Shown here: one piece after another, positions 1 through 31,843 of the stretch
Layout: each line of letters starts with the position of its first letter
How positions within the stretch are numbered: position 1 is the first letter of the stretch
Source: a virus
Lineage: Duplodnaviria > Caudoviricetes
Strand: one strand, 5' to 3'
DNA length: 31,843 bases
Virus record (IMG/VR): IMGVR_UViG_3300037424_000687
Location: 1-31,843 of that record
Made by a program: the position numbers and the translations under genes
The notes under the pieces: model-generated
What the model saw: the letters and a program-made list of their open reading frames with translations, nothing else
Databases searched by the model: none
What the model was told of the DNA's origin: nothing

Positions 1-300
1 CATAACGAGAGTATCTGCGATTGCGAAAATTGCTGGCCTAAATCAGCCCAAGTAGCACCGTAGTCTACAGATCTTAATATCTTCCCTCCCGAACCCGTAC
101 CTGCTAATGCTATGCCGTTACCGAGATCGCATAACGAGGTTATATGCGATTGCGAAAATTGCTGGCCTAAATCAGCCCAAGTAGCACCGTAGTCTACAGA
201 TCTTAATATCTTTCCATCTGAATATGTTCCTGCTAATGCTATGCCGTTACCGAGATCGCATAACGGGGTTATCTGCGATTGCGAAAATTGCTGGCCTAGA
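1..300 (-). repeat. 129-bp (43-aa) tandem coding repeat, about 2.3 copies visible
   Basis: Units begin CATAACG at 1, 130 and 259; identical apart from two short variable patches. Confidence 0.95.
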
Positions 301-1556
301 TCCGCAAACGCGAGATAACTTTCAAGAATTTCTGCATATATTTTATCGCCAAACGTATGTTTCGCCAATGCATTGGCTATAAACGGACCAGCTATGACAT
401 CGTCAACGGCGATGTATTCGATGGACGCTCTTGTAAATTGAGCATACCGATACGATAATATTTTCTCGATATCCTTCGAATCGTGAACTACTCTCCACAC
501 CGAATTGGTCGCATTCCATTTCCATGTGCGTCGCAGTCCGGGTGTTGCTAATACGGCAACGGTACCGCCTTGCGTCCATGAATTGTCTATTAGCGTAGTA
601 CCAGCAGCGGTAGTAACGAGTACCGGGTTGTCAGAGTCGCCAACTTCCTTCGTCGTCACCTCTTCGCCATCTCCAGAGGCTACTGGTAAGAGCAATACCA
701 TGCTCGCGCCAGCGCTATCATTGTACTGATTCACAACACCAGCAACCAGCGTATGCGGTCCGGCACCAGTGAGAACCGTGTTCCAGGATTCTAGATATTT
801 TAGAATCGCACGCATTTCGGGTGTAGTTTTAGCGACCGGCGTATCGTCGCTAGCCGCATACAGAAAAGTATCAGCGTCGTAGTCCGCGTTCATCACCGCC
901 CCAGCGGCATCAACGTTCGTTGCGTCGGTCACGTCCGCACCGTCCTCTACGTTGACCATGGCGCGAACCTGCGTAGGAGTTAGGTCGTCAATACCAGCGC
1001 CAGATCTACCTACGATTCTTTGATCATCGACGGCAAGCGGTTCTGGATTATCATTTGTATTTGCAACTAATAACGTGTTTGCGTTGTAATCCGACTTCAT
1101 AACAACACCGGTAGGAGTTGTTATTTCACCGGCAACCTCATCAATACTATTGATAAGTTTATTCATCGCCGGTTTCCAGCCATCGGACGAACTAAATTCT
1201 GTAGTCTCACCGGCAGCGGGTATACGAATCCCTAACACCTCGGTATCCCAAGCAACCGCGTTTCTAGCGTAGTTCACTGGATCTCCGTTGACGGTACATT
1301 TTATTAGATATGTACCCGGTATAGCTACCGTTGGCGTGAACGTTGGAGATGCAACCGTCTGACTCGATAAGACCGCCGTTGCACCTTCCGGTTGATCTAG
1401 AATCTCCCAAAAATAGGAAGATATTCCAGAACCGCTACTAAGCGACAAAGTAACCAGTGGAGGTGTTGGATCTATTTTAGAGTACACAAACTCTCTGGCT
1501 TCATCCGGACTGCCAGCGCTTTCACCGGCTACGTTTATTATGATGTGTATTGTCAT
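1..1556 (-). CDS. Tail fibre / receptor-binding protein, runs off window start; N-terminal PKD/Ig-like domain, C-terminal BNR/Asp-box beta-propeller repeats
   Basis: Absent from the ORF track (no stop in window). Translated by hand from ATG 1556, which overlaps the TGA of the upstream gene: MTIHIIINVAGESAG...SYFWEILDQPEGATAVLSSQTVASPTFTP...GTYLIKCTVNG, later repeated GKILRSVDYGATWADLGQQFSQS (SxDxGxTW). Follows the baseplate genes. Confidence 0.8.
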   Translation of the reverse strand, partial: MTIHIIINVAGESAGSPDEAREFVYSKIDPTPPLVTLSLSSGSGISSYFWEILDQPEGATAVLSSQTVASPTFTPTVAIPGTYLIKCTVNGDPVNYARNAVAWDTEVLGIRIPAAGETTEFSSSDGWKPAMNKLINSIDEVAGEITTPTGVVMKSDYNANTLLVANTNDNPEPLAVDDQRIVGRSGAGIDDLTPTQVRAMVNVEDGADVTDATNVDAAGAVMNADYDADTFLYAASDDTPVAKTTPEMRAILKYLESWNTVLTGAGPHTLVAGVVNQYNDSAGASMVLLLPVASGDGEEVTTKEVGDSDNPVLVTTAAGTTLIDNSWTQGGTVAVLATPGLRRTWKWNATNSVWRVVHDSKDIEKILSYRYAQFTRASIEYIAVDDVIAGPFIANALAKHTFGDKIYAEILESYLAFADLGQQFSQSQITPLCDLGNGIALAGTYSDGKILRSVDYGATWADLGQQFSQSHITSLCDLGNGIALAGTGSGGKILRSVDYGATWADLGQQFSQSQILSL

Positions 1557-2248
1557 GATTTATTCCACACAAAACTCAAATCTAATACAGTATCTTTATT
1601 TGTACTGCCATCGTTGCCAGAAGTTATTTTTACAAAATGATCTGCGGAATCAGACGTATAATAAGAAGATATGGGTACAGCTATATTTTGATAATTTGAC
1701 GTTCCGTCATCCGTTACCGGTCCTCCTCCGGATGTCCAATATGTAGAAGGAATTGTTATATTTGTTATCATATTACCAAATTCTACAGCCATTCTATATA
1801 TAGATGTCCTAGCCGCACCGGGTTTTACTTTTATATTTACAGTAGCGTCTATCGTTAGGTTCTTTGGAACGTTAATTGGGAAATACAGTATTCCATAATT
1901 TTCTAAAGAAGTCCATATAGGAAATAATCCTCCGTAACCGGAACACCACGAACGACCGCTACCGCTTGTAATGATTTCTATTCCGCGTGCCATGTTAATG
2001 TTTCCATTATCATATGCAAGCATTTTTATTGCATCTAAAATTTGACTCGCACTCGAAGATTCTCCAACTCCATTTGGAGATAATCCAGCCGCGTTCATTA
2101 GCGCCTGAATCCAACCGAGTTGAGTATCCTGAACCAAGTCGGCTACGATTTCAGTGCCATCGGTTTCGCCTGGTCCTGTACAGTTCTGTGCCGCAATATT
2201 TGGAAAGCTACCGGTTATATTAGCTAAATACGATGATGGATTTTTCAT
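1553..2248 (-). CDS. Putative proximal tail fibre protein
   Basis: 231 aa directly after gp48-like gene; N-terminus ...WIQALMNAAGLSPNG...SQILDAIK resembles Mu/P2-like fibre attachment regions. Confidence 0.65.
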   Translation of the reverse strand: MKNPSSYLANITGSFPNIAAQNCTGPGETDGTEIVADLVQDTQLGWIQALMNAAGLSPNGVGESSSASQILDAIKMLAYDNGNINMARGIEIITSGSGRSWCSGYGGLFPIWTSLENYGILYFPINVPKNLTIDATVNIKVKPGAARTSIYRMAVEFGNMITNITIPSTYWTSGGGPVTDDGTSNYQNIAVPISSYYTSDSADHFVKITSGNDGSTNKDTVLDLSFVWNKS

Positions 2249-2257
2249 AGAATCTCA

Positions 2258-3061
2258 CTAAACATAATTGGCGCACAATACGCACCACATTTTAGACGGT
2301 TTACTCAATAATAGTTGTTTCAAAAAATACTCTTGCTCTGAGGGAACGTCAAGAGCGGTAACGGTTGGAGCCGATGGCCACGTTCCGGATTTGACCGAAC
2401 CTACAAAAAACACAAACGGCCATCGTTGGGGAATATCTCCAACGTCATACGATTGAGAAGTTCTCTGCATTGTAAGCCAAGATCCCGCGTACGCTCTATC
2501 ATGTCCGGCATAGGCAATATCACCACCTGCACACATGAGATAGTTAGGTCGTTGCGAAGAGTAAATAGGACCGTTGACAATTAACTCACCATTCGCCGCT
2601 AGAATGATATCCGGATCAATAACCGGGCCATTGGGAATAACTAAGGCGTCGGTAAAACCGGCATTGACTAATAAATCTTGTAAAGATTCCCAGCTATTAG
2701 TGGTCTTACGAGCGTATTTTATCGCAGCTAGATTAGAGCGTCTTTGCAATTCGGATAGCGAACTGATATACGGCTGACCATAATCTTTTTCTAAGTCGCG
2801 TAAAAGACTCGTTCGACGCGGATCGCGAATATAAGCAAGAGCATCAACCGCGCTGTACGCACCTTGCATCGCATCGCCAATACCAGCTAATAGCTTTTGG
2901 AAATCACCTTCCGGATTCGGTTGCCATAATGCGCCTTTCGGCAACAGATTTATCAATACGTCACTGAAATCCACCTCATAGCTATCAGGCTCGGACAAGA
3001 CATCGCCTATAGAACCCCATGATTCTATCGATCCGAATCCGCCTAATCCAAAACCATCCAT
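2258..3061 (-). CDS. Baseplate wedge protein, Mu gp48/DUF2313-like
   Basis: LINLLPKGALW and IRDPRRTSLLRDLEKDYG motifs; follows baseplate J. Confidence 0.75.
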   Translation of the reverse strand: MDGFGLGGFGSIESWGSIGDVLSEPDSYEVDFSDVLINLLPKGALWQPNPEGDFQKLLAGIGDAMQGAYSAVDALAYIRDPRRTSLLRDLEKDYGQPYISSLSELQRRSNLAAIKYARKTTNSWESLQDLLVNAGFTDALVIPNGPVIDPDIILAANGELIVNGPIYSSQRPNYLMCAGGDIAYAGHDRAYAGSWLTMQRTSQSYDVGDIPQRWPFVFFVGSVKSGTWPSAPTVTALDVPSEQEYFLKQLLLSKPSKMWCVLCANYV

Positions 3062-3073
3062 TACGAAGCACTC

Positions 3074-4630
3074 CTATACATATGTTATAGTTCCCAATTT
3101 TAGCATCTCGCCCATTCCGACTTGATAACTAGATATAAAAACACCTGTAGAAACAGACATTCCAATACCCTCGGCGGTACCCCCATATGGAGTCAAAACA
3201 TTTTGTATATAAGTGCTAAGAGTTAGATCTGTTAGCAAACTGTTATTGCTATACGGTGAGTCCAGTCGGTCTATATACGGTGTGATTTCTCTCAGATAAA
3301 TATCTACCTGCTCTTCGATTTCATCTTTTACCTGGTCGAGTACGGAAGCATCAACGGATAGGCCTCGTATTTCCAAGTTTACCGAGGTGCGGCTAATCGG
3401 CTCGACGTGAATCATGGTATCGAGAGTACCGAGAGTAGGTCTAGCGATTCCAGTTATAGGATCGGTTAGAATAGCATCGTAAACATCATCAAGTAAATCT
3501 TGATCCGGTATTCCATCGGCTTCAAGATCAGATGAGCATTCAATAAATATCGTAGCATCTCCTAACCCGCTGGTTTGTACTAGTGTCACATCATCCCATT
3601 CGGTATAGTTACCCGTTGTACCAGATGATCCGCCTAGATGAATAACACCCGATGCGGTCACGGTAAATATCACATCGAACGCTTGCCAACTGGCCGACGT
3701 GGTACCCGTCCAAACGCTTGCACCGCCACCTAAAGCAACCGGTGAGCTTGTCCCATCCCCGCGAGCCCATCCGGTAATACGATAGGTTGTATAAGGCGCA
3801 AACGTCTGAGACGCGCCGGGTGACGCAACACCACCATGGGTAACCCGTAGACACCGGGAACCACCATGCGGGGTTCCTGTTGCCTTGCTCAGTACGGCCG
3901 AGTTTACCGGTGTCCATTCCGTCGTTCCGGTATCCTCCATATCGCCGTCGCGAAACCTATTATGCGTAGTAGAGCAACCTGAATACGGGTATGCCCGTTC
4001 AACGCCGTCAACGGCTTCCGCCCACGTACGATAGTCGGCATTATTCCCGCCGCCCCCTTGGGTACGCATCTCGGTCATAATGCGTCTACGGTACGCCGTA
4101 TCGGTTTCGACATCGAGTCCGTCAACAGTAACGGCCGTCACGGTTGCCGTGCTATTACACCCTGATAGCGGCACTTGAATAGTCAGGGTATCGTCAATCG
4201 CGAGCGTATAATCCGCGCCCGCGAGAATGCTTTTCAGCGTCATCGTTGCAACACCACCGCCCGTAACGGCTTCCGCCATATTATAATATAGTTTTTTTGT
4301 ACTATCGGATATAAATACACGAAGCGCCGGTACGTTTACCGTAGTCGAAATAGTCGCCGTCATTTGCGCCGCAACCGCAACCTTACGAGGTGTATCTATT
4401 TGCGGTTCGGCACCAATACGATCTAGATCTATTCCCGTTGCTGTAGATACGAGATTCTGTTTTGTTCGCTCGATAATATGCTGATCGGTACTCTTGCGCA
4501 TCATCGCCAGAATACCGGCAAGAACCCTAAGAAAGGCCAGGCTATGAACAGGCGAAGTCTGACCAACTCGACTTTCCAAATCAGATAAAGCGCGATCAAA
4601 TTCTTCTTGAGTAGTTAATACACTTAGCAT
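3074..4630 (-). CDS. Baseplate J / Mu gp47-like protein with internal carbohydrate-binding-like insertion
   Basis: STATGIDLDRIG and GLDVETDTAYRRRI...GGGNNADYRTWAEAVDGVERAY are typical Baseplate_J motifs. Confidence 0.88.
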   Translation of the reverse strand: MLSVLTTQEEFDRALSDLESRVGQTSPVHSLAFLRVLAGILAMMRKSTDQHIIERTKQNLVSTATGIDLDRIGAEPQIDTPRKVAVAAQMTATISTTVNVPALRVFISDSTKKLYYNMAEAVTGGGVATMTLKSILAGADYTLAIDDTLTIQVPLSGCNSTATVTAVTVDGLDVETDTAYRRRIMTEMRTQGGGGNNADYRTWAEAVDGVERAYPYSGCSTTHNRFRDGDMEDTGTTEWTPVNSAVLSKATGTPHGGSRCLRVTHGGVASPGASQTFAPYTTYRITGWARGDGTSSPVALGGGASVWTGTTSASWQAFDVIFTVTASGVIHLGGSSGTTGNYTEWDDVTLVQTSGLGDATIFIECSSDLEADGIPDQDLLDDVYDAILTDPITGIARPTLGTLDTMIHVEPISRTSVNLEIRGLSVDASVLDQVKDEIEEQVDIYLREITPYIDRLDSPYSNNSLLTDLTLSTYIQNVLTPYGGTAEGIGMSVSTGVFISSYQVGMGEMLKLGTITYV

Positions 4631-5070
4631 TATTCGTCACCTAATAGTTGATAGTACCAGTGTAAACCCTCTTTAGAAAGAATAAATGAAACGGTTTTTT
4701 CTCTAGAATTTCCCGGCGGACTTATAACCGCAATGACCGTCAACCGCGATCCAGTTGGATTGCTTACCCGTACCTCAACGGTTCCTACAACCCAGGATAG
4801 CGCCTTTTCAGCGGCCTGTCTAATACGATTCATCGACGATACGGTGAGCGATGCAGAGCAGGCGTTTTGAAATTCCGAGCCAAGCAGTCCTTCGCATCCA
4901 ACGAGTTTCGCGCCCACCCATCCCGGCATAGTAAATAGACTTATCAATACGGCATTAGTCAGACCTTTATGCATCGTTGGAGTACCACCAACGAAAACGA
5001 TATCAGATCCGTATTTGTCTAACGACATTAGCGGATCGCCTTGATATCTGCTATATGGTCGAGTTGCCAT
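4630..5070 (-). CDS. Baseplate protein, Mu gp46-like
   Basis: GLTNAVLISLFT...GW...LGS...AEKALSW motif pattern and position. Confidence 0.8.
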   Translation of the reverse strand: MATRPYSRYQGDPLMSLDKYGSDIVFVGGTPTMHKGLTNAVLISLFTMPGWVGAKLVGCEGLLGSEFQNACSASLTVSSMNRIRQAAEKALSWVVGTVEVRVSNPTGSRLTVIAVISPPGNSREKTVSFILSKEGLHWYYQLLGDE

Positions 5071-5685
5071 TTAGGTTGCTTTCACCTTTGTTGCAGCAGT
5101 TGATTCAGATATACCAGTAGGCCATACCAATTTAGCAGCCGTTTGAAGCGCTGCTCCGCCATCCATCGGTAAAACCGTCCAAGTAGTTAGCAAATTTGTT
5201 ATTTTATCTATCTCTGTTTTTACTTTAGCTGCCAGAGCTACAAAATCAGAAGCCGGACTATCTCCGATATGCACGATACCATCGATGCCAAGTTTGATAG
5301 AACTCTTTACCGCTTCTAACGCATCAATGCTTTGTATTTCAATGGTCCCATCTATCAGCAGTTGTATTTTTGTTCTCAAGATACCATCGCTATCGGATGA
5401 ATAAAGAACCTGTTCGCCCTCTTCGATTTCTATCGGATCTAAACCGTCATCGCTGGCGATAGCAATTTTGAAATTATCAGCTATCGAAACCACGGTTACA
5501 GCGCTATCTATTGGCGGAACGTAAACCAAGCCAGCGCGAGAATAAAGCTGTACCGACTGTATATCAGGACTATCGGTATCGCCATTACCGAGATCAACCT
5601 GTAGCATGATTACAGTACGCTCGCCTTCGCGATTTGTCGCATACTCAATGCCGGTAACGATTCCAATTTGGATTGATGGTGTCAT
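5071..5685 (-). CDS. Baseplate spike / assembly protein, Mu gp45-like
   Basis: GLVYVPPIDS and IEEGEQVLYS motifs; between gp44-like and gp46-like genes. Confidence 0.75.
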   Translation of the reverse strand: MTPSIQIGIVTGIEYATNREGERTVIMLQVDLGNGDTDSPDIQSVQLYSRAGLVYVPPIDSAVTVVSIADNFKIAIASDDGLDPIEIEEGEQVLYSSDSDGILRTKIQLLIDGTIEIQSIDALEAVKSSIKLGIDGIVHIGDSPASDFVALAAKVKTEIDKITNLLTTWTVLPMDGGAALQTAAKLVWPTGISESTAATKVKAT

Positions 5686-6905
5686 CTAATTTCCTCTGTT
5701 ACATCTGTCAATCCGCTGTTGATTCCGATCTCAGCCAGCATTGTATCAATACCACTCGGACCTTCTTCGGAAAACAAATTAGCCGGGATAGCCTTGTCCG
5801 AATAGCACTGTGGCGGACACACATCTAATATCGCTATACAACCAGAATTCGCATAGGTATACGTTACCCCTCGGATAAGCATATCAAATCCATTGTGAAG
5901 CCATGCCGCTGGACTCTGAATAGTCACTATCGTATTTTCGCGCCATAAGTCTTCAGTACCCGGAACATACCAGCTATTTACAGGTACGTGTATTTCAATT
6001 GCATCGGCATAAGCTTTTCTTTGTAACTGCATTGCCGTTTTTTCAGCATCGCCAACTGTAACATTATCACATCTAGCTGATGTCTGACGGCCTTCTGGAA
6101 TACCAGCATCAACAATAGTTATTGTTCTGTAAATGGTTTTATCTTTATAGATTTTCTTCTTACGCTTTTTTGAATTACTTAGCACGGTCGTAGGACTCGT
6201 TGACGTTGCTCGATAACTATGAAAGAGTTTTCTTCCATCAAACTTAGAAGTTATTTTCGATAGCGGATTTTTCTCATCGCCAATACAGCACACCGGTTTA
6301 CCGCTTATATTCGCCTGTACTAAACAGATTTTACCTTTTGCGTTACTGGTTATCAGGACCCCGCGTTCACCAGCAAGCTTGCTCAGAAATTCAAACATCG
6401 TATCGCCATGATCGGCTGTAGCGCGTTCGAAAAAGTTCGAGCCGACCGAATACTCGTATTCAGCGGTCATGCCTATTTGCTCCGCCAGCGCGTCCACAAG
6501 CTCGCCTAGCGTAATGAAATTATATTCAAGTGGAGGATATATTTTGCTATCAACAAAGTCAGCCGCAAGCGATACCCCCTCAACGGTAGCGCTATATCCG
6601 TCTACTGAAAAGTCCGGCTCTGGAATATAAACCCGTCCGGTTATGATCAATTCCTTACCTAAATAAAGCTCGCAATCTTCAAAGCCAAACGGCTTTATGG
6701 GTAGGTTTTTGAAATCAGTACTCAAAGGAATGATTGCGGAGAAACCGCTAGCAGCGTTTTCGATACTGCATTTCACCGTTGCCGCCGATACATTTACTTT
6801 CTCACCATTTATGAGTAACGTGAGAGTATTTGGATTTGTAGAATCATCAAGCAATCCTGTTGCAAGTTCGTTGACGAGAGTATTGATACTAGACATATAG
6901 TACAA
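5682..6905 (-). CDS. Baseplate hub protein, Mu gp44 (gpP)-like
   Basis: LTLLING, GDTMFEFLSKLAGERGVLITSNAKG, LWRENTIVTI motifs; synteny. Confidence 0.8.
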   Translation of the reverse strand: MYYMSSINTLVNELATGLLDDSTNPNTLTLLINGEKVNVSAATVKCSIENAASGFSAIIPLSTDFKNLPIKPFGFEDCELYLGKELIITGRVYIPEPDFSVDGYSATVEGVSLAADFVDSKIYPPLEYNFITLGELVDALAEQIGMTAEYEYSVGSNFFERATADHGDTMFEFLSKLAGERGVLITSNAKGKICLVQANISGKPVCCIGDEKNPLSKITSKFDGRKLFHSYRATSTSPTTVLSNSKKRKKKIYKDKTIYRTITIVDAGIPEGRQTSARCDNVTVGDAEKTAMQLQRKAYADAIEIHVPVNSWYVPGTEDLWRENTIVTIQSPAAWLHNGFDMLIRGVTYTYANSGCIAILDVCPPQCYSDKAIPANLFSEEGPSGIDTMLAEIGINSGLTDVTEEIR

Positions 6906-8220
6906 CTTCTCTACCGGCGGGAAGTAAATAAATCTCAGGTCCCTTTAGCCCATTGGTTTCAATGAAGTAGTCCAACTTATCAAAATCATCATAATACTGA
7001 GCCGATAAGATGATAGGCGGTGTTGGACGATCAAGCGTTATAATCTGCTTTATTTTCAAATCAAATGATATACGAAGCAAATATTGAACGGTATCATAAA
7101 CTAGCTTAGCTAGATCGACGTAGGTAGAAGATTGCGAAAAATACTGCTCATCAATATACTGTGAGTAGTATAGTGACTGCTTTTCTTCTAGTGATGCTAC
7201 GATTGAATTGAATTTATCAATCATATTATCGGCTGTATTCAAAGCCTGTTCGCGCGTTGTAAAATCAGACGTCATGGCTATTCTCGCTAGTGCGGATATC
7301 GAAGCCGAAAGCGCTAGCTCGGTAACAACTATATTGTTTATCTGCGCTATTGCGCTACTGGTTCTTTTTAGTGGAGTTTTCGATTCGCCGGGTAATAGTT
7401 CTGTCAATCCAGTAACAAGCGCTCCATAGCAGTCAACGCGAGTATCTAAATCCCGAGTTGCCAGCGCTGGATAACCGATAAGCTGTTGAATCTGACCACC
7501 CAATTCGGCAAGCGGTATAGCTACCGCGTTCAGTGAGTCAACTATACCTGCGTGAACGGTCGTCATGGCATCATCTACAGCGCCCACAATACCAAACAGC
7601 GGATAAAGCGCATAATCAACAACGTTTTCTATTCCCTGGGTAGTTGTTTCAACTATGTGCTTCACGGTTGAATTTGCTTGATTTATATCAGCTATAAATT
7701 GAGATAATGCGCCAACGTCAAGAGCGTCTATTTGGCTGTCGACTATGCCTGCAAGCTCACGAGCAGTCTTCAGGGTTTCCGGATCTATCGGCTCAAACCA
7801 TTCCGTCTGTATTTCAGATATACCGTCGTTTGTGTTGGTTAGTTCGGCCTTTTCTAGCTGTAACTCGAACATTCCATGGGCCGGATGAACTATGGTCCAC
7901 ACCCCGCGCTCTCTACATCCGGTTAGAAGAAAAGCTCTAGCGTTAGTATCGTTGTTTTTATCATCGAAAAAAAACGTTATCGATATCGCCAGAGAATCCG
8001 TATCGAGATCCTGAATAATAGTTCCCGGCACCATGGGAATATTGAACTTACCAAGGCGCTTACTAATACGAAAACTATCTTGTCCCTGATAGCGTGGTTT
8101 GTATTCTGTACCGCTAGGCGACGTTAGAACGAGATCCGCCTCTAATCGCTCCCACCATGTATCGGCGGAACCAAGAAAAACGTTTTTCAACGTGCTAGCG
8201 GCATCGTCTAAAAATGACAT
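6889..8220 (-). CDS. DNA circularisation / tail protein, Mu gp43 (gpN)-like
   Basis: W..RL, IQDLD, G..TIVHPAHG, EWFE N-terminal motifs and LysM-like C-terminus; directly after tape measure gene. Confidence 0.78.
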   Translation of the reverse strand: MSFLDDAASTLKNVFLGSADTWWERLEADLVLTSPSGTEYKPRYQGQDSFRISKRLGKFNIPMVPGTIIQDLDTDSLAISITFFFDDKNNDTNARAFLLTGCRERGVWTIVHPAHGMFELQLEKAELTNTNDGISEIQTEWFEPIDPETLKTARELAGIVDSQIDALDVGALSQFIADINQANSTVKHIVETTTQGIENVVDYALYPLFGIVGAVDDAMTTVHAGIVDSLNAVAIPLAELGGQIQQLIGYPALATRDLDTRVDCYGALVTGLTELLPGESKTPLKRTSSAIAQINNIVVTELALSASISALARIAMTSDFTTREQALNTADNMIDKFNSIVASLEEKQSLYYSQYIDEQYFSQSSTYVDLAKLVYDTVQYLLRISFDLKIKQIITLDRPTPPIILSAQYYDDFDKLDYFIETNGLKGPEIYLLPAGREVVLYV

Positions 8221-8221
8221 T

Positions 8222-10168
8222 TTATTTCATAAACCTATCTAACGATCTTCTATTAGAACCCTGACTTCCTAGATTCGTTTTTACCGTAGGCGCGTTTTTG
8301 CCTTGCTTTGTAACCACACTGCTACCATCTGGTGCGTTCACGTTTACCTCAATAACGGACTTCTCTGGATTGCCACGTAATTCATGAGGTATTATATTAA
8401 ATATTGGAGATCGATATAAAGAATTGCCACCTTCGCTTACATTGCTGGTCGTAATAGGTAACCCGGTTTCAGCTGCTCTAGAAGACGCCATTGCAGTCAA
8501 GGTTGGATCTCCACCGTATCTTTCTTCTATCCCGGATCGCGATAGGATTCTTCCTTCGTATAGTTTATCAATTCTACGATCTTTCTCTCTGCGCCATGCC
8601 TCGGCATAACGATTGGCTGATTCTTTTTGTTCTTTTACAGCTCTATTGCCAACAACAGCTGCACCAATTGCGCCAGCAACGGCAACGCCCCCAACAGCAG
8701 CGCCCGTAGCTCCAACCGCACCGAGAGCATTTAGCAAAACCGGCACTCCTTTAGCAGTAAGAATACCTCCCAAAGAAACCTTGGTAGCGGCCAATGCAAC
8801 ATTCAGCCCGAGAACCGCAAACTTCCAAGCAACGAAAGCCTTTGCAATATCCATCAAACCGATATTATTCGACTTAAACCAATCAATTAATTCTCTAGCG
8901 TTTTTAGTGAGATCTAATATTCCCAATGCCAACGGTTTCACATCGGTATATACACCGGTTACCCATTTTTTGAATTCTTCTCCGTCAAAATCCTTCAGCC
9001 ATTTTTCTATTTTATCAAAAGCTCCATAAATGTCTTTCTCAAAAACATCAAATACCTTTAGTCCAAGCTCCGACAATTTTGACTTTATACCCTTTATTCT
9101 ATTAGCAAATGACGCGCCTTTAATATCTGCAAGTTCCATGCTGGCACCAGCGGATTCACGTATTTTTTCTAACGACTTATGGGTAAGATCAAGATTGTGC
9201 ATAATAGGCATAATTGCTTGAGAACCCCAAGCACCGAATATGCCTACTAACGCCTTTTGTTGATTAAACGAAGATAACTTTCCAAGTTTTTTATGTAGTT
9301 GATCTGTGATATCTAACATCGAGCGCATCTTACCGCCCTTTTCGATAGATATGTGATATTTATCCAATTGCGCTCTTACCGCTGGTATACCTTGAGTAAG
9401 ACGTCTGAATGCAAAAGCCAGATCAGTACCAGCTCTTTCACCACGTAATCCGGATGCGGCCATGGTATTTAGCATAGCCGATAGCGTTTCTATGTCGTCA
9501 GAGCCGCCCTTTACCATCGGAGATACATTCAATAAAGCATCTCCGAGTTCCTGAACACTGGTGAGCCCGATAATATCCGTTTTCGACATAACATCGCCAA
9601 CATGCTCGAAGTTTTTCGCGTATTGTTCAGCATTGTTTGACGCTAGTCCGAGGGACGCCATGATGCTCGCCGATAACTTCATCGCCGATCCCATTTCCTC
9701 AAAATCACCGGCGACTGAAAACGTAGTTAATTTAGGTAACAACGCCATCGATTCCACAAGATTTTTCCCAGCGCCACCCATCTCGTTCAACGCGACAGCG
9801 GCCTCACCAGCAGAATAAACGGTCGTTTCACCCGTTTTTCGCGCGGCCATCTCCATGGTTTCCCAATCTTTAGTTCCCTTATGAAAACCAAATTTTGAAG
9901 CTGCACCGGATAAGGCTTTATCTAGATCTATTACGGTATCAACCATGCTAACAACGCCCTGCCTTGCCATGTTTATACCACCCATGACAACATTACTCGT
10001 TAGGATACCGCCGACTATAGACTTGAAATTCGACATCGATTTCCCCATCGACGCGAATCCTTTATTTGTCTTATTACTAAATATACCGATACGGTTAGAT
10101 AAACTGTCTACAATTGGACTTAGTTCATCTCTGCCTTTGAATACCGTACTGACAACATAATCGGTCAT
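8222..10168 (-). CDS. Tail tape measure protein (TP901-like core)
   Basis: 648 aa, helical and Ala/Gly-rich; TTVYSAGEAAVAL, TSVQELGDAL, SGLRGERAGT motifs. Confidence 0.9.
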   Translation of the reverse strand: MTDYVVSTVFKGRDELSPIVDSLSNRIGIFSNKTNKGFASMGKSMSNFKSIVGGILTSNVVMGGINMARQGVVSMVDTVIDLDKALSGAASKFGFHKGTKDWETMEMAARKTGETTVYSAGEAAVALNEMGGAGKNLVESMALLPKLTTFSVAGDFEEMGSAMKLSASIMASLGLASNNAEQYAKNFEHVGDVMSKTDIIGLTSVQELGDALLNVSPMVKGGSDDIETLSAMLNTMAASGLRGERAGTDLAFAFRRLTQGIPAVRAQLDKYHISIEKGGKMRSMLDITDQLHKKLGKLSSFNQQKALVGIFGAWGSQAIMPIMHNLDLTHKSLEKIRESAGASMELADIKGASFANRIKGIKSKLSELGLKVFDVFEKDIYGAFDKIEKWLKDFDGEEFKKWVTGVYTDVKPLALGILDLTKNARELIDWFKSNNIGLMDIAKAFVAWKFAVLGLNVALAATKVSLGGILTAKGVPVLLNALGAVGATGAAVGGVAVAGAIGAAVVGNRAVKEQKESANRYAEAWRREKDRRIDKLYEGRILSRSGIEERYGGDPTLTAMASSRAAETGLPITTSNVSEGGNSLYRSPIFNIIPHELRGNPEKSVIEVNVNAPDGSSVVTKQGKNAPTVKTNLGSQGSNRRSLDRFMK

Positions 10169-10715
10169 GTTTGTTTATTAGCGCTAGATTTTCTCCGTAT
10201 ATCTAACAACTTATTCCAGTATTTCAATCTAGAATAAGTAAGCGATTGGATGGTTCCAATGTCTTGACCGGCGCACAATAGATTATATTGCCACTGGTCA
10301 ATATTGCTCGTTTCTAGTGTCCTAAAAAAAGTATTCCCAGACTCTCAGCAACAGTAAGATCACGATTTTTCAATAGATGAATAGTAGCCGGTTTGTTACC
10401 TGATAACGCGGCTAAAATGCCAACTATGCGATCATAGAATGATTCTATACCATCTATATTATGTTTTATCAGACCAGTGATTTCACCGTAAACCAACTTC
10501 TTTCCGTTTTCCAGTGTCTGGGTTACGCTAAAACCGTTAGCGACTTCAACCTCTACCCTACCCTCTCGAATAGCTCGTATCAATTTTCTTTCAACATCCT
10601 GACCTTTTTCTTTTAGTTTATCCAGTCTTTCTTGCTCTATATCACAATAGTCAAGGATTACCGCAAGCTGTTCCTTAGCGGATTCTTCCGATACAATATA
10701 TTCTTCTGTTTTCAT
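10165..10715 (-). CDS. Tail assembly chaperone long form (gpGT-like) via -1 ribosomal frameshift
   Basis: Slippery T TTT TTA at 10329-10323; -1 frame stays open (RTLETSNIDQWQYNLLCAGQDIGTIQSLTYSRLKYWNKLLDIRRKSSANKQT*) and its TGA overlaps the tape measure ATG. Confidence 0.8.
10314..10715 (-). CDS. Tail assembly chaperone (gpG-like)
   Basis: 133 aa between tube and tape measure; TAGGAG SD; ends in the slippery site. Confidence 0.8.
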   Translation of the reverse strand: MKTEEYIVSEESAKEQLAVILDYCDIEQERLDKLKEKGQDVERKLIRAIREGRVEVEVANGFSVTQTLENGKKLVYGEITGLIKHNIDGIESFYDRIVGILAALSGNKPATIHLLKNRDLTVAESLGILFLGH

Positions 10716-10749
10716 TGGTTGATTCTCCTATTACTAACCTTTAATTATT

Positions 10750-11130
10750 CTACGCCGCATAAACATCAAACTTATAAACAGCGTGCATTGCAACGTTAGC
10801 GGTACCTTCCATCGCGGAATATTCACCTATTTCGCAACGGCATTCGGATTTATACATTGTACCATCGGCCGCCATGTAACTACATTTGATAGGCGATCCG
10901 TTTGCGTCGATCATGATTTGATTCAATACCTCGTATTCAACAAAACTAAGATCATGTTTGATGTTAGTAATGCTACACTGTTGCCGAGTACGCTTTCCGG
11001 AGGATCCGGTATGCGTCATTTTCCCCTCGTCTTTGAAAGGAACGTTCTGAATATTCGGATCGGCATCGGCCGAGATATTGAAAGATATCCCGTTATAACT
11101 AGCTGTACGCGAACTACCTGAATAACTCAT
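10750..11130 (-). CDS. Tail tube protein
   Basis: 126 aa immediately after sheath; strong TAGGAG SD. Confidence 0.75.
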   Translation of the reverse strand: MSYSGSSRTASYNGISFNISADADPNIQNVPFKDEGKMTHTGSSGKRTRQQCSITNIKHDLSFVEYEVLNQIMIDANGSPIKCSYMAADGTMYKSECRCEIGEYSAMEGTANVAMHAVYKFDVYAA

Positions 11131-11149
11131 GATATAAATCTCCTATTGA

Positions 11150-12715
11150 TTATAAGGCAATCGAAACGTTGGCATCGAATTGAATCTGTGTGTCAAGAAC
11201 GTCGCCGGGAACGCGCAACAATACCGGTAGCACAATATCCCATCCGTTGGATAGAGAGCGCAATGCTACGTAGCCGCCAGCTTGCAACTTAGCAATAGAC
11301 CACGCGGCTGACCAGATGTATGCTTTACCTTCCCAAGCATAAAGTAGCGACATCAAATCATCTATAATATCCGAGGTGTCACGCGCTTTAATTCTTGCGG
11401 TAATGTCGGTAACCTTCGCTTTATCCGCAACAGCCGATACCCCTACCCACATATCAGACGAGAAGTTCGTTTTCACATCGTTCAAGAGATTTTGAATAAT
11501 AGAAATGTTAGAAAACTCTCTATATCCATTCGAAGCAACTGGAATAGATGCGGAATGGTAAAACGTAACAACATCGTTCAACATTACCGAGCTACCCACT
11601 ATCAACGTTGATCCGACGCCCGCCTGTTTCGCAGTCTCTCGATCGTCGAAATCAGCACACCAGTTATTCGCGTATGAACCAGGCAAAATATATTTCAACG
11701 GGGTTTTCATATACGGCTGTCCAGGCCTAATACTCGCGATTTCCTCGCACGCTCCAAGCGCCGCACACGCGACATGCACTGGATGGCTGGGACTACCGGG
11801 AACCGGCACAACGCCCGTTGTACGGTCGGTTTCCTTACGCGCTAGACCGAGAGCGAGAAGCGCCGTTAGGCCTCCGCTACCCGCCGTATTGTCGCCAATT
11901 AGCGCTCGCACGGGCCGAGCAACGAGCTTCCCGTAGTTGCCGCTTACCGTATTACCAACACCATTCCATGTGGATAGCGAATTCAATGTCGTAGTATCGG
12001 TAATGCTACCCGGAAACGCGATCGCTGTATAATGGTTATCATTTGCCTGATCGCCAGCACCAAGCGCCGCGAGCGCGGTAGCCATTACAATCGTTCCAGC
12101 GCCGCCAGCCATTGGAGTTACCACTGGAGCAGTAGTACCAGCGGGATACGTTTCGCCAAAGCCATAGTTGAAACCAAGCGAGAAATTCCATCCGACAGCG
12201 CCGCTCTTCGCCGTAACGTTTAGTTTTTCAGGGGTAACCCCGTCCTTAGCAAACGTAACAGGCAGATCGGGATAATTCGCAGCAGCGGCTACAATCGCAT
12301 CAACTTGATCCTCGCCGTCCGCGCCAATCGCAAGATTTATATTTTCTATCTTCTCAGAACCAACGTAAAAATGTAACGTACCCGATCCGGTTAGAGTTCC
12401 GGCAAACAGAATGGAACCAGCGGATTCGGTAGCAGTTGACTCATGCACGATCATGGCATCGATAGAACCGCTGAATTCTTGAGATACCCATTCAATCAAC
12501 TTCGCAAGCTGAAATCCCTGACCATATCGCGCCGCAGCATGAGATGGATTTACAACCGCTTCGATAGAATACTCTGTCAGTGTAGCGTCAAGCGATGGAT
12601 CGATAGTACCAATACACAATACTTTTCTAGGCAACGCATTGCTTGCAGCTTTGAAATTGGTATTTACAATCGACGCGCCTACCGCGTAACTTAGACTCGA
12701 TGGTGTAATCGTCAT
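11150..12715 (-). CDS. Contractile tail sheath protein (Mu gpL-like)
   Basis: 521 aa; KVLCIG, AAARYGQGFQL, LPVTFA, LNVTAKSG, MAGGAG motifs typical of Mu-like sheaths. Confidence 0.88.
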   Translation of the reverse strand: MTITPSSLSYAVGASIVNTNFKAASNALPRKVLCIGTIDPSLDATLTEYSIEAVVNPSHAAARYGQGFQLAKLIEWVSQEFSGSIDAMIVHESTATESAGSILFAGTLTGSGTLHFYVGSEKIENINLAIGADGEDQVDAIVAAAANYPDLPVTFAKDGVTPEKLNVTAKSGAVGWNFSLGFNYGFGETYPAGTTAPVVTPMAGGAGTIVMATALAALGAGDQANDNHYTAIAFPGSITDTTTLNSLSTWNGVGNTVSGNYGKLVARPVRALIGDNTAGSGGLTALLALGLARKETDRTTGVVPVPGSPSHPVHVACAALGACEEIASIRPGQPYMKTPLKYILPGSYANNWCADFDDRETAKQAGVGSTLIVGSSVMLNDVVTFYHSASIPVASNGYREFSNISIIQNLLNDVKTNFSSDMWVGVSAVADKAKVTDITARIKARDTSDIIDDLMSLLYAWEGKAYIWSAAWSIAKLQAGGYVALRSLSNGWDIVLPVLLRVPGDVLDTQIQFDANVSIAL

Positions 12716-12732
12716 AGCTATAATTCTCCTAT

Positions 12733-13365
12733 TTATTCGTATTCTGTGGTAACACCGGTTCGAACCACGGTGTCATCATTTAGTTTCATTCCGAGATCAA
12801 TTATTTCTACAGGCTCGCCTTCGACAACGGCGGTAGTTTCGGTTACAGAAACAGTAAGATTCATGTTTGCAGTCGATATTAATAAATCACCTAGATAAGT
12901 CGGCTCACCGGTGTTTACGTTTTCTATCCACCGTGAACGAGCCAATCCAACCGTAAGACCTAAATCAAGATTGCTCCCATCGCGCAATATTTGATAAACC
13001 GCTGCGATAAACGTACTCAATGCTTGATTAGCGAGTTGTCTAGTATTTTGTACAGCCGTCAAAGCAGCGGCCTTTTCTAGCGCCGTGCTTTCTGGATCAT
13101 TCAACGTTGCCAAATCGGCACTTGCTGGAGTACCAAGCGAAAGTTCTATATTATAAGTAACATCCCAACCGGCGGGCCCGTTCAACCCGGATTTCTTATT
13201 GATAATAGCGTTATTGAAATATACCGCAACGCTAGCATTAGTGTTTTTTATATTTGCTGAATCTTCCGGCGTAGTTTTATACCCGCATACACGAAACTGC
13301 CCATTCGCGCCATTCCCTAAAATGGTTGTGATAGCTCCCTGAACAGTTATGAAATTCATAGTCAT
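12733..13365 (-). CDS. Putative tail terminator / neck protein
   Basis: 210 aa between head-tail adaptor and sheath; synteny only. Confidence 0.55.
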   Translation of the reverse strand: MTMNFITVQGAITTILGNGANGQFRVCGYKTTPEDSANIKNTNASVAVYFNNAIINKKSGLNGPAGWDVTYNIELSLGTPASADLATLNDPESTALEKAAALTAVQNTRQLANQALSTFIAAVYQILRDGSNLDLGLTVGLARSRWIENVNTGEPTYLGDLLISTANMNLTVSVTETTAVVEGEPVEIIDLGMKLNDDTVVRTGVTTEYE

Positions 13366-13751
13366 TAGTCGCCAGGCTCCTCTTCCTCAACCACGGCCGA
13401 CTGATCGGCTCGCGTTAGGTATAGAGTGATAACGCCCAACGACTTACCATGGCTAACCGGACGATCGCAAATATAGTCTTCCATAGTTCCGGTAAGACTC
13501 GGTGTAGCTGGTATACGAACATGCAACGGTTTTGACGGATCAAGAGTATAATCTAATGAAGATAACCTAAGCGTAACAGCTGGTTTATTTACTATGAATC
13601 CTTCAGCATCACGAGAGTTGTATGTTACCTGACCCGTAAGACTCTGCTTTGCACCATTAGGATACGTAATAGTAACCGGCAAGCCAAATACACCCGAATC
13701 TTCAAGCGTGGTTTCCAAACAACTTTCCGCTAGCTCTCGTAGATTTGTCAT
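13365..13751 (-). CDS. Putative head-tail joining protein (lambda FII-like)
   Basis: 128 aa, beta-rich, follows major capsid; FGLPVTIT...PAVTLRLSSL pattern; synteny. Confidence 0.55.
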   Translation of the reverse strand: MTNLRELAESCLETTLEDSGVFGLPVTITYPNGAKQSLTGQVTYNSRDAEGFIVNKPAVTLRLSSLDYTLDPSKPLHVRIPATPSLTGTMEDYICDRPVSHGKSLGVITLYLTRADQSAVVEEEEPGD

Positions 13752-13759
13752 TTTTTTCT

Positions 13760-13810
13760 AAAAAGTGGCGGCTTACTAAGTTTCGAGCACGATCCGTTTC
13801 AGCCGCACAC
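13760..13810 (-). terminator. Possible intrinsic terminator after the major capsid gene
   Basis: Minus strand GTG(T)GCGGCT-27 nt-AGCCGCCAC then TTTTT; loop is unusually long. Confidence 0.45.
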
Positions 13811-13845
13811 TCCCAACCAATCAACAGAAAGAGGCGATAGAGGAA

Positions 13846-15033
13846 TTAGGTAGCACACCCGGTTAATGTAATAATACTATCGGTATGAACCGGAGCAAAC
13901 ACGACGCTACTTTGAGTACGCGCCGTATATCCAGTTCGCTTTTCATTTTCATAAATGTCGTGCTCAATGCTTCCAGGTCTAACAATCCAGTTACCCGGAG
14001 GAGTTTCGAGGCCATCATCGCCAGTAGAAATGCCCACAAGATCTTCCATTTGACGACGCGCTTCTTCAGACAACTCGTTTTTACCAGTCGGTCCGATATA
14101 CACGCGATATTCAACTTCGGTATTGAACAATAGCGCGGTTTTTGCCGTCATGTAAGGAGTAATAACCCCGCTAGAATTCGTATAAGTTTCCCGGCAAACA
14201 AATACATCTAGAGTTGGACACGACGGAATCGTAATCCTACCGCGATACATAAACCCGCCATCTACTAGATGCTGCAAATTAGCAGGCGCAGGATACGAAC
14301 CGGCTTCAATAAAATTGTAGCCTTTTATATCCGAAAGAAACGCGATTGACGTTTCCGAAAACAATGCATCAGTACTATATCCATCAAGTAATAGCACGTT
14401 TGGCCTAGAGCTACCGACGGTCTCAGACTGAAGGATAGCGGCTTTAAAATTTGCAGCAGGATCGCCAGAACCGCTATCCCATGTAGCACCACAAGCGATC
14501 GTATTACCCGCCACTCGTTTGAAATCGATAACGAACGTAGCGCTTTCGACTTTGTACGCCATTTTACCAGTTTGAATAACCGAAGCAGCGGACATTTCAT
14601 TGAGTCGTATGATTTGTCTACTCTGTTCGCGAAACAGTTGAATCAACTTATCCTGCAATCGTTCGCGACGAGTTTTTTCCGAGAGCTTCTCACCTGCTTG
14701 GCGCTGAAGCGTAGCCTTAGCGGGAATATACGATAGCACTTGCGATAGCGGAAACTGACGCGAAAAGTTCGTATACTTATCATCGACCAATAGTTTTCGG
14801 TCGAGATCGGTTCCTGGAATCGTATCCCTACTAATGAATTCAGCAGTTCTAGTATTCGATCGTGAAACATCGTAGGTAAAGATATCGCTATCCGGACTGT
14901 AATATTCGTCAGCCATTTTGAAGATCGATTGAAAACCGGCGGGTACGCCCATCTTATCACGATCGCGAAAGGCCTTCGAAAAGAACACGGTAAAACCGCC
15001 CATTGTCGGCGGAGTATTGCTGTAATAACCCAT
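13846..15033 (-). CDS. Major capsid protein (lambda gpE-like)
   Basis: 395 aa after decoration gene; IIRLNEMSAASVIQTGK, VIDFKR, TWDSGSGDP, TARTQSSVVFAP fit the gpE family. Confidence 0.85.
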   Translation of the reverse strand: MGYYSNTPPTMGGFTVFFSKAFRDRDKMGVPAGFQSIFKMADEYYSPDSDIFTYDVSRSNTRTAEFISRDTIPGTDLDRKLLVDDKYTNFSRQFPLSQVLSYIPAKATLQRQAGEKLSEKTRRERLQDKLIQLFREQSRQIIRLNEMSAASVIQTGKMAYKVESATFVIDFKRVAGNTIACGATWDSGSGDPAANFKAAILQSETVGSSRPNVLLLDGYSTDALFSETSIAFLSDIKGYNFIEAGSYPAPANLQHLVDGGFMYRGRITIPSCPTLDVFVCRETYTNSSGVITPYMTAKTALLFNTEVEYRVYIGPTGKNELSEEARRQMEDLVGISTGDDGLETPPGNWIVRPGSIEHDIYENEKRTGYTARTQSSVVFAPVHTDSIITLTGCAT

Positions 15034-15066
15034 ATATATTTCTCCTATATTCCTTAGATGTTAGTC

Positions 15067-15534
15067 TTATGCGTTTTCGTAGGTTGAGGCGTCGATAACG
15101 CTCATAGTCCACAATCCGATTTCGCGAAGTGCGTCTTTGATGGTTCCCCAGCTCTGTGGAGTATCGGTATTCATTATCAACACGCTAGCCAGCGTTAGCG
15201 AGTTTTCGAATACCAGAAGCGCTTGATTGATAAACACGTTAGAACCCCCAACGAGTATCGAACCATCATCAAGGGTAACATCAGCGGCCTTGATTGCGGC
15301 TTCGGTAATCGTAGGTCCGACATAGATACCGCGCGGTTTCCATTGCCCATCAGCCGCGTCAACGTCGGTCATTGGTACCCATTTACCGCTAGCGGCAACT
15401 TTCGCCATTACGGTATTAGTAGCCAAATCACCAGAACGCGAACCATTGGTTAGCAGAGTTCCACCTTCATAATTGGGATATCCGCCTTGTACTAGATTAG
15501 TAAGATTTACATCCAAACTTGCTTGAAGAGTCAT
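15067..15534 (-). CDS. Head decoration protein (lambda gpD-like)
   Basis: TVMAKVAASGKWVP...DG...PRGI and DALREIGL motifs; between protease and capsid. Confidence 0.75.
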   Translation of the reverse strand: MTLQASLDVNLTNLVQGGYPNYEGGTLLTNGSRSGDLATNTVMAKVAASGKWVPMTDVDAADGQWKPRGIYVGPTITEAAIKAADVTLDDGSILVGGSNVFINQALLVFENSLTLASVLIMNTDTPQSWGTIKDALREIGLWTMSVIDASTYENA

Positions 15535-15557
15535 CGTTATATCTCCTATAAAAGAGG

Positions 15558-15968
15558 TTAGCTTTCAATATGACGCTGTTTTAGCGCCATTGCTTGATCT
15601 TCTTTGTTTAGTATCTTCCCATCGGTTGCGTACGATCTAACCGGCGCAACAATAGGCTGAATCGCTGCGACAATCGGAAGCACCGACGTTTCCGTACGAG
15701 CTTGCTCGATTTTCTTCGCGGCATTCATTTGATCTTCGTATGCAACGGCACCTTCAAGCGCCTTAGCATCGATATCGCCACTGATCGCCTTTTGTGCGAG
15801 TTGCTGAATATACGGTGTATATGCAGTGTTACCAATGTATTTCACGGCGTTACTAACAATTTCGCGTGCTGACTTCGCTCCGGACTCAAAGGCCTCTAGC
15901 CTAATCGCTTCAATCGAAGCGTTTAATTCCGGATGCTCCGCCAACATTTCTTTCAATGTCATGGCCAT
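15558..15968 (-). CDS. Possible nested in-frame scaffolding protein (Nu3-like)
   Basis: Internal MAMTLKEMLAEHPEL preceded by AAAGTAGGG; mirrors lambda C/Nu3 arrangement. Confidence 0.55.
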   Translation of the reverse strand: MAMTLKEMLAEHPELNASIEAIRLEAFESGAKSAREIVSNAVKYIGNTAYTPYIQQLAQKAISGDIDAKALEGAVAYEDQMNAAKKIEQARTETSVLPIVAAIQPIVAPVRSYATDGKILNKEDQAMALKQRHIES

Positions 15969-16820
15969 TTGAGCCCTACTTTCTTTTACAGGTTTTACAA
16001 CCGCTCTCGCTTTATTGCGAGTAGCGGATAAACTAGATATGATATCGTTATAAGATCTAACGCTCGATAACATTCCAACGGCAACAGCGTCTTTCGTTAG
16101 CACGAGTGCGCCTTTTCCGAATTTCTCGGCGATATGTTCCGTATTCTTTGAAAGGCCTTCTGAGATTCGTCCGATAAGCTTATCTTCCATATCATTCAAT
16201 CGCGCTTGTATTTGTTCGGCAAGTTTAGGATCACCAATAGGAAGATTCTTTAGTGGAGCATTCTTGCTAACAAGATTGATCTTTCTAATTCCTAATGCCT
16301 CATCCATTTTAGAGAAATCATAATAGTTAGCACATACCCCTATTGATCCTTGAGAAGTCAAATCGCTAACGGACTCTATTTTACCAGTTGCACTAGCCAA
16401 GAAATAAGCGGCACTGGCCAACATGTTTTTATTTATCGCTACCGTATTTTTCTTTTTCGATAGTTCGTTGATAGCTTGCCATGCTTCATCCATTTGAGGG
16501 TGTACTTCACCGCCTGGACTATCAAACGCAAATGCGACGTTATTCACACTGCCGCTACTTACCTTTTCTACCGCGTCGAGAATCTCTTGATACGTGGTAT
16601 AAGAATATCCAAGATATATTCCGATTTTGCTTTTACTGGTTCCAAGCACGCCGCTTATATTTATCGTAGCCACATCACCGGTCTGCGATAGTATGGAATC
16701 ATTACCCATATTACCGTCAAACATCGATAACGCGCTTTCGATATCCTTGCGCTCGGCCATCGCAATAAGGCCGAGATATTCCCGTAAGAATATTTGATCA
16801 CATGCGTATAAGTTAGGCAT
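15558..16820 (-). CDS. Prohead protease, S49 family (gpC-like), with C-terminal scaffold
   Basis: VATINISGVL, DSPGGEV, LASAAYFLASA, GSIGV. Confidence 0.9.
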   Translation of the reverse strand: MPNLYACDQIFLREYLGLIAMAERKDIESALSMFDGNMGNDSILSQTGDVATINISGVLGTSKSKIGIYLGYSYTTYQEILDAVEKVSSGSVNNVAFAFDSPGGEVHPQMDEAWQAINELSKKKNTVAINKNMLASAAYFLASATGKIESVSDLTSQGSIGVCANYYDFSKMDEALGIRKINLVSKNAPLKNLPIGDPKLAEQIQARLNDMEDKLIGRISEGLSKNTEHIAEKFGKGALVLTKDAVAVGMLSSVRSYNDIISSLSATRNKARAVVKPVKESRAQMAMTLKEMLAEHPELNASIEAIRLEAFESGAKSAREIVSNAVKYIGNTAYTPYIQQLAQKAISGDIDAKALEGAVAYEDQMNAAKKIEQARTETSVLPIVAAIQPIVAPVRSYATDGKILNKEDQAMALKQRHIES

Positions 16821-17079
16821 CTACGCGAACCTCGCCAGCAGAATCGGACGCGTAAATATAGATATCAATCGCAGCGCTATTTGTCATCGTTAGACTTTGC
16901 TCCAACCAACTAATAGCAGTAGACAAATCAGTAGGAGCCGCTGCACCTGTCAATCTGTATGTCTGAAAATATTTACTAGGAGTTAATGACCTTTTCCAGA
17001 TTACGGCCGTAGTAACATTGGTAGCAACCTTTACCCATGTATTCTTAGTACAAACTACAATAGCGGGATTAGAAGCCAT
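16813..17079 (-). CDS. Hypothetical virion-associated protein
   Basis: 88 aa, beta-rich, overlaps both portal stop and protease start. Confidence 0.6.
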   Translation of the reverse strand: MASNPAIVVCTKNTWVKVATNVTTAVIWKRSLTPSKYFQTYRLTGAAAPTDLSTAISWLEQSLTMTNSAAIDIYIYASDSAGEVRVDA

Positions 17080-18592
17080 TTGCTTTGCTCCATGGTACAG
17101 GTGTCAAATCAGGTATCTCTCGACGTAGCGCCGCTCGATTACTCAATGCATCTGATTGATTGTATTCACGAGCTACGCGCTTCAACGTAGTAGCTCCCAT
17201 TTCAATGAAAGCTTTATCGGCCGAGGCCTGTTTATTCGGATCTAGTTGCGGAATCGAAGCGCCAGCCCATCCACAACTAAGCCACGCCTTACGAAGCCTA
17301 GGATCGCTAAATCCTGGACACCTAATAGCTCCGCGAGCTATTTGATCTTCTAACCAGACACTATAAAACGGATTCAGATAGTCGCTTGATAGTTCTGAAA
17401 TCCAAAAAGCTACAATCCTCCAAAACATTTGAAGCTCACCGCGGCTTGCTGAATAGCTATCCTGGAAAAGCATTTTTACAATTGATAGTGGAACCCCTAA
17501 TGATGCGGACACATATTGAGCTATCGATTCGAAAAACGCTGGATACACGAGCGAAGGACTGGTTTTTCGAAACGGTTCCAACGACTCCCCGGCGCCGAGA
17601 TTCAACACGCCTATCGCGCCGGGTTGCCTCGATACCGACTCGGCCAGTTCTTGATATTCCGGCATCTCGGTATCTGTTTCAGTAGACGCCATATTCTGTT
17701 GGCCGTCACCATGCCAAAATGCCGGGGTATCGAATCCGCCCCCACTAGAAGGGGCGTCGTCAGACGGTTTCACGTAGAATGATAGCTGTGATTGCTGTAC
17801 GGCCGCGTGAAGCTCCGCCAATTCGTACTCGGTTAGGATGTTTGCCTCTTCTAATACATGGGCTAAACGAGATAAACCACGCGTTTGACCTGCAAAAACA
17901 GGCAAAAAACCGTGCAAAATGATAGGCTTTCCGTTAGAAGTCTTAGCCGGAATAATCTCAGTTTTACCGCTGTTATCTTCTTTTTTGAGATTATAACCGG
18001 TAGGAGCGCCGTATTCATCTACGATAACTCCATAATGGGGCTTATCTCGCTCTCTACCCGGCACTATCTGATCCGGATCTATCATACCAAATCGAACGCC
18101 ATCCGGTTCGTAGTAAACCCTAACGAAATATTCACCGTCTCTATGTTGCGAAGTCGAGCATAATCTCTGCAACTGATAGAAAGTTAGCGACTTCTCAACA
18201 TGGTTATCTTTATCAGAAGCGTAATAATCGAATTTAGTTTCTATATTTCTAGACCATTTCTCAAGCCTATCCGGAGATAGTCCCAAAATCTCAGCGTTGG
18301 GCGTAGCCTCTAATTGAAGACCATCCCCTACTACGCAATCGCTCAATCGCTCGACCACGGCACGTAGCAGCAACGAGTCAAAATAGGCTACACGAGCCGC
18401 CAGACGAACATCGCGAGTATTGAGCTTCAAGTCTCGCGCGGCGCGAATCGGCTTGTGTTTTGACGCGGCATTACGGGTTGCCGAATACCCCGATGACAGC
18501 ATCGCCCGAGGTCGAAGGCTGACCGTATCGGCAATCGCTTGGCTTTCCGGCGAGAGGGAAAACACACTACGTAATGAGCCCCATAAGCCCAT
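17069..18592 (-). CDS. Portal protein, lambda family
   Basis: VVGDGLQL, TFYQLQRL...DGEYF, GQTRGLS, SYSASRGEL, QLDPNKQ motifs. Confidence 0.92.
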   Translation of the reverse strand: MGLWGSLRSVFSLSPESQAIADTVSLRPRAMLSSGYSATRNAASKHKPIRAARDLKLNTRDVRLAARVAYFDSLLLRAVVERLSDCVVGDGLQLEATPNAEILGLSPDRLEKWSRNIETKFDYYASDKDNHVEKSLTFYQLQRLCSTSQHRDGEYFVRVYYEPDGVRFGMIDPDQIVPGRERDKPHYGVIVDEYGAPTGYNLKKEDNSGKTEIIPAKTSNGKPIILHGFLPVFAGQTRGLSRLAHVLEEANILTEYELAELHAAVQQSQLSFYVKPSDDAPSSGGGFDTPAFWHGDGQQNMASTETDTEMPEYQELAESVSRQPGAIGVLNLGAGESLEPFRKTSPSLVYPAFFESIAQYVSASLGVPLSIVKMLFQDSYSASRGELQMFWRIVAFWISELSSDYLNPFYSVWLEDQIARGAIRCPGFSDPRLRKAWLSCGWAGASIPQLDPNKQASADKAFIEMGATTLKRVAREYNQSDALSNRAALRREIPDLTPVPWSKANGF

Positions 18593-18862
18593 TTATCCCC
18601 GCCGATCTGCGATGAAACGAATATGTCCGCGTCCGTACAGAGTGCGGTAAAGCTGGTCTATTTCGCGTTCTAACCTCAAGATTGCTTTCTCTATTCCCTC
18701 TGAATTTCGATATGAAACCTTCTGAGATGCCTCACCAGAATTGAATTCAAACGATCCAATTTCTTGTGCTGACATCCTAGTTAGAGTTGTTTCCAGAATA
18801 GCGAGCCTGGCCGTTTTAGCCTCAAGCCGTGCAACTAGCCGATTGTATTGTAAAATTAACAT
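18593..18862 (-). CDS. Head completion protein (gpW-like)
   Basis: SFEFNSGEASQKVSYRN...ILRLEREI motif before the portal. Start uncertain: ATG 18862 preferred because the track start (18889) lies in the loop of the solitary repeat. Confidence 0.65.
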   Translation of the reverse strand: MLILQYNRLVARLEAKTARLAILETTLTRMSAQEIGSFEFNSGEASQKVSYRNSEGIEKAILRLEREIDQLYRTLYGRGHIRFIADRRG

Positions 18863-18877
18863 TATACTAGATACACA

Positions 18878-18913
18878 GTCGCGACTCATAAGCTGTCACG
18901 CTAGCATTATTAA
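18878..18913 (-). repeat. Solitary CRISPR-like repeat unit
   Basis: + strand GTCGCGACTCATAAGCTGTCACGCTAGCATTATTAA, 25/36 ungapped identity to the array repeat, stem retained by compensatory changes. Confidence 0.75.
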
Positions 18914-18939
18914 ACACCATTAATAACAACTAAAGCCAC

Positions 18940-18968
18940 ATTATGCAGATTAGAGCAAATGGTTTGAA
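18940..18968 (-). promoter_or_regulatory. Candidate sigma70-type promoter for the solitary repeat and head operon
   Basis: Minus strand TTCAAA-17 bp-CATAAT, 26 bp upstream of the repeat. Confidence 0.4.
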
Positions 18969-18983
18969 GAAACCAGCTTCATT

Positions 18984-19025
18984 ATTGTAGCGGATTGTAG
19001 CGGAAAATGTTTGCGATTGTAGCGG
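18984..19025. promoter_or_regulatory. Three direct repeats ATTGTAGCGG in the divergent intergenic region
   Basis: Exact copies at 18984, 18994 and 19016. Confidence 0.6.
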
Positions 19026-19044
19026 AAGCTGTTAGCTTCTGGGT

Positions 19045-19335
19045 ATGGGAACCAGACGATGCAAGCGCTGTTTATTAGAACTACCAGAATCGGAATTCGA
19101 TACACATCACAAAGATAAAACACTTCGATCAACGTGTAGAAAATGTCGCACGCCGTCAACCGACAAGACCACAAAGACGTGTCACGTATGCCGTTCGGAA
19201 CTTTCCATGACTCGATTTGCGATCAACCGCACATCCAGCGACGGACATCAAGATATGTGTAAAATGTGCAGATCTAGATATTACCAATCTAAGAAAGATA
19301 AAAATAAAGATGTACAAATCGATATCACAGGCTGA
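19045..19335 (+). CDS. Double zinc-finger protein
   Basis: CKRC...CRKC and CHVC...CKMC; resembles Zn modules of phage HNH-associated proteins but no HNH core seen. Confidence 0.7.
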   Translation: MGTRRCKRCLLELPESEFDTHHKDKTLRSTCRKCRTPSTDKTTKTCHVCRSELSMTRFAINRTSSDGHQDMCKMCRSRYYQSKKDKNKDVQIDITG

Positions 19336-19873
19336 ATTCGCTAAGAAAATAGGCATAACCGCGTCATCGCTACGCAAATACATAGCAAATGACGATATTG
19401 GAGTAGACAGAGACGAGCGTCCATTCCGTATTTTTCTCGACCATCCGGCAACAATAAAGTTTCTGAATAAGCGCGAAGTCATGCCCGATGGCGATCAGGA
19501 AGCGATGGCCGAAGACATCAATAAGCGTTTATACGAAATTCAATTAGATGAGCTTCCCAACGTTCCCGATCTCGTTCTAAAACGTGTAAAGATTCTGAAT
19601 GATATTCGTAAAACAAAGCTTCAAACCGATGCTATGCGCAAGGTACTGGTTGCCCGTAAACACGTTGAGATGTTTTTTAATCAACTTATATCAATTGATA
19701 ACTCAATATTAAAAACACTTGGGCAATCGCTATCAGTAAACATCGCTTCGACTCTAGGAACAACTGATAGTGAAAAGATAATCGCAATACAGACACTCAT
19801 AGATGATGAAATATATAAAGCCCTAAAGCTCCGGCATGATAAAATCATTGCGTATCTGGAGCGTCTAAAATGA
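19310..19873 (+). CDS. terS: Terminase small subunit (Nu1-like HTH)
   Basis: ISQAEFAKKIGITASSLRKYI helix-turn-helix followed by coiled coil; overlaps terL start. Start moved to ATG 19310. Confidence 0.75.
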   Translation: MYKSISQAEFAKKIGITASSLRKYIANDDIGVDRDERPFRIFLDHPATIKFLNKREVMPDGDQEAMAEDINKRLYEIQLDELPNVPDLVLKRVKILNDIRKTKLQTDAMRKVLVARKHVEMFFNQLISIDNSILKTLGQSLSVNIASTLGTTDSEKIIAIQTLIDDEIYKALKLRHDKIIAYLERLK

Positions 19874-21786
19874 CACTTCGCGATCCGGATATAGAGTTTC
19901 TAAAACACATAGCTGAATCAGAGCGTTTAGATCCACCAATGAAATCGATTGTTGATTTCATTGAGGCTAGACGTATTATGCCTAGTGGTGCTCCAAAACC
20001 CGGACCGTTCAAGTTTTCTTGGACGCCATACCTTCGCGAGATGCAAGAGTGTCTATCTCCAACTAGTCCAATACAAGAGATAGCGGTTATGAAATCCGCA
20101 CAACTTGGCTTTACTGAGGTATTGCTAAATACAATAGGTTTCTACATTGCCGAGTGTTCTAGTAATATTCTATACGTTTCATCAACCGGTGATCTGTTAG
20201 AGCGTTTCTCGGCTGAAAAACTAGAGCCGATGATCGATTCCCTCGGCATACGTAAGCTATTCATAGCTCCAATCAATACCGACGATACGGAATCTATGAC
20301 CCGGCGCGGTGGTGATAAGGTACTGCTAAAACACTATCCAGGTGGAACACTCGCGCTTGCATCGCTGAATTCATTAGCTTCATTACGGTCTGCTAGCGTA
20401 CGCATCCTATTGCTAGATGAAATCGATGGCGTGAAGTTTACAAGTCCAGAGGGTTCGGCTACCAATGTGGCTAAGGCACGTACCGACGCATATGGACATT
20501 TACGAAAAATAGTATACGTATCAACGCCAACGGTAAACAATACAAGCTTGATCGCGAGATTATACGAGCGTGGTGACCAGCGTAAATATTTCATACCATG
20601 TGCGCATTGCGGAGAATTTATTGAACTACACATGCGCAATCTAAAACGAGTAGACGGACAAGCTGTTTACTTCTGTGATAAATGCGGAGCGGCAATCGAA
20701 GAATATCAAAAAAAGAGCATGGAATCAAACGGAGAATGGCGAGCTACTGTAATATCCAAACAGGGACCACTATATAGAAGCTACCACATGAATAGCCTAT
20801 ATTCGCCAACGTTATCATGGGACCAAATCTTACGAGAATACGATACGGCAAAAGAGGAAGGCGAAGAATCGATGAGAGCGTTCATCAATCTTCGTAGAGG
20901 TGAGCCATTCCGCGAAACAGGGGAACGACCTAGAATAGATAAAGTAATTTCTATGCGTGGCACTCGCCCCGAAAAAGAAGTTCCCGAGTTTATACTATAT
21001 AACACCATGTCCGTAGATGTTCAATCGGGCGGAAAGGATACGGACTCTAGACTATGTATAAACGTAGTAGGCCATGGTAGTAAAATGAGAAAAGCGATAT
21101 TGAAATACCATGAAATAGTAGGAGCTATCGACAATCCGTACGAAGGCGCATGGAAAGAATTCTACGATATGGCTTCGGGAGGTGAATACAATTATTCACG
21201 CCGATCGGACGGACTAACATTTCCCATTCAACTTGCGGCTATAGACTCGGGAGATGGAAATCTAACCGGCGTTGTATTTGATTTTTGTAAGCGACTCGGA
21301 CCGTCGGTATTTCCGCTGAAAGGCTTTGCTAAGTTAGGTAACACTAGAGTAAAAAAATACATGTGGGTAACTCAATCCAATGCAGCAACTAGTCAACGTA
21401 ATAAACTAAACACTAACGTTGACGCGAGTAAAGAACGTTATCTTCAAATCAATACCACATATTATAAAAATGCTATTTATAATCAGTTACAGGTTCGATA
21501 TGAGGATAACGCTGAATTTCAAAAGTACGGGTTCATAGAGTTCAATAAAGACCTGCATGACAACTATTTCAAGATGCTAGTTGCAGAAGAAAAAAACCGT
21601 GAAGGCGCGTTTATAAATCCTTCCGGCAAGCGAAATGAATCGCTGGATTGCCTAGTCTACAACTTCGCCCTTGCCGATTTCTGGCTCGAAACCAAAGCAG
21701 TCGAGAGAGCGCAATCTATAAAAGTCGTTCTAATGGAGCTCCACAAACATCGTCGCGTAGCTTGCGACTTACAGGATGTAGCATGA
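19870..21786 (+). CDS. terL: Terminase large subunit, lambda GpA family
   Basis: TPYLREM, MKSAQLGFTE, LLLDEID, VSTPT, GDQRKYFIPCAHC, SVDVQ, AIDSG, RNESLDCLVY. Confidence 0.95.
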   Translation: MTLRDPDIEFLKHIAESERLDPPMKSIVDFIEARRIMPSGAPKPGPFKFSWTPYLREMQECLSPTSPIQEIAVMKSAQLGFTEVLLNTIGFYIAECSSNILYVSSTGDLLERFSAEKLEPMIDSLGIRKLFIAPINTDDTESMTRRGGDKVLLKHYPGGTLALASLNSLASLRSASVRILLLDEIDGVKFTSPEGSATNVAKARTDAYGHLRKIVYVSTPTVNNTSLIARLYERGDQRKYFIPCAHCGEFIELHMRNLKRVDGQAVYFCDKCGAAIEEYQKKSMESNGEWRATVISKQGPLYRSYHMNSLYSPTLSWDQILREYDTAKEEGEESMRAFINLRRGEPFRETGERPRIDKVISMRGTRPEKEVPEFILYNTMSVDVQSGGKDTDSRLCINVVGHGSKMRKAILKYHEIVGAIDNPYEGAWKEFYDMASGGEYNYSRRSDGLTFPIQLAAIDSGDGNLTGVVFDFCKRLGPSVFPLKGFAKLGNTRVKKYMWVTQSNAATSQRNKLNTNVDASKERYLQINTTYYKNAIYNQLQVRYEDNAEFQKYGFIEFNKDLHDNYFKMLVAEEKNREGAFINPSGKRNESLDCLVYNFALADFWLETKAVERAQSIKVVLMELHKHRRVACDLQDVA

Positions 21787-22448
21787 TAAAAATAGATACC
21801 TCGGAATGGAAAAAATACGGTACGTTACTAAAGAGTTTAGAAAAAAAAGTACCATCGGGAATATCAAAAATGCTGAATGACATGGCGTTCGGTACGCGTA
21901 ACACCGCGATTGAAGGAATCGAAAACACCATGACGATACGAGCAAAACAGTTTGTCTATTCTCGAATACAAGTTACAAAGGCTACCGTGGCATCACAACA
22001 GTCGATAGTTGGATCGGTAGCAACCAAAAACTTTAGCGGATTTGGCGAACAGGAAGAAGGCGGAATCTCAAAAATACTAAAGAAACGGTTGATAAGAAAA
22101 GAAGCTCGTGGCGGAGATATGAAACGAAAAGTCATCAGATCCAATAGGCTGTCACCTTACAATCAACTAGAACTAGCCACGTCGCTTGGTATGATTCGTA
22201 GCTTTAGCCGCAAGGGATATCGTAAGCCGTTTATAATTAACTATCCCGGTGAGGATACGATAGAGCCGGGTTTATATAAACTAGTAGGACGTAGAGATAA
22301 ACAAAAACTCGTACAGCTTCAATCGTTCGTTCATCCCACAAAAGCCAAAGGCGACCCGTGGATGAAACCCGCACCTGCTAAGTTTTTCGCACGCTGGAAT
22401 ATAAACAAAGCGTGGTTTATAAATTGGGGAAGATACATAAAGAAATAA
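21783..22448 (+). CDS. Basic neck/tail completion protein (gpZ-like)
   Basis: Likely start MIKIDTSEW at 21783 (ATGA overlap with terL); KMLNDMAF and PWMKPA motifs. Confidence 0.55.
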   Translation: MIKIDTSEWKKYGTLLKSLEKKVPSGISKMLNDMAFGTRNTAIEGIENTMTIRAKQFVYSRIQVTKATVASQQSIVGSVATKNFSGFGEQEEGGISKILKKRLIRKEARGGDMKRKVIRSNRLSPYNQLELATSLGMIRSFSRKGYRKPFIINYPGEDTIEPGLYKLVGRRDKQKLVQLQSFVHPTKAKGDPWMKPAPAKFFARWNINKAWFINWGRYIKK

Positions 22449-22514
22449 TATTATAGATAAATATATTTATAATATTATTTTATAGTTGCGTTCTTATTTT
22501 TACGTATCGTCCAC

Positions 22515-22574
22515 TGACCATATGTGACGATACGTTGCACTACGTGACGATATATTGCACTACGTGACCATATG
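22515..22574. repeat. Six tandem 10-bp units (TGACCATATG / TGACGATACG / TTGCACTACG variants)
   Basis: Read directly; exact 10-bp period. Confidence 0.85.
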
Positions 22575-22619
22575 TATATGGTGAGTGTTCCATTTTAGTG
22601 TGCAATTTATATCACACCT

Positions 22620-22678
22620 TGCGAGAAACGGGGGTCGCGACCGTCCTCCCTTCCTTTCGTACAGTGATGAAAGGACCC
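22620..22678 (-). other. Candidate cos site (cosQ/cosN-like)
   Basis: Minus strand GGGTCCTTTC...GGGAGGACGGTCGCGACCCCCGTTTCTCGC resembles lambda GGGTCCTTTC...GGGCGGCGACCTCGCGGGTTTTCGC; the phage has a GpA-type terminase. Confidence 0.55.
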
Positions 22679-22702
22679 ACACACCATTCGTTCAGTACTA
22701 TT

Positions 22703-22732
22703 TGACCATATGTGACCATACGTTGCACTATG
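22703..22732. repeat. Second block of the same 10-bp units (3 copies)
   Basis: TGACCATATG TGACCATACG TTGCACTATG. Confidence 0.8.
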
Positions 22733-22843
22733 TAACGACGCGCGATAAAGCCACGGTCAAATCATACGATTGTTATATTTATTTCATCTATTATTTATAA
22801 TAGCTATTTGCCAGCGTGCCTACGGATGTGGGATCAACTTCCT

Positions 22844-23131
22844 GTCCCAACTCATAAGCCGTTTAGACATGCGGTCAAGTTGCAACTCATAAGCCGTTGT
22901 CCTGGCATTGTTGGCCGACATTGACGCGATATTCGCGGAGTCGAGAATAGATGTGACAACTCATAAGCCGTTGTCCTGGCATTGTTAGATACGAAAGCTC
23001 TTCATAGCCCCGATCAATACCGAAGTGACAACTCATAAGCCGTTGTCCTGGCATTGTTAGAATAAGACTATCAATAGTGGGATCACGCACGGGATGTGAC
23101 AACTCATAAGCCGTTGTCCTGGCATTGTTAG
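22844..23131 (-). CRISPR. cas-less CRISPR mini-array: 3 identical, 1 degenerate and 1 partial 36-bp repeats; 3 full spacers
   Basis: + strand repeat GTGACAACTCATAAGCCGTTGTCCTGGCATTGTTAG at 22953, 23025, 23096; 3-mismatch copy at 22879; 20-bp partial at 22844. Unique spacers 22915-22952 (38 bp), 22989-23024 (36 bp), 23061-23095 (35 bp). Strand inferred from the degenerate end and hairpin position. Confidence 0.93.
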
Positions 23132-23535
23132 TCTTTTCCCCATTGATTGTTAGCGATAAACATCGCTCTACGTTCGTTAGCGATTTTGATAGCGTGCTCT
23201 TCATCCATCGCTAGCATTCGCGTATACATCATATTGTTTTCGAAAATAGTTTTCTTGTCGTTGCTTTGTATACGCTCAAACGATATTTTTTCGCAAAGCA
23301 AATAATCTACATCTCTATCCATTTTTACTTCATATGGAAACATGTCTTTAGGCATATCCGGCACATCTTTATCAATATCCCATTCATTAACTGTATAGTC
23401 ACCGGACTCAATTCCATCTTCTTGGTTATCGTCATTATACCTACAGTATTTCTTTGCTTTTTCTTCTGTTGAAAATACAGCACTTATTGCGTAATCGCTG
23501 TAACAACCAGTTGTTACTATATATACTTTATCCAT
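23128..23535 (-). CDS. Phage hypothetical protein
   Basis: KVYIVTTGCYSDYAISAVFSTEEKA is a common phage N-terminal motif; stop codon lies inside the first repeat. Confidence 0.75.
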   Translation of the reverse strand: MDKVYIVTTGCYSDYAISAVFSTEEKAKKYCRYNDDNQEDGIESGDYTVNEWDIDKDVPDMPKDMFPYEVKMDRDVDYLLCEKISFERIQSNDKKTIFENNMMYTRMLAMDEEHAIKIANERRAMFIANNQWGKD

Positions 23536-23729
23536 TATTCAACCTTATCCTCTAGTTTTCCACATTCTGAACAGATAAACGTACGTGTTTTATAGAACAT
23601 ATCTAAACTATCTGCAACCATTTCTAAAAACTCATCCGGATTAGTATCGGCCACGAGTGTTCCGTATTCATAATGTTTTGCTATACGTTCTATCGCCTTA
23701 TTCATTTTCCTTTTCATTCCCTTTTTCAT
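23535..23729 (-). CDS. Hypothetical protein
   Basis: 64 aa, overlaps both neighbours; C-terminal CSEC. Confidence 0.6.
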   Translation of the reverse strand: MKKGMKRKMNKAIERIAKHYEYGTLVADTNPDEFLEMVADSLDMFYKTRTFICSECGKLEDKVE

Positions 23730-24276
23730 ACACTACCTTTCTCTTTCGTTCTTTATAATATTCGAAATGCATATCATCTCGACGTTCCCAATCACCGCCC
23801 CACGCGAATCCGGCGGCCTTGAAGCACTCAACGATCACCGGGTCCATATGTCCGATTTGCCCCATAGGATTCTCGTGCCAGTTGATGTCACACGCTATAC
23901 CCCATGAATGCATTGACAACGTTTTACCACCCCTTTTGAGTCTTGGCGCCCAAGTTCCAAAAGCCAGCCTTCCGGTCGGCACATGGTGGATGGCGCTCGC
24001 CTTACCAGCTTTCTCAATAGCTGTTAGTACTTCTATGAAATTGGGTACTAACAGTTTATGGACACTTCTTCCGCGAACGATAGGCAGATCAACGGTTACG
24101 AGATTTATAATTCCAAATCCGTTAGTTAGACTAATCGACCCGGATTTTTTATCGACAATTCTATACTCTATTTTCCCAAATGTCGCCACTACGTCTTTCA
24201 TCGTTTGCGGTATTGGCGGTTCATGTACCCTTGGTTTCGTTACCAGTTCTAAGATTGGTTTGTTTATTTGTTCCAT
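23698..24276 (-). CDS. M15-family Zn peptidase, probable endolysin
   Basis: SMHSWGIACDIN and GFAWGGDW...DDMHFE. Confidence 0.88.
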   Translation of the reverse strand: MEQINKPILELVTKPRVHEPPIPQTMKDVVATFGKIEYRIVDKKSGSISLTNGFGIINLVTVDLPIVRGRSVHKLLVPNFIEVLTAIEKAGKASAIHHVPTGRLAFGTWAPRLKRGGKTLSMHSWGIACDINWHENPMGQIGHMDPVIVECFKAAGFAWGGDWERRDDMHFEYYKERKRKVVYEKGNEKENE

Positions 24277-24278
24277 TT

Positions 24279-24557
24279 TTATTCCAAATCTAACGGCAAT
24301 GCCAGCAAGCGGTTTTTCTTCATAAATAACTCCATGCTCGATTTTTCACAATCTCCAAACGCAACGCGATAAAGGTTTTGTTTCTCGCGTTCGATTGCGA
24401 GTTTCAAGTTAACCTTGATATCGTCATCCTTTTCAAACGCGTACCGTTTTAGCGCTTCATGGAAATATTTATATGCCGTCCGTATTTTGGGATCGACATG
24501 CTCGGGATAAACTCTTCTATACGTATGCTCACCTATTTTTATGTACGCGGTATTCAT
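24279..24557 (-). CDS. Hypothetical protein
   Basis: 92 aa, SD AGAAAGGA, tight operon packing. Confidence 0.65.
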   Translation of the reverse strand: MNTAYIKIGEHTYRRVYPEHVDPKIRTAYKYFHEALKRYAFEKDDDIKVNLKLAIEREKQNLYRVAFGDCEKSSMELFMKKNRLLALPLDLE

Positions 24558-24558
24558 T

Positions 24559-24759
24559 TTATTCCTTTCTATGGGTTTTATAGGTTATCGAGATCTCACG
24601 TGTATACTCAAAGTCGTTGTCGCATTCATCGCAGATAAGGTCATCCGTATCCGAACTGAATTCGTATGAATCGCTAAATTTATGCCCGCACCACGGACAA
24701 ACGATCTCACTCGTATAGGTACAGTCAACGGCATGCTCTTCTAATATCGGACGTGTCGT
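24559..24759 (-). CDS. Small Zn-ribbon protein with ACG start (or start-loss pseudogene)
   Basis: Not in track; 66 codons, TRPILEEHAVDCTYTSEIVCPWCGHKFSDSYEF...ICDECDNDFEYTREISITY; fills the gap between neighbours exactly. Confidence 0.7.
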   Translation of the reverse strand, partial: TTRPILEEHAVDCTYTSEIVCPWCGHKFSDSYEFSSDTDDLICDECDNDFEYTREISITYKTHRKE

Positions 24760-24760
24760 T

Positions 24761-24892
24761 TTATTCCTTTCTTATTTTATTCATTTCCTGCTTCAAAATA
24801 TAGATTACCATTTTTAGATCATCTTCCACGCGTGTACCTTTTATTGACGCGCGTTCGCTTAGTTTAGTTAGTATTTCTATTGCTTGTTGCAT
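24761..24892 (-). CDS. Small hypothetical protein (43 aa)
   Basis: MQQAIEILTKLSERASIKGTRVEDDLKMVIYILKQEMNKIRKE*; abuts the upstream stop. Confidence 0.6.
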   Translation of the reverse strand: MQQAIEILTKLSERASIKGTRVEDDLKMVIYILKQEMNKIRKE

Positions 24893-25078
24893 TCAGCGTT
24901 CCTTTCGTTTTTCACATTCTACTAGCGCCCATAACTCTATACAGCTAGCGCATTTTATTTTATATGCTTTTTTATCATATTTACATTGCTGTTCGAATCC
25001 ATTTGTGACCGGCGGACACCGATGACCACCTTCTGACGCTACCCACTCGGCTAGAATACTCAGTGGAGTTTTATTCAT
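24893..25078 (-). CDS. Small Cys-rich hypothetical protein
   Basis: 61 aa; LAE..V...CP...C...CxxC. Confidence 0.6.
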   Translation of the reverse strand: MNKTPLSILAEWVASEGGHRCPPVTNGFEQQCKYDKKAYKIKCASCIELWALVECEKRKER

Positions 25079-25286
25079 CTATTATTCCGAATTTACTTCG
25101 AATCTTTCGTGCCTTGCTAAAGCTGGTACGGTATGAACAGAAAACAATACCTCTGATTTCCCACGCCGCGATTTCCAGGTCTTTGCACTTTATTATTTTA
25201 TCCACAATTCTTCTTACTGCTCGTTTCTGCGTTGGAAACATTTTATAATACAACTCCACGGCTTCGCTTTCAGTTATTCGTTTCAT
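25071..25286 (-). CDS. Hypothetical protein
   Basis: 71 aa, overlaps both neighbours. Confidence 0.6.
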   Translation of the reverse strand: MKRITESEAVELYYKMFPTQKRAVRRIVDKIIKCKDLEIAAWEIRGIVFCSYRTSFSKARKIRSKFGIIDE

Positions 25287-25921
25287 TTCGCCTCACTCGC
25301 TTTACATCGTTTGTAAAATATATTTAATCCACGACCAACCTCACATAACCCTCTCGATATATCTCTGTCTCTAGAATGCGGCGTATTCCAGTGATTTGCC
25401 GTTGGATATGGATCTTGATTTATCATATCAATAAATCCCTGAGTCCACCCGTTCATTCCATTCCACCACGTTTGCTTACCTTCCAGCGGATTATCAAACG
25501 TACTCATACGAATTCTATCAACGCGATCTTGTGATTTTTTAGTTCTTTTATAATCTTTGAACACGGCGCAGTACTGCATTATCTCCCTATCAAATGTTAT
25601 GCCGCGTGTTTTTGCCCATAACCATAATATCCATGCAATTCCTTCACGTTCACCAGGCACACCACAGTCACCGCATTCAGCACGCATGCACTGAGCGAGA
25701 TGCAGCGCGGTTTTGTCTTCTTGCCCCTCAACGATCCGGCAGATCAATCCCATGGATATGCATACGGCGATAAATAGCCATATCAACCACAGGTTATCAA
25801 AGATTTTCATAACACATCTATCTTCCTTTCCATCGATTCGCTCCAACACTATACAGTGCGTGGGAAATTCGGGATTTCCATATTTCAACAATATCTGTAA
25901 TGCCTTTATCAGATCACTCAT
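25283..25921 (-). CDS. Membrane-anchored protein with possible SleB/Hydrolase_2-like domain
   Basis: TM segment LWLIWLFIAVCISMGLIC then LAQCMRAECG...EREGIAWIL; alternative start ATG 25810. Confidence 0.45.
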   Translation of the reverse strand: MSDLIKALQILLKYGNPEFPTHCIVLERIDGKEDRCVMKIFDNLWLIWLFIAVCISMGLICRIVEGQEDKTALHLAQCMRAECGDCGVPGEREGIAWILWLWAKTRGITFDREIMQYCAVFKDYKRTKKSQDRVDRIRMSTFDNPLEGKQTWWNGMNGWTQGFIDMINQDPYPTANHWNTPHSRDRDISRGLCEVGRGLNIFYKRCKASEAK

Positions 25922-26139
25922 GTTTTCACCAATCCCGGATTGATGCCCTCTTTCATTATCTTTTCGGTTCCGATGATATCTCGCAACCGTTTTATGGCTA
26001 CTACTATTTGTTGATGGTCAACGGTACCGTGGTCAATCGCTCGCTCGATATCGACTAATAACGCTAGCATGAAAGCGTGCTCTTTTTCCAATCGCTGAAT
26101 ACGGTCATCGTCTACTACCTCAAAAGATTGAATGTTCAT
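25918..26139 (-). CDS. Hypothetical protein
   Basis: 73 aa, ATGA overlaps at both ends. Confidence 0.65.
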   Translation of the reverse strand: MNIQSFEVVDDDRIQRLEKEHAFMLALLVDIERAIDHGTVDHQQIVVAIKRLRDIIGTEKIMKEGINPGLVKT

Positions 26140-26645
26140 GATATCACTCCTATGGCGTATGTATTATAACCGTACTTGGCCAGCAACACGGCTTCTGCCA
26201 CGTTGTGATCGGTAATGATTTGTCCGGTTTCTTTAGATGCGATAGCCAGTGCCATTTTTTTGGCCTGATCTTTAGGCATTCCATTGAGTCCGAATGGTTT
26301 GCGCCACGTTCGAACAGGCACCTTTACCAGATCATACCGTTTAGGCTCGAAGCGCTCGATCTCCTGTAGCCATTTGCCGCGATTCTCGCCCATTGTTAGA
26401 ATAGATTTTGTTCCCATGCGCTTTCCGCTTGGCAGGTATAGCGAAGCCCAATCCTCCATAACGATAAGAAGTTTTCCGTCGCCGATCTCATCGAAAGCTT
26501 CGTGTACAGTCATTCTACGTTCAGAAGCGGTTGAATTGCTATCTAACCACCAAGAAAAATGATCCGATAGCGCACTTCCGCTCACTCTTCCTGAATCGAT
26601 TCCCAATATGGCGGCGTACTTTTTACGTTTATCTTTGCTATTCAT
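26136..26645 (-). CDS. RuvC-like Holliday junction resolvase
   Basis: ILGIDSG, IVMED, TWRK, K, DHNVAEAVLLA: RNase H-fold catalytic pattern. Confidence 0.75.
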   Translation of the reverse strand: MNSKDKRKKYAAILGIDSGRVSGSALSDHFSWWLDSNSTASERRMTVHEAFDEIGDGKLLIVMEDWASLYLPSGKRMGTKSILTMGENRGKWLQEIERFEPKRYDLVKVPVRTWRKPFGLNGMPKDQAKKMALAIASKETGQIITDHNVAEAVLLAKYGYNTYAIGVIS

Positions 26646-26676
26646 AATATTTTACCTTTCCATTAGTGGCTTATTA

Positions 26677-26859
26677 TTATCCATATTTTTTCGTTATCAC
26701 CTGCTGCGCACAATACCGTATCCAACATTTCACACATTTTTCTGTTTGATTTAATTCGATAGCACGCACAGGTTCTTCTGAACCACTTTTGATTTTGTCG
26801 TAGCAATTCATCGGACATTCTATATTTGTGTTAGCTACCAAAAGCTCAGCAAGCATCAC
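26677..26859 (-). CDS. Small Cys-rich hypothetical protein
   Basis: LAELLV...CPMNC...CVKCW; similar pattern to 24893-25078. Confidence 0.55.
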   Translation of the reverse strand: MMLAELLVANTNIECPMNCYDKIKSGSEEPVRAIELNQTEKCVKCWIRYCAQQVITKKYG

Positions 26860-26920
26860 ACATATATCGGAAATATCTCTTCACTATCACGATCAAAAAT
26901 AACGTTCATTTCCAATTCAT

Positions 26921-27511
26921 TCATAACGCCTTACCTCCATGCCGAATCTCTCGGGTTTTATTGTAAGCCATTTTTACGCGGATAGCTTTTTCAAAGGGTT
27001 CCCACGATTTTCCAAAGAAGTGATAGGCGTAGAAACAATTCAGCTCCATTAACACTCCCAAGTGCGTTTCCATTCCGTGCGTGTCGTTTCGCCGAAGCCG
27101 TTCTACCGCGTTCGAAACCATGCAATGCATTTGGCAGAAAGGATCTGATACCTTACCGTAATCAACCAACTCCTCTAACGGTGTTCTTATTCTATGTCCC
27201 AAATGTTCCCTAACATCCAAAGTACGAAAAAGCGCGTCGGCCAACTCTACGATCATTCCTTCTGGCTTATCTGGTCTATCTGGATTATAATACAGCTTCG
27301 TTTTCTCACCAGTCCACTCGTTATATGCCTCTGAAATCTCCGAATGGATCAACGCGAGTTTTGCCACAAGAATATCAGGACATGGATTATTACTATCCGA
27401 TATACACCGACTAGAGTAATAGTCGTGCCAATAATCATATTTATCCCACCATCCATGATCTAATGATATTTGGTGTACTTCGGATGCTAGTTCTTTTAGA
27501 TTGATGCTCAT
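26921..27511 (-). CDS. MazG-like NTP pyrophosphohydrolase
   Basis: HGWW, KLALIHSEISEA, KPEG..VELAD..R.LD, KMAYNKTREIRHGGK. Confidence 0.85.
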   Translation of the reverse strand: MSINLKELASEVHQISLDHGWWDKYDYWHDYYSSRCISDSNNPCPDILVAKLALIHSEISEAYNEWTGEKTKLYYNPDRPDKPEGMIVELADALFRTLDVREHLGHRIRTPLEELVDYGKVSDPFCQMHCMVSNAVERLRRNDTHGMETHLGVLMELNCFYAYHFFGKSWEPFEKAIRVKMAYNKTREIRHGGKAL

Positions 27512-27517
27512 CAGTAA

Positions 27518-27946
27518 TCACTCACTCTCTTTGATATCAGTTGGTTTTTGCGTTGCTTTAATTAGCTCTTCCTCTAATAATACTAATTCTTTCTTTTTAG
27601 ATTCTGTTTCTTTTATACGTTTAGAAACATATGCTTTACCTATCTCTACTTTATGACGTAATTCTTTTATAATATAGTATGACGGGCTCATCTTTTTCAG
27701 ACACATTTCACACGTTACAGTATCTTTGTTATTAGTATAAAATCCAGCTACCGTTTTGTTTGAAATACCCGCGTTAGCTCTATTCCTAACTGTTTTTATA
27801 TATGCATTATAATCAAACGTTTCTCTCTCGGCATATATTTTAGCTGTAGGCCTACAGACAACAGCTTGATAGCCCTTGTTGTCTAACTCATCCATTTTAA
27901 ATACATAGTGTATTGTTTTAGTATCTCTCAATGTATTGTTACGCAT
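27518..27946 (-). CDS. Hypothetical protein
   Basis: 142 aa; H...C...VTCEMC possible Zn site, C-terminal coiled coil. Confidence 0.65.
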   Translation of the reverse strand: MRNNTLRDTKTIHYVFKMDELDNKGYQAVVCRPTAKIYAERETFDYNAYIKTVRNRANAGISNKTVAGFYTNNKDTVTCEMCLKKMSPSYYIIKELRHKVEIGKAYVSKRIKETESKKKELVLLEEELIKATQKPTDIKESE

Positions 27947-27965
27947 AATATAAATACTTATCTTT

Positions 27966-28499
27966 CTATAGAATATTTATGCTAACAGGCTTAGCTGTTA
28001 TGGATAACAAAAACAAATCAAACGCAATAAGTAATAACGGTAAGTTATTTTTTCTTATAGACTTTAACTTATTTATTTTTTTCTTATTACACGTATTTAT
28101 CATTACACTGGGATTCAACTCATTATTGTAATAGCATTCAACCAAGCAATCAATATCGTTATTGCTAAATACTATTCCATTTCTATATGGATTGCATTCG
28201 TTAGCTTTGTCCGTAAAATCAAAATAAACATTACCAAAACCAGCTATCTCTATTTCAATAATCGGAGGTAATGGTAAATCTTTTATATGTTCAACCGGCA
28301 ACCTAAGTATTTCCTTCAAATCCGGCTCTTCAGTCCATTTCTTTTTTAGATAGAATCTTATATCAGCTTCATATTTTGATATCGATTCGAGCAACTCAGA
28401 ATCTTTTATAACCGGTATGGTTTTCAAAAAGTTTTTGACGATATAAATCTGACTTCCAAGCGCTTTCACCTTTTCTATGATTTCTATAACATGTTGCAT
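27966..28499 (-). CDS. Hypothetical protein
   Basis: 177 aa with GGAAGGAAAG SD; N-terminus loosely resembles TubC_N-like modules. Confidence 0.6.
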   Translation of the reverse strand: MQHVIEIIEKVKALGSQIYIVKNFLKTIPVIKDSELLESISKYEADIRFYLKKKWTEEPDLKEILRLPVEHIKDLPLPPIIEIEIAGFGNVYFDFTDKANECNPYRNGIVFSNNDIDCLVECYYNNELNPSVMINTCNKKKINKLKSIRKNNLPLLLIAFDLFLLSITAKPVSINIL

Positions 28500-28546
28500 A
28501 ATAGCTTTCCTTCCATCTATTCAATCTTTACTTTGTATCCATAATC

Positions 28547-28773
28547 AAGAGTATCAAAAACAAATTGAAGAGTACCGCTCCGTGTGTGCTGGTACTCTTG
28601 ATACTCTTCTTTCTACTTATATATATATAAGTGAAACTACAAATAAGAGAGTATAATAATATCAAGGACTTATAATAAGAATTAAAGGGGTATTTAGAAA
28701 TGGTATAAAGGTATAACTCATGAAGAGTATCAAGGATATCAAGAGTACCAGCACACACGGAGCGGTACTCTTC
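28547..28773. other. Candidate replication origin
   Basis: Perfect 37-bp inverted repeat (28567-28603 / 28737-28773), several AAGAGTA(C/T)C iteron-like units and an AT-rich core, just downstream of the primase-helicase. Confidence 0.65.
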
Positions 28774-28799
28774 TTTTTTAATTTTTCCCATATCGGCTA

Positions 28800-30797
28800 T
28801 CAATCTATAATCCAATACCATGATTTACCAACCTTTCGCGCCACAATTCCCATTTCATCTTTTACACGAAATAGAAGCCTTCTTGAATATCCTCTGTTTT
28901 TTCCTTCTTCCATTATTACAGACGATTCAACTTCGGTTCCTGTAACCGTCTCCGCAATCCACTGTTTTGCCTCTTTAATTCTATTATCATCGCTATCATT
29001 TTCAGTGTTATCATCGTTGTTTTTACCCCCCCCTTTTTTGCTATTCTTATTCATAGCTACATTTACGTCTTCATCCGTTTCTTTTTCCCACTCTATTTTA
29101 CCAACGTTTACCAAGTTATTTACGATAAAACTTTTTATTCTATACTCAAATCCTAACGGTTTTTCAGCTACGTTGCATTTAGCGTTTAGAAATAAACCGC
29201 AATCGTATTTATTCCCATCTTCATCCGTTTTTTTTTCTGATAACGTAACCCACGATACTCTAGATAACGCTACGAATGCGTTGGAACCGGTAATTCTTTC
29301 TATCGCTAACTGATTGCTATTATTTTTCCCCCCCTTATTAAAATGAGTGATAAGTAAAAAAGAAATATCCATATTTTTAGCTAATCTCGATAGCGGTTCT
29401 AACGCCCCCCTAACATCACCTGTTTTGTGTGTGTCAACTCCACTTAGATATGACGTTATTGGATCTATTATAACTAAGACCGGATTAGTTCTTTTACAAA
29501 ACATTTCGAGTTTATCTATATCTATTTTTAGATTTACAGTCCGCGTGACATCTCCGTTTTTTATACACGATTCCATTATAAATAATTTGTCGACGTTACC
29601 GCCAGCGGCAAGAAACCTCGGTGTGGTGGTTCTCTCTGGCGAGTCTTCAGCACTCAAAATCCCCACGTTGCCCGGCTCGAACCCAGACTCAACGCCAGGC
29701 CATCCCATCCCTGACGTTATTCGCGCAGCGAGGTCGGTTGATATGGTCGATTTCCCGGTCGAAGGATGCCCGGCAAGGAGATTTATATCCCCTTGCAAAA
29801 GGCGGCCTTCCCATAGCCATTTTGTCGGCTCGATACGCATGATCGACGCTCGCGTATAGCCTATTTCTCCGTCCCGTTCGTATCGGTCGAAATTGGTACG
29901 AAAGCTTGTAATATCCAGTAAGCATTTATTCACTCGTTCGTAAGAATTATCTAAACAATATAAATCATTGAAATCGCCGGGTATGCACGGTACGCAATAG
30001 GATAATTCATTCTGTTCCGCTACCTCTATTGCGGTATCCAATCCTATGTTTTTCTTACCCTCTTTTTCATCGTTATCCGCTGCGATAACGATATCAATAC
30101 TCGGATATTCTTTTTGTAATATCTCTACTACGCTTTTTATGTTTCCGGCATAAAGAGCGCATACTACTGGTATTTTACGCGATGTTGCTTGGTATACCGT
30201 AGAACCGGTTGCAAATCCTTCAACTAAATATAGTAGACCGGATGGATTTATCTCACCTAGTTTATGAAATAAACCAACAGTGCTTATCCCGGTATGAAAT
30301 CTTTTGTCACCGTTATTAAATATCCTCTGTAATGAGGTTACGATAAGCTTGCCTTTTCGTAATTCATAGATAGGTATTATTAGGCTAGTGCTATCCTGTA
30401 ACGATCCAATAGTATTTATTTTCTTGCGCACTAAATAAGAATTGTCGGGTTCTGTTTCGACGGCATTAGCTATAATATCCCTAACATCTTTTATCGCATC
30501 GGTCTTTCTTTTTTCCGTCTCGCGCTTTTTTTCTTTTTTCAGGCCATCAAACCATTTGATATCGTCCGCCGTCACCGGTCTGTTATCATCCGGTTTCCAT
30601 GTTTTTTCTACGCCGGTAATCCAATTCTTAGCCCATCCGTTTATCGGATTGTCTAGATGCAATACATACGAGCCGTCTTTTCCTTTTGCTTTTCCTTCCG
30701 TGTGGCACCTCCCGCAACGCCCATCAGTCCGTAAATTGGATGGCGGCACCAATCCAATTTCTTTCATTGCAACGCAAAAAGAAGAGATGTGATCCAT
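28800..30797 (-). CDS. Primase-helicase fusion (Toprim + AAA_25/RecA-like)
   Basis: LVEGFATG and IVIAADND (Toprim); AGHPSTGKST (Walker A); LVIIDPI (Walker B); ITHFNK, GS. Confidence 0.92.
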   Translation of the reverse strand: MDHISSFCVAMKEIGLVPPSNLRTDGRCGRCHTEGKAKGKDGSYVLHLDNPINGWAKNWITGVEKTWKPDDNRPVTADDIKWFDGLKKEKKRETEKRKTDAIKDVRDIIANAVETEPDNSYLVRKKINTIGSLQDSTSLIIPIYELRKGKLIVTSLQRIFNNGDKRFHTGISTVGLFHKLGEINPSGLLYLVEGFATGSTVYQATSRKIPVVCALYAGNIKSVVEILQKEYPSIDIVIAADNDEKEGKKNIGLDTAIEVAEQNELSYCVPCIPGDFNDLYCLDNSYERVNKCLLDITSFRTNFDRYERDGEIGYTRASIMRIEPTKWLWEGRLLQGDINLLAGHPSTGKSTISTDLAARITSGMGWPGVESGFEPGNVGILSAEDSPERTTTPRFLAAGGNVDKLFIMESCIKNGDVTRTVNLKIDIDKLEMFCKRTNPVLVIIDPITSYLSGVDTHKTGDVRGALEPLSRLAKNMDISFLLITHFNKGGKNNSNQLAIERITGSNAFVALSRVSWVTLSEKKTDEDGNKYDCGLFLNAKCNVAEKPLGFEYRIKSFIVNNLVNVGKIEWEKETDEDVNVAMNKNSKKGGGKNNDDNTENDSDDNRIKEAKQWIAETVTGTEVESSVIMEEGKNRGYSRRLLFRVKDEMGIVARKVGKSWYWIID

Positions 30798-30830
30798 ATG
30801 ATTTATTTTATATACTATTCAGTAGTCAAA

Positions 30831-31049
30831 CTATTCAAACCACGGGCTTACAACAATGGAAAGAATTGTAATCGTATACGCGTATTTCCAGCTACCAGAA
30901 CTATATTCAGCGAGAATCATCTCTTTCGCTCTCTCTATCGCGTCTTCCCTGCTATCGGATTCTACGTCTAATAAACCAGGTTTTGGCTGACTCATAAAAT
31001 CATTGCTACTGCTTAGTAAAACCGTGTACTGTGCTGTATATTTTTTCAT
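30831..31049 (-). CDS. Hypothetical protein
   Basis: 72 aa, ATGA overlap, GGAG SD. Confidence 0.65.
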   Translation of the reverse strand: MKKYTAQYTVLLSSSNDFMSQPKPGLLDVESDSREDAIERAKEMILAEYSSGSWKYAYTITILSIVVSPWFE

Positions 31050-31288
31050 TTGCTAATCTCCAAATCGTTTTCCAAATCCGTTATTAGATTTTCGATTATG
31101 ATTTGCATCGCGCTTGCTGACTCGATGAGGCACCTTCTGAAAAGCAATTTATTTGTATTGGCAATAGCTGAATCAGGATTAGATTCAACAAATTCATCAT
31201 TTCTAATTACATCTAGCAAATCCTTTTCCATTGCAGAAGACGCCGTAAATAGCTCGTAGTATGAATTACTTAGCGTATAAGTTTTCAT
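31046..31288 (-). CDS. Hypothetical protein
   Basis: 80 aa, tight packing. Confidence 0.6.
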   Translation of the reverse strand: MKTYTLSNSYYELFTASSAMEKDLLDVIRNDEFVESNPDSAIANTNKLLFRRCLIESASAMQIIIENLITDLENDLEISK

Positions 31289-31289
31289 A

Positions 31290-31843
31290 TTAATCCAATA
31301 CCTTTAGTTTTCTGACACGAATTTTTGCATCCATGGTAGGAAGTCCAGCAAAACAAATATCTTCAGGCTGCACTTCAACACGTAAACAAATCAAATCATG
31401 ATTTGCATCACACATACCTAACCATTCCGGTCTGTATGGAGGTTTTACGACGTGTAAACCTACAGAGCACTGAATATCATTTGTTTCGGACAGCGGCTCT
31501 TCTATGATATCACCCTGATTGTATGATATGGCACTTCCGCCGTCGAAATTTGGAGATTTTCTATCTTTTGTAACCCATTTCCAAAATATTTGTTTTCCTT
31601 GAGAAATGTAATAGTCGAGATATATTTTGTTTATATCAATTGAATTGATATCGTTACCGAGCGTCACCCCGTCACCGAGCTTCACCCAATTACCGAGCGT
31701 CACCCCGTCACCGAGCTTCACCTCGTCACCGAGCTTCACCCAATTACCGAGCGTAACCCCGTCACCGAGCTTCACCCCGTCACCGAGCTTCACCCCGTCA
31801 CCGAGCTTCACCCCGTCACCGAGCTTCACCCAATTACCGAGCG
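31290..31843 (-). CDS. Hexapeptide-repeat (left-handed beta-helix-like) protein, 5' end outside window
   Basis: Repeated V(K/T)LG(D/N)(G/W/E) followed by a phage domain with QCSVGLHV...KIRVRKLKVL. Confidence 0.8.
   Translation of the reverse strand, partial: LGNWVKLGDGVKLGDGVKLGDGVKLGDGVTLGNWVKLGDEVKLGDGVTLGNWVKLGDGVTLGNDINSIDINKIYLDYYISQGKQIFWKWVTKDRKSPNFDGGSAISYNQGDIIEEPLSETNDIQCSVGLHVVKPPYRPEWLGMCDANHDLICLRVEVQPEDICFAGLPTMDAKIRVRKLKVLD
31656..31843 (-). repeat. 18-bp tandem coding repeat, at least 10 copies
   Basis: ACCGAGC(T/G)TCACCC(CGTC/AATT) units running to the window end. Confidence 0.95.

Follow-up and report, generated by a model that had tools for sequence, protein, structure and literature searches.

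A solitary Cas12m-type repeat at the start of a phage virion operon and its possible role as a brake in cis

Immediately before the first gene of its virion operon, a phage genome fragment has a single, structurally complete Cas12m-type CRISPR repeat. The repeat lies on a 56-nt segment that is missing from one related sample and unchanged in another strain, and its family belongs to a clade of ~500-aa Cas12m-like proteins. The best explanation that we can offer, and a tentative one, is that it is a binding and processing site that would act in cis to damp expression of the virion genes. Racr cases aside, what solitary repeats do in viral genomes is the question that this locus addresses.

The phage fragment and its mini-array

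The window, by which we mean the whole 31.8-kb stretch of DNA that was analysed, is the complete record G000, a fragment (47% complete) of the genome of a contractile-tailed phage. Head and tail genes occupy the minus strand, starting with a gpW-like gene and then a lambda-type portal gene. Divergent from these, the plus strand encodes an HNH-like protein, a probable small terminase (assigned from its position and a weak HTH match), the large terminase subunit, and a minor tail protein. The main features are as follows.

17069-18592, minus strand: lambda-family portal gene, with protease, capsid, sheath, tape measure, and baseplate genes after it
18593-18862, minus strand: gpW-like gene for head-tail joining (89 aa), which opens the head-tail operon and lacks a Shine-Dalgarno sequence
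19870-21786, plus strand: terminase large subunit gene (terL), divergent from the virion operon and located between the lone repeat and the array
22843-23131, minus strand: Cas-less mini-array with three identical repeats (22953-22988, 23025-23060, and 23096-23131), one degenerate repeat (22879-22914), and one partial repeat at the trailer end
22989-23024, minus strand: spacer matching the phage's own terL (20248-20283) at 31 of 36 positions

All five mismatches between the spacer and terL are at third codon positions, so the array is probably aimed at relatives of this phage; terL of strain X2, described below, has the spacer's base at one of the five sites. Among 147 spacers compared with all loci, this match was the sole convincing protospacer, and a PAM is therefore not derivable. 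A cas gene was sought in the 31.8 kb of G000, 47% of a genome, and none was found. The exact core of the array repeat had 0 matches in IMG/VR.

The terminase module (19045-22448) has the same divergent layout relative to the head-tail operon in L063 and is in line with it in more distant relatives. Both X2 and X3 have a 9-nt insertion at 19865, just before the terL start. Between the module and the array, positions 22515-22738 hold three copies of a 36-nt non-CRISPR repeat next to an AT-rich stretch; packaging or an origin is a possible function of this site. At the ends of the contig (1-305 and 31618-31833) are 129-nt coding repeats in a tail-fibre gene and 18-nt hexapeptide repeats, the probable cause of the assembly stop.

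Structure and origin of the lone repeat

18878-18913, minus strand: solitary Cas12m-type repeat with a helix (14-19/29-34), a pseudoknot helix (9-11/20-22), and conserved A12, G13, A35, and C36, the scaffold being that described in PMC10442227

The nearest other repeat copy is ~3.9 kb away. The lone repeat thus has the position by which solitary repeat units (SRUs) are defined (single, intergenic, and away from other repeats and cas genes), and it also falls within an in-frame upstream extension of the gpW-like open reading frame.

An earlier note on this DNA had described a solitary repeat equal in length to the array repeat and identical to it at 25 of 36 positions, and direct comparison confirms both. 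Only 2 of 2000 shuffled repeats reached 25 matches (array-masked window, both strands, with the query one base out of register). The note's observation that 7 of the 11 differences fall in the stem while all six pairs are kept also holds on recount: three pairs are swapped on both sides, one becomes U-G, and two are unchanged. As claimed, the U-G pair works only on the minus strand, where the hairpin is the minimum free energy structure (-7.3 kcal/mol); on the plus strand it is broken (-3.9 kcal/mol). By itself the fold energy is not unusual (z -0.82). We also identified the pseudoknot helix, which the earlier note did not describe and in which the lone copy keeps pairing by a double change (pair 11-20, C-G to U-A).

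The Cas12m2 scaffold, as described in PMC10442227, consists of a 6-bp helix and a second stacked helix with a flipped A, a G:A pair, and a terminal C that is read as a base. Mapped from that description with a one-base shift for the 9-nt loop, A12, G13, A35, and C36 are all present in the lone copy, so that the recognition features of Cas12m2 (flipped A, G:A pair, and terminal C) are kept. An Rfam search of the window returned 0 hits, and the R1 model score of the lone copy (38.3 bits) is no evidence, as this copy was a training row.

The lone copy is nearer to another phage's array repeat than to its own. It is identical to the array repeat of phage G001 at 28 of 31 core positions, and that repeat, at locus L028, matches it at 29 of 36 over the full length. 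The stem swaps are therefore mostly the difference between two natural repeat variants, rather than covariation in place. All three core changes relative to the G001 repeat are in paired columns and keep pairing, as would 156 of 816 transition triples there. The C-terminus of protein P0021 implies a natural cas-linked repeat with the same loop variant and loop start as the lone copy, so these three changes may have been inherited too. The lone copy is likely derived from an array with a different stem.

Repeat family and effector clade

A degenerate repeat pattern identified arrays in three IMG/VR records, a fourth record having a single match with 3 of 6 stem pairs. The records contain two distinct arrays, each directly after a ~500-aa gene on the same strand. 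Against PADLOC, the two proteins matched Cas12u1 (E values of 2e-37 and 8e-41), tied with a Cas12f model. Their 77 matches include 59 close clusters, and a 59-member profile compared with the PDB had Cas12m in all of its best four rows (top E value 1.9e-41); the top Atlas rows name TnpB/Cas12f-like families, not Cas12m. From the profile matches and the Atlas, we predict a Cas12m-like fold for the clade. The RuvC-I and RuvC-III aspartates are present in 59/59 members, and lysine stands at the aligned RuvC-II glutamate in 58/59, from which the clade is probably nuclease-dead.

In L144, a Cas12m-like gene is followed by a repeat identical to the window's array repeat at 35 of 36 positions, and this pairing fixes the subtype and orientation of the window's repeats. 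The repeat family belongs to the ~500-aa Cas12m-like (V-M/V-U1) clade. A plus-strand, type I-like reading of the repeats was rejected because, read along the minus strand, the arrays come after the cas genes.

We aligned 23 repeats by structure, with rows chosen by hand; about half came from structure-blind array detection and the rest from a structure scan, so the pairing figures lean high. With that bias, the stem (14-19/29-34) pairs in 100% of cells and the pseudoknot (9-11/20-22) in 97%, double changes occur in 9/9 pairs, and slid controls pair in only 25-37%. A scan of GTDB for the repeat pattern gave 13 matches, all single and none with a full stem; it revealed no cellular array and identified no host. 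The sets of annotated phages and plasmids each contain one weak relative of the effector.

The leader and the first virion gene

18940-18968, minus strand: candidate sigma-70-type promoter, TTCAAA-17-CATAAT (9/12), read from 18968 to 18940
18984-19025, minus strand: three CCGCTACAAT boxes upstream of the candidate promoter; relatives carry other tandem boxes there
18858-18877, minus strand: the 20 nt in spacer position after the lone repeat, with the gpW-like AUG at positions 16-18 and a negative target search

The start of the gpW-like gene at 18862, which the earlier note had placed downstream of the repeat as likely, is supported by homologues in the two closest portal relatives that begin in the same register. 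It is the second ATG, and 15 nt separate it from the lone repeat. Several genes farther downstream do have Shine-Dalgarno sequences. The gpW (PF02831) label reflects position before a lambda-type portal and one Atlas row (row 17, score 0.92, PF02831 in 13% of members); the protein had no match in PHROGs or Pfam.

The two promoter elements proposed earlier fared less well. The candidate promoter upstream of the repeat is not above chance (1 site versus 2.1 expected in shuffles). The downstream TATAAT box, which overlaps the start codon, was rejected as a promoter: neither of the two closest portal relatives keeps it, the indel described below runs through it, and its RNA would begin inside gpW. 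The 12 nt that follow the repeat could form a hairpin with gpW codons 8-12, though not a significant one (z -1.61, 15/200 shuffles). This region has two synonymous changes in X4 and none in X2, too few to use.

Presence and absence of the repeat among strains

Contigs from other sequencing runs (X2, X3, and X4) were aligned to the locus; these are single contigs at depth 2-3, and X3 and X4 represent one sample.

18864-18919, minus strand: 56-nt indel made up of the repeat with 6 nt of upstream and 14 nt of downstream flank; X3 and X4 have one base in its place, and X2 has it unchanged

The X2 contig, on which the identity rests (one contig of 241 nt, depth 2.4), covers 18702-18942 and has 12 differences in 18702-18853 and 0 in 18854-18942. 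Ten of the 12 coding differences are synonymous, over 39 sites, or ~0.25 per synonymous site. Strains can thus do without the segment, yet two diverged ones have it unaltered, through either selection or recent transfer. The run with the filled allele (X2) also contains, at depth 380, a 31-nt piece that shows 3 differences over 18878-18908 and fits the G001 variant in count and extent.

The single-protein scan of IMG/VR for portal relatives yielded 0/4 confirmed, and the alignment scan gave 80 loci. The segment is identical in X2; it is missing from X3 and X4, and the repeat occurs in 0/49 portal-related records (49 of the 80 loci, mostly fragments). A structure scan over the 80 loci found four chance-like matches, none at the gpW start.

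Two proposals of the earlier note, that the element is selected as RNA and that it is a Cas binding or processing site tied to late genes, draw support by inference from the U-G pair that forms on one strand only, from the pseudoknot and recognition bases, which are intact, from an orientation in common with cas-linked arrays, and from the absence of change between two diverged strains. What falls away from the first is the use of the stem swaps as covariation in place.

Lone repeats in other Cas12m-like phages

Of 25 Cas12m-like viral records searched with a model, 16 gave matches, and in at least 5 of the 16 (G001, G004, G007, G015, and G025, among the matches listed) copies occur away from the cas-linked array. 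The complete genome G004 has two lone copies, fully paired, with stems unlike those of its own array. In G007, a variant repeat with a swapped pseudoknot lies right after a promoter-like site, 28 nt before the cas start, and L150 has a similar variant 59 nt before its cas start. An ATG opening at least 60 codons occurs within 60 nt after 9 of 21 lone copies, versus 18.5% at random positions, a weak figure because the copies cluster in one phage, the null covers both strands, and one of the nine is an internal methionine. The distance to the start codon varies widely, and several copies lie inside coding frames.

Among the latter is a full repeat in frame in the zinc-finger region of the L144 cas gene (L144:1418-1453, in the contig as assembled), and another occurs inside a broken cas gene (L155:1084). 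Apart from its cas-linked array, G001 (L028 and L024) has ~10 distinct copies, which all share the strand of the genes around them; one is in the first codons of the head protease gene, where a loop variant removes an in-frame stop. At L024:10111, L157:5394, L160:2753, and L150:639, the repeat is followed by a diverged copy of the sequence just before it (p 0.001-0.011), in two cases directly abutting, which hints at insertion with long duplication or at self-aimed guides. The lone repeats at L162:3471 and L160:2753, in different phages, have 23 of their last 24 bases in common although these phages have different arrays; at L162, the copy lies behind a promoter-like site and runs antisense to the local genes.

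Possible roles of the lone repeat

In the reading that we prefer, the repeat would be transcribed in the leader of the head-tail mRNA from the candidate promoter upstream. The Cas12m-like protein that serves the mini-array, whose gene could lie in the missing half of the genome, in the host, or on another element, would bind the leader repeat and cover the initiation region. Cas12m proteins process their own pre-crRNA within the repeat (PMC11013384). In purified form, PmCas12m cuts the repeat after nt 2-3 and the guide at positions 17-18 (10.64898/2026.03.26.714355), the guide-side cut being known from this one Cas12m of another clade. A similar cut here, near guide 17-18, would fall inside the gpW-like AUG (guide 16-18) and remove the start codon of the first virion gene; the outcome would be damped virion-gene expression in cis. 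With its divergence from the phage's own array repeats, the lone copy would also keep the terminase genes from being flanked by a perfect direct repeat. If this model holds, a CRISPR effector would regulate phage development via mRNA, without a DNA target.

Favoring this reading are the coincidence of the AUG with the PmCas12m cut, the tie between the repeat family and Cas12m-like genes, the intact scaffold, the identity in X2, and the precedent within the family of the G007 and L150 repeats before cas starts. It is weakened by the lack of a cas gene in the 47%-complete fragment, by the dispensability of the element, by the possibility that the identity in X2 is due to recent transfer rather than selection, by a promoter not above chance, by variable start-codon distances, and by copies inside genes, as random insertion gives. 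A broader version, which we regard as doubtful, is that phages of this nuclease-dead Cas12m-like clade seed variant repeats genome-wide and keep those in mRNA leaders. The effector would then repress phage genes by site-specific RNA processing; its targets would include its own gene and, in this phage, the virion operon, where the guide-side cut falls on the first start codon, and the result would be a cis-acting, RNA-level regulon spread by a mobile repeat.

The strongest competitor, though itself unlikely, is that the element is a tolerated insertion scar: a repeat of the family landed in the leader and spread recently between strains, with no useful role. The clean indel polymorphism fits this, as do the repeats in the cas genes of L144 and L155, the many dispersed copies in G001, and the natural repeat with the same loop variant implied by P0021. 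Resemblance of the downstream sequence to the upstream 100 nt, found in 4/20 lone copies versus 0/13 first repeats of arrays, is consistent with duplication on insertion; for the window's own copy, however, the test is not significant (p 0.19 and 0.47). Also against a scar are the 0 changes in 56 nt in X2, where ~14 would be expected at the synonymous rate or ~4 at the overall coding rate, and the fact that each change relative to the nearest array repeat preserves the structure.

An RNA decoy of the Racr type, in which an abundant late transcript offers a scaffold with a target-less guide and so soaks up the Cas12m-like effector of a rival phage or the host, appears a little less plausible again. 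The scaffold is intact, the target search is negative, the lone copy is nearer to another phage's array repeat than to its own, and the high-depth 31-nt piece in the X2 run fits the G001 variant. V-A is among the subtypes tested with Racr candidates, according to the Fig. 3g legend of PMC10651486. On the other hand, the phage keeps an array of the same family aimed at its relatives, which a decoy would weaken. There is no acr neighbour among the annotated genes, the 13 of 13 GTDB pattern matches are single and without a full stem, and late timing would seem ill-suited to a decoy.

We consider it improbable that the repeat yields a trans-acting guide like crlRNA or CreR, a processed crRNA whose 17-nt guide directs a DNA-binding effector to a promoter in the host, the missing genome half, or a rival phage. 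Fourteen of the 17 guide bases lie within the indel alongside the repeat and are unchanged in X2, and V-A CreR is a precedent (10.1101/2023.03.03.530964 and 10.1101/2023.03.10.532045). The lone repeats of relatives have partial matches upstream with PAM-like flanks (14/17 after TTT in L150 and 13 nt after TTC in G004). For the window's guide, no site in the window matches at more than 12/17, and 13 is the score that shuffles of the guide reach most often; the longest seed run is 9, equalled by 78/100 shuffles. Exact search of IMG/VR gave six matches to the 17 nt, about the number expected by chance, none longer than 17 nt and five of the six without a protein link to the window. A likeness between the guide and the phage's own -10 region leaves guide positions 1-5 unmatched. 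The promoter target that the earlier note envisaged for a CreA/CreR-like guide was thus found neither in the 31.8-kb window nor, beyond chance, in IMG/VR. The first three of these readings are not exclusive, since effector binding would give elements of all of them at once.

Very improbable is a DNA-level element (a promoter part, operator, or recombination site) that merely resembles a repeat: the divergent promoter region would suit one, and SRUs have been proposed as recombination targets at V-A loci, but the strand-specific U-G pair and the pseudoknot are RNA features and an allele without the repeat exists.

Relation to known systems

The lone repeat would appear to act like a Cas12m crRNA scaffold. 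It shares with the type V-M (V-U1) scaffolds of MmCas12m2, GoCas12m, MsCas12m, and PmCas12m the 36-nt length, 6-bp helix, pseudoknotted second helix, flipped A, G:A pair, and terminal C. Its family is likewise linked to a ~500-aa effector clade with a non-canonical RuvC, to which self-processing would apply. Unlike those systems, the window's scaffold is solitary, 4 kb from the array, in the leader of phage structural genes, and has a 9-nt loop; the clade itself differs in its D-K-D RuvC, in a first repeat often over the cas stop codon, and in loci mostly on viral or unassigned contigs.

By position the repeat also resembles the SRUs and Racrs of PMC10651486, which are single repeat-like units in viral intergenic regions, downstream of what is predicted to be a promoter and away from cas genes. 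Racrs are described there as small RNAs against host systems, often near acr genes, whereas the window's copy is likely in an operon leader, over a translation start region, in a phage with a mini-array of the same family. The terms V-U1, V-U, and V-M and the loop motif were sought in the available supplements of that paper and none was found. Like crlRNA/CreR and the V-A standalone repeats (10.1101/2023.03.03.530964 and 10.1101/2023.03.10.532045), this is a degenerate repeat that keeps its fold, and relatives have lone repeats upstream of cas, as V-A SRUs are. Unlike them, it has no second degenerate repeat and its downstream gene is a virion gene, not cas; no partial, PAM-flanked promoter match was found within the 31.8 kb or by exact search of IMG/VR, so that on these data it would not qualify as a CreR.

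Viral mini-arrays and the phage-borne MvCas12m (10.64898/2026.09.14.751636) offer a further parallel, in arrays that are Cas-less or adaptation-less, in a spacer against the terminase of a related phage, and in Cas12m carried by a phage. MvCas12m has 610 aa and an intact DED triad, unlike the clade here, and "solitary" and "mini-array" are absent from that text. We found no report of Cas12m-type lone repeats in phage leaders in the literature searched, which lay mostly outside subscription journals. The locus is an unusually clean test case: the repeat is present in some natural alleles and missing from others, there is a candidate effector (P0019/L144), and the cut is predicted to fall on the start codon.

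The analysis also exposes a little-described, mostly viral clade of ~500-aa Cas12m-like proteins (59 close clusters) whose repeats recur in dispersed positions with their structure preserved. Representative loci are L003:8527-10023, L019:2958-4490, and L144:122-1660 (proteins P0001-P0059, D-K-D RuvC, viral and unassigned contigs). Often the end of the cas gene lies within the first repeat, which supplies the stop codon; 9 of the 59 proteins end in RDGL. The arrays at L037:1736-2987 (also L038 and L039), L041, and L042 are irregular, with stems that vary in sequence and still pair and with short spacers (a 47-48-nt period in places). At L034:4946-5057, 5 kb upstream of the cas gene, two inverted repeats face each other around one 40-nt spacer.

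What the first reader, a model, noticed from the sequence alone, without database searches (positions are those of the whole stretch)
20248..20283. Spacer matches own terL with only third-position mismatches
Seen: spacer 22989-23024 ATA CGA AAG CTC TTC ATA GCC CCG ATC AAT ACC GAA vs terL ATA CGT AAG CTA TTC ATA GCT CCA ATC AAT ACC GAC: 31/36, all five differences at codon position 3 (IRKLFIAPINTE vs IRKLFIAPINTD). Inference: acquired from a closely related phage, implying competition or superinfection exclusion. In crRNA orientation the self mismatches are at 1, 13, 16, 25 and 31 and the 5' flank is TATC. Tolerant self-silencing of terL is an alternative.
Basis: partly seen in the sequence, partly recalled or inferred. 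Interest (0 to 1): 0.85.

Follow-up and report, generated by a model that had tools for sequence, protein, structure and literature searches.

The report
Phage CRISPR guide against sister phage
This bacterial virus carries a three-guide CRISPR array in which one guide matches its own DNA-packaging gene at 31 of 36 letters; the guide was likely copied from a related virus and likely steers a compact Cas12m-like protein, predicted to block genes rather than cut them, against that rival.

Summary
Spacer 22989-23024 matches the phage's terL at 31/36, in frame, with all five differences at third codon positions (1,000 shuffles reach at most 24/36; random decay p about 0.002). The synonymous distance (dS about 0.7) points to a copy from a sister phage. 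The donor itself was not found.

New here: the repeat is of type V-M. It differs by 1 nt from the repeat abutting a roughly 500-aa Cas12m-like gene (L028). That protein clade sits on several phage records and has Lys at the RuvC catalytic Glu in 49 of 49 aligned members, so it likely blocks rather than cuts. No such gene lies in this 47%-complete record.

Self-avoidance is likely but unproven. Three mismatches lie in the roughly 18-bp readout, one at seed position 1. The five closest terL relatives have Glu139 (flank TTC/CTC) where this phage has Asp (ATC). However, all three target-bearing spacers of a related phage have TC flanks, which ATC also fits, so self-silencing is not excluded.

Solitary repeat units occur here and in targeted satellite-like elements. 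Verdict: a known kind (inter-phage mini-array) with a new type V-M-like variant.

The parts
19870..21786 (+). terL, gpA-type terminase large subunit (638 aa)
   Evidence: phrog_15 E 1.5e-144; PF05876 + PF20454
20248..20283 (-). Self site matching spacer 2 at 31/36 (terL codons 127-138); mismatches at guide positions 1, 13, 16, 25, 31
20284..20286 (-). PAM-position flank ATC (reverse complement of terL codon 139, Asp); the 5 closest terL relatives have Glu here, which would give TTC or CTC
22879..23131 (-). CRISPR mini-array, four 36-nt type V-M-like repeats (23096-23131, 23025-23060, 22953-22988 identical; 22879-22914 with 3 changes) and three spacers; no cas gene adjacent
22989..23024 (-). 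Spacer 2, the terL-matching guide (36 nt)
23061..23095 (-). Spacer 1 (35 nt), target not found
22915..22952 (-). Spacer 3 (38 nt), target not found
22844..22863 (-). Truncated repeat remnant (loop and 3' stem half) at the trailer end
   Evidence: family D4; covariance-model hit 22849-22863, E 0.012
18878..18913 (-). Solitary repeat unit with compensated 6-bp stem; 7 changes from the G004-type repeat, 11 from this phage's own array repeat; ends 15 nt before an ATG at the head of the minus-strand head-gene run
23128..23535 (-). DUF7336 ORF whose stop codon lies inside the first repeat, the position held by the Cas12m-like gene in homologous loci; likely supplies read-through transcription (inferred)
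   Evidence: no minus-strand promoter consensus in 22300-23400

Best explanation
The phage carries a three-spacer CRISPR array with a Cas12m-type repeat whose middle spacer matches its own terL at 31/36; the spacer was likely copied from terL of a sister phage and likely guides a compact Cas12m-like protein, predicted to be nuclease-dead and likely supplied from outside this contig, to block the rival's packaging gene while the carrier is likely spared. Shown: the match, its codon pattern, the repeat family and orientation, the effector clade and its D-K-D triad, no cas gene in the contig. Inferred: read-through transcription from the minus-strand gene run; processing by the effector, as for MsCas12m; a transcription roadblock on the rival's terL in co-infected or lysogenised cells; and self-sparing through mismatches at guide positions 1, 13 and 16 plus a probable PAM change (Glu139 to Asp, TTC/CTC to ATC). 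The effector would come from the missing half of this genome or from a co-resident element.
For: Codon pattern. The spacer peptide shares 11/12 residues with this terL but the nearest database terLs (69% identical overall) share only 7-8/12, so the donor is closer than any sequence found. Repeat family: 7 of 13 metagenome loci carry repeats within 1-2 nt of the window's; in L028 such a repeat abuts a Cas12m-like gene. Best PDB match of the clade profile is Cas12m 23vw, E 2e-38; hhalign to the Allomeiothermus silvanus plasmid protein (the MsCas12m locus by organism and repeat) 99.9%, with Lys368 opposite its catalytic Glu; D240/K368/D466 invariant in 49 of 49. Cas12m orthologues bind without cutting, read about 18 bp and protect against phages (PMC11013384); single mismatches within 12 nt of the PAM abolished PmCas12m activity in a human-cell reporter (10.64898/2026.03.26.714355). 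Inter-element targeting in this clade: 3 of 4 full-length spacers of phage G004 match integrase/AlpA satellite-like contigs at 36/36, 33/36 and 29/39. 0 of 32 full-length spacers of G001-G004 match their own record at 74% or more, so self-matching is not a built-in feature. 5 of the 5 closest terL relatives have Glu139. G004 has a second array 29 kb from its cas gene, a precedent for a remote effector. This phage and G004 share tail-fibre repeats at 50-68% identity, hinting at related hosts.
Against: No effector in the contig (0 of 1 record, 47% complete). The PAM is unresolved: the three G004 targets have flanks GTC (the perfect match), TTC and TTC, so a TC motif fits all three and also fits the self flank ATC. 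The L028/P0041 lineage, whose repeat is closest to the window's, differs from the clade consensus in the motifs I recall as PAM-contacting, so PAM data from G004 may not transfer. Loss of cutting is predicted from sequence only. dS rests on 12 codons. Targets of the other two spacers are unknown.
Confidence: 0.7

Rival explanations
1. Tolerant self-silencing: whatever its origin, the guide is kept because a non-cutting effector binds the self site weakly and dampens terL transcription (packaging timing or lysogeny maintenance).
For: The effector is predicted non-cutting, so self-binding would not be lethal. The self flank ATC keeps the TC seen in all three G004 target flanks. Cas12m represses from inside coding regions (PMC11013384). 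15 of the first 18 guide positions pair.
Against: Mismatch at seed position 1 plus 13 and 16; seed mismatches abolished PmCas12m activity. The 3-nt PAMs read in the papers (TTN, YTN, YTTS, TTV, CCN-type targets) have a pyrimidine at -3. TC retention is explained by the Asp/Glu codon. 0 of 32 spacers in four related phage records are self-matching. A regulatory guide has no reason to keep third-position periodicity out to position 31.
Confidence: 0.12
2. Old self-spacer: the spacer was taken from this lineage's own ancestor and terL has since drifted or escaped.
For: This also yields third-position differences, because terL evolves under protein constraint. The only amino-acid difference (position 1) and the derived Asp139 sit at seed and PAM, as escape predicts.
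Against: It needs about 0.7 synonymous substitutions per site in terL while spacer and three repeats stay unchanged. Mismatches 25 and 31 lie outside the roughly 18-bp readout and give no escape benefit.
Confidence: 0.08
3. Inert relic: the array came by recombination or lost its cas gene and the guide is never loaded, so the match has no present function.
For: No Cas12m-like gene or cas1 in the contig. A DUF7336 ORF occupies the place of the cas gene. The trailer end is decayed.
Against: Three repeats are identical and fold into the conserved stem. The record is only 47% complete. G004 shows a remote second array in a cas-bearing genome. A separate solitary repeat is kept with compensatory changes, suggesting that the phage meets such effectors.
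Confidence: 0.1

Closest known systems
Virus-borne CRISPR mini-arrays in inter-virus conflict (SPV1/SPV2, PMC6858448; modelled in PMC7099407; reviewed in PMC11656645)
   Same: Short cas-less array in a virus; spacer resembles the carrier's own orthologous locus, which carries point changes; array lies near the targeted region (2.7 kb here).
   Different: Three spacers; type V-M-like repeat; no matching host array found (0 hits in genome contigs), whereas the nearest repeats lie beside Cas12m-like genes on phage or unclassified contigs; the predicted effector blocks rather than cuts; reciprocal targeting not seen.
Type V-M Cas12m systems (MsCas12m, TfCas12m = PDB 23vw by sequence, GoCas12m, MmCas12m; PMC11013384, PMC10442227)
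   Same: Repeat architecture (5' AATGC motif, 6-bp stem, 9-nt loop, AC tail), homologous effector, gene directly followed by array, no cas1.
   Different: Clade of about 470-540 aa with invariant D-K-D triad, not among the triads listed in PMC10442227; found on phage records; PAM possibly TC; effector absent from this contig.
MvCas12m of myxophage MV-1 (bioRxiv 10.64898/2026.09.14.751636)
   Same: Phage-encoded V-M system without adaptation genes.
   Different: MvCas12m is 610 aa with D-E-D and no targets were identified; the clade here is shorter, D-K-D, with identifiable targets in satellite-like elements and (inferred) a sister phage. Sequences were not compared.
Cas12r of Thermus Lalka phages (bioRxiv 10.64898/2026.04.20.719267)
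   Same: Phage-encoded compact type V system whose spacers target integrative, satellite-like elements.
   Different: Cas12r needs an active RuvC; the clade here has Lys at the catalytic Glu.
Racr solitary repeat units (PMC10651486)
   Same: Single repeat-like unit in a phage, outside an array; shown to inhibit I-C, I-E, I-F and V-A systems.
   Different: V-M type ('V-M' occurs 0 times in that paper's main text); here the unit mimics a repeat carried by another phage, and like units occur in satellite-like contigs that this other phage targets. Inhibition untested.

Membership tests
Viral CRISPR mini-array (inter-virus competition) | Short array in a viral genome without adjacent cas genes | tested here: met
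   4 repeats, 3 spacers; no cas among 44 ORFs by PHROGs, no Cas12m-like or Cas1 match; record 47% complete
Viral CRISPR mini-array (inter-virus competition) | Spacer targets a related virus | tested here: inconclusive
   Codon pattern implies a sister terL but no donor found
Viral CRISPR mini-array (inter-virus competition) | Orthologous self locus altered relative to the spacer | tested here: met
   5 mismatches, 3 within the first 18 nt; whether this prevents binding is untested
Viral CRISPR mini-array (inter-virus competition) | Repeat identical to that of a host CRISPR system | tested here: inconclusive
   0 hits in genome contigs with two patterns; host unknown; nearest cas-linked repeat (1 nt off) is on a 1.7-kb unclassified contig L028
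Type V-M (Cas12m) CRISPR system | V-M-type repeat with conserved stem, read toward the spacer | tested here: met
   Stem 96.7% paired over 15 repeats, 5 of 6 pairs with two-sided changes; shares motifs with the Ms repeat
Type V-M (Cas12m) CRISPR system | cas12m gene adjacent to the array | tested here: not met
   Absent from the window; met in homologous loci L028, L037, L041-L043. The window's array is therefore not filed as a complete V-M system
Type V-M (Cas12m) CRISPR system | Putative cognate effector is homologous to Cas12m | tested here: met
   PDB 23vw E 2e-38, next UnCas12m4a E 1.6e-12; hhalign 99.9% to the A. silvanus plasmid protein; no tree and no structure model obtained
Type V-M (Cas12m) CRISPR system | DNA binding without cleavage; pre-crRNA processing | not testable with these tools
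   Predicted from D-K-D triad in 49 of 49
Type V-M (Cas12m) CRISPR system | T- or C-rich 5' PAM | tested here: inconclusive
   Flanks GTC, TTC, TTC for three spacers of G004; none for window-type repeats
Type V-M (Cas12m) CRISPR system | No adaptation module | tested here: met
   Cas1 (PF01867) 0 of 5 records, two of them at least 90% complete; control rang in 7 of 14 genomes
Racr / solitary repeat unit (18878-18913) | Single repeat mimic away from arrays, structure kept | tested here: met
   29/36 to the G004 repeat, same fold on the minus strand only, 4 kb from the array
Racr / solitary repeat unit (18878-18913) | Own promoter and expression as small RNA | not tested
   The promoter scan did not cover this region; no RNA data
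Racr / solitary repeat unit (18878-18913) | Inhibits the cognate Cas system | not testable with these tools
   Needs an interference assay

The most novel reading that the evidence does not exclude
A CRISPR-interference network run among mobile elements: phages encode or borrow a compact, nuclease-dead (D-K-D) Cas12m-like effector, aim it at sister phages and satellites, and targets answer with solitary-repeat decoys; because the effector does not cut and a TC PAM survives at the self site, this guide is dual-use, silencing a sister's terminase while tuning the carrier's own packaging gene.
Probability: 0.12. Interest if true: 0.85.

Novelty: new variant of a known kind. Interest (0 to 1): 0.58.

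Why it matters
A near-self spacer in a phage mini-array is an expected pattern (PMC6858448, PMC7099407), so the literal finding is not surprising. What raises it is the machinery. The repeat links the array to a clade of about 58 compact Cas12m-like proteins with an invariant D-K-D RuvC triad, found on phage records; a September 2026 preprint still describes a phage-borne Cas12m as a first. With a binding-only effector, near-self spacers cost less than with a nuclease, so this locus allows a direct test of how viruses tolerate imperfect self-targeting guides. The same repeat family also gives a matched set of effector, targeted satellite and candidate RNA decoy. A roughly 500-aa naturally non-cutting effector could also be a small programmable repressor.

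Tried and rejected
Donor search: degenerate back-translation of the spacer peptide, 0 hits in viral contigs; spacer vs GenBank phages, 16 records, all partial and E 0.4 or worse, judged chance; terL loci, 0 of 17 and 1 of 169 candidate stretches confirmed, the one at 26% identity; short terL fragments, 0 of 31 candidates. Read-level data were not obtained, so the source-community donor question stays open. Exact repeat core: 0 hits in viral contigs and genome contigs; loose repeat pattern 0 in genome contigs. GTDB was not scanned with the effector protein, so 'phage-only' is not claimed. Of 27 stretches, 22 had 13-16 mismatches to the repeat and were dropped as chance. Spacers 1 and 3: 0 hits, no local match. 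L042 array vs phages and window array vs plasmids: no match. Rfam: nothing at gathering score, one chance hit. One search's pattern was mis-registered and uninformative. A structure model of the effector was submitted but never finished, so no fold comparison was made. Four look-ups in earlier findings returned nothing. Rejected: chance match; random decay of a self copy; plus-strand orientation; a tracrRNA role for 22844-22863, because it is in the same orientation as the repeats.

Full report
1. Observation. The window is a whole 31,843-nt virus record, estimated 47% complete, of a contractile-tailed phage (sheath, baseplate, portal, gpA-type terminase). Four 36-nt repeats at 22879-23131 enclose three spacers. 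The middle one (22989-23024) matches terL 20248-20283 at 31/36 in frame, with mismatches at guide positions 1, 13, 16, 25 and 31 and the 5' flank CGTATC. The best of 1,000 shuffled spacers scored 24/36.

2. Origin of the spacer. Four differences are synonymous and one is Glu/Asp: pS 0.46, pN 0.04, Jukes-Cantor dS about 0.72 on 12 codons. Five random substitutions would all fall on third positions with p = 0.002 and leave at most one amino-acid change with p = 0.013. So the two sequences diverged as protein-coding DNA. Among 37 terL proteins at E <= 1e-50, the nearest are 69% identical and share 7-8 of the 12 residues, against 11 of 12 for the spacer. The donor is thus an unsampled sister, closer than any protein found but clearly diverged. 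It was not found in four searches; the tools warn that very near genomes may be left out.

3. What kind of CRISPR. The exact repeat is absent from viral contigs and genome contigs. A looser motif gave 27 viral stretches, of which 5 (two records) carry a true relative 8 nt away and 22 are chance. There the array directly follows a 498-aa ORF whose only PDB match at E <= 0.001 is Cas12m 23vw. In metagenome contigs, 13 loci matched; 7 of 13 have repeats within 1-2 nt of the window's, and in L028 such a repeat abuts a protein 53% identical to the first. That protein retrieves 60 homologues at E <= 1e-20, 58 of them a tight clade; I aligned 49 of the 60. The profile's best PDB match is again 23vw (E 2e-38), which by sequence is TfCas12m of PMC11013384. 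The only plasmid match is the Allomeiothermus silvanus protein whose array repeat is that paper's Ms repeat. Of 31 viral loci with a relative, 6 (4 distinct) are in the clade at 38-53% identity, and the five I scanned have an array right behind the gene. This fixes the minus strand as the crRNA strand. The 6-bp stem covaries over 15 chosen repeats: 96.7% paired, 5 of 6 pairs with two-sided changes, far above slid controls (the structure was derived from one of these repeats). RuvC positions are D240, K368 and D466 in 49 of 49, and K368 aligns with the catalytic Glu of the Ms and Tf proteins. The clade is therefore predicted not to cut. Even D-E-D Cas12m orthologues did not cut in PMC11013384. 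The window has no such gene, and no Cas1 was found in it or in four clade-bearing records (0 of 5). A DUF7336 ORF ends inside the first repeat, where the cas gene ends in homologous loci.

4. What these arrays target. In phage G004, 3 of 4 full-length spacers match integrase/AlpA-bearing satellite-like contigs L033 and L029 at 36/36, 33/36 and 29/39. None of 32 full-length spacers of G001-G004 matches its own record at 74% or more (six shorter units were skipped). The clade is thus used against other mobile elements, and a near-self spacer is the exception. The window phage and G004 share tail-fibre repeats at 50-68% identity, a hint of related hosts; the host is unknown.

5. Is the carrier spared? 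For: GoCas12m reads about 18 bp (PMC11013384), and three mismatches fall there; single mismatches within 12 nt of the PAM abolished PmCas12m activity in a human-cell reporter. The flank is the reverse complement of codon 139. The five closest terL relatives (three clusters) all have Glu139, which gives TTC or CTC; this phage alone has Asp, giving ATC. The single amino-acid difference inside the match sits at guide position 1. Both are where escape would act. Published 3-nt PAMs I read are TTN, YTN, YTTS and TTV, with CCN-type targets for Tf. Against: the three G004 targets have flanks GTC, TTC and TTC, the perfect match having GTC. A TC motif fits all three and also ATC; the Ms targets in Table S8 are 22 nt, suggesting a two-letter PAM (my inference from lengths; colours and logos were not visible). 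The L028/P0041 lineage also departs from the clade consensus in two motifs that I recall, from no call, as the PAM-contacting ones. The PAM is unresolved, and self-sparing rests mainly on the seed mismatch.

6. Mechanism. Most likely (0.7): the array is transcribed by read-through from the minus-strand gene run (inferred; no promoter consensus on that strand), processed and loaded by a Cas12m-like effector from the missing half of the genome or a co-resident element (inferred; G004 has a second array 29 kb from its cas gene), and spacer 2 places a roadblock in the sister's terL, cutting its virion output (inferred from PMC11013384). Rivals: tolerant self-silencing (0.12), inert relic (0.10), old self-spacer (0.08). 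How spacers are acquired without Cas1 is unexplained.

7. Solitary repeats. A unit at 18878-18913 keeps the stem by compensatory changes and folds so only on the minus strand. It is nearer the G004 repeat (7 changes) than its own array's (11). The targeted contigs L033 and L029 carry two solitary G004-type units each, and satellite-like L031/L032/L035 carry one window-type unit. Decoy RNAs against other elements' effectors are the simplest reading, by analogy with PMC10651486, but G004 itself holds many such units, some inside or just before ORFs, which a pure decoy model does not explain.

8. Comparison and novelty. It works like the mini-arrays of PMC6858448; PMC7099407 states that such spacers often closely resemble the carrier's own sequence. 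It is not filed as a complete V-M system, since no effector is adjacent. Phage-borne Cas12m is reported in one 2026 preprint (610 aa, D-E-D, no targets), and a review notes V-M in some prophages. I did not see a D-K-D clade or V-M mini-arrays in five literature searches or in the triad list of PMC10442227, but I did not inspect the 134-protein table of PMC11013384, and preprint supplements were not seen; these may hold clade members. What I read: PMC11013384, passages, Results parts 1-2 of 3, supplement searches and supplement part 4; PMC10442227, PMC6858448, PMC7099407, PMC11656645, PMC10651486 and the three preprints, passages only. Faure 2019 and Wu 2022 were not read.

9. Verdict. Real; likely a guide against a sister phage; a new variant of a known kind; interest 0.58, owed mostly to the effector clade and its surroundings.

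Noticed in passing
L028:1418-1453: A full repeat copy sits in frame inside the zinc-finger region of the Cas12m-like gene itself; the 11 extra residues are unique to P0040 among 49 aligned proteins, suggesting ectopic repeat insertion.
   Followed up: partly
G004 (L086, L088): 15 repeat units in one 43-kb phage record: a 4-repeat array behind the cas gene, a 2-repeat array 29 kb away, a close pair and seven solitary units, some inside ORFs and two about 20 nt before an ATG with a purine-rich stretch between.
   Followed up: partly
L033:6957-6992, L029:3732-3767: Integrase/AlpA satellite-like contigs are targeted by G004 spacers and carry solitary repeats of the G004 type: a candidate effector, target and decoy trio.
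   Followed up: partly
L036 first spacer and L037:10032-10067: Two spacers from arrays with different repeat subtypes share their first 10 nt (next best 5 nt among 1,081 pairs), pointing at the same AlpA 3' site; an L034 spacer also encodes an AlpA-like peptide.
   Followed up: partly
L047-L071: 25 further viral loci encode more distant relatives (21-28% identity) of the effector, most of those scanned followed by arrays with other repeats; phage-borne V-M-like systems look common.
   Followed up: no
window 19217-22448 (+): The putative terS, terL and a minor tail gene run on the opposite strand from the other head and tail genes, diverging from them at the region that holds the solitary repeat.
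   Followed up: no
window 22515-22738: Imperfect direct repeats of about 20-36 nt and a GC hairpin in the AT-rich gap between convergent gene runs, next to the array's trailer; possible origin or regulatory sites.
   Followed up: no
window 28562-28778: 47-nt inverted repeat, 91% complementary, 123 nt between arms, at the end of the primase-helicase gene.
   Followed up: no
window 1-305 and 31618-31833: 129-nt repeats in the tail-fibre gene (shared with G004 at 50-68% amino-acid identity) and 18-nt hexapeptide repeats; the contig ends in repeats on both sides, which likely broke the assembly.
   Followed up: partly
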